Shown: piece after piece, positions 1 through 4,215 of the stretch | Layout: the number at the start of each line of letters is the position of its first letter | Numbering within the stretch: position 1 is the stretch's first letter | From: Escherichia phage Qbeta | Sequence record: NC_001890.1 | Reading direction: 5' to 3' (one strand) | DNA: 4,215 nucleotides | Program-made: the position numbers and the translations under genes | The notes under the pieces: generated by a model | Told to the model about the DNA's origin: nothing | The model's input: only the letters and a program-made list of their open reading frames with translations | Databases searched by the model: none

Positions 1-55
1 GGGTTCCCCCCGTAGGGGGGTACTCTATGTAGTAGCAACCATTACTGGAGGCAAC
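1..55 (+). other. 5' untranslated leader of an ssRNA phage genome, starting with GGG and containing a 5'-proximal GC hairpin (C6-C11 pairing with G15-G20, loop GTA)
   Basis: Seen directly: the sequence starts gggttccccccgtagggggg, in which CCCCCC and GGGGGG are exact reverse complements separated by 3 nt. Leviviruses characteristically start with GGG and a stable 5' hairpin. The first long ORF starts at 56. Confidence 0.8.
47..51 (+). promoter_or_regulatory. Shine-Dalgarno-like GGAGG for the maturation gene, 4 nt upstream of ATG 56
   Basis: ggagg at 47-51 followed by caac then ATG at 56-58; read directly from the sequence. Confidence 0.6.
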
Positions 56-1321
56 ATGCCACGTTTACCTAGGGCACTTCGTTTCGGACCGAATATGGAG
101 GTCTTAAGCGACTTCCAGGAACTCTGGTATCCAGAGTCCATTATCGATTCCGATGTGAAATACCCTTTGTATACCTTCAGAGGTAGCATCGGTGGATCTT
201 TCTTTGATTCTTACGGCACGAATAATATCGTCCGCGAGATTCGTAGAACGCCTCACTGTGCTACAGTACCTATAGCCAGTTCTGGCTTAAGGCCCTGTAC
301 CTCCGTTTGGTATGACCCAACCAGCTTGCTCTTCAGGATTCCTGAGATGAGGGCTGAGTGGGACAATGGCATGGGTGATGCTGGAGATATCGTCTATAAA
401 GACTTTCTCTTCAGCACCCCGGCACCTAAAGAGTTCGATTTCTCGAATTCCTTAGCGCCACGCTACAGTAATGCCTTCTCCGCTTTTAATGCCAAATATG
501 GCGTTATCATCGGTGAAGGGCACGAAACACTTAAGTATTTCGCGCTGTTACTTCGCAGGCTACATAAAGCAGTCCGTGCCGTTCGGCACGGAGATTTACG
601 TGGTCTCCGGAAAATCCTCGACTCTTATAATAAGGGTCGTTGGAAGCCTGCTACTGCTGGTAATCTCTGGCTCGAGTTTAGGTACGGTTTAACTCCGCTC
701 TTCCATGACATTAAAAGTGTTATGGATGATTGGAACCGTATTAACGACAAGATCCAGAAACTTCGCCGTTTCTCTGTTGGTCACGGTGAGGATTTCAAGC
801 TATCAATAGATGGTTTGTATCCTGGCCTAACCCACTTCAGGTTATCCGGCGAGATTACCGTCCAGCGCCGTCATCGGTGGGGTATAACCTACGCTAATCG
901 CGAAGGTTACGCCACATTCGACAACGGTTCCATTCGGCCCGTGTCCGACTGGAAGGAACTCGCTAACGCGTTTATCAACCCTGGCGAAGTTGCATGGGAA
1001 TTAACACCATACAGCTTCATCGTGGATTGGTTTATCAACGTTGGCGATATTATTGAGCAGCAGAAGCAATGGTATCAGAATATTGACATTGTCGACGGTT
1101 ACCAGCGTCGCGATATACGCATGCGTTCCGTCTCTCTTAAAGGAGTACGGAATGGCATACCTGTACGCGTTACTGGATCAGTCGAACTTGTTGATTCCTT
1201 TTACAATCGCTCTCATACTACTCGTATCCCGCAAGCCACACTAGCAATCGATACGTCCTTCTCGAGTATTAAACACGTGATGGACAGTATTTCTCTTATA
1301 ACTCAGCGCATAAAACGCTGA
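56..1321 (+). CDS. A2: Maturation (A2) protein, 421 aa; in Qbeta-type phages this is the pilus-attachment protein and also the lysis factor
   Basis: First ORF after the 5' leader, ATG at 56 with an upstream GGAGG, TGA stop at 1319-1321. The length is that expected for an allolevivirus A2 (about 420 aa). The N-terminal MPRLPRALRFG, internal blocks such as RRTPH..TVPIASSGLRP, KEFDFSNSL, NAFSAFNAKYG, KPATAGNLWLEFRYGL, and the C-terminal LITQRIKR closely match my recollection of Qbeta A2. The gene position is the canonical one. Confidence 0.95.
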   Translation: MPRLPRALRFGPNMEVLSDFQELWYPESIIDSDVKYPLYTFRGSIGGSFFDSYGTNNIVREIRRTPHCATVPIASSGLRPCTSVWYDPTSLLFRIPEMRAEWDNGMGDAGDIVYKDFLFSTPAPKEFDFSNSLAPRYSNAFSAFNAKYGVIIGEGHETLKYFALLLRRLHKAVRAVRHGDLRGLRKILDSYNKGRWKPATAGNLWLEFRYGLTPLFHDIKSVMDDWNRINDKIQKLRRFSVGHGEDFKLSIDGLYPGLTHFRLSGEITVQRRHRWGITYANREGYATFDNGSIRPVSDWKELANAFINPGEVAWELTPYSFIVDWFINVGDIIEQQKQWYQNIDIVDGYQRRDIRMRSVSLKGVRNGIPVRVTGSVELVDSFYNRSHTTRIPQATLAIDTSFSSIKHVMDSISLITQRIKR

Positions 1322-1342
1322 CCACATTGGGTCAATTCGATC

Positions 1343-1744
1343 ATGGCTAAATTACAAGCTATCACTTTAAGTGGTATTGGGAAGAACGGTGACGTTACTC
1401 TGAACCTCAACCCGCGTGGGGTAAATCCCACCAACGGTGTTGCCGCGCTTTCAGAAGCGGGTGCAGTTCCTGCATTGGAGAAGCGTGTTACAATTTCTGT
1501 ATCACAGCCTTCTCGCAATCGTAAGAACTACAAAGTTCAGGTAAAGATCCAGAACCCAACCTCTTGCACTGCAAGCGGTACTTGTGACCCTTCAGTTACT
1601 CGTTCGGCTTATGCTGACGTGACGTTCTCGTTCACGCAGTACAGCACTGATGAGGAACGTGCACTCGTACGAACAGAGCTTAAAGCCCTGTTGGCGGATC
1701 CAATGCTTATCGATGCTATCGATAACTTGAATCCGGCGTACTGA
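1343..1744 (+). CDS. cp: Major coat protein, 133 aa, ending at a leaky UGA
   Basis: ORF MAKLQAITLSGIGKNGDVTLNLNPRGVNPTNGV...QYSTDEERALVRTELKALLADPMLIDAIDNLNPAY. It is near-identical in length to the Qbeta coat protein as I recall it (MAKLETVTLGNIGKDGKQTLVLNPRGVNPTNGV...NPAY), with several recognisable blocks shared. It is the second gene in the canonical order and terminates at TGA 1742-1744 followed by A. Confidence 0.97.
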   Translation: MAKLQAITLSGIGKNGDVTLNLNPRGVNPTNGVAALSEAGAVPALEKRVTISVSQPSRNRKNYKVQVKIQNPTSCTASGTCDPSVTRSAYADVTFSFTQYSTDEERALVRTELKALLADPMLIDAIDNLNPAY

Positions 1745-2332
1745 ACTGCACTTCTTGGTGATGGCTCAGGGCCTAGCCCTGTACCGGGTCCTAATCCGGA
1801 CCCGCCACTGGAGCCGCCGCCAGGGACAGGTAGTTATACCTGTCCTTTCCGTATATGGGATCTTTCCAGCATTTATGAAGCTGCGAATAGTTCCCACTCG
1901 TGGGATATCTATAACGCTGTCGAACTCAGTCCTCGCAAATTTGACGTTACCCTTGATGACCTCTTGGGTAACACAGATTGGCGCGATTGGGACGGCAGAC
2001 TTAGGTATACCACGTTTCGCGGTAGCCGAGGTAACGGATACATTGACCTTGACGCCACTTCGTTGATGCAGGATGAATATCTTACATCTTCGAAGTATTT
2101 AGTGCGTGAGGGGAAACGTCCCGGTGCTTTCGGTTCAATTGAACGGTTTGTTTATCTTAAATCGATAAACGCATACTGTTCTCTTAGCGATATTACGGCC
2201 TACCACTCCGACGGAGTGGTAGTTGGCTTTTGGCGCGACCCGTCAAGCGGGGGAGCCATACCATTCGACTTTAGCGAGTTTGATTCGAACAAATGTCCGA
2301 TCCAAGCCGTTATTGTCGTTCCTCGTCTTTAG
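1343..2332 (+). CDS. A1: A1 read-through protein (coat plus C-terminal extension, about 329 aa), made by occasional suppression of the coat UGA at 1742-1744; a minor capsid protein needed for infectivity
   Basis: Codon-by-codon reading shows the frame stays open from the coat UGA (1742-1744) to TAG at 2330-2332, followed by an in-frame TAA at 2333-2335 (tandem stops). The 122-aa ORF 1964..2332 in the track is in the same frame (1343 and 1964 are both congruent to 2 mod 3) and is the distal part of this extension. The extension reads TALLGDGSGPSPVPGPNPDPPLEPPPGTGSYTCPF...GNGYIDLDAT...GAFGSIERFVYLKSINAYCSLSDITAYHSDGVVVGFWRDPSSGGAIPFDF...KCPIQAVIVVPRL, which matches the Qbeta A1 extension as I recall it. 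A 329-aa total equals the Qbeta A1 length. Confidence 0.92.
1742..1744 (+). other. Leaky UGA termination codon of the coat gene (programmed read-through site; context UAC-UGA-A)
   Basis: TGA at 1742-1744 followed by A at 1745 and 195 further sense codons in frame. In Qbeta the coat UGA is read as Trp at a low percentage to give A1 (established knowledge). Confidence 0.88.
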
Positions 2333-2338
2333 TAACTA

Positions 2339-2344
2339 AAGGAG
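2339..2344 (+). promoter_or_regulatory. Shine-Dalgarno AAGGAG for the replicase gene, 6 nt upstream of ATG 2351
   Basis: aaggag at 2339-2344, spacer atctgc, ATG 2351-2353; read directly from the sequence. Confidence 0.75.
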
Positions 2345-2346
2345 AT

Positions 2347-2368
2347 CTGCATGTCAAAGACACTGCAG
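2347..2368 (+). promoter_or_regulatory. Putative translational operator hairpin spanning the replicase start codon (coat-protein binding site that represses replicase translation, and likely packaging signal)
   Basis: CTGCAUGUC-AAA-GACACUGCAG folds by eye as a 5-bp lower stem (2347-2351 with 2364-2368), a single unpaired C2363, a 4-bp upper stem (2352-2355 with 2359-2362) and a 3-nt AAA loop, with the replicase AUG (2351-2353) inside the 5' arm. The Qbeta operator (AUGCAUGUCUAAGACAGCAU as I recall it) is also a 3-nt-loop hairpin with one bulge containing the replicase AUG. Confidence 0.75.
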
Positions 2369-4111
2369 TCGCGTAAGTCGCTTAGCGGAAAACTCCGCCG
2401 CGCTGCGAACACAAGAATCGTGGTTGAAGGTAACCTCGCACTGTCTATCGCGAATGATCTATTATCCGCGCTAGATGTAGAACCGTTTAATTCGGAAGAA
2501 GACTGTATAAGTCGTTCACCGAAATTCGGCATCTCACCAGATCAATTTAGGAATTCCTATCTTCGTGCTGAGATAATGTCGAAGTACGATTCTTTTAGCC
2601 TAGGTATTAATACCGAAGCCGTAGCATGGGAAAAGTTCCTAGCTGCGGAGGCTGAGTGTGCTAAGACGAATCTGAGACTCTATAGGCCTAACTACAATGA
2701 GGATTTCAATTTCTCATTGGGTGAGACATGTATTCACATGGCTCGCCGAAAAATAGTTAAGCTATTAGGAGATTCAGTTCCGTTTGAGGCTGTGTTGCGA
2801 CATTGCCGGTTTTCCGGCGGTGCCACAACAACGAATAGCCGTCTATACGGCCATCCGTCCTTCAAGTTTGCTCTTGCGCAAGAGTGTACCCCACGGGCTG
2901 TTCCATATGTGCAAGCTTTAAAGGCCTGTACAAACATGGACCTTGGTATTACCAAGGTTAGCCCTTTCAATAAAGCAGTTACTGTACCAAAGAACAGTAA
3001 AACTGATCGCTGCATCGCTATCGAGCCAGGCTGGAATATGTTTTTCCAGTTGGGCATTGGTGGCGTAATTCGCGAAAAGTTGCACTTGTGGAATATCGAC
3101 CTGAATGATCAGACGATTAACCAGGTGCGCGCATATTCAGGCAGCTGTAGCAATGAACTTGCTACAGTGGATCTCTCGAGCGCGAGTGATACTATTTCGC
3201 TTGCGCTCGTTGAGCTCCTGCTACCCCCTGCGTGGTTTAAAGTCCTTACGGACCTTAGGTCACGAAGGGGTATGTTGCCAGACGGTAGAATCATTACCTA
3301 TGAGAAAATTTCCTCAATGGGTAACGGTTTCACCTTCGAGCTCGAGTCGCTTATATTTGCAGCTCTTGCTCGGTCTTTATGCGAGTTACTGAACTTACAA
3401 CCGTCGAGTGTCACGGTCTATGGCGATGATATTATATTGCCATCAGACGCGTGCAGCTCGTTGATTGAAGTTTTCTCCTACGTAGGTTTTAGAACCAACG
3501 AGAAGAAGACCTTTTTCGACGGGCCGTTCCGAGAGTCGTGCGGAAAGCACTACTTTATGGGCGTTGACGTCACACCTTTCTACATACGCCACCGTATAGT
3601 GAGTCCCTCTGATCTCATACTGGTTTTGAACCAGATGTATCGTTGGGCCACGATTGATGGCGTATGGGATCCTAGGGTATATCCTGTATACACCAAGTAC
3701 AGACGTCTGCTGCCGGATATTCTCCGCAGAAATGTCGTACCTGATGGATATGGTGATGGTGCCCTCGTCGGATCTGTCCTTACCAGTCCTTTCGCAGAAA
3801 ATCGCGGTTGGGTTCGGCGTGTGCCGATGATAATTGACAAGAAGAAAGACCGAGTGCGTGACGAGCGTGGTTCATATCTCTATGAACTATGGTCGTTACA
3901 GCAGCTCGAATGTGACAGTGAGTTCCCGTTCAACGGGTCGCTGGTTGTTGGTACCAACGATGGAGTTTGCACTTACCGACACCGAGAGCGGGTTTCTACC
4001 GCTATCAGTGATTCGGTTGGCGCATACGACATCGTATGGATACCGTGCAGTAGTCGTGTCCTGGCTCCCTACGGGGACTTCCGGAGGCACGAAGGTTCTA
4101 TCCTAAAATAG
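2351..4111 (+). CDS. rep: RNA-dependent RNA polymerase, replicase beta subunit, 586 aa
   Basis: Longest ORF, last in the canonical order, ATG 2351 to TAG 4109-4111. It contains the catalytic YGDD motif (TVYGDDIILPSD; YGDD encoded at 3419-3430) and the other palm-domain blocks recalled from the Qbeta replicase (MSKT...LRRAANTRI, CRFSGGATTTN, PFNKAVTVPKNSKTDRCIAIEPGWNMFFQLGIGG, YEKISSMGNGFTFELESLIFA, FRESCGKHY, CSSRVLAPYG). The length is close to the Qbeta beta subunit (about 589 aa). Confidence 0.97.
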   Translation: MSKTLQSRKSLSGKLRRAANTRIVVEGNLALSIANDLLSALDVEPFNSEEDCISRSPKFGISPDQFRNSYLRAEIMSKYDSFSLGINTEAVAWEKFLAAEAECAKTNLRLYRPNYNEDFNFSLGETCIHMARRKIVKLLGDSVPFEAVLRHCRFSGGATTTNSRLYGHPSFKFALAQECTPRAVPYVQALKACTNMDLGITKVSPFNKAVTVPKNSKTDRCIAIEPGWNMFFQLGIGGVIREKLHLWNIDLNDQTINQVRAYSGSCSNELATVDLSSASDTISLALVELLLPPAWFKVLTDLRSRRGMLPDGRIITYEKISSMGNGFTFELESLIFAALARSLCELLNLQPSSVTVYGDDIILPSDACSSLIEVFSYVGFRTNEKKTFFDGPFRESCGKHYFMGVDVTPFYIRHRIVSPSDLILVLNQMYRWATIDGVWDPRVYPVYTKYRRLLPDILRRNVVPDGYGDGALVGSVLTSPFAENRGWVRRVPMIIDKKKDRVRDERGSYLYELWSLQQLECDSEFPFNGSLVVGTNDGVCTYRHRERVSTAISDSVGAYDIVWIPCSSRVLAPYGDFRRHEGSILK

Positions 4112-4215
4112 GGTAGCACCTGGGAGGGGTGCTATACGCACCCTAGGTTAGCAAACTTAAACTAACCTTCTCGAAAGAGAGAGTTGAGGGCTCTGCTTTG
4201 CCCTCACTCCTCCCA
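4112..4215 (+). other. 3' untranslated region with three predicted hairpins and a single-stranded ...CUCCUCCCA-3' tail (replicase initiation end)
   Basis: Exact inverted repeats read from the sequence: 4114-4120 tagcacc with 4128-4134 ggtgcta (7-bp stem, 7-nt loop); 4145-4151 aggttag with 4162-4168 ctaacct (7-bp stem, A-rich 10-nt loop caaacttaaa); 4185-4190 tgaggg with 4201-4206 ccctca (6-bp stem, 10-nt loop). The window ends in CCCA like leviviral genomes. Confidence 0.8.

What the first reader, a model, noticed from the sequence alone, without database searches (positions are those of the whole stretch)
1..4215. The window is a complete Qbeta-like ssRNA phage genome (cDNA), unit length with both termini
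The window carries the exact allolevivirus gene set and order (A2, coat, A1 read-through, replicase) with leviviral termini: a 5' GGG with hairpin and a structured 3' end finishing in CCCA. The window length of 4215 nt is itself allolevivirus genome size, so both ends appear to be present. The proteins are clearly related to Qbeta as I recall it but differ at many positions; by eye the coat protein differs at roughly 20 of 133 residues. This suggests a distinct Qbeta-group genotype or species (MX1/M11-like, or something new) rather than Qbeta itself.
Basis: partly seen in the sequence, partly recalled or inferred. Interest (0 to 1): 0.6.

Follow-up and report, generated by a model that had tools for sequence, protein, structure and literature searches.

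The report
Known RNA phage MX1, complete genome

Summary
The 4215-nt window has the allolevivirus (Qubevirus) layout. A2 maturation/lysis protein is at 56-1321 and coat at 1343-1744, ending in a leaky UGA. A1 read-through runs to 2332 and the replicase beta subunit is at 2351-4111. All four products give very strong Pfam matches. Both termini line up with full-length M11, Qbeta, SP and NL95 genomes (5' GGG plus hairpin, 3' ...CUCCUCCCA).

It is not a new genotype. All four proteins are 100% identical to the GenBank/RefSeq/UniProt entries for phage MX1 (AAC14698-AAC14701; NP_046749-52). Those entries come from a 4215-nt record. The window also has exactly the 53 ACA sites published for NC_001890.1, "Qbeta (MX1)", 4215 nt.

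The nearest other genome is M11 (88.8% nt).

The known Qbeta cis-elements are present: the coat-binding operator hairpin at the replicase start, the S- and M-site regions, the 3' domain and the long-range pseudoknot partner.

One side point: MX1/M11 replicases are about 70% identical to Qbeta's. That is below the 80% species criterion, although databases file them as Qbeta.

Verdict: already known, low interest.

The parts
1..55 (+). 5' untranslated leader. It starts with the GGG needed for replicase initiation and contains the 5'-terminal hairpin (nt 1-24, stem CCCCCC/GGGGGG, loop GUA). The A2 Shine-Dalgarno sequence GGAGG is at 46-50.
   Evidence: Fold. Collinear with the 5' ends of M11 and Qbeta. 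SD context. Logan contig L089 starts at window nt 7 with the same hairpin.
56..1321 (+). A2 maturation protein (421 aa). By homology with Qbeta it binds the F pilus and the genomic RNA, and it is also the lysis protein, acting as a MurA inhibitor.
   Evidence: Pfam PF03863, E = 1.6e-225. Identical to AAC14698.1 / NP_046749.1 / O64306 of MX1. Matches solved Qbeta A2 structures 5vlz/5vm7/5mnt at E = 5e-188. 64% identical to Qbeta A2.
1245..1359 (+). Region homologous to the replicase/S1 binding 'S-site', which spans the coat start codon.
   Evidence: Mapped by whole-genome alignment from the feature 'replicase binding region s' (1331-1443) of the SP record NC_004301. Function is inferred by homology only.
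1343..1744 (+). Major coat protein (133 aa including the initiator Met), ending in the leaky stop UGA at 1742-1744 followed by A.
   Evidence: Pfam PF01819, E = 1.9e-73. Identical to AAC14699.1 / NP_046751.1 / Q9T0R9. The UGA-A context is shared with M11 and Qbeta. Matches Qbeta capsid structures 1qbe/5kip.
1343..2332 (+). A1 minor capsid protein (329 aa), made by reading the coat UGA as Trp. The read-through extension is 1745-2332. It ends in tandem stops UAG UAA.
   Evidence: With W at the UGA, the translation is identical to AAC14700.1 / NP_046750.1 / O64307. Pfam PF16814, E = 1.8e-131. Matches the Qbeta read-through domain structures 3rlc/3rlk.
2347..2368 (+). Translational operator hairpin that carries the replicase AUG (2351-2353) in its stem. 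It has 9 bp, a 3-nt loop AAA, and one bulged C on the 3' side. It is the binding site for a coat dimer, which represses replicase translation and nucleates packaging.
   Evidence: Folds. The alignment of 8 genomes shows a conserved upper stem UGUC/GACA, an invariant last loop A, and 2 lower-stem pairs with compensatory changes. The role is taken from the literature on ssRNA phage operators (PMC10610835).
2351..4111 (+). Replicase beta subunit (RNA-dependent RNA polymerase, 586 aa). The catalytic YGDD motif is at residues 357-360 (nt 3419-3430).
   Evidence: Pfam PF03431, E = 4.4e-239. Identical to AAC14701.1 / NP_046752.1 / O64308. Matches Qbeta replicase structures 3mmp/3agp/4r71 at E about 1e-278. 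YGDD located.
2544..2871 (+). Region homologous to the internal 'M-site', bound by ribosomal protein S1 of the replicase holoenzyme and needed to start minus-strand synthesis.
   Evidence: Mapped from 'replicase binding region m' (2629-2956) of the SP record. It coincides with the Qbeta M-site at nt 2545-2867 quoted in PMC4176380. Function is inferred by homology.
2972..2978 (+). AAAGCAG, the upstream partner of the long-range pseudoknot with the loop of the 3'-terminal hairpin.
   Evidence: It is complementary to CUGCUUU at 4193-4199. It sits in an invariant AAUAAAGCAGU found 1195-1244 nt from the 3' end in all 8 genomes, although flanking third codon positions vary. The interaction was described for Qbeta by Klovins & van Duin 1999, cited in PMC4176380.
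4112..4215 (+). 3' untranslated terminal domain. A closing stem UGGGAG (4121-4126) / CUCCCA (4210-4215) encloses several hairpins. The last hairpin has the invariant loop UCUGCUUU. The terminus is CCCA; by knowledge of Qbeta, the final A is added without a template.
   Evidence: MFE -49 kcal/mol, z = -6.2, 0 of 200 shuffles as stable. The consensus fold of 7 genomes has 25 pairs, 6 with compensatory changes. The last 28 nt are nearly invariant across the genus.

Best explanation
The window is the cDNA sequence of the complete plus-strand RNA genome of the F-pilus-specific coliphage MX1. It belongs to genus Qubevirus (formerly Allolevivirus), genogroup III. The record is GenBank AF059242, which RefSeq distributes as NC_001890.1 under the name 'Escherichia phage Qbeta'.

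By homology it works like Qbeta.
- The genome is the mRNA for four proteins.
- Ribosomes start mainly at the coat gene.
- A few percent of them read the coat UGA as Trp and make A1, a minor capsid protein.
- Replicase translation is shut off when a coat dimer binds the operator hairpin that holds the replicase AUG.
- The replicase beta subunit joins host EF-Tu, EF-Ts and S1. It recognises the internal S and M sites, and the long-range pseudoknot brings it to the 3' CCCA. It then copies the RNA from end to end.
- One copy of A2 per virion binds the RNA and the F pilus. A2 also lyses the cell by blocking MurA, so no separate lysis gene is needed.

Shown here: identity to MX1, the gene set, the termini, the conserved RNA structures and their covariation. 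Inferred from Qbeta: every biochemical function.
For: Identity:
- A2, coat and replicase are exact-sequence matches to AAC14698.1, AAC14699.1 and AAC14701.1, which equal NP_046749, NP_046751 and NP_046752 and UniProt O64306, Q9T0R9 and O64308, 'Qbeta virus (strain MX1)'. The source contig is 4215 nt.
- A1 with Trp at the UGA equals AAC14700.1.
- The NL95 record AF059243 carries the next protein accessions, AAC14702-05. PMC4751978 gives AF059242 as MX1.
- PMC12151602 lists NC_001890.1 as 'Qbeta (MX1)', 4215 nt, 53 ACA sites. The window is 4215 nt and has 53 ACA sites. My counts for SP (47) and FI (44) also reproduce that table.
- The next closest genome is M11 at only 88.8%.

Anatomy: Pfam matches, homology to solved structures, termini, 3' domain covariation, operator, pseudoknot partner, S and M sites.
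Against: The AF059242 / NC_001890 nucleotide record is not in any collection I could read. Base-by-base identity was therefore not shown directly. Synonymous or UTR differences from the deposited record are not formally excluded. None of the functions has been tested for MX1 in anything I could read; they are transferred from Qbeta, whose proteins are 64-84% identical.
Confidence: 0.96

Rival explanations
1. It is a close but distinct MX1-lineage isolate. It encodes the same four proteins but has synonymous or non-coding differences from the deposited MX1 record.
For: I could not align the window to AF059242 itself. MX1-lineage variants do exist: Logan contig L089 is 96.5% identical to window 7-3015 and encodes the identical coat protein.
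Against: L089, at 3.5% nucleotide divergence, is found only through the identical coat protein. Its partial replicase was not compared to the window's, and the window's replicase cluster has one member. By contrast all 1336 codons of the window are identical to MX1. The length (4215) and the ACA count (53) also equal the published values for NC_001890.1. For an RNA phage, zero amino-acid changes combined with many silent changes is improbable.
Confidence: 0.03
2. It is a new Qbeta-group genotype or species not yet in the databases. This is the option the reader left open.
For: In the searchable 'phages' collection the best full-length hit is only 88.8% (M11) and no MX1 record is returned.
Against: That is a gap in the collection. 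The proteins are found by exact look-up under MX1 accessions from 1998-era GenBank records, RefSeq and UniProt.
Confidence: 0.005
3. It is phage Qbeta proper, as the RefSeq name of NC_001890 suggests.
For: RefSeq and NCBI taxonomy label the matching proteins 'Escherichia phage Qbeta'. Reviews show NC_001890.1 as the Qbeta genome (PMC12014289).
Against: Global nucleotide identity to three Qbeta isolates is 72-73%. Protein identities are A2 64-66%, replicase 69-70%, A1 77-78% and coat 84-87%. UniProt and PMC12151602 name the strain MX1.
Confidence: 0.005

Closest known systems
Enterobacteria phage MX1 (GenBank AF059242; RefSeq NC_001890.1 'Escherichia phage Qbeta')
   Same: All four proteins are identical. 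The genome length is 4215 nt and there are 53 ACA sites.
   Different: Nothing detected. A direct nucleotide comparison could not be run because the record is absent from the searchable collections.
Enterobacteria phage M11 (AF052431)
   Same: Same gene order, and collinear from the first to the last base. 88.8% nucleotide identity. Protein identities are A2 91%, coat 95%, A1 93% and replicase 89%. Same type of operator hairpin, with the bulged C on the 3' side.
   Different: 4217 versus 4215 nt. One extra C in the 5' hairpin. The replicase is 2 residues longer. The operator loop is UAA instead of AAA.
Phage Qbeta proper (e.g. AB971354, FJ483843, FJ483844)
   Same: Same four genes and the same UGA-A read-through context. 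The last 9 nt of the 3' end and the 3' hairpin loop are identical. The pseudoknot partner and M-site position match.
   Different: 72-73% nucleotide identity. Protein identities are coat 84-87% (17-21 differences), A2 64-66% and replicase 69-70%. The Qbeta operator has 8 bp with a bulged A on the 5' side, against 9 bp with a bulged C on the 3' side here. The first ~400 nt are too diverged for blastn.
Genogroup IV phages SP, NL95 and FI (Qubevirus faecium)
   Same: Same genus-level architecture. Same coat start context and 3' hairpin loop/pseudoknot partner, and the same 3' terminus in SP and NL95 (the FI record stops within the 3' hairpin).
   Different: About 63% nucleotide identity. Replicase 54-56% and A2 41-42% identical. 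Their A2 proteins are longer and, except the truncated FI record, so are their genomes.

Membership tests
Phage MX1 (the deposited genome AF059242 / NC_001890.1) | The encoded proteins are identical to those of the record. | tested here: met
   A2, coat and replicase found by exact look-up. All four, including A1 with UGA read as Trp, are identical by string comparison.
Phage MX1 (the deposited genome AF059242 / NC_001890.1) | Same genome length and composition statistics as the record. | tested here: met
   4215 nt and 53 ACA sites, as published for NC_001890.1. The source contig length of 4215 is given.
Phage MX1 (the deposited genome AF059242 / NC_001890.1) | Base-by-base nucleotide identity. 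| not testable with these tools
   The record is absent from the 'phages' collection and from the contig index.
Genus Qubevirus (formerly Allolevivirus), family Fiersviridae | Gene order maturation - coat - read-through extension - replicase on one strand of a ~4.2 kb genome. | tested here: met
   ORFs, Pfam, and the same layout as annotated M11, Qbeta, SP, FI and NL95.
Genus Qubevirus (formerly Allolevivirus), family Fiersviridae | Leaky UGA at the end of the coat gene, with an in-frame A1 read-through domain. | tested here: met
   UGA followed by A, as in M11 and Qbeta. PF16814 at E = 1.8e-131. Read-through itself is not testable here.
Genus Qubevirus (formerly Allolevivirus), family Fiersviridae | No separate overlapping lysis gene; lysis is done by A2. 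| tested here: inconclusive
   No alternate-frame + strand ORF stays open outside the close MX1/M11 clade, which fits the absence of a lysis gene. Lysis by A2 through MurA is known for Qbeta (PMC10610835) but is inferred for MX1 (A2 64% identical).
Genus Qubevirus (formerly Allolevivirus), family Fiersviridae | RdRp at least 50% amino-acid identical to other members (genus criterion of Callanan et al. 2021). | tested here: met
   54-56% to SP, NL95 and FI; 69-70% to Qbeta; 89% to M11. Criterion from PMC8743537.
Species Qubevirus durum, taken as 'same species as canonical Qbeta' | RdRp at least 80% amino-acid identical (species criterion of Callanan et al. 2021). | tested here: not met
   69.3-70.3% to the replicases of Qbeta Anc(P1), BZ1 and VK; criterion. 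NCBI nevertheless files MX1 and M11 under Qubevirus durum. I could not determine which sequence ICTV uses as the exemplar. If it is NC_001890 (MX1 itself), the criterion is met trivially and the canonical Qbeta isolates are the ones that fall outside.

The most novel reading that the evidence does not exclude
The most novel reading left open is taxonomic. The MX1/M11 clade includes environmental relatives L088 and L089. Its replicase is only about 70% identical to that of canonical Qbeta, so under the 80% RdRp rule it would be a separate species of Qubevirus. The RefSeq 'Qbeta' reference (NC_001890.1) would then not represent Qbeta. A small structural corollary is that this clade uses an operator hairpin with the bulge on the opposite strand from Qbeta's.
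Probability: 0.5. Interest if true: 0.15.

Novelty: already known. Interest (0 to 1): 0.05.

Why it matters
It matters little as a discovery. The genome has been public since the late 1990s and serves as a RefSeq reference.

There is a practical caution. The sequence circulating as the RefSeq 'Qbeta' genome is MX1, which differs from laboratory Qbeta at about a quarter of its nucleotides and about 30% of replicase residues. Anyone designing primers, mapping reads or modelling Qbeta RNA structure from NC_001890.1 is using a different phage.

The case also shows that the 80% RdRp species rule and the current filing of MX1/M11 under Qubevirus durum do not agree.

Tried and rejected
- Fetching AF059242 and NC_001890 from the annotated collections: neither is held.
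- Looking up contigs that encode the exact replicase: none on record. No direct nucleotide comparison was therefore possible.
- Rfam scan at E <= 1: only a chance mir-451 hit on the minus strand (20 bits against a gathering score of 66.5). Rfam has no matching family for the Qbeta-type elements.
It gave no close relatives.
- Hidden overlapping gene: eight alternate-frame + strand ORFs of 41-103 aa were checked in homologous frames of eight relatives. None stays open outside the MX1/M11 clade. Rejected.
- The 5307-nt contig L088, longer than any allolevivirus genome: it is a chimera with a hemocyanin transcript, not a larger phage.
- Reading Klovins et al. 1998 (PMC1369672) to confirm coordinates of the second long-range interaction: the paper is not held. 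I did not try to locate that interaction in the window.
- The original Beekwilder/van Duin papers that used MX1 for structure comparison are recalled from memory only and were not found in the library.
Full report
WHAT IS IN THE WINDOW

The + strand carries four long reading frames in the order typical of alloleviviruses.
- 56-1321, 421 aa.
- 1343-1744, 133 aa, ending in UGA.
- An in-frame continuation of the coat frame to tandem UAG UAA stops (the A1 CDS ends at 2332).
- 2351-4111, 586 aa.

Pfam assigns them to Phage_mat-A (E = 1.6e-225), Levi_coat (1.9e-73), Read-through (1.8e-131) and RNA_replicase_B (4.4e-239). The minus strand has nothing longer than 107 aa. Each protein matches a solved Qbeta structure. 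A2 matches 5vlz/5vm7/5mnt. The replicase beta subunit matches 3mmp/3agp/4r71. Coat matches 1qbe/5kip and the A1 read-through domain matches 3rlc/3rlk. The polymerase motif YGDD is at replicase residues 357-360.

ARE THE ENDS REAL?

The first 24 nt are GGG followed by a CCCCCC/GGGGGG hairpin (-14.1 kcal/mol). The z-score is weak (-1.4) because shuffling preserves the G and C runs. The better evidence is that this end aligns base for base with the 5' ends of M11 and three Qbeta isolates.

The last 104 nt fold into a multi-hairpin domain closed by UGGGAG/CUCCCA. The energy is -49 kcal/mol, z = -6.2, and no shuffle of 200 was as stable. In a seven-genome alignment the consensus structure keeps 25 pairs, six of them with compensatory changes. 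The final ~28 nt, including ...CUCCUCCCA, are almost invariant across the genus.

An independent Logan contig (L089) begins at window nt 7, inside the same hairpin.

WHAT IT IS

In the searchable phage collection the best hit is M11, at 88.8% over the full length. Qbeta isolates follow at about 75% over about 82% of the length.

The exact-sequence look-up is decisive. A2, coat and replicase are each present in the protein collection as AAC14698.1, AAC14699.1 and AAC14701.1. These equal RefSeq NP_046749, NP_046751 and NP_046752 and UniProt O64306, Q9T0R9 and O64308, named 'Qbeta virus (strain MX1)'. They come from one 4215-nt contig. A string comparison confirms all three. It also shows that the read-through product with Trp at the UGA equals the deposited MX1 A1 protein, AAC14700.1.

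Further support:
- The NL95 record AF059243 carries the immediately following protein accessions.
- PMC4751978 gives AF059242 as MX1.
- PMC12151602 lists NC_001890.1 as 'Qbeta (MX1)', 4215 nt, 53 ACA sites. The window has 4215 nt and 53 ACA sites. My counts for SP and FI reproduce the same table, so the counting method matches.

I could not fetch the nucleotide record itself, so base-by-base identity is inferred, not shown. With 1336 of 1336 codons unchanged in an RNA phage, any remaining difference would be trivial.

HOW FAR IT IS FROM ITS RELATIVES (global alignments)

| Relative | Nucleotide | A2 | Coat | A1 | Replicase |
|---|---|---|---|---|---|
| M11 | 88.8% | 91% | 95% | 93% | 89% |
| Qbeta (three isolates) | 72-73% | 64-66% | 84-87% | 77-78% | 69-70% |
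| SP / NL95 / FI | ~63% | 41-42% | 75-80% | 54-60% | 54-56% |

The coat differs from Qbeta's at 17-21 of 133 positions.

HOW IT WORKS

The functions below are inferred from Qbeta. The sequence features are shown here.

1. Read-through. The coat stop is UGA followed by A, as in M11 and Qbeta. Occasional decoding as Trp gives A1, a minor capsid protein.
2. Translational repression and packaging. Nt 2347-2368 form a hairpin with the replicase AUG in its stem. Across eight genomes the upper stem UGUC/GACA and the last loop A are conserved. Two lower-stem pairs change on both sides. In ssRNA phages this operator binds a coat dimer, represses the replicase gene and acts as a packaging signal (PMC10610835).
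3. Template recognition. The SP record annotates replicase binding regions s and m. By whole-genome alignment they map to window 1245-1359 and 2544-2871. The latter coincides with the Qbeta M-site at 2545-2867, which is bound by S1 and required for minus-strand initiation (PMC4176380).
4. Long-range pseudoknot. The loop of the 3' hairpin (CUGCUUU, 4193-4199) is complementary to AAAGCAG at 2972-2978. That motif sits in an invariant AAUAAAGCAGU found 1195-1244 nt from the 3' end in all eight genomes, although neighbouring third codon positions vary. A 7-mer alone is weak evidence, since 18% of shuffles contain one. The positional conservation is the real evidence, and it matches the interaction described by Klovins & van Duin 1999 (cited in PMC4176380).
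5. Lysis. No alternate-frame ORF is conserved beyond the MX1/M11 clade. This fits lysis by A2 through inhibition of MurA, as in Qbeta.

COMPARISON WITH WHAT IS KNOWN, AND NOVELTY

This is a known genome of a known kind. All genus-level features of Qubevirus that I could test are met (see the membership table).

One defining feature is not met at species level. The replicase is 69-70% identical to that of canonical Qbeta isolates. The published species criterion for Leviviricetes is 80% RdRp identity (PMC8743537). At that threshold the nine replicases compared form three clusters: {MX1, M11, L088}, {Qbeta Anc, BZ1, VK} and {SP, NL95, FI}. NCBI taxonomy nevertheless places MX1 and M11 under Qubevirus durum / 'Escherichia phage Qbeta'. 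Reviews depict NC_001890.1 as 'the Qbeta genome' (PMC12014289). This is a curation matter, not a biological discovery, but users of that reference should know about it.

VERDICT

Novelty is nil and interest is low.

Noticed in passing
window 2351-4111 (replicase), compared with L001, L002, L003, L007, L004-L006 and L088: MX1/M11-type replicases are 89-95% identical to each other but only 69-72% identical to those of canonical Qbeta isolates. That is below the 80% RdRp species criterion of Callanan et al. 2021, yet MX1 and M11 are filed under Qubevirus durum / 'Escherichia phage Qbeta'.
   Followed up: partly
whole window, which equals RefSeq NC_001890.1: The RefSeq reference named 'Escherichia phage Qbeta' is strain MX1, about 73% identical to laboratory Qbeta. 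At least one review figure presents it as the Qbeta genome (4215 nt). The names carried with the matching A2 and coat entries in the look-up, 'head maturation protease' and 'minor head protein', are misnomers for a levivirus.
   Followed up: partly
window 2347-2368; homologous sites in L001-L007: The operator hairpin of MX1 and M11 has 9 bp with a bulged C on the 3' side. Qbeta, NL95 and FI have 8 bp with a bulged A on the 5' side. The MX1 loop is AAA, against UAA in Qbeta and M11. The SP operator folds poorly in isolation because of a C at the third stem position.
   Followed up: partly
L088:1-1155 (JGI 3300060748, contig Ga0590761_00208, 5307 nt): An M11-like genome (92.6% to M11, 87.9% to the window) is fused at its 5' side to 1155 nt encoding a hemocyanin C-terminal domain (Pfam E = 6e-80). 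The junction replaces the first ~24 nt of the phage. This is almost certainly a chimeric metatranscriptome assembly.
   Followed up: yes
L089:1-3009 (Logan, SRR31677063): A contig 96.5% identical to window 7-3015, without gaps, encodes the identical coat protein. MX1-lineage phages therefore also turn up in other public sequencing runs.
   Followed up: partly
window 566-572: A second copy of AAAGCAG, the complement of the 3' hairpin loop, lies inside the A2 gene in MX1 and M11 only and not in the other six genomes. It is probably chance.
   Followed up: no
protein cluster of A2 (P0006, 470 aa, JGI contig of 4267 nt): One metagenomic member of the A2 cluster is 470 aa instead of 421, on a contig slightly longer than the genome. 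It is probably an upstream start call or an assembly extension. I did not examine it.
   Followed up: no
window 1-400: Both megablast and blastn fail to align the first ~400 nt (5' UTR and the N-terminal part of A2) to any Qbeta isolate, although the rest aligns at about 75%. The 5' quarter of A2 is the most diverged part of the genome between the MX1/M11 and Qbeta clades.
   Followed up: no

Follow-up and report, generated by a model that had tools for sequence, protein, structure and literature searches.

In Qβ, both RNA strands begin with 5'-GG and end with CCA-3', the 3' A being non-templated, and synthesis starts de novo with GTP placed opposite the penultimate C, the CCA-3' end entering the template channel of the β-subunit (PMC4200798). 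Small templates of Qβ replicase need a 3' CCC, a 5'-terminal stem and a 5'-3' interaction (PMC4652763, PMC6913131), and PMC4652763 attributes the rule of a 5' stem combined with an open 3' CCC to Biebricher & Luce (1993) and Küppers & Sumper (1975). In MS2, a (-) RNA that carries the 5' leader complement at its 3' end is sufficient for (+) synthesis; (-) templates that retain the terminal hairpins only are copied poorly, and full activity needs the complement of the whole leader (PMC6847885). A 5'-terminal hairpin has been published for all sequenced ssRNA phage genomes, and a need for it in RNA replication is 'suggested' only (PMC3561173).

The window, i.e., the whole stretch of 4,215 nucleotides analysed here, comprises the entire genome of MX1 (Qubevirus durum; accession AF059242), a Qβ-like RNA phage. 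Its A2, coat and replicase proteins are exact matches to entries for 'Qbeta virus strain MX1' in GenBank, RefSeq and UniProt (AAC14698, AAC14699 and AAC14701, respectively; the same cluster also contains A1, AAC14700), and both the gene order (A2, coat with A1 read-through, replicase) and the length of ~4.2 kb are those that serve as criteria for Qubevirus durum. The nearest relative in the phage collection, M11, shows 88.8% identity, with positions 1-4215 of the window aligned to positions 1-4217 of M11, and the 3' end of the window reads ...CUCCUCCCA, the same as in every complete Qubevirus record compared. Given the exact MX1 proteins, the end-to-end alignment with M11 and this 3' end, the window represents a whole genome and not a fragment. 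MX1 and M11 were reportedly both part of the comparative set in a structure study of Qβ from 1996. With regard to annotation, the record is labelled Escherichia phage Qbeta, yet the strain is MX1, and the names attached by NCBI to the exact MX1 proteins are misleading, i.e., 'head maturation protease' for A2 (56-1318) and 'minor head protein' for the coat protein (1343-1741). When the whole window was compared with Rfam 15, no family was found at or above the gathering score, the replicase operator and the 3' UTR being unmatched as well; the sole match, mir-451 with E = 0.71, is a chance hit. The absence of an Rfam model for the 5' hairpin is a gap in curation and not in knowledge. Coordinates are collected in Table 1.

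Table 1. Features of the MX1 genome and of its 5' and 3' termini (positions are those of the window; for the minus strand, plus-strand positions are given).
Feature	Position	Strand	Remarks
5'-terminal GGG	1..3	+	Complement is the minus-strand 3' CCC, start of plus-strand synthesis
Apical stem, 5' arm (C6)	6..11	+	Pairs with 15-20 in every fold, full-length MFE included
GUA triloop	12..14	+	Loop sequence varies among relatives
Apical stem, 3' arm (G6)	15..20	+	Sole G6 run in the window
Outer stem, 3' arm (ACUC)	22..25	+	Predicted to pair with U4, G3, G2 (G·U) and G1; plus-strand-only extension closing the 5' end
Rest of A2 leader	26..55	+	Shine-Dalgarno GGAGG 47-51, AUG at 56; 100% identical in M11 and metagenomic relatives
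Minus-strand 3' end	1..25	-	5'-GAGUA-CCCCCC-UAC-GGGGGG-AACCC-3' plus non-templated A; predicted stable hairpin with open CCC(A) tail
A2/maturation ORF	56-1321	+	ORF list
Coat ORF	1343-1744, UGA read-through to 2332 (A1)	+	ORF list
Replicase ORF	2351-4111	+	ORF list
3'-terminal hairpin, loop with UGCUU; tail CUCCUCCCA	4185..4215 (hairpin 4185-4206)	+	Predicted from folds

The window opens with GGGUUCCCCCCGUAGGGGGGUACUC, and its bases 1-20, GGGTTCCCCCCGTAGGGGGG, are laid out as GGGUU-CCCCCC-GUA-GGGGGG, in agreement with the description given in the original prediction. In a 22-nt segment, the hairpin formed by positions 6-20 has a calculated energy of -11.8 kcal/mol (RNAfold). Longer segments add an outer stem consisting of G1-C25, G2·U24, G3-C23 and U4-A22 with a U5·U21 mismatch, and hairpin plus outer stem reach -16.9 kcal/mol in segments of 30-36 nt, with -21.9 kcal/mol for segment 1-55. 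A repeat search described the same element as an inverted repeat with arms 3-11 and 15-23 that are 89% complementary and separated by 3 nt. The very stable terminal hairpin that had been predicted is borne out by these energies, whereas its placement directly after the GGG needs correction, as two U residues lie between and the GGG itself is predicted to be paired. The 4215-nt window holds one C6 run and one G6 run, both of them in the 5' hairpin, and the 25-nt segment starting at nt 1 ranks as the sixth most stable of ~4190 in a sliding-window comparison of energies. Dinucleotide shuffles of the 5' segment yielded z values of -1.8 and -0.9, which are not significant; this control is uninformative for the 5' hairpin, since six C and six G give a stable fold whatever their order, and it was replaced by genome-wide run counts, the sliding-window energy rank and comparative analysis. 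Judged from the sequences compared, the evidence against a chance origin of the predicted hairpin is its position at the 5' extreme together with its conservation with compensatory changes.

The C6/G6 hairpin is kept in full-length MFE folds of both strands. The terminal Gs of the plus strand are paired with 23-25 in folds of 120, 400 and 860 nt, whereas the full-length plus-strand MFE pairs G1-U5 with 645-649 and not with 22-25, so that the pairing partner of these residues is uncertain. A second conserved hairpin within positions 26-55 was not recovered by RNAalifold from 11 Qubevirus 5' ends. This part of the leader contains a start-stop arrangement, AUG followed by UAG UAG at 27-35, which is present in M11 and the metagenomic relatives and absent from Qβ and group IV, and which, in a leader that does not vary, is probably due to chance. 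The 3' end of the plus strand is predicted in short contexts to consist of the hairpin 4185-4206 followed by an open UCCUCCCA tail, i.e., the same layout of hairpin plus CCCA, and the UGCUU in its loop is the conserved U1 loop sequence (PMC3561173). In the full-length MFE, the 3'-terminal UCCC is paired with a GGGAG ~90 nt upstream (4122-4126 with 4210-4214), closing a 3' domain in a way that resembles the published ld IX.

Comparison of the two strands revealed a predicted asymmetry. In partition-function folds of 32, 60 and 150 nt, P(unpaired) for G1-G3 of the MX1 plus strand is 0.09 or less, whereas the values for the terminal CCC of the minus strand are 0.91/0.78/0.66 in the 150-nt context; a difference in this direction recurs in nearly all genomes and is weakest for Qβ Anc. 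The terminal AACCCA is likewise unpaired in the full-length minus-strand MFE, and RNAalifold retained only the four apical pairs in the minus-strand alignment and left the 3' tail open. The apical stem can form on both strands because it is fully Watson-Crick, while the outer stem is lost on the minus strand because the G·U pair there turns into a C·A mismatch, which is a generic property of any wobble pair. When U24C was introduced in silico, the minus-strand 3' end became closed locally, and U24C combined with U21A closed it fully in both 32-nt and 150-nt contexts. All of these folds are thermodynamic models, mostly of short segments, and as a by-product they offer a quantitative view of how the placement of G·U and U·U would close the element on the plus strand and open it on the minus strand. 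At the 5' end of the minus strand, the cross-genome consensus leaves the terminal Gs unclosed. As regards the template criteria for Qβ replicase, a 5'-terminal stem and an accessible 3' end are both present in the predicted folds of MX1, and a 3' CCC(A) exists on both strands, since the plus strand ends with CCCA (4212-4215) and the complement of GGG is CCC.

For comparative analysis, the 5' end of MX1 was set against the complete 5' ends of Qβ, BZ1, BR12, HL4-9, TW18, VK, M11, NL95, HB-P22, HB-P24, BR1, BR8 and BZ13 DL20. A terminal hairpin is common to these 14 complete genomes, which represent four lineages (MX1/M11, Qβ-like, group IV and one emesvirus), and as only ~4 lineages among these genomes are independent, the genome counts overstate the evidence. 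The comparison with reference 5' ends, which had been proposed originally as a check, thereby returned the same terminal hairpin in the relatives, and the stated resemblance to the Qβ 5' end extends to an architecture shared by Qβ, five Qβ-like genomes, M11, five group IV genomes and one emesvirus. Energies of the compared hairpins range from -17 to -27 kcal/mol, each hairpin begins at the 5' G run, and complete Qubevirus records open with 3-5 G. Because the MAFFT alignment of 5' ends ran off the structural register in mid-stem, pairs were tabulated per genome from its own fold. Counted from the loop, levels 1-4 are always C-G, being invariant in 11/11 aligned Qubevirus 5' ends and present in the emesvirus BZ13 DL20, and levels 5-7 are C-G, G-C or A-U depending on lineage, which represents compensatory change. 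At least one G·U is found among the last pairs in every lineage, the terminal G lying opposite a (C/U)UC run, and the loops of the relatives differ (CGUA, UUUA, CUUA, AUAA, GUAA, AUAAA, UUUC). On the plus strand of the 11 Qubevirus 5' ends, RNAalifold recovered this element alone, with four invariant apical and four outer pairs; one pair column was changed on both sides (4 sequences), and several one-sided changes between G-C and G·U occurred.

Between MX1 and M11, the 55-nt leader agrees at 55/56 positions, compared with 88.6% genome-wide, and ~6% of 55-nt windows are conserved as strongly as the leader. The sole difference between the two leaders concerns the C run, which is C6 (6-11) in MX1 and C7 (6-12) in M11 with a CGUA loop; it may be real or may stem from a homopolymer or band-compression error. 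No blastn alignment with Qβ was obtained for nt 1-400 of MX1. A deviating 5' end was noted in group IV, where the SP records X07489 and GQ153933 read GGGGGUAGGGGGGAUAAAGGGGGCC at positions 1-32 and are devoid of the apical CCCC/GGGG, unlike the other group IV genomes, 5/5 of which have a GGCCCC...GGGGCC apical hairpin. The SP deviation probably goes back to an early sequencing error at a GC compression, which later records inherited.

With regard to the authenticity of the 5' terminus, M11 begins with the same GGGUU as MX1 and the alignment starts at nt 1 in both. Lookups with the exact proteins identified nine metagenomic contigs from a lineage ~88% identical to MX1. None of them (0/9) reaches nt 1 and a homologous upstream extension was found in none. 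Seven of the nine cover part of the 5' leader: two begin at C7, three begin at G17-A22 and two run upstream as chimeras. These two were considered as candidates for a longer molecule and were rejected, as contig L013 (1-1180) is joined at ~nt 24 to an arthropod hemocyanin mRNA (Pfam PF03723, E = 6e-80) and contig L014 (1-125) is fused at G17 to unrelated sequence that has no Rfam match. The MX1/M11-like metatranscriptome contigs that stop inside the hairpin are L012 and L035-L038, and the stable hairpin seems to be a place at which library preparation or assembly breaks off or switches template. Scans of viral contigs for the hairpin and of a metagenome for hairpin plus leader returned 0 matches each; a 19-mer leader scan in a second metagenome search returned 9 matches, all of which are chance hits with unrelated flanks. 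The original prediction that the window starts at the genuine genome terminus is upheld by the identity of the window with the 4215-nt MX1 genome, the end-to-end alignment with M11 and the contigs that are free of any homologous upstream extension.

Taken together, it is highly probable that the element constitutes the conserved 5'-terminal replication hairpin of F-specific RNA coliphages, situated at the genuine 5' end of MX1. As replicase begins each strand with GTP, placed opposite CC in the 3'-CC(A) end of its template, the plus strand opens with GGG, and the minus strand consequently ends with ...CCC plus an untemplated A. That the minus-strand complement ends in CCC(A) and serves as a start site for replicase, as had been stated originally, agrees with the complementarity to GGG and with the published 5'-GG/CCA-3' ends and the positioning of GTP opposite the penultimate C (PMC4200798). 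In the proposed mechanism, the apical C6/G6 stem would form on both strands. On the plus strand, the outer stem formed by the terminal Gs with A22-C25 would close the 5' end. Folding and comparison suggest that the outer stem falls apart on the minus strand, such that a rigid hairpin would be followed by a single-stranded AACCC(A) tail entering the template channel of the replicase. In the nascent plus strand, the early formation of the hairpin would probably also satisfy the need of replicase for a 5' stem, which may help to keep product and template from annealing, to judge from the literature on small templates. The designation of the hairpin as a minus-strand 3' initiation element holds for the CCC, while an own contribution of the hairpin to initiation on the minus strand is something we infer; the element is not a purely minus-strand signal because the outer stem is present on the plus strand only. 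Nor is the hairpin a sufficient promoter, as MS2 templates with terminal hairpins only are copied poorly. Probably both the minus-strand and the plus-strand roles apply.

Several other explanations have to be weighed against a conserved replication hairpin. That the G and C runs are non-viral and stem from homopolymer tailing, from a vector or a T7 GGG start, or from an adapter has next to no credibility in our view. Homopolymer runs at the end of a sequence are indeed a classic signature of cloning, the C run differs by one C between MX1 and M11, and the terminal GGGUU occurs in MX1 and M11 only, the independent metagenomic contigs stopping within the hairpin. In metagenomic contigs from independent samples of the Illumina era, however, the sequence CCCCCGUAGGGGGGUACUC is the same as in MX1, several laboratories have contributed the 14 genomes with homologous hairpins, and the GGG/CCCA ends agree with the biochemistry of the replicase (PMC4200798). 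All metagenomic contigs overlapping nt 7-25 are identical to MX1 in this region, and as they are independent, a cloning artefact is excluded as the source of the hairpin; the only records that give bases 1-5 and the exact lengths of the runs are those of MX1 and M11, and the contigs end within the C run and thus give no decision between C6 and C7. A different proposal, which we entertain tentatively, is that the hairpin works mainly on the plus strand as a 5' clamp, where folding of the nascent strand as it emerges would block formation of a template-product duplex and aid the release of single strands, its complement on the minus strand mattering for the CCC only; in addition, it may shield the 5' end from 5'-end-dependent RNases. 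The outer stem, with its alternation of G-C and G·U, is kept in the plus-strand sense only and the plus-strand 5' GGG is predicted to be nearly fully paired, as this proposal would have it, but the apical stem is fully Watson-Crick and forms equally on the minus strand, MS2 replicase needs the complement of the leader on the (-) strand (PMC6847885), and RNase protection is our own conjecture. A nascent-strand function is moreover compatible with the replication hairpin favoured here and is likely part of the truth. It is quite unlikely that the 5' GGG and the 3' CCC instead form a terminal helix within one molecule ('functional circularity'), for which the hairpin would present the 5' end. The two triplets are complementary to each other, and Ugarov & Chetverin (2008), as cited in PMC6847885, PMC6913131 and PMC4652763, proposed a cooperation of the 5' and 3' ends for legitimate templates of Qβ replicase; cofolding of the first 30 nt with the last 45 nt, however, yielded neither intermolecular pairs nor a gain in energy, the ends are not paired with each other in the full-length MFE and could form 3 bp at most, a contact of this size or a tertiary one being conceivable, and for MS2 the other terminus is dispensable in (-) to (+) copying (PMC6847885).

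A further possibility concerns translation of the maturation protein. CUCUA at 23-27 is complementary to UGGAG at 46-50 in the Shine-Dalgarno region of A2, and C23-U26 (CUCU) could therefore toggle between the terminal G1-G3 and G47-G50 of the Shine-Dalgarno sequence and thereby gate translation of A2. If this were true, the pairing state of the 5' terminus, be it local or with replicase or a long-range partner, would set the opening of the A2 ribosome binding site, and replication status would be coupled to A2 translation in Qubevirus by a compressed version of the UCS-SD switch of MS2. When G1-U4 are withheld from a 60-nt leader, C23-A27 do pair with U46-G50, but this conformer is 4.3 kcal/mol less stable and absent from every MFE of MX1. 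The 400-nt MFE of Qβ has the Shine-Dalgarno sequence paired with 23-26 and G1-3 elsewhere, the Shine-Dalgarno sequence of HB-P22 pairs with 28-34 just 3' of the hairpin, and MS2 has a sequence complementary to its Shine-Dalgarno directly 3' of the 5' hairpin (PMC4615214). A 4-bp match of CUCU/GGAG to a purine-rich Shine-Dalgarno sequence easily arises by chance, however, and in 860-nt folds the ribosome binding site is closed by downstream partners at ~370-373 and 462-471 in MX1, M11, Qβ and BR12, which leaves the toggle an unlikely explanation. In these 860-nt folds, the A2 Shine-Dalgarno/AUG region 42-58 pairs ~320 and 420 nt downstream, and the mean P(unpaired) of the ribosome binding site is 0.44-0.48 in 120- and 400-nt 'nascent' chains compared with 0.26 at 860 nt. 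The predicted long-range pairing resembles the long-distance control that has been published for A-protein synthesis, and closure at 860 nt agrees, as far as the models go, with the published view that translation of A2 takes place on nascent strands. Partner positions of the ribosome binding site are alike in M11, Qβ and BR12, though the first 400 nt of MX1 and Qβ cannot be aligned by blastn.

The conserved replication hairpin that we favour for the 5' end of MX1 is an already known textbook element and adds no new biology. Its recognition confirms the window as a complete, correctly terminated genome equipped with the standard cis-elements for a Qβ-type replicase, which is of use for annotation and for the design of replicable RNAs from MX1. 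Among the known systems, M11 (AF052431) is like MX1 in its outer stem, mismatch and G·U pair. The group IV phages NL95, HB-P22, HB-P24, BR1 and BR8 as well as the MS2-type Emesvirus BZ13 DL20 share with MX1 a terminal, GC-rich hairpin with a CCCC/GGGG apex and a near-terminal G·U, but differ from it in having longer stems of 11-13 bp (-23 to -27 kcal/mol), with G-C or A-U as the lower pairs. MS2 itself has the hairpin within a cloverleaf leader of 129 nt; the leader of MX1 comprises 55 nt, and neither folds nor RNAalifold revealed an MS2-type four-arm cloverleaf (~125 nt) in it. The 5' hairpin of Qβ, GGGGACCCCCUUUAGGGGGUCACCUC, resembles that of MX1 in its location at the 5' extreme, its start at a G run and an apical stem with C in the 5' arm and G in the 3' arm; in both, a (C/U)UC run further downstream is the partner of the terminal Gs, G·U included, and the genome ends with CUCCUCCCA. 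Differences concern the number of terminal Gs (three followed by UU in MX1 and M11, GGGGA in Qβ), the apical stem (six C-G pairs with a GUA triloop in MX1, five pairs with a tetraloop in Qβ) and the U·U mismatch of MX1 and M11, at the place of which Qβ has A-U and G-C pairs and a bulged A. The rule of a 5' stem and an open 3' CCC was derived from small RNAs of the RQ/MDV type, and for both strands of MX1 a closed 5' end and an open CCC(A) 3' end are predicted in short contexts.

Follow-up and report, generated by a model that had tools for sequence, protein, structure and literature searches.

A conserved out-of-frame reading frame nested in the A2 maturation gene of allolevivirus MX1 is a candidate lysis gene

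In MS2-type phages the lysis gene L occupies the interval between the coat and replicase genes. MS2 L is a 75 aa protein with a basic N-terminal domain, a hydrophobic domain and a Leu-Ser dipeptide. Smaller lysis proteins have been described, such as Lys of phage M, which has 37 aa and blocks MurJ (PMC10610835). For alloleviviruses in general, reviews describe lysis as mediated by the maturation protein (PMC6071253; PMC3561173). The best-characterized example is Qbeta A2, a 'protein antibiotic' that inhibits MurA (PDB 5MNT, 5VLZ, 5VM7). In PMC12856241, residues 30-120 of Qbeta A2 are credited with most of the MurA contacts (Cui 2017, as summarised there) and residues 1-180 are given as the shortest lytic N-terminal fragment. 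According to the same article, lysis by cloned Qbeta A2 requires C-terminal residues (the region internal to Arg417; Thr415 and Gln416), and truncations, Q416P and T415I abolish or reduce it.

We analyzed the complete genome of allolevivirus MX1 (NC_001890.1), a window of 4,215 nt with a Qbeta-type organisation (Table 1). An exact look-up of the encoded proteins identified the phage as MX1. The clade to which MX1 and M11 belong includes the sequence used as the 'Qbeta' genome of RefSeq. An earlier note on this DNA had held that the interval between coat and replicase is taken up by the A1 read-through frame and that no L-type lysis gene is found there, and our analysis bears out both statements. 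The coat frame continues in frame past its leaky UGA through the read-through domain up to 2332 and the replicase starts at 2351, so the interval that houses L in MS2-type phages is filled by A1 in MX1. A scan of all plus-strand alternative-frame ORFs of the genome found no MS2 L-like ORF, overlapping the coat end and the replicase start, within 1650-2400. Two out-of-frame ORFs lie at the junction, 2223-2339 (38 aa) and 2293-2376 (27 aa); both encode non-hydrophobic products and are broken by stop codons in relatives.

Table 1. Coordinates of the features of the MX1 genome considered here.
Feature	Coordinates	Strand	Remarks
Shine-Dalgarno GGAGG of the A2 cistron	47..51	+	4 nt upstream of ATG 56; read from the sequence
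A2 maturation protein gene (421 aa)	56..1321	+	Qbeta A2 orthologue; candidate MurA-inhibiting lysis protein by homology
A2 residues 1-181	56..598	+	Counterpart of Qbeta A2 1-180, the shortest lytic N-terminal fragment; 59% identity
A2 residues 30-121	143..418	+	Counterpart of Qbeta A2 30-120; 48% identity, most diverged part of A2
Alternative-frame ORF (73 aa)	471..692	+	C-terminal end hydrophobic; uninterrupted in the MX1/M11 clade
Predicted hairpin	1098..1179	+	Fold prediction; tip pairs CUCU 1134-1137 with GGAG 1142-1145 of the nested-ORF Shine-Dalgarno
Shine-Dalgarno AAAGGAG of the nested ORF	1139..1145	+	6 nt upstream of ATG 1152; identical in 15/15 clade sequences
Nested small ORF (30 aa), MAYLYALLDQSNLLIPFTIALILLVSRKPH	1152..1244	+	ATG 1152, TAG 1244; +1 frame relative to A2
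Coat protein gene	1343..1744	+	Ends in leaky UGA 1742-1744
A1 read-through extension	1745..2332	+	PF16814 (Read-through domain), E=1.8e-131, in frame after the coat UGA
Replicase beta-subunit gene	2351..4111	+	
Counterpart of the Qbeta 'cryptic lysis gene' (UUG in GAGGUUG)	2424..2474	+	GUGGUUG in MX1; TAG 2472-2474; unconserved

The similarity of the MX1 maturation protein to Qbeta A2, on which the earlier note had relied, extends over the full length of the protein. The ORF matches PF03863 (Phage_mat-A, E=1.6e-225) and its residues 1-421 align to residues 1-420 of the Qbeta A2 structures 5VLZ and 5VM7 (E=5.5e-188 for 5VLZ, 5VM7 and 7LHD; E=2e-187 for 5MNT); the A2-specific N-terminal beta-region is present. 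By tblastn, MX1 A2 shares 64% identity with Qbeta A2 and 91% with M11 A2. The MX1 and Qbeta proteins (421 and 420 aa) differ in length by a single one-residue indel and are encoded at the same genome position. Conservation is uneven along the protein, with 48% identity over the MurA-contact region 30-120 and 68-73% over the remaining A2; over residues 41-60 it falls to merely 20%. Within the MX1 clade, dN of the MurA-contact region is 2-4x that of the remaining A2. With a dN/dS of 0.09-0.2 in the MX1 clade, compared with 0.12 for the Qbeta lineage, the region is still under purifying selection. At the C-terminus, MX1 ends in ...LITQRIKR and Qbeta in ...LLTQRVKR, with T, Q and R conserved. An AlphaFold model of MX1 A2 from a 10-sequence alignment reached a pLDDT of 47, too low to use.

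Because the junction lacks an L-type ORF and A2 is a full-length orthologue, inhibition of MurA by A2 is the textbook default for the genus. The M11 GenBank record annotates the A protein as 'involved in ... bacterial lysis'; the literature that we searched yielded no experiments on MX1 or M11 A2. A cloned SP maturation gene has been reported to lyse cells, a report that carries no weight in what follows. Lysis by A2 can reasonably be assumed for MX1 on homology, and the idea is already known; as an extrapolation from the textbook, it brings little that is new by itself. Judging from this homology, A2 is most likely the main lysis effector of MX1. The earlier prediction went further, to the same lysis mechanism as in Qbeta, and stands in part. 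The genus model, the M11 annotation, the full-length orthology and the retained C-terminal TQR speak in its favour. Against it, identity in the MurA-contact region is only 48%, and the supposed absence of a dedicated small ORF conflicts with a conserved ORF at 1152-1244, inside the A2 gene itself.

No convincing small membrane-protein ORF had been seen in the earlier reading, which had suggested checking the hydropathy of the small ORFs for a hidden Sgl. That check, once run, returned one clear outlier, the nested ORF, which combines an ATG start, a Shine-Dalgarno sequence and selection on its frame; no other alternative-frame ORF has a 13-mer as hydrophobic (Kyte-Doolittle 3.0). The encoded peptide consists of a hydrophobic core, LLIPFTIALILLV, and a basic C-terminal tail. 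With a Kyte-Doolittle value of 3.0 over 13 residues the core is comparable to that of MS2 L. AlphaFold2 run on the single sequence predicts one helix over residues 2-25 (pLDDT 91). The uninterrupted core of 13 residues is short for a membrane span; the 19-residue window contains D-Q-S-N, and its summed Hessa-scale insertion score of +5.3 is unfavourable. Searches with the peptide gave no match in a collection of 15 billion proteins and no match to a PHROG family. At 30 aa the peptide is, to our knowledge, smaller than any named lysis protein.

The Shine-Dalgarno sequence of the nested ORF lies at the tip of a predicted hairpin. Every lineage keeps the apical part, which includes a single compensatory pair; in L022 the lower stem is disrupted. 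We rejected a fusion of A2 and the peptide by +1 frameshifting, since the preceding codon is CGG, CGT, CGA or AGG and no slippery or 'hungry' codon is conserved. Such a fusion is also disfavoured by the spacing between the Shine-Dalgarno sequence and the ATG, which is ideal for initiation. A longer version of the ORF beginning at TTG 1041 was likewise discarded, as the portion upstream of ATG 1152 is unconserved.

The nested ORF of the MX1/M11 clade is under purifying selection in its own frame. Across 13 clade sequences, none of the 25 codons in the nested tract shows synonymous variation in A2 compared with 32 of the 73 codons in the flanks (Fisher p=1.1e-5), and A2 codons with amino acid changes are not suppressed in the tract (6/25 vs 13/73 in the flanks). 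All five isolated substitutions found in the tract (L022/L026 and L023) are silent in the nested ORF while changing A2, which has a chance probability of ~0.001. When MX1, M11 and the JGI clade are aligned, positions 1151-1244 form the longest invariant run, 94 nt as compared to 53 nt for the next, starting 1 nt before the nested ATG and ending at the G of its TAG. Synonymous divergence in A2 between MX1 and either M11 or the JGI clade amounts to 0.24-1.4 in the flanks and to 0 in the tract; between MX1 and L022 it is 0.08 in the tract, where A2 dN/dS is 1.3. Among ~2,760 alternative-frame windows of 25 codons, which have a mean of 12.5 amino-acid-changing codons, the nested ORF is the sole window with none.

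In the Qbeta lineage, which has the same overall variability (17%), the homologous 94 nt contain 27 variable columns and rank among the more variable stretches. The constraint is therefore clade-specific and not imposed by A2. The ORF at the homologous Qbeta position is open but unconstrained. Conservation of the nested ORF does not extend to Qbeta strains or other alloleviviruses, nor to group IV or the L018/L019 lineage. In one sublineage, L024/L025, the peptide is altered by four changes silent in A2 (D9V, L14S, T18M and a stop moved by 2 codons), so the constraint on the nested ORF looks relaxed there. The evidence for selection rests on about seven sublineages; a protein-pattern search of IMG/VR and scans of JGI metagenomes and IMG/VR with a clade-specific 32-mer returned no further relatives of the clade.

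In form, the nested ORF resembles MS2 L and the lysis genes of leviviruses in being small, in the +1 frame, embedded in a core gene and predicted to encode a hydrophobic helix; like MS2 L it is probably translated only once ribosomes open the local structure. It differs from L in lying inside the maturation gene instead of across the coat/replicase junction, and its product of 30 aa has neither a basic N-terminus nor Leu-Ser in that arrangement. Size class and the single predicted helix place the peptide close to small Sgl proteins such as phage M Lys and to the products of embedded de novo sgl genes (Chamakura et al. 2020; PMC7693330; PMC10610835). With these embedded genes the nested ORF also shares the out-of-frame location and a clade-restricted distribution, the latter suggesting a recent de novo origin. 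Unlike the known Sgl cases, it is found in a genus supposed not to require one. MX1 A2 itself is like Qbeta A2 in genome position and in its TQR C-terminus, whereas its MurA-contact region has diverged and its gene, unlike that of Qbeta, carries a nested ORF under selection.

We tentatively favour a joint reading, in which A2 is likely the main lysis effector and the MX1/M11 clade has in addition a real, translated gene at 1152-1244. By homology with Qbeta, free or virion-borne A2 would use its N-terminal beta-region to bind host MurA, so that cell-wall precursor synthesis is blocked at its first step and growing cells burst. Within the A2 gene of this clade, the nested gene would be translated into a 30-residue single-helix hydrophobic peptide. 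Its ribosome-binding site would be locked in the hairpin and opened by ribosomes translating A2, and low-level synthesis of the peptide would therefore accompany that of A2. The inner membrane is the probable destination of the peptide, where it may act as an auxiliary or timing factor in lysis or may serve another membrane function.

As a lysis gene, whether dedicated or auxiliary, the nested ORF is the foremost candidate. We consider it possible, if on the unlikely side, that this unannotated gene, born de novo within A2 in the MX1/M11 clade from an ORF that in Qbeta is open but unconstrained, encodes a dedicated lysis or lysis-timing factor that acts with or instead of inhibition of MurA by A2. 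Alloleviviruses could then no longer be said to lack a separate lysis gene, and a very small new 'protein antibiotic' would be added. A 4-gene, 4.2-kb model genome sequenced in the 1990s appears to contain a fifth gene, which is lysis-gene-like in form. If so, the rule that alloleviviruses lyse with A2 only would need qualifying, and a peptide of 30 residues that acts on a cellular target would be interesting as a protein antibiotic of minimal size. A selected ORF in MX1/M11, set beside a drifting open ORF at the same place in Qbeta, would further make a clean natural case of a gene born de novo within another. There would also be a practical consequence. Expression of ORF 56..1321 alone, proposed earlier as a check of lysis by A2, cannot separate the two lysis candidates because the nested ORF lies within it, and studies of variant MurA inhibitors that express MX1 or M11 A2 would be confounded by the nested ORF unless it is silently knocked out.

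The peptide could alternatively have a larger part, as the real lysis protein or one equal to A2, having arisen de novo in A2 while inhibition of MurA by A2 became weak, was lost or is redundant in the clade. Lysis genes of ssRNA phages do take the form of small hydrophobic out-of-frame ORFs, arise de novo and may coexist, several per genome (PMC7693330; PMC3561173). The strong purifying selection on the peptide frame fits this alternative, as do the MurA-binding region being the least conserved part of A2 (48%) and the open, unconstrained ORF at the same Qbeta position, which resembles a proto-gene. However, the MurA-contact region does not exceed its Qbeta-lineage counterpart in dN/dS, and we therefore see no sign that the MurA function of A2 has been given up. 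The peptide moreover lacks the basic N-terminal domain and the Leu-Ser motif of MS2-L-type proteins, and both L14S, within the core, and a shifted stop are tolerated in the L024/L025 sublineage. The homologous ORF is also insufficient for lysis in Qbeta, where C-terminally truncated A2 clones that keep it do not lyse, according to PMC12856241. We regard this alternative as rather doubtful.

Selection on the tract might also act on RNA, with A2 alone responsible for lysis, 1152-1244 untranslated and the frozen tract an RNA element of this clade, for instance one that binds a protein or pairs over a long range, whose overlap with an ORF is fortuitous. Functional RNA structure is abundant in ssRNA phage genomes, a stable hairpin takes in the 5' part of the tract, one lineage tolerates four changes, and other long invariant tracts occur at 1319-1383 (the coat start), 1810-1860 and 548-600. 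Yet an RNA element leaves unexplained why the substitutions in three lineages are all silent in the +1 frame and change A2 (chance ~0.001), and why the stop codon is precisely where the invariant run breaks off. The tract has no Rfam family match, and in an RNAduplex scan its long-range complementarity to the genome was no better than that of shuffled controls. Positions 1177-1244 are mostly unpaired in the local fold; the lower stem of the hairpin is broken in L022 without compensation, and the alignment fold conserves the apical hairpin only. We therefore judge an untranslated element distinctly unlikely, and the translated nested gene beside A2 remains our preferred reading.

Other alternative-frame ORFs flagged by the scan fared worse. 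The 73-aa ORF at 471-692 begins with ATG, ends in a hydrophobic stretch (19-residue Kyte-Doolittle 2.13) and is uninterrupted in every clade genome. We judged it a by-product of A2 coding: amino acid changes affect 24 of its 73 codons, A2-silent variation across it is normal (15/67), no Shine-Dalgarno sequence precedes it, the hydrophobic end mirrors the A2 motif PATAGNLWLEF, itself conserved, and the ORF is interrupted by stops in Qbeta, SP and FI. The ORFs at 1755/1761-2066, 3105-3392, 3654-3830 and 3834-4106 were rejected because of stops in relatives and because about half or more of their codons are variable in amino acid.

A +1 product near the start of the Qbeta replicase gene has been reported to be lytic (Nishihara 2004, as summarised in PMC12856241), and the corresponding UUG is present in MX1 at 2424. 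We rejected this frame as a lysis gene of MX1, since it closes after 16 codons in MX1, meets a stop at codon 9 in the JGI clade and is unconserved; in several Qbeta strains the UUG is missing or stops interrupt the frame, and synonymous variation there is above average. Lysis by this 'cryptic' product or by the 471-692 ORF is thus highly improbable. The cryptic function and the nested ORF are alike in being proposed hidden allolevivirus lysis functions in a +1 frame. They differ in place (2424 vs 1152) and in that the A2-nested ORF is conserved whereas the frame at the replicase start is not.

For every alternative-frame ORF of the + strand we recorded the hydropathy, the ribosome-binding site and what becomes of the frame in relatives. 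Most of these ORFs are clearly by-products, and the survey singles out one ORF of 30 codons nested in the A2 gene. The gene calls of the earlier note and its statement that L, the lysis protein gene of MS2-type phages, is absent are upheld, but its view that there is no convincing small membrane-protein ORF is contradicted by this ORF. The encoded peptide has a core, LLIPFTIALILLV, with MAYLYALLDQSN before it and a basic tail, SRKPH, after it; the core scores 3.0 on the Kyte-Doolittle scale, higher than any other 13-mer in the alternative-frame ORFs.

Positions of the cistrons of allolevivirus MX1, the nested ORF and its ribosome-binding site
Feature	Position	Strand or frame	Description
A2	56-1321	+	421 aa, PF03863
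Coat	1343-1744	+	PF01819, UGA at end
A1 read-through extension	up to 2332	+	PF16814
Replicase	2351-4111	+	PF03431
Nested ORF	ATG 1152 to TAG 1242-1244	+1 frame inside A2	encodes MAYLYALLDQSNLLIPFTIALILLVSRKPH
Shine-Dalgarno AAAGGAG	1139-1145	+	six nucleotides 5' of ATG 1152

The nested ORF was followed through the MX1/M11 clade, sampled as 15 genomes or fragments in about seven sublineages with a mutual identity of 84-96%: MX1 and M11, eight JGI metatranscriptome contigs (L013-L017, L020, L021, L027), one ENA contig (L023) and four Logan contigs (L022, L024, L025, L026). When MX1, M11 and the JGI clade are aligned, 1151-1244 is the longest invariant run genome-wide (94 nt, the next being 53 nt), beginning one base 5' of the ATG and stopping at the final base of the stop codon. 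The synonymous divergence of A2 between MX1 on one side and M11 and the JGI clade on the other is zero in this tract and 0.24-1.4 in the flanks. Among the 13 sequences outside L024/L025, variable codons silent in A2 number 0 of 25 in the tract versus 32 of 73 in the flanks (Fisher p=1.1e-5), and codons variable in their A2 amino acid 6 of 25 versus 13 of 73. Thus A2 is free to change in the tract, while its third codon positions, equivalent to second positions in the nested ORF, are frozen there. When about 2,760 alternative-frame windows of 25 codons were scanned across the genome, in the sequences other than L024-L027, a window had on average 12.5 amino-acid-variable codons, and 1170-1244 was the only one with none.

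The more distant genomes L022/L026 and L023 show which constraint acts on 1170-1244. All five isolated substitutions that they carry there are silent in the nested ORF (CAG to CAA, TTG to CTG, ATT to ATA, GCT to GCA and ACA to ACG) and change A2 (V to I, L to P, S to T, S to T and N to D); five out of five would occur by chance with a probability of about 0.001, given that 26% of possible changes are silent in the nested ORF. The reading frame of the nested ORF is itself under selection, and we infer that this ORF is quite likely a selected gene that is also translated.

It is unlikely that the tract is frozen as an RNA element instead of by coding constraint. A predicted hairpin at 1098-1179 holds the Shine-Dalgarno and ATG of the nested ORF, and every lineage retains its tip (CUCU paired with GGAG), where one pair is compensatory. 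The lower stem is broken in L022 with no compensation, the remaining tract is mostly unpaired in the local fold, its long-range complementarity is no better than that of shuffled controls, and no Rfam family matches it. An RNA element would also fail to account for tolerated changes that follow a three-base period in the +1 frame and for a boundary at the stop codon.

Further long invariant runs in the MX1/M11/JGI alignment lie at 548-600 (53 nt), 1810-1860 (51 nt, some 65 nt past the leaky UGA) and 2687-2725 (39 nt); no conserved alternative-frame ORF coincides with these three, which are probably RNA elements. Positions 1319-1383 (TGACCACATTGGGTCAATTMGATCATGGCTAAATTACAAGCTATCACTTTAAGTGGTATTGGGA), which run from the A2 stop past the coat start, hardly vary even in the 84%-identical L022 and L026 and are probably the coat ribosome-binding site or the replicase S-site region.

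Returning to the nested reading frame, its codons 5-6 are variable (Y/S/L and A/H). In the Logan contigs L024/L025 (SRR32355926, SRR32355990), the region homologous to 1152-1250 has four changes that are silent in A2 but not in the peptide: D9V, L14S, T18M and a stop-to-Leu change that moves the end of the frame two codons downstream. The A2-silent rate of these contigs in the tract (4/25) equals that of the flanks (11/73), so the constraint there could be relaxed, or the peptide could have diverged. The Qbeta lineage has an ORF with ATG and stop at matching positions, MGGLLTFLLACLLSIYFTADSIRAIFRSLH (1154-1246 in the Qbeta sequence L002), which is hydrophobic too. In this counterpart 17 of the 31 codons are amino-acid-variable, including Leu to Arg and Leu to Pro, the stop is lost in five of eight strains, and the homologous 94 nt contain 27 variable columns at equal overall variability. 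The nested ORF is absent from the third group-III-like lineage (L018/L019) and from group IV. In view of the drifting Qbeta ORF and these absences, only the MX1/M11 clade has the gene; the unconstrained Qbeta counterpart looks like an unselected precursor, possibly a proto-gene. One JGI contig, L014 (5307 nt), carries 1.1 kb extra (1-1135) before the phage 5' end, with a 344-aa ORF and no blastn similarity to the phage; a chimeric assembly is one possible explanation.

The peptide is absent from a collection of 15 billion proteins and has no PHROG match, and we found no earlier report of the nested ORF in the literature searched. Single-sequence AlphaFold2 models it as one helix (residues 2-25, pLDDT 91), which is weak evidence because peptides of this kind are readily modelled as helices. 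To our knowledge, such ORFs have no known role in ssRNA phages other than single-gene lysis. Genes of this type originate de novo, and several per genome are possible (PMC7693330). The nested ORF, unreported as far as we found, is a probable embedded small gene of the ssRNA-phage class in a genus thought to be without them. In the mechanism we propose, A2 would act as it does in Qbeta, its beta-region binding MurA and blocking cell-wall precursor synthesis at the first step. Ribosomes translating A2 would open the hairpin at 1098-1179 and occasionally initiate at 1152, with a low peptide output together with A2. The peptide would insert in the inner membrane and either add to or time lysis, or have another membrane function; a lysis-related role is possible, and we propose it only tentatively. 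Expression of ORF 56..1321 alone, as the earlier note proposed, would express the nested ORF as well. Checked against the sequence, T1153C (ATG to ACG) and T1171A (TTA to TAA) disrupt the nested ORF and keep the A2 Asn and Val, respectively.

MS2-type phages carry L in the coat-replicase interval, whereas MX1 has an in-frame read-through domain there (E=1.8e-131), in agreement with the claim that the A1 frame occupies this interval. The out-of-frame ORFs crossing the A1/replicase junction (2223-2339 and 2293-2376) show no hydrophobicity and have stops in relatives, and MX1 has no L-type gene. ORF 471-692 (73 aa) has a hydrophobic end and is open clade-wide; it was rejected, with 24 of 73 codons amino-acid-changing, no Shine-Dalgarno and normal A2-silent variation (15/67), and the hydrophobic end corresponds to the conserved A2 motif PATAGNLWLEF read out of frame. 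According to PMC12856241, Nishihara 2004 reported a 'cryptic lysis gene' where the Qbeta replicase gene begins, in the +1 frame; we located it in Qbeta at GAGGTTG 2421-2427. Its frame ends after 16 codons in MX1 and meets a stop at codon 9 in metagenomic relatives, and in several Qbeta strains the UUG is missing or stops are present; it is no conserved gene.

MX1 A2 matches the solved Qbeta A2 end to end (5VLZ/5VM7/7LHD, E=5.5e-188; also 5MNT), with an identity of 64% to Qbeta A2, 91% to M11 and 41-43% to the group IV phages SP and FI. Inhibition of MurA by A2 is the standard statement for alloleviviruses (PMC6071253; PMC3561173), and the M11 record already annotates the A protein with a role in lysis; the account of lysis by A2 is already known. 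As Cui et al. (2017) are summarized in PMC12856241 (2026), residues 30-120 of Qbeta A2 make most MurA contacts and the shortest fragment that still lyses spans residues 1-180. By region, MX1 and Qbeta A2 are 62% (1-29), 48% (30-120), 73% (121-180) and 68% (181-420) identical, with just 20% at residues 41-60; the likeness is therefore lowest exactly where the mechanism resides. Purifying selection persists in the MurA-contact region (dN/dS 0.09-0.2 in the MX1 clade versus 0.12 in the Qbeta lineage). The C-terminal T-Q-R, where truncations and some substitutions of Qbeta A2 lose lysis, is kept in MX1. The attribution of lysis to A2 thus gains from the full-length orthologue and this motif and is weakened by the divergence of the contact region; by analogy with Qbeta, the source of the experimental basis, MX1 A2 is rather likely a MurA inhibitor.

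Within the MX1 clade, the protein evolves 2-4 times faster in the A2 beta-region (143-418, residues 30-121) than in the remaining A2 (dN 0.07-0.19 versus 0.007-0.06), with dN/dS staying at 0.09-0.2. In Qbeta this region binds MurA and probably the F pilus too. The GenBank sequence of M11 (L001, AF052431) has an ambiguous base at A2 codon 418, which is translated as X (…ITQXIKR).

The window is a complete 4215-nt allolevivirus genome with four cistrons, and the coordinates and gene calls of the earlier note are correct. In nucleotide sequence the genome shares 88.8% identity with phage M11 and about 75% with Qbeta strains. An exact protein look-up identifies it as phage MX1 (A2: AAC14698.1 / NP_046749.1 / UniProt O64306), whose genome is already known and annotated. 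Its cistrons (starts 56, 1343 and 2351) share one reading frame, unlike Qbeta, where the frame of A2 (61) differs from that of coat (1344) and replicase (2352). NCBI files the MX1 proteins under 'Escherichia phage Qbeta' and gives them odd names, 'head maturation protease' (A2) and 'minor head protein' (coat and A1); NP_046749-51, the RefSeq 'Qbeta' proteins, have MX1 sequences. The allolevivirus signature TCCTCCCA, described in PMC6071253, is found at the 3' end (4201-4215).

Follow-up and report, generated by a model that had tools for sequence, protein, structure and literature searches.

Read-through of the Qbeta type, reportedly described by Weiner and Weber in 1971, is the classic case with which programmed read-through of stop codons was first exemplified. 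In E. coli, UGA is decoded by release factor 2 and is the leakiest of the stop codons, and it leaks more when the base on its 3' side is an A. In Qbeta, the UGA at the end of the coat gene is read as tryptophan in about 5% of passes, and translation then continues for about 600 nt (PMC6071253; PMC7026636 Table 1; PMC6526423). The product of this read-through, A1, is present in the capsid in a few copies and is needed for infectivity (PMC13114773, where the demonstration that Qbeta infectivity requires A1 is credited to Hofstetter et al. 1974), and evolution experiments tie mutations in the read-through domain to the efficiency of entry (PMC12469967). The database records of M11, Qbeta, FI and SP all annotate the identical nested pair of CDSs, with notes on a leaky stop codon.

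The window analyzed here (the whole stretch of 4,215 nt) has the layout of such a phage. The program-made ORF list contains three large ORFs on the plus strand, at 56-1321, 1343-1744 and 2351-4111. The first encodes the maturation/lysis protein A2 (Phage_mat-A, Pfam PF03863, 56-1318, plus strand, E 1e-225) and the last the beta subunit of the replicase (RNA_replicase_B, Pfam PF03431, 2351-4108, plus strand, E 4e-239); the gene order is A2, coat/A1, replicase beta subunit, in an ssRNA genome of about 4.2 kb from which a separate lysis gene is absent. In a megablast search of a phage collection, M11 (AF052431) aligned end to end with the window at 88.8% identity, and the Qbeta isolates were about 75% identical to it. 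An exact-sequence look-up returned entries for “Qbeta virus (strain MX1)” for all four proteins of the window (GenBank AAC14698-AAC14701, RefSeq NP_046749-NP_046752, UniProt O64306-O64308). The coat protein is exactly AAC14699.1/NP_046751.1, and the 329-aa conceptual product with Trp at the UGA is exactly AAC14700.1/NP_046750.1/UniProt O64307 (A1_BPMX1), which is annotated as “Minor capsid protein A1, Qbeta virus (strain MX1)”. There is thus no difference between the product of the window and the A1 of MX1, and the coat protein, A2 and the replicase are likewise identical.

Because the four proteins match exactly, the window is the deposited complete genome of Qubevirus durum strain MX1, and because the matching entries include an annotated A1, the read-through reported here is not new: the leaky coat UGA and A1 are already known and annotated for exactly the MX1 sequence. 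The sequence became public in the late 1990s, as did the annotation of A1, and the present analysis adds nothing to the biology; the case serves as a validated positive control, in which a true recoding event was recovered from raw sequence. Two names in the NCBI-sourced entries are misleading for a levivirus, namely “minor head protein” for the major coat protein and “head maturation protease” for A2, the maturation/lysis protein.

All features of the coat/A1 locus lie on the plus strand. The CDS of the major coat protein, which is also the N-terminal domain of A1, starts with ATG 1343 and extends over 133 codons including the initiator Met (1343..1741). It is followed by the leaky UGA stop, i.e., the recoding site (1742..1744), with an A as the next base (1745). 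From there, frame 0 is free of stops over 585 nt, or 195 codons (1745-2329), and the tandem terminators UAG-UAA (TAG 2330-2332, TAA 2333-2335) end A1. The complete A1 read-through CDS (1343..2332) encodes 329 aa, or 35.9 kDa when Trp is placed at the UGA, and the conceptual junction reads ...NLNPAY-W-TALLGDGSGPSPVPGPNPDPPLEPPPGTGSYTCPFR. The original prediction, which had placed the coat ORF, the UGA with its following A, the 195 further sense codons up to the tandem TAG-TAA and a 329-aa product of about 36 kDa from the letters alone, was accurate in all of these coordinates and sizes. According to the protein alignment, the extension begins with a linker that is Gly/Ser-rich and then Pro-rich (TALLGDGSGPSP..., 1745..1780); this linker is the fastest-evolving part and contains indels between strains. 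The Read-through domain follows (Pfam PF16814, 1781..2326, A1 residues 147-328), and within it lies a Pro-rich segment, the Qbeta counterpart of which forms a polyproline-II helix.

Both parts of the fused product have full-length homologs. Levi_coat (PF01819) covers A1 residues 2-133 (profile positions 1-132 of 132, E 2e-72), and the coat part matched the Qbeta capsid chains in the PDB with an E-value of about 3e-69. Read-through (PF16814, cut-off 27 bits) covers residues 147-328 as a full-length match (positions 1-182 of 182, E 8e-131). The strong similarity of the extension to that of Qbeta A1, originally proposed without any database search, is borne out by the latter match and by the alignment of residues 144-328 with the Qbeta A1 domain (PDB 3RLC/3RLK, E 6e-95), at an identity of about 74% (tblastn). 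When the extension was used as a tblastn query, 83 phage records were found; every one belongs to Qubevirus and carries an annotation as A1 or read-through protein. Identity was 92.7% to M11 (extension residues 31-195), 72-75% to Qbeta-like isolates and 38-48% to phages of the SP/FI type.

The open frame behind the coat gene could be a product of chance or a relic, or the UGA could be a sequencing error or a recent mutation of a sense codon, which would leave A1 as the sole product or remove the recoding altogether; the evidence reduces this reading to a negligible probability. In the five other frames of 1745-2329, there are 4, 23, 4, 5 and 11 stops. Just 1 of 20,000 dinucleotide-preserving shuffles of the 585-nt extension stayed open, and an analytic estimate gave 1.6e-4, so that the probability of such an open frame is about 1e-4. 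The coat domain stops at residue 133, which is precisely the end point of the Levi_coat profile and of the Qbeta capsid structures, and this, too, speaks against such a reading. The stop itself is invariant among relatives. Each of the 10 annotated Qubevirus genomes has exactly one internal stop, always UGA. UGA-A, an open frame of 195 codons and TAG-TAA recur in all seven metagenomic genomes, whose A1 regions are 90-98% identical to that of MX1. UGA-A is likewise present in two shorter metagenomic contigs; the UGA is thus found in 9 of 9 metagenomic contigs of independent assembly, one of which shares 97.9% identity with MX1 in the A1 region. Taken together, the UGA and, after it, 195-199 open codons were found in 17 of the 17 relatives with a complete A1 region. 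An in-frame stop between the UGA and the terminators, which resequencing might have brought to light, is seen in none of the independent genomes, the seven metagenomic ones being open over all 195 codons.

The features conserved throughout the genus are the UGA and the codons preceding it (...NLNPAY). The base after the UGA is an A in all Q. durum-type genomes and a G in four of four Q. faecium genomes (SP/FI), and A1 is terminated by TAG TAA in all of the former and by a single TAA in the latter. The UGA-A context, to which attention had been drawn in the original prediction, therefore holds for MX1 and for the Q. durum type as a whole but does not extend to the genus. Because SP and FI use UGA-G and have kept the read-through protein, the A after the UGA is neither obligatory nor the whole signal; it may favour read-through, but does not define it.

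In the coat frame, purifying selection persists past the UGA, including the interval 1745-1963. Nei-Gojobori estimates of dN/dS on the codon alignment of MX1 with M11 and with Qbeta were 0.10 (vs M11) and 0.16 (vs Qbeta) for the coat (1343-1741), 0.18 and 0.47 for 1745-1963, 0.08 and 0.13 for 1964-2329, and 0.10 and 0.22 for the whole extension. The higher values of 1745-1963 are due to the Gly/Pro-rich linker, in which the indels between strains are also located; in Qbeta, A1 residues 133-150 are a disordered linker (PMC12469967). Differences from M11 at codon positions 1/2/3 numbered 3/3/12 and 7/4/32 in the two halves of the extension, with an excess at third positions in both. Codon log-odds, with the genes of A2 and the replicase as the training set, were positive in frame 0 only, in the coat, 1745-1963 and 1964-2329 alike (in 1745-1963, +0.33 in frame 0 vs -0.10 and -0.75). 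Codon usage and conservation thus run on without interruption through 1745..1963 (dN/dS 0.18 vs M11, third-position bias, positive frame-0 log-odds), as would be expected from the original prediction.

Gene-calling programs treat the locus differently. It had been anticipated that an ORF caller would miss 1745..1963 and miscall 1964..2332 as a 122-aa gene, and this is exactly what the program ORF list does, with one ORF at 1343..1744 (133 aa) and a TTG-started one at 1964..2332 (122 aa). For metagenomic relatives, the JGI gene calls consist of a 133-aa coat and a stand-alone gene of 156 aa or 88 aa that matches PF16814, and the gene table of a Logan contig has no gene in the extension stretch. 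The stand-alone calls in MX1 and in the relatives would suit an extension that is a separate gene with an internal start, e.g., at TTG 1964, with 1745-1963 as a non-coding spacer, and the TTG at 1964 is indeed kept in all Q. durum genomes. Nevertheless, we regard a separate gene as extremely improbable. Initiation at TTG 1964 is rejected because homology begins about 185 nt upstream of it (PF16814 and 3RLC align from residues 144-147, nt 1772-1781), because the supposed spacer is under the in-frame selection described above, and because the equivalent codon in SP/FI is CTT or CTC, which is no start, with the domain conserved there. TTG 1964 is, moreover, the first in-frame ATG/GTG/TTG past the UGA and lies deep within the domain, and the triplets before it (GAT GAC CTC) are without a Shine-Dalgarno-like purine run. 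Domain architecture, selection, conservation in 17 of 17 relatives and the identical annotated protein all argue for what had been claimed at the outset, a recoding event that gives A1 and not two genes.

The environmental MX1/M11-like genomes (L011-L016 and L019) are without an A1 annotation because the callers split or omit the Read-through domain. Standard pipelines still split or drop this domain in Qubevirus contigs, and read-through-aware annotation of ssRNA-phage metagenomes is therefore still worthwhile. In L011 (a 5307-nt JGI contig), a complete MX1/M11-like genome is preceded by, and fused to, a 344-aa ORF (EHFETSMRDPAFYQLF..., positions 1-1037); a stretch of 20 residues from this ORF is absent from the replicase of L011 itself, and L011 is probably a chimeric assembly.

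Other ORFs in the region were considered and set aside. In the +1 frame, which is stop-poor over the A1 extension, a TTG-started ORF of 103 aa (1755-2066, plus strand) has a position like that of a levivirus lysis gene; it is not conserved. We rejected an overlapping gene in this frame because the run of open codons shrinks to 72 in L019 (97.9% identical over A1) and to 90 in M11, and is located elsewhere in Qbeta; the 103-aa ORF has probably arisen by chance. The minus strand has ORFs of up to 107 aa, which were set aside as being without support. We know of no translation of the minus strand in Qbeta-like phages.

With all of this considered, the coat UGA of MX1 is almost certainly leaky, and is read through in the same frame by tRNA-Trp to give the 329-aa minor capsid protein A1. 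Ribosomes that initiate at AUG 1343 would translate the coat and arrive at UGA 1742-1744, where the majority would terminate via release factor 2, setting free the major coat protein of 133 codons. For a minor fraction (about 5% in Qbeta), a normal tRNA-Trp would misread the UGA, and translation would go on without a change of frame over 195 codons, up to UAG-UAA 2330-2335, yielding A1 of 329 aa and about 36 kDa. A1 would then join the T=3 capsid via its coat domain, and the few copies per virion would be required for infectivity. Trp insertion, the frequency of about 5% and essentiality are biochemistry from Qbeta, whereas MX1 is known here from its sequence; because the searchable literature yielded no protein-level data specific to MX1, we infer read-through, Trp insertion, its frequency, incorporation into virions and essentiality in MX1 by homology with Qbeta. 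No evidence against the read-through interpretation was found in the sequence.

How the UGA is passed could be imagined otherwise: it might specify selenocysteine, or ribosomes might get past it by frameshifting or hopping and not by a near-cognate tRNA-Trp. UGA is, after all, the codon for selenocysteine, and a stable RNA structure is predicted after the stop (see below). The extension and the coat, however, share one frame, and frameshifting is unnecessary because the frame is unchanged across the UGA. As to selenocysteine, no bacterial SECIS family was matched in the window (an Rfam scan of the whole window, with E-values up to 1, returned as its sole match a chance miRNA with an E-value of 0.71), and the homologous UGA of Qbeta is reported to be read as tryptophan (PMC6071253; PMC6526423). 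Any such mode of passage is accordingly a very remote prospect, and misreading of the UGA by tRNA-Trp is the reading that we retain.

The region just downstream of the UGA is predicted to fold into a stable structure. In the MFE fold, a branched RNA domain (1752..1826, plus strand, with an outer helix 1744-1749/1830-1835) starts 7-12 nt after the UGA. Its MFE is -49.4 kcal/mol (z -2.9), none of 200 shuffles was equally stable, and the equivalent domain of Qbeta has a z of -2.8. In the predicted core stem, Gly codons of the linker are paired with Pro codons of the polyproline segment. This core is invariant in the Q. durum alignment, which therefore speaks neither for nor against the pairing; in the analogous stem of SP/FI, there are three compensatory pairs among four sequences. 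Synonymous-site conservation among the ten Q. durum-type genomes was 0.80-0.86 in 1745-1800 and 1808-1852, the highest in the A1 gene, vs a gene-wide mean of 0.40, the counts being small (5-7 informative codons per window of that scan). In Qbeta, the synonymous change C1760U, which adjoins the post-UGA stem, was fixed together with an A1 substitution in an evolution experiment, and its effect was attributed by the authors to RNA structure (PMC12469967). That the predicted domain tunes the frequency of read-through, and hence the A1:coat ratio, in the manner of the 3' stem-loops that stimulate read-through in some eukaryotic viruses, is conceivable but in our view unlikely; the domain could just as well be among the many elements that give the packaged genome its structure. 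To our knowledge, no stimulatory RNA element has been shown in Qubevirus.

Two further RNA elements known from Qbeta have counterparts in MX1. In the cryo-EM model of the Qbeta genome, the loop of hairpin RT4 kisses a hairpin of the replicase gene (PMC8880383). The MX1 homolog of RT4 is the hairpin 1867-1884 in the A1 extension (loop AUGA, 1876-1879), and that of Qbeta R22 is the hairpin 2838-2851 in the replicase gene (loop CUAU, 2843-2846). The loop pair is ACGA/UCGU in Qbeta and AUGA/UCAU in M11, Qbeta strain BZ1 and metagenomic genomes, which is a compensatory change. With AUGA/CUAU, three of four pairs are possible in MX1, one of them a G·U, and with AUGA/UUAU, four pairs including a G·U are possible in the close relative L019. 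The counterpart of the translational operator bound by the coat protein is a hairpin at the start of the replicase gene (2347-2369, around ATG 2351); in MX1, its 3-nt loop is AAA and a C is bulged out on the 3' side, in contrast to the UAA loop and the bulged A on the 5' side of the Qbeta operator hairpin.

Among the known systems other than MX1 itself, M11 was the best megablast hit. Its A1-protein (AF052431, AAC06251.1; the record notes a “leaky stop codon”) has the same CDS layout with a 1-nt offset, and UGA-A, a length of 329 aa and TAG-TAA are shared; by the Nei-Gojobori count, the two proteins are separated by 25 amino-acid differences, of which the coat domain accounts for about 7 and the extension for about 18. 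Qbeta agrees with MX1 in the coat of 133 codons, UGA-A, the 195-codon extension, TAG-TAA and the order A2, coat/A1, replicase; divergence is greatest over the linker and the initial third of the domain (dN/dS 0.47), and some Qbeta-like isolates have 1-3 additional linker residues. The phages of the SP/FI/NL95 type (Qubevirus faecium) share with MX1 a single leaky UGA after a coat ending in ...NLNPAY and a homologous Read-through domain, the extension being 38-48% identical, but differ from it by a G as the +1 base, a coat of 132 codons, an A1 of 330-332 aa and a single TAA. Beyond the phages, the read-through systems of eukaryotic viruses have no sequence homology to that of Qubevirus, and their stops, contexts, translation machinery and stimulatory elements differ. 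Nevertheless, the luteovirus CP-RTD, MuLV gag-pol and the TMV replicase follow the same logic, in which leakage at a stop yields a minor isoform with a C-terminal extension in a fixed ratio, and on luteovirus particles the CP-RTD is, like A1, displayed as a minor capsid protein (PMC7026636 Table 1).

Follow-up and report, generated by a model that had tools for sequence, protein, structure and literature searches.

The coat gene of the RNA phage MX1 ends in a leaky UGA, and the roughly 30 codons behind it lead from the coat protein into the read-through domain of A1. An earlier note on this DNA had taken these codons as one flexible Pro/Gly/Ser-rich tether, and the question raised by the locus is whether the whole stretch is a free linker of this kind or is built from parts with different properties. 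The second answer is probably the right one: the connector appears to be a composite of a short hinge, a stiff polyproline spacer and the start of the read-through domain, and not a uniform flexible linker. As such it is an ordinary, already known feature, and it has little discovery value because UniProt, Pfam and PDB already cover the protein, where its domain begins and the polyproline helix.

The window encodes phage MX1 and its read-through protein A1

The window, that is, the whole stretch of 4215 nt that was analysed, is the complete genome of the RNA phage MX1 (Qubevirus). By exact-sequence lookup, the coat, A2 and replicase proteins were found to be exact matches to those of MX1 (AAC14698-AAC14701), and among the phage-collection records M11 comes closest, at 88.8% nucleotide identity. 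The genes are arranged as A2 (56-1321), coat (1343-1744) with a read-through frame to 2332, and replicase (2351-4111), which is the allolevivirus organisation of A2, coat/A1 and replicase within ~4.2 kb and without a separate lysis gene. The coat ORF ends in a single UGA at 1742-1744, followed by ~195 in-frame codons without a stop up to 2332, and the A1 frame (1343-2332) reads ...NPAY*TALLGDGSGPSPVPGPNPDPPLEPPPGTGSYTCPF.... With Trp placed at the UGA, the translated A1 is identical to the deposited UniProt entry O64307 (A1_BPMX1). Pfam assigned Levi_coat to A1 residues 2-133 (241.8 bits, gathering cut-off 25) and Read-through (PF16814) to residues 147-328 (433.6 bits, gathering cut-off 27, E = 8e-131). 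The proposal that the segment connects the fold of the coat protein with the read-through domain is supported.

For Qbeta, suppression of the coat UGA (a few per cent) and the presence of A1 in virions are known from Weiner and Weber in 1971 and Hofstetter in 1974, as cited in PMC13114773. Immediately 3′ of the UGA, the base is A throughout the 12 Qbeta-like genomes as well as in two distant metagenomic lineages, L021 and L022 (UGA ACN), and G in all six SP/FI/NL95-like genomes (UGA GCN), so that the immediate 3′ context of the leaky stop is kept within clades and not genus-wide.

Composition and layout of the connector

The 31-residue peptide TALLGDGSGPSPVPGPNPDPPLEPPPGTGSY is encoded at 1745-1837, directly 3′ of the UGA, and 1838-1840 is the next codon, T166; the span of 1745-1840 given in the earlier note was therefore right to within one codon. 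The peptide contains 10 Pro, 6 Gly and 3 Ser (61% of its 31 residues), compared with 5.5% Pro in the three phage proteins, and no other 31-residue window of the MX1 proteome holds more than five Pro. The binomial probability of this composition, multiplied by the window count, is ~1e-3, and the G+C content is 62% against 48.5% for the genome. The low-complexity Pro/Gly/Ser-rich stretch noticed behind the leaky UGA is therefore real and far above chance. A minus-strand ORF of 43 aa that overlaps the region (1766-1897) was dismissed as mechanical because leviviruses are not known to translate the minus strand.

The following features were delineated around the stop codon and along the connector.

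1742-1744, plus strand: leaky UGA stop of the coat gene, Trp134 in A1 (the deposited A1 has W)
1745-1756, plus strand: T135-L138 (TALL), conserved hydrophobic start, [TA]-x-L-[LIM], with L137 invariant in 24 sequences
1757-1771, plus strand: G139-G143 (GDGSG), putative Gly/Ser hinge, variable in sequence and with indels across lineages, pLDDT <50
1772-1825, plus strand: P144-G161 (PSPVPGPNPDPPLEPPPG), proline run corresponding by homology (Pfam, PDB alignment) to the polyproline II helix of Qbeta; by pN/pS, P144-N151 evolves freely and P152-G161 is conserved
1826-1849, plus strand: T162-F169 (TGSYTCPF), nearly invariant, opening the globular fold by conservation and a predicted strand at 163-166

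In the proposed arrangement, the conserved hydrophobic stub TALL comes after Trp134, which would be inserted at the suppressed UGA, and the five-residue Gly/Ser hinge GDGSG probably gives rotational freedom. The 18-residue run P144-G161 most likely forms a polyproline II (PPII) helix, as in Qbeta; its N-terminal half would act as a stiff, sequence-tolerant spacer between the capsid surface and the domain, the globular read-through domain likely holds its C-terminal half (PDPPLEPPPG), and TGSY would open the first strand of that domain.

Conservation of the connector across lineages

The A1 alignment comprised 17 reference genomes, the two distant metagenomic lineages (L021 and L022-L027), which were recovered via their read-through domains, and a few partial sequences. 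The wider homologue search returned four proteins and a scan of viral contigs added three loci; A1 homologues are few in protein searches because gene callers stop at the UGA. The read-through domains of L021 and L022-L027, which belong to uncultured alloleviviruses, share 36-51% identity with the globular part of MX1. L022 is a near-complete genome of 4175 nt; L022-L027 come from Logan/ENA contigs (e.g. SRR33038103) and L021 from SRR18186849.

A common layout was observed directly in the alignment: a hydrophobic stub with the consensus W-[TA]-x-L-[LIM], a Gly/Ser patch, a proline run, and then the nearly invariant motif PP-x-G-[TS]-G-x-[YF]-x-CPF. The distance from the stop to the Tyr stays within 28-34 residues across 20 lineages, with a single partial sequence at 36, and the Gly/Pro balance varies by clade, as the comparison of linker length and composition proposed earlier brings out. 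L021 and L022 have 4 prolines, at the low end, and MX1 and M11 have the most, 10-11, and Gly climbs as Pro drops; the connectors of L021 and L022 are Gly-rich, not Pro-rich (SGGGGDSGGS; 4 prolines).

Position by position, L137, P159 and G163 are invariant in the 24 sequences, and a conservation of 90% or more is reached at G141, G143, P146, P148, P152, P158, G161, T162 and Y165. Within TGSYTCPF, G163, C167, P168 and F169 are invariant. The codons of the invariant L137 differ among lineages (CUU, CUC and UUA), and the constraint therefore acts on the protein. Among the 12 Qbeta-like genomes, pN/pS values, which rest on 9-15 codons per sub-segment and are indicative only, were 0.43 for stub and hinge (W134-G143), 1.06 for P144-N151, which is also an indel hotspot, and 0.39 for P152-Y165; the globular domain gave 0.23. 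The pattern taken as diagnostic of a disordered linker, namely composition and length kept with no positional conservation, was thus found in P144-N151 alone and not over the whole connector.

The N-terminus of the Qbeta A1 read-through domain begins at the same place after the coat UGA and has the same four-part layout ending in GTGxYTCPF, the same connector length of 31 residues, and a PDPP-x-[DE]-PPPGTG stretch in common with MX1. That the sequence nevertheless differs from Qbeta, as had been remarked, is evident from the identities: 19 of 32 aligned positions in the connector (59%, with two one-residue indels), whereas the globular domain reaches 74% and the coat protein 84%. The connector of MX1 has 10 prolines and that of Qbeta 8; the Gly/Ser patch is shorter in MX1 (GDGSG), likewise in M11, than in Qbeta (AGGGSGSK), and the MX1 proline run, which includes a Gly, sets in two to three residues earlier, the runs of both MX1 and M11 being longer. 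M11, whose A1 (AAC06251) is the closest sequenced relative, is identical to MX1 at 27 of 31 connector residues, with the same length and the same PSP-x-PGP pattern; the four substitutions (D140V, V147G, N151D and L156P) give M11 a total of 11 prolines.

Structural evidence on a probably stiff proline run

The boundary of the read-through domain lies inside the proposed linker, with the PF16814 model starting at A1 residue 147, and the 3RLC/3RLK chain in PDB aligns from query residue 10 (= P144) with E = 7.5e-96. Both entries reportedly derive from the crystallography of the Qbeta read-through domain by Rumnieks and Tars in 2011. They were also the top Foldseek matches, with 176 (3RLC) and 183 (3RLK) modelled residues of 192 deposited, the Foldseek length being the number of residues present in the coordinates. 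By arithmetic on these counts, and not from the coordinates, we infer that the construct was Met plus Qbeta A139-A329 and that the models start at P147 in 3RLK and at P154 in 3RLC; the Qbeta equivalent of the hinge, A139-K146, would then have been in the crystallised construct without being modelled. On these model starts, the Qbeta proline run would therefore be ordered. Qbeta P147-G161 is exactly 15 residues long and aligns with MX1 P146-G161, and reviews call the Qbeta run an 'unusually long' polyproline II helix of 15 residues (PMC6526423, PMC8067240). Since one crystal form models seven more residues than the other, the N-terminal half of this helix may be only conditionally ordered. The MX1 run is identical to that of Qbeta at 10 of 18 positions over P144-G161 and differs at the other eight; a PPII conformation in MX1 would follow from this homology, and G149 could break the helix.

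Structure prediction, which had been proposed as a check on flexibility, was run with AF2 on a 24-sequence alignment, and both models are weak (mean pLDDT 56.6 and 70.8). In the full-length A1 model the coat fold itself had pLDDT <50 and a low-confidence helix covered 131-138, so the low pLDDT of the linker in this model is uninformative and was discarded. In the extension-only model (mean pLDDT 70.8, pTM 0.71), residues 134-154 of A1 were below 50, residues 154-163 averaged 59, and the following segments averaged 89 (164-173), 96 (174-183) and 95 (184-193), with a strand at 163-166. Confidence starts to rise where the shorter crystal model is inferred to begin, at P154. AF2 thus did not place the segment in a folded domain at high confidence, and it gave no confident conformation for 134-154; on this point the crystal data are the stronger evidence. 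DSSP has no label class for PPII.

Read-through proteins of plant viruses offer a parallel for a stiff spacer. Luteovirids and benyviruses, like MX1, make a minor capsid protein by stop-codon read-through with a Pro-rich tract right after the stop, but they are translated in eukaryotic hosts and share neither sequence nor fold homology with MX1. The Pro-rich N-termini of the read-through domains of luteovirids, benyviruses and alloleviviruses have been called 'relatively rigid spacers', and the plant-virus tracts a hinge or relatively rigid spacer that exposes the domain on the virion (PMC5127029).

How much of the connector is flexible

The main alternative on the protein side is that the whole segment of ~31 residues is an intrinsically disordered, free tether in which only composition and length matter. 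Its low-complexity composition would suit such a tether, as would the AF2 pLDDT <50 for 134-154, the indels and the pN/pS of ~1 in P144-N151, and the way in which distant lineages trade Pro for Gly at similar length (L022 has 4 Pro and 9 Gly). Cryo-EM reconstructions of Qbeta moreover show no trace of the A1 extension, which suggests a flexible attachment (PMC8067240). However, in the Qbeta crystal structure the proline run reportedly forms an ordered PPII helix of 15 residues, with which the modelled-residue counts concur, the Pfam boundary falls at 147, L137, P159 and G163 are invariant while P152-Y165 has a pN/pS of 0.39, and proline runs are stiff, not flexible (PMC5127029). We therefore consider a fully disordered tether unlikely.

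What stands of the flexible tether is its Gly/Ser part, which is variable with indels and lies in the stretch of low pLDDT; its extension over all ~30 codons is not supported, in view of the proline run reported as ordered in the Qbeta crystals, the start of PF16814 at 147 and the invariant positions. The real hinge most likely falls within the ~nine residues TALLGDGSG (1745-1771), with GDGSG as the most likely flexible element.

RNA structure over the connector

The nucleotides of the connector can also fold, and two structures were predicted in the Qbeta-like genomes.

1757-1821, plus strand: outer RNA stem that pairs Gly codons GGUGAUGG (1757-1764) with Pro codons CCGCCGCC (1814-1821) and encloses smaller hairpins; consensus fold of 12 Qbeta-like genomes
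1822-1847, plus strand: RNA hairpin on the GTGSYTCP codons, with a perfect 9-bp core (1824-1832/1837-1845) and the loop GUUA; fold and inverted repeat

In the outer stem, the hinge Gly codons (GGU GAU GG) can base-pair with those for Pro in the PPP motif (CCG CCG CC), and an inverted repeat at 1778-1791/1798-1811 is an example of a hairpin inside it. Seven of its 8 pairs are invariant, and the remaining one is a mismatch at the same position in MX1 and M11 (A.C and U.C); the GGUGGUGG/CCGCCGCC stem, third positions included, is invariant in 10 of the 12 Qbeta-like genomes. A pairing between the Gly tract and the Pro tract was present in 11 of 11 folded lineages with shifted registers, and the spacing from the UGA to the stem varies from ~12 to 24 nt among lineages. 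For the hairpin on the GTGSYTCP codons, 97% of cells were paired in 13 Qbeta-like sequences, with no two-sided changes. An equivalent hairpin is found in other registers in the SP/FI/NL95-like group, L021 and L022 (i+j = 37, 41-42 and 43), so that pairing potential on the shared motif is kept among clades and single base pairs are not homologous. Upstream of the UGA, the codons of the coat C-terminal helix (LIDAIDN) contain an inverted repeat of 8 bp without mismatches, TTATCGAT/ATCGATAA, whose arms enclose a 3-nt loop (1707-1725).

Compared with synonymous recodings, the RNA of 1745-1849 has z = -4.3 in MX1, with none of 300 recodings as stable, and the same region in five other lineages gave z = -2.4 to -3.8. 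Its stability is in the top 4-14% of same-length windows per genome. The connector region is among the most strongly structured in the MX1 genome, and the whole genome is more structured than the proteins need, control windows averaging z = -1.1 to -1.95. Codon choice therefore seems to be shaped by RNA folding here as in much of these genomes. A single fixed-structure covariation test on all lineages was rejected, as the clades do not share one register of the hairpin, and clade-wise tests of the stem and the hairpin showed weak or no covariation. The Rfam scan returned no family in the region, its lone hit being a chance miRNA match of 20 bits, where the gathering score is 66.5. The replicase S-site and M-site were ruled out, since the SP record has them at 1331-1443 and at 2629-2956 and neither falls in the corresponding region. 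On this comparative evidence, the connector nucleotides are apparently also under RNA-structure selection, like much of the genome, with weak covariation support.

This raises the possibility that the composition is driven by the RNA, the Gly and Pro codon tracts being kept for a genomic stem that would serve in folding, in packaging or in the control of read-through, with the peptide as a tolerated by-product. The z-scores in MX1 and the five other lineages, the invariance of the stem down to third positions and the pairing of the two tracts in every folded lineage would all agree with this, but neighbouring G-rich and C-rich tracts pair in any folding program, and against the structured background of the whole genome the region is no outlier. 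The near absence of covariation, the stem mismatch in MX1 and M11, the variable distance to the UGA and the lack of an Rfam match also weigh against it, as do the varying codons of L137 and the PPxGTGxYxCPF conservation, which runs into a domain of solved fold. An origin of the composition in the RNA is accordingly judged very improbable. It is also improbable that the connector is dual-coded, in which case the complementarity of GGN and CCN codons would partly sustain its composition and stem-loops 12-24 nt past the UGA might tune read-through or capsid-RNA contacts. The dual-coding idea is modelled on the luteovirus C-rich read-through element that encodes a proline hinge. In luteoviruses, C-rich repeats encoding prolines are themselves required for read-through; no comparable requirement is known for alloleviviruses. 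The composite of hinge, spacer and domain start remains the preferred reading, with a putative spacer role for the proline run.

Peptide display and engineering of Qbeta-type particles

The connector had also been called the classical site of peptide display on Qbeta-type particles. Mosaic-VLP work on the 'A1 extension' was reportedly carried out by Kozlovska in 1996 and Vasiljeva in 1998; a literature search for such constructs returned nothing relevant. In live-phage display on Qbeta, peptides are instead fused to the 3′-terminal part of the gene for A1 (nt 2271-2333); the C-terminus of A1 is dispensable and its N-terminus reportedly important (PMC4231119). Later platform papers likewise place the insertion at the A1 C-terminus. 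Judged on the live-phage literature, the connector as classical display site is thus not borne out.

For the engineering of Qbeta-type particles, this means that the ~30 codons should not be exchanged at will as if they were a flexible linker, because few of the residues look tolerant, the folded domain likely holds the C-terminal prolines and the RNA structure appears to be selected. The part that tolerates change looks like only ~5-17 residues, either GDGSG alone or T135 through N151. In terms of design, the 20-lineage comparison indicates that connector length is conserved and that the balance of glycine and proline is what shifts between clades.

MX1-like sequences in metagenomes

Coat and A2 sequences within 90% of MX1/M11 were found on several JGI/IMG metagenomic contigs of 3384-5307 nt. 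At 5307 nt, one of these contigs is longer than all known allolevivirus genomes, and it may have been misassembled or represent a concatemer. The presence of MX1/M11-like coat and A2 on these contigs indicates that MX1-like phages occur in the environment beyond the two cultured isolates.

Follow-up and report, generated by a model that had tools for sequence, protein, structure and literature searches.

The hairpin on the start codon of the replicase gene raises the question of whether an element whose bulge is arranged differently from that of the Qbeta operator is still read by the coat protein in the same way, or whether its recognition has shifted, as the initial annotation of this DNA had proposed. 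The window, that is, the whole stretch of 4215 nt that was analysed, is a complete allolevivirus genome in which the genes follow the order A2, coat, A1 read-through and replicase, as in the Qubevirus type:

56-1321: maturation/lysis protein A2, from the ORF list
1343..1744, plus strand: coat gene (133-aa ORF), coding for the presumed trans-acting repressor of the hairpin
2330-2332: stop codon that ends the coat read-through to A1
2351..4111, plus strand: gene of the replicase beta-subunit, the regulated target (586-aa ORF, AUG at 2351-2353)

In end-to-end alignments, the window shared 88.8% nucleotide identity with M11 and about 75% with the Qbeta isolates. Its replicase is 100% identical to AAC14701.1/NP_046752.1, named 'Qbeta virus (strain MX1)' in UniRef, and therefore we identify the window, by sequence, as the published genome of phage MX1. 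The NCBI label is misleading in this respect, since the MX1 replicase is filed there under 'Escherichia phage Qbeta', with the identity to Qbeta proper given above; this filing explains the differences met by a reader who expects Qbeta. The MX1 sequence has been public since the 1990s, and its operator belongs to a textbook type of element. MX1 and M11 were reportedly sequenced for comparative RNA-structure work.

The sequence at 2347-2368, CUGCAUGUCAAAGACACUGCAG, was folded by RNAfold as (((((((((...)))).))))), a hairpin of 9 bp with an AAA loop in which C2363 is the sole unpaired base of the 3' arm. Exactly this loop and this unpaired C had been drawn by eye in the initial annotation. The free energy is -8.3 kcal/mol and the ensemble frequency of the 9-bp structure is 0.86. 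The lower pairs are C2347-G2368, U2348-A2367, G2349-C2366, C2350-G2365 and A2351-U2364, and the upper pairs are U2352-A2362, G2353-C2361, U2354-A2360 and C2355-G2359, closed by the loop A2356-A2358. The parts of the hairpin are as follows:

2347..2350, plus strand: 5' arm of the lower stem, CUGC, paired with GCAG at 2365-2368; its columns covary across 14 operators
2351..2353, plus strand: replicase start codon AUG (from the ORF), with A2351 (A+1) predicted to pair with U2364 (P = 0.98)
2352..2355, plus strand: 5' arm of the upper stem, UGUC, paired with GACA at 2359-2362; compensatory changes in the relatives L149, L151 and L152
2356..2358, plus strand: 3-nt loop AAA (+6 to +8), in which A2357 corresponds to A+7 and A2358 to A+8 of Qbeta
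2359..2362, plus strand: 3' arm of the upper stem, GACA, from the fold, covariation and pair probabilities
2363..2364, plus strand: two extra pyrimidines CU; C2363 is predicted to bulge and U2364 to pair with A2351
2365..2368, plus strand: 3' arm of the lower stem, GCAG, from the fold, covariation and pair probabilities

The same 9-bp hairpin was the minimum free energy (MFE) structure in contexts of 36, 51 and 101 nt, and all of its pairs kept probabilities of 0.95-1.00 in contexts from 82 to 1222 nt (30 to 600 nt added on each side). The replicase AUG at 2351-2353 is fully paired within the 5' arm in all contexts, which agrees with the proposal that the hairpin sequesters the start codon; a structure freeing the AUG had been named as the result that would speak against it, and the MFE structure keeps the AUG paired, with pair probabilities of at least 0.95. 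The value for the A2351-U2364 pair refers to free RNA and nearest-neighbour energies, under which the conformer with a 1x2 internal loop (A, C and U all unpaired) is 2.4 kcal/mol worse than the A-U pair plus bulge. The hairpin has a z score of -2.89, and 4 of 200 dinucleotide shuffles folded equally well. A search of the whole window on both strands against Rfam 15 (E <= 10) returned no family at the operator region; the four weak matches elsewhere in the window, to miRNA and snoRNA families, are at chance level. In the cDNA, sites for BglII (AGATCT, 2344-2349) and PstI (CTGCAG, 2363-2368) lie beside the hairpin or partly within it, which follows trivially from the palindromic sequence of the stem.

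One nucleotide upstream of this hairpin lies a second one, which involves the ribosome-binding site of the replicase gene:

2323..2345, plus strand: upstream hairpin with a UAA triloop, in the MFE structure
2341..2344, plus strand: Shine-Dalgarno sequence GGAG of the replicase gene, 6 nt upstream of the AUG, read from the sequence and mostly paired in the upstream hairpin

The upstream hairpin reads UC-G-UCUUUAG-UAA-CUAAAGG-A-GA, with most of the GGAG paired in its 3' arm. The UAG stop of A1 at 2330-2332 lies in its stem, and a second in-frame stop, UAA at 2333-2335, forms the triloop, which is operator-like (NAA). Compensatory changes preserve this hairpin in M11, Qbeta, SP and NL95, as well as in the relatives L147, L148, L149 and L152. 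Operator-like hairpins, defined as 4 bp, an irregularity of at most 2 nt, 4 bp and a triloop ending in A, were also found at 619-639, 704-724, 876-895, 2089-2110, 2910-2930 and 4098-4116. In total, the definition gave 10 matches at 7 loci, compared with 4.0 +/- 2.4 in 200 dinucleotide shuffles of the genome; at this shuffled frequency, the placement of one on the replicase AUG by chance is unlikely. It is possible that the further hairpins are coat-contact or packaging stem-loops, as mapped in Qbeta virions.

All Qbeta isolates that were fetched carry AUGCAUGUCUAAGACAGCAU at the replicase start, which folds as ((((.((((...)))))))); the loop is UAA, and the AUG has its A bulged on the 5' arm. 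The same operator sequence is given in PMC12724129. Statements on contacts between coat protein and RNA are taken here from secondary citations. The Qbeta operator had been described in the initial annotation with just this loop and bulge, and the folds of both hairpins confirm that the bulge arrangement of MX1 is unlike it: the bulged A+1 of the 5' arm of Qbeta is paired with U2364 in MX1, whereas C2363 bulges on the 3' arm. The stem of MX1 has therefore 9 bp compared with 8 bp in Qbeta, the extra pair being A2351-U2364, and its free hairpin gains about 2.6 kcal/mol in stability (-8.3 versus -5.7 kcal/mol). The two hairpins also differ in the loop (AAA in MX1, UAA in Qbeta) and in the lower stem (CUGC/GCAG versus AUGC/GCAU). 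In other respects they are alike, since both lie at the identical genomic position on the replicase AUG, share the 4+4 bp arrangement with UGUC/GACA as the upper stem, have A at +7 and +8 of a loop of 3 nt, and are identical in 14 of the first 16 operator nucleotides. The difference arose without an indel in the gene: codons 5-6 are CUG CAG in MX1 and GCA UCU in Qbeta, and these point substitutions, together with those of the 5' flank (CUGC for AUGC), shifted the register of the 3' side of the lower stem by 2 nt.

Most of the features of a Qbeta-type operator are thus found in MX1, namely an AUG within the hairpin, a 3-nt loop, A+8 (A2358) and a stem of about 8 bp with an upper stem of 4 bp; the one that is lacking is the single bulged A+1 on the 5' arm, as A2351 is predicted to be paired. 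On this sequence comparison, we regard the MX1 hairpin as the homologue of the Qbeta replicase operator and as a member of the Qbeta-type family. Witherell & Uhlenbeck (1989) reportedly found the bulged A dispensable for the binding of the Qbeta coat protein. The key features of the Qbeta operator have been described as the 3-nt loop, the 8-bp stem and the last A of the loop, which is necessary for binding, and both A+7 and A+8 have been reported to contact the coat protein (PMC12724129). According to PMC11724954, which cites Witherell & Uhlenbeck (1989), binding requires a loop of 3 nt and an upper stem of 4 bp, and secondary sources that cite Rumnieks & Tars (2014) place the last adenine of the loop in the adenine pocket of the Qbeta coat protein.

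The replicase-start regions of cultured alloleviviruses (M11, several Qbeta strains, SP, FI strains and NL95) were compared with those of IMG/VR contigs, of contigs coding for replicases 52-89% identical to that of the window, and of two true matches of a metagenome pattern. These two came from a scan of metagenome DNA with the loose pattern AAGGAN{4,6}GCATGYCNAAGAC, which matched at least 120 stretches; among the matches listed, two were alloleviviruses (L119 and L124, by BLAST against the window). A coat-based scan of viral contigs gave four loci, corresponding to SP, FI and two Qbeta-like phages, and the MX1-type operator pattern had no match in the same viral contigs. Outside the MX1/M11 clade, the canonical design has lower and upper stems of 4 bp each, separated by the bulged A of the AUG, and a loop of 3 nt, for instance:

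Qbeta: lower stem AUGC/GCAU, bulge A, upper stem UGUC/GACA, loop UAA
FI (EF068134): lower stem UUGC/GCAA, bulge A, upper stem UGUC/GACA, loop UAA
NL95: lower stem AAGC/GCUU, bulge A, upper stem UGUC/GACA, loop AAA
SP: lower stem UAGC/GCUA, bulge A, upper stem UGCC/GACA, loop AAA
L147: lower stem UACG/CGUA, bulge A, upper stem UGUC/GACA, loop UAA
L149: lower stem ACUG/CAGU, bulge A, upper stem UGAU/AUCA, loop UAA
L152: lower stem UCCU/AGGA, bulge A, upper stem UGGC/GCCA, loop ACA

The group IV phages SP, FI and NL95 resemble MX1 in the 3-nt loop (AAA in SP, NL95 and FI BR8), the 4+4 bp and the covarying lower stems, but they retain the Qbeta-type bulged A on the 5' arm. In the SP records (L003/L015/L021, approximately 2438-2457), AUG is followed by CCA (Pro2), which places a C.A mismatch in the upper stem and makes the predicted hairpin much weaker (-3.7 kcal/mol); FI BR8 and L119, which are close to SP, have UCA and a perfect stem. 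Among more distant relatives, with replicases 47-49% identical, L155 and L156 (replicase starts at 1748 and 2430, respectively) have the hairpin AUGGC-AAA-GCCAU, whose 5 bp include the A of the AUG and which is devoid of a lower stem, and L153 (replicase start at 2309) has a tetraloop hairpin. Two contigs are longer than, or permuted relative to, the genome of about 4.2 kb: in L142 (contig Ga0590761_00208, 5307 nt) the maturation gene is preceded by an additional, partial ORF, and in L155 (4276 nt) the replicase is followed by an ORF. Both look like assembly concatenations of the linear RNA genome.

For covariation, 14 distinct operators were anchored on the AUG, with NN at the two-base insertion, the placement of which was guided by structure; a MAFFT alignment of the bare 20-22-nt hairpins misplaced the 2-nt gap and was discarded in favour of the anchored alignment. 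In the latter, 98.2% of the cells of the 4+4 helix were paired and changes on both sides were seen in 6 of the 8 pairs. The covariation score was reached by none of 500 shuffles, and registers slid by 1-3 columns as a control gave only 17-46% paired cells. Since covariation exceeds both the shuffles and the slid controls, the hairpin is a selected structure and not a coincidence, and the covariation check advised in the initial annotation thus supports the helix by compensatory change. The last position of the loop is A in all 14 operators and the middle one is A in 13 (C in L152), whereas the first varies between U and A.

These data bear on the reading that the hairpin is only a passive block of initiation, or a by-product of coding or of long-range folding, and not a coat site in MX1. 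The stability of the hairpin above that of Qbeta would suit such a role, as would the independent sequestration of the Shine-Dalgarno sequence in the neighbouring hairpin. However, the published requirements of the Qbeta coat protein are matched by the upper stem of 4 bp, the length of the whole stem and a triloop that ends in AA. Compensatory changes have also preserved the architecture in phages with replicases no more than 52-63% identical to that of MX1, and the RNA face of the coat protein is conserved, so that we consider this reading very improbable.

Among the operators sampled, only those of the MX1/M11 clade have two extra pyrimidines (YY) opposite the A of the AUG, between the 3' arms; they are absent from Qbeta, SP, FI, NL95 and L147-L152. 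The junction is CU in the window and in L144, UU in L142, L143, L145 and L146, and UC in M11 and L157; together with the UAA or AAA loops, these junctions make up five distinct natural sequences of the MX1 type. M11 (AF052431), L142-L146 and L157 share with MX1 the CUGC...GCAG lower stem, the two pyrimidines facing A+1 and the dG of -8.3 kcal/mol. The energy model pairs A+1 with whichever U is available and leaves the other pyrimidine bulged, and the position of the bulge therefore varies: in MX1 it lies above the A-U pair, in M11 and L157, unlike MX1, the A-U pair is continuous with the upper stem, which moves the bulged C down by one step, and in L142 and its relatives the UU makes the register ambiguous, with the bulge on either side. 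In this sample, the MX1/M11-type junction is a structural variant confined to the MX1/M11 lineage. No description of it was found in the literature searched, and it may already be drawn in primary structure papers outside that search.

Within the clade, the 4+4 helix and the A opposite YY are constant, and the position of the bulge is not. This is what would be expected if the operator had the same function with another conformation when bound, in which the A2351-U2364 pair opens, A+1 stacks on Tyr89 and C2363 and U2364 form a 2-nt bulge or a 1x2 loop. The alternative conformer costs only 2.4 kcal/mol, Tyr89 is conserved, and stacking of A+1 is reported for Qbeta. The A-U pair is nevertheless formed with high probability in free RNA, and all five variants retain one or more U residues with which the A can pair, although five sequences are too few to prove anything. 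We take the opening of the pair to be a possible but less probable course of events; if true, the conserved unit would be the 4+4 bp with A opposite YY, and the single bulged C would be a feature of the free RNA only.

The coat protein of MX1 is 84% identical to that of Qbeta and 95% to that of M11, and it matches the Qbeta coat structures, including the coat-operator complex 4L8H. Residues 45-69, Asn30, Val32, Tyr89 and Asp91 are the same in MX1 and Qbeta, which gives MX1 a cognate coat protein with the RNA-binding surface of Qbeta, as judged from a list of RNA-facing residues drawn from secondary sources and MS2 homology and not from coordinates. In an alignment of 17 coat proteins, residues specific to the MX1/M11 clade were found only at mature positions 5, 79 and 120, and none in the RNA-binding beta-sheet. 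Co-evolution of the coat protein with the operator was considered and rejected, as all three positions lie off that sheet. An Ile50 variant is shared by one FrSangria-type Qbeta strain.

A shift in specificity, in which the rearranged bulge and the AAA loop would let the MX1 and Qbeta coat proteins discriminate between the operators and so provide an orthogonal pair for RNA tethering, has some observations in its favour. Stacking of the bulged A+1 on a Tyr of one monomer has been reported for the co-crystal of the Qbeta complex, 4L8H (PMC12724129, PMC11724954); as A+1 is predicted to be paired in MX1, this contact would be lost or altered, or else paid for with about 2.4 kcal/mol. The MX1-type stem is, in addition, one pair longer and 2.6 kcal/mol more stable, and directed evolution has indicated that bulges and mismatches in the lower stem tune the affinity of the Qbeta coat protein, mainly through the on-rate, and its selectivity versus the MS2 coat protein (PMC11724954). 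Against this stand the coat protein, whose RNA-binding sheet carries no clade-specific substitution, and the loop, which retains A+7 and A+8 and varies within clades at +6. Position +6 is the third base of Ser codon 2, where a U/A change is synonymous: in the MX1/M11 clade the loop is mostly UAA (as in L144, M11 and L142) and is AAA in the window and L157, and elsewhere it is AAA in FI BR8, NL95, SP and L148 and UAA in FI HB-P24 and FI EF068134. The AAA loop was for this reason rejected as a determinant of specificity. Within the clade, the bulged pyrimidine drifts in position and in identity, being a C on the upper side of the A-U pair in MX1, a C on its lower side in M11 and a U in L142, as would not be expected of a base that is read specifically or contacted precisely.

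In a library of thousands of sites, moreover, the Qbeta coat protein was the most promiscuous of the MS2, PP7 and Qbeta coat proteins; it tolerated a missing or a 2-nt bulge, and C or G in the bulge scored above the wild-type A (PMC7952577). Neither the altered coat/operator specificity nor the orthogonal tethering pair that the initial annotation had foreseen is thus supported by the loop, the coat protein or the published bulge tolerance. A shifted specificity is in our opinion improbable and orthogonality of the MX1 and Qbeta pairs unlikely, while it is very likely that the Qbeta and MX1 coat proteins would recognise each other's operators.

A smaller effect may be considered separately. 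It is possible that the MX1 junction has a modest quantitative influence on affinity. The more definite proposal, that the MX1/M11-type junction measurably changes recognition, for example through a raised selectivity for Qbeta-type over MS2 coat protein or a changed on-rate, in the manner of engineered C/U irregularities of the lower stem, we hold to be doubtful. The evolved Qbeta-coat aptamer A9 (CRISPR-Hybrid, PMC11724954) resembles the MX1 operator in its UAA-type triloop and in a lower-stem irregularity with unpaired C and U. A9 is, however, a synthetic RNA with a C-U mismatch in place of an A opposite CU, and the likeness, which hints that the MX1 irregularity could modulate selectivity, is one of analogy only. 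If the junction did change recognition, it would offer a natural, better-behaved tethering hairpin for the Qbeta coat protein, and an example in which the RNA partner drifts in architecture while the face of the protein stays fixed.

The operator of MS2/R17 is a hairpin on the replicase start that is bound by a coat dimer; one of its stem bases is unpaired, and an adenine of its loop is essential. MX1 has in common with it the location, the unpaired stem base and the loop adenine, but the MS2 operator, unlike that of MX1, has a 4-nt loop, an upper stem of 2 bp and an essential bulged purine at -10. The MS2 coat protein was intolerant of changes in the bulge (PMC7952577).

Among the explanations weighed, we consider it likely that the MX1 hairpin is the replicase operator in the form of a clade-specific, functionally tolerated variant of the Qbeta type, with an unchanged recognition code. 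Coat binding, repression and a nearly unchanged specificity are inferred for it by analogy with Qbeta. According to this homology, a coat dimer would bind the 3-nt loop, mainly through A2358 (A+8) and A2357 (A+7), together with the stem of 8-9 bp, and would lock the replicase AUG in the helix beside the hairpin that already sequesters the Shine-Dalgarno sequence. Under the Qbeta/MS2 paradigm, accumulated coat protein would then block replicase initiation late in infection, and the complex is probably also a contact or nucleation site of the capsid. The substitutions in codons 5-6 and in the 5' flank would have brought two pyrimidines to face the A of the AUG through the shifted lower-stem register, so that the A may pair with a U and one pyrimidine bulge on the 3' side, which would account for the more stable free hairpin. 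That the extra stability lowers basal initiation or pre-organises the site is speculation.

The significance of these observations is modest, as the junction is a minor structural variant of a known element and not a new system. The natural variants, with CU, UU or UC junctions and UAA or AAA loops, may be usable as candidate tags for the Qbeta coat protein. For the biology of these phages, the comparison indicates that within one species-group the irregularity of the operator has moved to the other strand, with the A of the start codon predicted to be paired and the RNA face of the coat protein unchanged, and that the route of this change was a 2-nt shift of register through point substitutions; this agrees with the view that the Qbeta coat protein reads mainly the loop and the geometry of the stem.

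Follow-up and report, generated by a model that had tools for sequence, protein, structure and literature searches.

A branched stem-loop in the replicase gene of Qβ strain MX1 as the probable core of its internal replicase-binding site

How does an RNA phage replicase single out its own genome among the RNAs of the cell? For replicases of the Qβ type this selectivity is accounted for by the M-site, which in Qβ was reportedly defined by Meyer, Weber & Weissmann in 1981 and assigned a branched stem-loop by Schuppli et al. in 1998. We asked where such a site lies in a related genome and which part of it is likely to do the work. The stretch of DNA that we analysed (the window, 4,215 nucleotides) is the complete genome of the Qβ strain MX1, as its replicase is 100% identical to UniProt O64308 ('Qbeta virus strain MX1'); the genome of M11 is 88.8% identical to it. 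A preliminary description of the window had placed an M-site at 2540–2870 and an S-site at about 1240–1345, a transfer of position and not a feature seen in the sequence.

Coordinates were transferred through a global alignment of 18 sequences, the window and 17 other Qubevirus genomes. The Qβ M-site, which the literature puts at nucleotides 2545–2867 (PMC4176380), fell at 2544–2866, on the plus strand (as are all features described here) and within the first third of the replicase ORF (2351–4111). This transfer was gap-free, with zero indels between 2530 and 2900 (371 nucleotides) in all 18 genomes. The record of phage SP (X07489) carries a misc_feature, 'replicase binding region m', at 2629–2956 and a 'region s' at 1331–1443, which mapped to 2544–2871 and 1245–1359 of the window, respectively, and the Qβ S-site (1247–1346) mapped to 1245–1345, directly 5′ of the coat start codon (1343). 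Both earlier placements were thus correct to within 5 nucleotides. Over the M-site region MX1 is 79.5% identical to Qβ, with which it shares the species (Qubevirus durum), the position of the site and the ~70-nucleotide architecture described below, and 64% identical to the group IV phages (Qubevirus faecium). No Rfam covariance model reached its gathering score anywhere in the window; the sole hit, to mir-451, scored 20.2 bits (E = 0.71) where 66.5 were needed, and is a chance match. Our analysis supports reading the flagged stretch as a Qβ-type M-site, an already known, textbook element that had been located correctly.

In Qβ, the M-site is a branched stem-loop that combines helical stems with an unpaired bulge (PMC4176380, PMC6071253). 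The minimum-free-energy fold, covariation, synonymous-site constraint and a covariance model all pointed to a counterpart in MX1 at 2689–2759. Its basal stem (2689–2694/2754–2759) leads into two hairpins, the first (2695–2703/2711–2719) with the loop UUUCAAU and the second (2720–2725/2742–2747 plus 2727–2731/2736–2740) with the loop AUUC, and the 3′ side of the junction carries an unpaired A-rich bulge, GAAAAA (2748–2753), within the invariant CGAAAAAUA. When the 77-mer spanning 2686–2762 was folded in isolation, the minimum-free-energy structure consisted of the basal stem, the two hairpins and the six unpaired bulge nucleotides, with a z score of −5.86 and 53% of the ensemble. Across the 18 Qubevirus genomes, 96.9% of the core pairs form, compared with 33–47% when the structure was slid along the alignment as a control, and 6 of the 20 pairs showed compensatory changes, compared with 0–1 in the slid controls, although the independent evolutionary events behind this covariation are few, coming from essentially three clades. 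Qβ itself differs from MX1 in the stems by compensatory changes, such as the pair 2697/2717, which is A-U in MX1 and G-C in Qβ. The core also stood out at synonymous sites: synonymous codon identity between clades was 0.72, compared with 0.478 gene-wide, and the sliding maximum of 0.75 that was reached in the core was the highest anywhere in the replicase gene. The core is thus under RNA-level constraint, the strongest in the gene. Because conserved and covarying structure is clearly present at the homologous positions, a structure-aware comparison did not return the absence of conserved structure or sequence that the preliminary description had named as the result that would speak against its assignment. 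Its interval of some 330 nucleotides was rightly located, but the functional core appears to be the ~70-nucleotide stem-loop and not the interval as a whole.

Covariance models recovered the same core well beyond Qubevirus. In the soil-phage genera Oxychlovirus (60.8–69.8 bits) and Noehsivirus (36 bits) it sits at the equivalent replicase residue, 112, and approximately 22 of 80 metagenomic relatives, whose replicases have 36–45% amino-acid identity, matched the core model; every match in these distant relatives lay no more than 15 nucleotides from the protein-aligned position. When the distant relatives were added, 18 of 21 core pairs were compensatory, compared with 7–10 in slid controls, in alignments that were fitted to the model and are hence biased toward structure. 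In MS2 (Emesvirus), which shares with MX1 its family and a host-factor-using replicase, the core model found no match anywhere, even with the filters off. The core model and two covariance-model searches thereby extend the element to soil and sludge leviviruses.

These comparisons bear on whether selection on the replicase protein could by itself explain the conservation of 2544–2866, with the helices as mere by-products and no RNA element at all. The region does encode conserved residues, including the basic patch ARRKI, the bulge coincides with the codons for R133-K134-I135, and loci that match the RNA model also carry the peptide motif. Synonymous conservation, however, peaks where amino-acid invariance is merely 0.29–0.43; the two sides of the stems co-vary, both within Qubevirus and with the distant relatives, far more often than in the respective slid controls; and the stems of Oxychlovirus, although entirely different in sequence, fold into the same shape. 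An explanation by protein selection only, already contradicted by the covariation, is therefore scarcely credible.

For the bulge, as opposed to the stems, the two kinds of constraint are intertwined. GAAAAA is identical in all 18 Qubevirus genomes and predicted to be unpaired, and it harbors the sole run of at least five A residues in the MX1 genome. It also overlaps the replicase codons for R133, K134 and, in part, I135, within ARRKI, and the basic patch R133/K134/K137 of the β-subunit is required for recognition of Qβ RNA (PMC4678825). The first bulge codon is CGA in MX1 and AGA in Qβ. The peptide motif x-K-I is present at 22 of the 22 loci with the RNA element, and because the two co-occur, the distant loci do not separate RNA constraint on the bulge from peptide constraint. 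The invariance of the bulge is thus confounded with that of a conserved peptide motif.

The remainder of the M-site interval contains further conserved structure. RNAalifold, run on the 2530–2900 alignment of the 18 genomes, reported 17 compensatory pairs, and its consensus omitted the basal stem of the core; an explicit 74-pair structure was 90.4% paired, compared with 35–46% when slid, and had 16 compensatory pairs, compared with 2–6. Upstream of the core lies a three-way junction (2594–2656), in which a closing helix (2594–2601/2649–2656) encloses an invariant hairpin (2603–2614, GGUA/UACC) and a long hairpin (2619–2648) that is 97.9% paired with three compensatory pairs. The closing helix is maintained with a 1-nucleotide register slip in group IV, one of three helices that slip by 1 nucleotide in those phages, the others being the top of hairpin 2 of the core and a hairpin at 2870–2885. 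Outside Qubevirus, the model of the three-way junction gave no convincing match. The 3′ part of the interval forms a hairpin at 2796–2827 with the U-rich loop GUUUUC (2809–2814; 13 pairs, 86.8% paired, three compensatory) and a small hairpin, GCCGU/ACGGC, at 2838–2851 (95.6% paired, one compensatory pair), for which an RNAalifold alternative, 2668–2672/2840–2844 with 2847–2850/2855–2858, was equally compatible, with almost no covariation. A pairing of 2566–2569 with 2650–2653 that RNAalifold also proposed was weaker, forming in 14–18 of the 18 genomes, and was rejected. When 2340–2600 was scanned against 2760–3000, no helix that would enclose the whole M-site domain was at least 90% paired, in an alignment whose upstream indels may mask one. 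Folding stability was set aside as evidence specific to the M-site: the region had a z score of −5.6, which does not single it out because the mean over the genome (41 windows) was −6.1.

The preliminary description had also suggested looking for U-rich single-stranded tracts, of which we found none in the M-site. Its U content is 28.5%, compared with 27.4% genome-wide (68th percentile), its mean unpaired probability is 0.31, compared with 0.34 in the flanks, and its conserved single strand, GAAAAA, is A-rich and not U-rich. An S-site of the Qβ type is a stretch of ~100 nucleotides that is rich in uracil and has little structure. Its counterpart in MX1 falls where the genome is least structured (z scores of −2.3 to −2.9), with an unpaired probability of 0.48, compared with 0.34 in the flanks, but it is not U-rich: its U content is 29%, compared with 38% in Qβ, and all that is left is a short pyrimidine tract near 1290–1300. 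This drift in composition illustrates that sites for the replicase or S1 can change within a species, which raises the possibility that the internal element of MX1 is vestigial and that the replicase recognizes its template through another internal site or through the 3′ domain alone. For the M-site we consider this highly unlikely: the core keeps its pairing across all clades around an invariant bulge, its covariance model (R1) scores MX1 on a par with Qβ (99.4 and 98.2 bits, respectively), and a vestigial element would not be expected to show the tightest synonymous constraint of the whole gene.

Two long-range pairings, adjacent to each other on their 5′ side, link the replicase gene near the core to the 3′-terminal domain. 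The first is a pseudoknot in which AAAGCAG (2972–2978), invariant in 18 of 18 genomes, is complementary to CUGCUUU (4193–4199), 1221 nucleotides away. The latter strand comes from the 8-nucleotide loop UCUGCUUU (4192–4199) of the 3′-terminal hairpin, U1 (4186–4205; stem 4186–4191/4200–4205, with one compensatory pair), and this loop is invariant in 14 of the 15 genomes with complete 3′ ends. Because both strands are invariant, covariation cannot test the pseudoknot; the spacing agrees with that in Qβ, where the partner lies '~1200 nt upstream' (PMC3561173). SP, a group IV phage, shares the core, the bulge and the pseudoknot partner with MX1. In Oxychlovirus, a search for a pseudoknot with the U1 loop gave differing candidate pairings in two genomes, whose 3′ ends look incomplete. 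The second pairing is an 8-bp helix between UACUGUAC (2980–2987) and GUGCAGUA (4045–4052), which spans 1058 nucleotides, is paired in 18 of 18 genomes and has two compensatory pairs; we equate it with the ~1-kb helix of Qβ by distance and position. More generally, we matched the core and helices of MX1 to the elements of Schuppli 1998 and Klovins 1998/1999 through secondary descriptions and distances (~70, ~1000 and ~1200 nucleotides). The pseudoknot and the ~1-kb helix begin about 105 nucleotides 3′ of the M-site interval and about 215 nucleotides 3′ of the core, so that the conserved pseudoknot anticipated by the preliminary description does exist, but outside the interval that it had flagged.

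MX1 thus shows a homologous position, structure that is conserved and covaries, constraint on synonymous sites, and conserved long-range complementarities. Considering them together, we conclude that 2544–2866 very probably corresponds in MX1 to the Qβ M-site, at which the replicase holoenzyme docks internally on the plus strand, and that 2689–2759 is its likely working part. That S1 and the replicase bind there, and that binding contributes to initiation, we infer from Qβ, where an M-site RNA of ~70 nucleotides is a specific competitor of genomic RNA in minus-strand synthesis (PMC4176380), binds the OB3 domain of S1 (Takeshita et al. 2014, PMC4176380) and supports less initiation once its stems or bulge are removed (PMC4176380). 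By transfer from Qβ, the holoenzyme would dock at the M-site ahead of genome copying, with the core bound by the third OB domain of S1, a protein held on the β-subunit by its OB1–2 domains, and probably by the basic patch of the β-subunit as well. The pseudoknot and the ~1-kb helix would bring the 3′-terminal domain near the core, so that an enzyme held at the M-site would have the 3′-CCA end close to its active site and could start minus-strand synthesis.

A conserved branched structure might instead serve mainly some other end, such as a packaging contact for the coat or maturation protein, regulation of the ribosomes that translate the replicase gene, or a shield against host nucleases. Because the whole genome is densely structured, conserved helices are common in such phages, where they serve various purposes, and binding at the M-site of MX1 is carried over from Qβ. 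On the other hand, the competition, S1-binding and deletion results obtained with the Qβ RNA concern replication directly, the strongest synonymous constraint of the gene falls on this core, and the core lies next to the two pairings that would bring in the 3′ end. We therefore regard a main role other than replicase docking as unlikely. The M-site of MX1 is now placed to the nucleotide and not merely by analogy, a result that mostly confirms textbook biology.

Structured elements within a replicase ORF that recruit the replication machinery, and that are coupled to the 3′ end by long-range RNA–RNA contacts, also occur as the RII(+)-SL of tombusviruses and the cre of picornaviruses. Their ligands are viral proteins; in the Qβ type, by contrast, the host ribosomal protein S1 acts as the adaptor. 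We know of no sequence or structural homology between these elements and the M-site. Within the Fiersviridae, the distribution of the core raises the tentative possibility that the core represents an ancient cis-acting replication signal common to several genera (Qubevirus, Oxychlovirus, Noehsivirus and many uncultured relatives) that has no Rfam family, and that its bulge, by also providing codons of the replicase's RNA-recognition patch (R133/K134), makes signal and reading surface share nucleotides and co-evolve. With the core model, replication signals could be annotated in metagenomic RNA phages and minimal replicable RNAs could be designed. Mutating the protein patch (R133A, K134A) alters the RNA element too, which bears on how the published infectivity data are read.

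The window is a complete allolevivirus genome of 4215 nt, with open reading frames for the maturation protein A2 (56–1321), the coat protein (1343–1744, with the read-through protein A1 extending to 2332) and the replicase (2351–4111), and its replicase protein is identical to NP_046752.1/UniProt O64308 ('Qbeta virus (strain MX1)'), which identifies it as phage MX1, species Qubevirus durum. Over its full length the genome is 88.8% identical to M11 and ~75% identical to Qβ isolates. MX1, M11 and NL95 were reportedly sequenced by van Duin's group for comparative structure models of Qβ RNA. In Qβ, the internal replicase-binding site (M-site) comprises nt 2545–2867 (PMC4176380), and the GenBank record of phage SP lists a 'replicase binding region m' at 2629–2956 and a 'region s' at 1331–1443. 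When we globally aligned the window with 17 other Qubevirus genomes, the Qβ M-site fell on window 2544–2866 and SP region m on 2544–2871; Qβ 1247–1346, the second site (S-site) just upstream of the coat start, fell on 1245–1345, and SP region s on 1245–1359. The coordinates for both sites in the preliminary description, which had been transferred by position alone, were thus right within 5 nt. The presence of an M-site here is already known: it is among the classic features of Qβ, MX1 belongs to the same species as Qβ, and aligning the genomes makes the homology trivial.

All 18 genomes have exactly 371 nt in the region around the M-site (window 2530–2900). RNAalifold predicted 64 pairs in the alignment, 17 of them compensatory (changed on both sides). 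From this prediction, a single-sequence fold and inspection of the alignment, we built an explicit 74-pair structure and then counted pairs, which bore out the expectation of conserved structure at the homologous positions: 90.4% of cells pair, compared with 35–46% in slid controls, whose 3′ partners are offset by 1–3 columns, and 16 pairs are compensatory, compared with 2–6 in those controls. The structure comprises a three-way junction (2594–2656, made up of a closing helix, an invariant GGUA/UACC hairpin and a 13-bp hairpin with three compensatory pairs), a branched stem-loop (2689–2759, hereafter the core), a 13-bp hairpin with a U-rich loop (2796–2827) and a small hairpin (2838–2851); a further hairpin lies just beyond the M-site interval (2870–2885). 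Three of the helices, at columns 65–72/120–127, 198–202/207–211 and 341–346/351–356 of the region alignment (within window 2594–2656, 2727–2740 and 2870–2885), are kept in the group IV phages (SP, FI, NL95 and others) with their register shifted by 1 to 2 nt relative to group III, so a fixed-column count understates group IV conservation.

Two other properties do not mark the M-site. The interval folds better than its shuffles (z = −5.6), yet the genome mean for 371-nt windows is −6.1 (range −2.3 to −10.3), and since nearly all such windows beat their shuffles, stability is not specific to it. Nor did the suggested U-rich single-stranded tract distinguish it, the M-site being 28.5% U and the genome 27.4%. 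The UUUUCC loop of hairpin 2796–2827 (2810–2815) complements GGGAGG at 4123–4128, chiefly by G·U pairing, and each pair is possible in no fewer than 16 of the 18 genomes; by eye, this purine tract also pairs with the 3′-terminal CCUCCCA, and this could be a competing contact or chance.

The core consists of a basal stem (2689–2694/2754–2759), hairpin 1 (2695–2703/2711–2719, loop UUUCAAU), hairpin 2 (2720–2725/2742–2747 and 2727–2731/2736–2740, loop AUUC) and the unpaired six-nucleotide bulge GAAAAA (2748–2753), which separates hairpin 2 from the 3′ strand of the basal stem. An isolated 77-mer folds exactly into this shape (z = −5.86), with the minimum-free-energy structure making up 53% of the ensemble. 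Across the 18 genomes, 96.9% of core cells are paired (33–47% when slid) and 6 of 20 pairs are compensatory (0–1 when slid). The basal stem was missed by RNAalifold and found by inspecting the alignment: the window has AACUA/UAGUU, several Qβ isolates have GACUA/UAGUC and group IV has AAGUA/UACUU, so that covariation is seen at two of the stem's five conserved pairs. The tract CGAAAAAUA, which holds the genome's only run of at least five A's, is invariant in 18 of 18 genomes and predicted to be unpaired. That the element is vestigial in MX1 is very unlikely.

In size (~70 nt) and in its stems and unpaired bulge, the MX1 core agrees with the published M-site of Qβ, which has been described as a branched stem-loop (PMC6071253). 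A ~70-nt 'M-site RNA' from Qβ binds ribosomal protein S1 and competes with genomic RNA, and removing either a stem or the unpaired bulge impairs initiation (PMC4176380).

Could the conservation simply reflect the encoded protein? We compared synonymous codon identity among three clades (MX1/M11, the Qβ isolates and group IV), using only positions with the same amino acid, and found that within the replicase gene it rises from 0.478 gene-wide to 0.591 in the M-site and 0.720 in the core. Its sliding maximum for the gene, 0.75, is centred on 2711, where only ~30–40% of residues are invariant; the constraint on the core therefore acts on RNA. The bulge overlaps the codons for R133-K134-I135 of the replicase (CGA AAA AUA), and window 2747–2761 (CGA AAA AUA ... 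AAG) adds K137; in the Qβ β-subunit, R133, K134 and K137 form a basic patch needed for recognition of Qβ RNA (Gytz et al., 2015; PMC4678825). The third positions of the bulge codons are invariant, with Ile encoded by AUA and Lys by AAA instead of AAG; this points to constraint on RNA, even though peptide and RNA are not fully separable at the bulge. We give almost no credence to the structure being purely an artefact of coding. That the bulge shares nucleotides with the R133/K134 codons is a modestly new observation, and it means that the alanine mutants of R133, K134 and K137 (Gytz et al., 2015) would have altered the RNA element too. Synonymous identity also peaks (0.62–0.68, compared with 0.478 gene-wide) at 2381–2411, near the replicase start, at 2951–3011, which covers strands of the long-range pairings described below, and at 3611–3671.

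Searched with R1, a covariance model built from the core, 80 metagenomic levivirus contigs (replicases 36–45% identical to that of MX1) gave eight matches, all on the plus strand; an iterated model (R2) gave 16 with default filters and 6 further weak ones with filters off. All 22 R2 matches start 0–15 nt from the protein-aligned counterpart of window 2684, unlike the few noise matches. The stem sequences of these distant cores are wholly different (for example, basal stem CUCGA/UCGAG), with the GAAAAAU bulge retained. When the sequences are aligned by fitting to the model, compensatory changes affect 18 of 21 pairs, and pairing holds in 85–93% of cells, compared with 31–46% when slid. Among classified genomes absent from the training set, R2 matched 3 of 3 Oxychlovirus genomes (60.8–69.8 bits) and Noehsivirus (36 and 17.6 bits), gave weak matches at the right position in Omohevirus and Owenocuvirus, and found nothing in Glincaevirus, Buhdavirus, Shihovirus or MS2 (Emesvirus). 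The three Oxychlovirus matches and the 36-bit Noehsivirus match start at replicase residue 112, and the 17.6-bit match at ~110; an Oxychlovirus core on its own takes up the same branched fold (z = −5.26). Outside Qubevirus, the core was located at 2303–2383, 2414–2494, 2293–2373 and 2338–2424 (loci L098, L099, L101 and L106, respectively) and in ~22 of loci L018–L097. The upstream three-way junction (2594–2656), in contrast, was undetectable outside Qubevirus. What is deeply conserved within the M-site interval is therefore the branched core, in agreement with the mutational work on Qβ. Two genera of soil and sludge phages, Oxychlovirus and Noehsivirus, carry the core with its GAAAAAU-type bulge, as do many uncultured relatives, and no Rfam family covers it; this reach into other genera is likewise modestly new. 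An Rfam search of the entire MX1 genome matched no family, the sole match being a sub-threshold, chance one to mir-451.

The preliminary description had also pointed to a conserved pseudoknot, which is present but lies outside the interval. The loop CUGCUUU (4193–4199) of the 3′-terminal hairpin (4186–4191/4200–4205, loop UCUGCUUU) is complementary to AAAGCAG at 2972–2978, 1221 nt upstream. This pairing is the Qβ pseudoknot, which spans ~1200 nt and is essential for replication (PMC3561173). Wherever the 3′ end is complete, both strands are invariant except for one base in the record of Qβ strain HL4-9, and because they never vary, the pseudoknot is beyond covariation testing. The HL4-9 loop reads CUGCUUA, which would break one pair, and may be a sequencing artefact; a second AAAGCAG copy occurs at 566–572, in the maturation gene. 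One nucleotide past the upstream pseudoknot strand begins an 8-bp helix, 2980–2987 (UACUGUAC) with 4045–4052 (GUGCAGUA), which spans 1058 nt and is paired in 18 of 18 genomes with two compensatory pairs. By formal count, the terminal hairpin, pseudoknot and long-range helix are jointly 96.7% paired (33–54% when slid). The 5′ strands of both long-range pairings lie ~105 nt downstream of the M-site interval.

A conserved, covarying and synonymously constrained branched RNA thus occupies the Qβ M-site position, and downstream of it two conserved long-range pairings link to the 3′ domain. By analogy with Qβ experiments, S1, anchored on the β-subunit through OB1–2, would bind the core with OB3, probably joined by the basic patch of the β-subunit; the long-range pairings would bring the 3′ end close to the active site, and minus-strand synthesis would then begin. 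The MX1 interval very probably works as a Qβ-type M-site in this manner; that the structure has a different primary function is unlikely.

The S-site counterpart (1245–1345) lies where the genome is least structured (1057–1523, z −2.3 to −2.9) and has an unpaired probability of 0.48, compared with 0.34 in the flanks. Whereas the Qβ S-site is U-rich (38% U), its counterparts in MX1, M11, SP and FI are not (28–30%; MX1, 29%, against 27% for the genome), and that of MX1 is G-poor (18%). The M11 record contains an N near 1310, in the S-site region, which may be a sequencing artefact near a difficult region. The only S-site features that persist are a pyrimidine tract at ~1290–1300 and the coat ribosome-binding region, which is invariant.

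Follow-up and report, generated by a model that had tools for sequence, protein, structure and literature searches.

The closest described system is the 3′-terminal domain of phage Qβ, which is known from a model by Beekwilder et al. (1995; summarised in PMC3561173) and from cryo-EM (PMC8880383). Its closing helix, ld IX, is present in all known Leviviridae and defines the 3′-terminal domain (PMC3561173), and in the cryo-EM model of the Qβ genome, the last six nucleotides, CCA included, fold back onto positions 4124-4129 (PMC8880383). The replicase of Qβ starts at the penultimate C of a single-stranded CCA-3′, the terminal A being non-templated (PMC4200798), and the host protein Hfq is the Qβ host factor that helps the replicase to reach the 3′ end (PMC8956599, PMC6071253). 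Replication of Qβ requires a long-range pseudoknot (Klovins & van Duin 1999, cited in PMC3561173; PMC4176380), and together with a neighbouring long-range helix, this pseudoknot brings the 3′ domain to an area just downstream of the S1/replicase M-site (PMC4176380). Three hairpins of the Qβ domain have a protein partner in the particle, namely the maturation protein for U1, a coat-protein dimer for U2 and an internal coat-protein dimer for R1, and mutants of Qβ in U1 or R1 fail to incorporate A2 (PMC8880383). Hairpin V has been noted for its large adenine-rich loop in MS2, Qβ, SP and AP205, and a 'short extra helix' sets the 3′ UTRs of the Qβ group apart from those of the SP group (PMC3561173). 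The terminus ...UCCUCCCA-3′ has been given as a signature (PMC6071253).

The window analyzed here is the whole stretch of 4215 nt, with a Qβ-like gene order: A2 at 56-1321, the coat protein at 1343-1744 with read-through to 2332, and the replicase at 2351-4111. The replicase and A2 proteins that it encodes are identical to the database entries 'Qbeta virus (strain MX1)', and positions 4112-4215, which follow the replicase stop TAG at 4109-4111, are accordingly the 3′ UTR of phage MX1. The closest genome in the phage collection was M11, with 88.8% nucleotide identity over the full length, and Qβ strains were ~75% identical to the MX1 genome. The original prediction, made for this UTR, had described three independent hairpins, an A-rich loop as a candidate host-factor site, and a single-stranded tail. 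It had also named Hfq as the Qβ host factor that aids the replicase at the 3′ end, which fits the literature cited above, and initiation at the penultimate C, which is established for Qβ.

We compared MX1 with 16 further Qubevirus genomes, namely M11, seven Qβ-group records and eight records of the SP/FI/NL95 group. The FI record is truncated at both ends and was used solely for the pseudoknot and long-range-helix checks; the 16 genomes with complete 3′ ends, MX1 among them, were folded independently. The minimum free energy (MFE) structure of MX1 was computed in three contexts: for the UTR by itself, for the final 131 nt and for the full 4215-nt genome. Three previously unexamined metagenomic MX1-like genomes (JGI, found via their A2 proteins; 88% identical) were added. 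All of them end before the last 24-40 nt and are therefore uninformative on U1 and the tail, and two of the three have unrelated 5′ extensions. A protein-guided replicase scan of IMG/VR returned distant leviviruses alone, and these were of no use for covariation because their amino-acid identity was at most 45%.

On these data, positions 4093-4215 very probably form the 3′-terminal domain of a Qβ-group phage, a multi-helix junction that would work as its Qβ homologue does. In the proposed arrangement, ld IX (CUCCCA/UGGGAG) would stack on R1 and enclose U2, V, a short GAAA-tetraloop helix and U1. The elements are as follows.

4093-4121, plus strand: R1, the last hairpin of the replicase gene, which spans the stop codon UAG and has the arms AGGU.CUAUCCUA and UAGGGUAG.ACCU and the loop AAA
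4114-4134, plus strand: the first hairpin of the original prediction, UAGCACC-UGGGAGG-GGUGCUA, an exact repeat whose pairing is in competition with R1, ld IX and U2
4121-4126, plus strand: the 5′ strand of ld IX, UGGGAG, which pairs with the 3′ terminus and is part of the repeat 4121-4131/4205-4215
4127-4143, plus strand: U2, GGGUGC-UAUAC-GCACCC, with ensemble pairing probabilities of 0.98-1.0
4145-4168, plus strand: hairpin V, an exact 7-bp repeat with the stem AGGUUAG/CUAACCU and a 10-nt A-rich loop, CAAACUUAAA, at 4152-4161
4169-4180, plus strand: the short helix, UCUC-GAAA-GAGA, with a GNRA-type tetraloop, found in the MFE structure with P 0.90-0.99
4181-4209, plus strand: U1, the 3′-terminal hairpin, GAGU(U)GAGGGC / GCCCUCACUC, with the loop UCUGCUUU at 4192-4199; the last stem of the original prediction, 4185-4206, forms the inner portion of it
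4210-4215, plus strand: the 3′ terminus, CUCCCA-3′, the 3′ strand of ld IX and predicted replicase initiation site

Three exact 7-bp inverted repeats (4114-4120/4128-4134, 4145-4151/4162-4168 and 4185-4191/4200-4206) do lie after the replicase stop, as had been claimed, and they are jointly improbable by chance: among 5000 dinucleotide shuffles, exact hairpins of at least 7 bp occurred at a mean of 0.098 per 104 nt, and P(>=3) was 0.0002. The claim of a structured 3′ UTR belonging to a Qβ-like replicon was likewise borne out, by the folding energy of the UTR (MFE -49 versus -29.6 kcal/mol for shuffles, z=-6.2) and by covariation across Qubevirus genomes. Two further inverted repeats are present, TGGGAGGGGTG (4121-4131) with CACTCCTCCCA (4205-4215) and GGGTGC (4127-4132) with GCACCC (4138-4143), and the MFE structure in all three contexts takes these two pairings rather than the 4114-4134 hairpin. 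The same helices were obtained from the UTR, the last 131 nt and the whole genome, with ensemble probabilities of 0.85-1.0 for nearly all probed pairs. For example, R1 was present in the MFE structures of both the 131-nt and the whole-genome folds, its probed pairs 4098-4104/4110-4116 had P 0.99-1.0, and the pairs of hairpin V had P 0.85-1.0. In U1, the inner pairs had P=1.0, and three of the four outer pairs had 0.97-0.99, the fourth having 0.49. The folding check thus retained the proposed stems at 4145-4168 and 4185-4206 but not that at 4114-4134, which was missing from the MFE structures of the UTR, the last 131 nt and the whole genome (P=0.000).

We then compared base pairing among genomes. 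A 15-genome MAFFT alignment showed 10 pairs changing on both sides, but it set the Qβ and SP groups out of register in hairpin V and the short helix, and RNAalifold consequently returned from it no more than ld IX, U1 and a part of U2. In a 9-genome Qβ-group alignment, where one misplaced gap in V led to an undercount of that hairpin, 91.9% of cells were paired, compared with 41-55% in slid controls, and 12 pairs changed on both sides; none of 500 shuffles reached the observed values. Because of the errors in both alignments, changes were counted helix by helix from the independent per-genome folds, the arms being transcribed from those folds, so that these counts are biased towards the proposed structure. 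All 16 independent folds shared one plan: R1, the closing helix, U2, a hairpin with an A-rich loop, the short helix (in the Qβ group only) and U1.

Compensatory changes were found in each helix apart from ld IX. R1 was paired in 97-99% of cells, with 6 of its 11-12 pairs compensatory (nine Qβ-group genomes); in particular, A4118, a base of the predicted first hairpin, pairs with U4096 of R1 in MX1 and in two of the metagenomic genomes, and M11 and the third metagenomic genome have C-G in place of this U-A pair. U2 had four compensatory pairs out of six, with 98.8% of cells paired among 14 genomes and 100% within the Qβ group, and in hairpin V, 4/7 pairs were compensatory and all cells were paired (nine Qβ-group genomes). 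The short helix was also fully paired in nine genomes, with one of its four pairs compensatory, a U-A pair in MX1/M11 that is A-U in the Qβ strains; it was absent from the SP-group folds. U1 was paired in 94% of cells (14 genomes), with compensatory changes in 2/10 pairs, and the core of its loop, CUGCUUU, which contains the conserved motif UGCUU, was identical in 16 of 17 genomes. The 4114-4134 hairpin, on the other hand, had 34.9% of cells paired and no compensatory change (nine Qβ-group genomes), so that the covariance check upheld V and U1 but gave nothing for the first hairpin. The ensemble probabilities and the comparative test, with A4118 covarying with U4096 in R1, therefore indicate that two of the three predicted hairpins are real. 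The observation behind the original prediction was partly confirmed and its interpretation partly supported; the UCUC-GAAA-GAGA helix at 4169-4180, R1 at 4093-4121, the closing helix 4121-4126/4210-4215 and the pseudoknot complementarity described below had been absent from it.

The Qβ 3′ domain, from the same genus, has the same helix order as that of MX1, and the two share the UGGGAG/CUCCCA helix, the signature terminus, the CUGCUUU loop core, an AAAGCAG sequence 1243 nt from the 3′ end, and the short extra helix of the Qβ group. They differ by compensatory changes in U2 (GGGUGC/GCACCC in MX1, GGCGCC/GGCGCC in Qβ) and in the V stem (AGGUUAG/CUAACCU versus AAUUGUGA/UCACAAUU), as well as in the V loop (CAAACUUAAA versus AUAAAUUA), the short-helix loop (GAAA versus UUAC) and U1, where MX1 has a bulged U4185 and a C-G closing pair; moreover, the exact competing repeat 4114-4134 is found in MX1 alone and not in Qβ. 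The 3′ UTR of M11 (AF052431), 93% identical over the last 176 nt, has the same helices, V stem and U1 loop. It differs from MX1 in the R1 pair noted above, in its U2 loop (AUUAU versus UAUAC), V loop (11 versus 10 nt) and short-helix loop (AAAA versus GAAA), in an A·C mismatch in U1, and in a 4114-4134 hairpin of only 5 bp. The SP group (SP, NL95, FI) shares ld IX, U2, a hairpin V with an A-rich loop, the U1 loop and the pseudoknot partner. However, it has three hairpins inside ld IX, without the short helix, a U2 of 8 bp, an ld IX of 5 bp followed by an unpaired A, and the V loop AAAGAAAGAAAA, with two to three consecutive A-R-N triplets. An Rfam scan of the whole window found no family on the 3′ element at E<=1, its sole match being a chance-level mir-451 elsewhere in the window (E=0.71; 20 bits, compared with a gathering score of 66.5).

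The clearest departure from the original prediction concerns the 3′ tail, CUCCUCCCA, which had been taken to be single-stranded. Positions 4210-4214 pair with 4122-4126 in every MFE structure, with ensemble probabilities of 0.91-1.00, and the tail is paired in 16/16 independent folds; in addition, 4207-4209 pair with 4181-4183 and extend the U1 stem, which in the longer folding context leaves only the terminal A largely unpaired. When the last 9 nt were forced open, the best energy rose from -49.0 to -38.1 kcal/mol. The ld IX helix was 100% paired, with UGGGA/UCCCA invariant among 14-15 genomes, and covariation consequently speaks neither for nor against it; its support is thermodynamic and comparative (by conservation) in MX1 and structural for Qβ, in which positions 4124-4129 are the homologues of MX1 4121-4126. 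The last eight nucleotides of the window (4208-4215), TCCTCCCA, correspond to the Qubevirus signature terminus, ...UCCUCCCA-3′, and do not vary among the 15 genomes whose 3′ ends are complete. The 3′ end of MX1 is sequestered, the opposite of the free-tail proposal.

These results bear on three other readings of the 3′ end. Three independent hairpins with a permanently single-stranded tail open to the replicase would account for the joint improbability of the three exact repeats and for the need of the replicase for a single-stranded CCA-3′ in its active site (PMC4200798). However, the energy of such a structure lies 18.8 kcal/mol above that of the Qβ-type fold (-29.4 versus -48.2 kcal/mol), its first hairpin lacks both ensemble probability and conserved pairing, a single chance 7-bp hairpin is expected in ~9% of shuffles, and the 3′ tail is paired at P>0.9, in all the independent folds and in the cryo-EM model of Qβ (PMC8880383); we consider it highly improbable. 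The 4114-4134 repeat is instead a competing pairing of the 3′ arm of R1 with the 5′ arm of U2, outside the supported structure. It might be argued that this repeat is a selected alternative conformer, in which a 9-bp re-pairing would trap UGGGAG within or beside a loop after ld IX opens and so free the CCA tail. Indeed, with the tail forced open (the last 9 nt unpaired), and not otherwise, the MFE structure contains this hairpin in an extended form of 9 bp (4113-4121/4127-4135), and a core of 5-6 bp, GCACC/GGUGC or GCGCC/GGUGC (with G·U), is kept in all five MX1/M11-clade sequences. The two outer pairs, and hence the full 7-bp form, are nevertheless unique to MX1, no equivalent conserved pairing occurs in the Qβ strains or the SP group, one extra 7-bp hairpin is not rare by chance, A4118 covaries with U4096 of R1, and the conformer requires the melting of three well-supported helices, so that such a selected switch seems very unlikely, if a little less so than the free-tail structure. 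If true, this pairing would give the MX1/M11 clade a release switch of its own and could reduce its dependence on Hfq. Finally, the CCA-3′ end, together with the presence of EF-Tu and EF-Ts in Qβ replicase (PMC4200798), could suggest a tRNA-like structure such as certain plant RNA viruses have, but ARAGORN found no tRNA-like or tmRNA-like element, the Rfam scan matched no family at E<=1, and the five-helix junction contains no mimic of an acceptor or T-arm. A tRNA-like structure was rejected on the negative ARAGORN result and the missing acceptor mimic, and its probability is close to nil. The Qβ-type domain with a paired terminus is the reading retained below.

We further analyzed the possible long-range contacts of the domain, which involve the following segments upstream of R1.

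2972-2978, plus strand: the candidate pseudoknot partner, AAAGCAG, a complement of the U1 loop that lies in the replicase gene (codons AAU-AAA-GCA-G)
2978-2987, plus strand: the 5′ strand of a long-range helix, GUUACUGUAC, directly adjoining the pseudoknot site
4045-4054, plus strand: the 3′ strand of that helix, GUGCAGUAGU, ~40 nt upstream of R1

The U1 loop core CUGCUUU (4193-4199) is complementary over 7 nt to AAAGCAG at 2972-2978, with a duplex energy of -6.9 to -7.9 kcal/mol, and the upstream segment is unpaired in the whole-genome MFE structure. AAAGCAG lies at a fixed distance from the 3′ end in each group of the 17 reference genomes, all of which contain it (1243 nt in the Qβ group, 1212 in the SP group and 1194 for FI, whose record is truncated); the three truncated metagenomic relatives have it intact as well, with AAC in place of the flanking codon AAU. 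The codons AAU AAA GCA were nucleotide-invariant in the 17 reference genomes, compared with synonymous variation in 11 of 15 neighbouring codons that are invariant in their amino acid (Fisher P=0.043). No compensatory change was found for the pseudoknot, both strands being invariant; the sole loop variant (HL4-9, CUGCUUAG) is uncompensated, and an IMG/VR scan with the pattern GCCCNCNCTCCTCCCA for U1-loop variants gave chance matches in DNA phages and SP itself. By homology with Qβ, 2972-2978 is probably the upstream partner of a replication pseudoknot, and it may serve the same function in MX1.

The adjacent helix 2978-2987/4045-4054 forms 10 bp in 12/12 Qβ-group genomes and 9/10 bp in six SP-group genomes, with two compensatory positions between the groups. 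It was not predicted in the whole-genome MFE structure, and its support is therefore comparative. This helix is probably the interaction of Klovins et al. 1998. A long-range partner for the V loop was also sought and rejected: the complement of the loop, UUUAAGUUUG, occurred at chance frequency, and at its best site, 2861-2870, complementarity to the Qβ loop is lacking.

With respect to the middle hairpin, the original prediction of a stem at 4145-4168 with an A-rich loop proved correct. The loop CAAACTTAAA (4152-4161) is 60% A and contains no G, compared with 24% A in the genome, and V loops were 50-83% A in every clade although their sequences and lengths differ. It resembles the distal-face (A-R-N)n/(A-A-N)n mRNA sites of Hfq (motif in PMC3936774) in being a single-stranded, A-rich and G-poor loop near a helix to be remodelled. 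Unlike these sites, however, the MX1 loop consists of two isolated AAA triplets split by CUU (AAA-CUU-AAA), without an A-R-N run; since no two A-R-N triplets follow one another in it, it matches the distal-face motif only weakly. Within the genus, the V loop of the MX1/M11 clade is the poorest A-R-N candidate.

In the proposed mechanism, this loop, ~55-65 nt from the end, would be the most plausible single-stranded landing site for Hfq. In Qβ, Senear & Steitz 1976 reportedly placed the host-factor footprint at ~-63 to -38 from the 3′ end, which would cover hairpin V. Binding of Hfq at the MX1 V loop is suggested by this analogy with Qβ. Alternatively, V might mainly have a packaging or virion role, as a maturation-protein contact or in the tertiary structure of the junction, with Hfq binding elsewhere. 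Hairpin V has been suggested as a maturation-protein site in MS2 (PMC3561173), and the entire 3′ UTR of Qβ, which lies in the junction beneath the maturation protein, binds A2 in EMSA (PMC8880383); the weak A-R-N motif of MX1 and the drift of loop length (from 10 to 13 nt) and sequence within the MX1/M11 clade would also agree with such a role. Nonetheless, the contacts reported for Qβ are those of U1 with the maturation protein and of U2 and R1 with coat protein, none being reported for V (PMC8880383), and what is kept in the loop is A-richness rather than sequence, as expected of a distal-face ligand of Hfq, an expectation that the two to three consecutive A-R-N triplets of the SP-group loops also meet. 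A mainly packaging role is therefore a minority reading, though a far more serious one than those considered for the tail, and since Hfq would act in the cell and a packaging contact in the virion, the two roles are not mutually exclusive.

Taken with the Qβ literature, the MX1 fold is consistent with a mechanism in which the CCA-3′ is held base-paired, so that a minus-strand start at the penultimate C would require opening of the 3′ end, for which the host chaperone Hfq may supply help. Hfq is likely needed because the 3′ end is sequestered and not because it is exposed, and taking the tail as free would lead to a wrong mechanistic inference on why Hfq is needed. Pairing of the U1 loop with 2972-2978, ~1240 nt upstream, together with the adjacent helix, could bring the 3′ end close to the internal region that the replicase and S1 bind. 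Inside the particle, this domain may also serve as a capsid adapter, with U1 contacting A2, U2 a coat-protein dimer and R1 an internal coat-protein dimer. The fold, its conservation and covariation, and the complementarity and sequence constraint of the pseudoknot were observed in MX1 and its relatives; the protein contacts, the dependence on Hfq and the requirement for replication would hold in MX1 by analogy with Qβ.

The 3′ domain of MX1 matches the published 3′-terminal domain of Qβ and is, in that sense, an already known textbook element, and MX1 itself is a phage whose sequence and name have been in the databases for a long time. The present analysis adds helix-by-helix covariation that includes three metagenomic genomes, and the observation that the A-rich loop of MX1 is a poor canonical Hfq motif, and its main value lies in the correction of the earlier reading. 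The Qβ-type 3′ domain is a classic case of one RNA element used for both replication and assembly.

The pseudoknot site, the AAAGCAG at positions 2972-2978 of the replicase gene that is complementary to the loop of the 3΄-terminal hairpin U1, was found to be directly adjoined by the following candidate pairing:

2978-2987 (GUUACUGUAC) with 4045-4054 (GUGCAGUAGU): 10-bp long-range helix

Sequence comparison indicated that this helix is kept across 18 genomes of Qubevirus, and that the Qβ and SP groups differ by compensatory changes at two of its positions. The pairing was absent from the minimum-free-energy fold of the whole genome. [quoted passage not shown]

Another exact AAAGCAG was observed in the A2 gene of MX1 (566-572) and of M11, and this additional copy was not present in the Qβ strains. 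The plus strand accordingly contains two copies (one each in the A2 and replicase genes), compared with a chance expectation of 0.43 counted over both strands. The U1 loop itself differed in strain HL4-9 (FJ483841), which carries CUGCUUAG at 4199-4206, compared with CUGCUUUG, a variant that cuts the predicted pseudoknot to 6 bp. No compensating change was found in the upstream AAAGCAG of this strain, and the altered loop could be tolerated by the phage or could result from a sequencing error.

Three genomes of the MX1/M11 clade (~88% identity) were recovered as JGI metagenome contigs (L097, L098 and L099), all of which (3/3) lack the final 24-40 nt. Given the unrelated sequence at their 5΄ ends (~1150 nt in L098, including a 344-aa ORF, and 108 nt in L099), L098 and L099 are likely to be chimeric assemblies. 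In all three contigs, AAC replaces AAU as the codon preceding the pseudoknot core, and the A-rich loop of hairpin V in the 3΄ region comprises 13 nt (CAAUAAUCUUAAA).

A complement of the MX1 V loop with one mismatch (UUCAAGUUUG) occurs at 2861-2870. This site was rejected as a loop partner, as such matches appeared at chance frequency (4 observed versus 3.94 expected), and it showed no complementarity to the Qβ V loop. A weak Rfam match to the mir-451 precursor on the minus strand (3271-3345), antisense to the replicase gene, was attributed to chance (E = 0.71; 20.2 bits, compared with the 66.5 set as the gathering score).

One further candidate structure was identified at the 5΄ end of the genome:

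1-20 (GGGTTCCCCCCGTAGGGGGG): G/C-rich terminal hairpin

As the complement of this segment, the 3΄ end of the minus strand would be both structured and C-rich.
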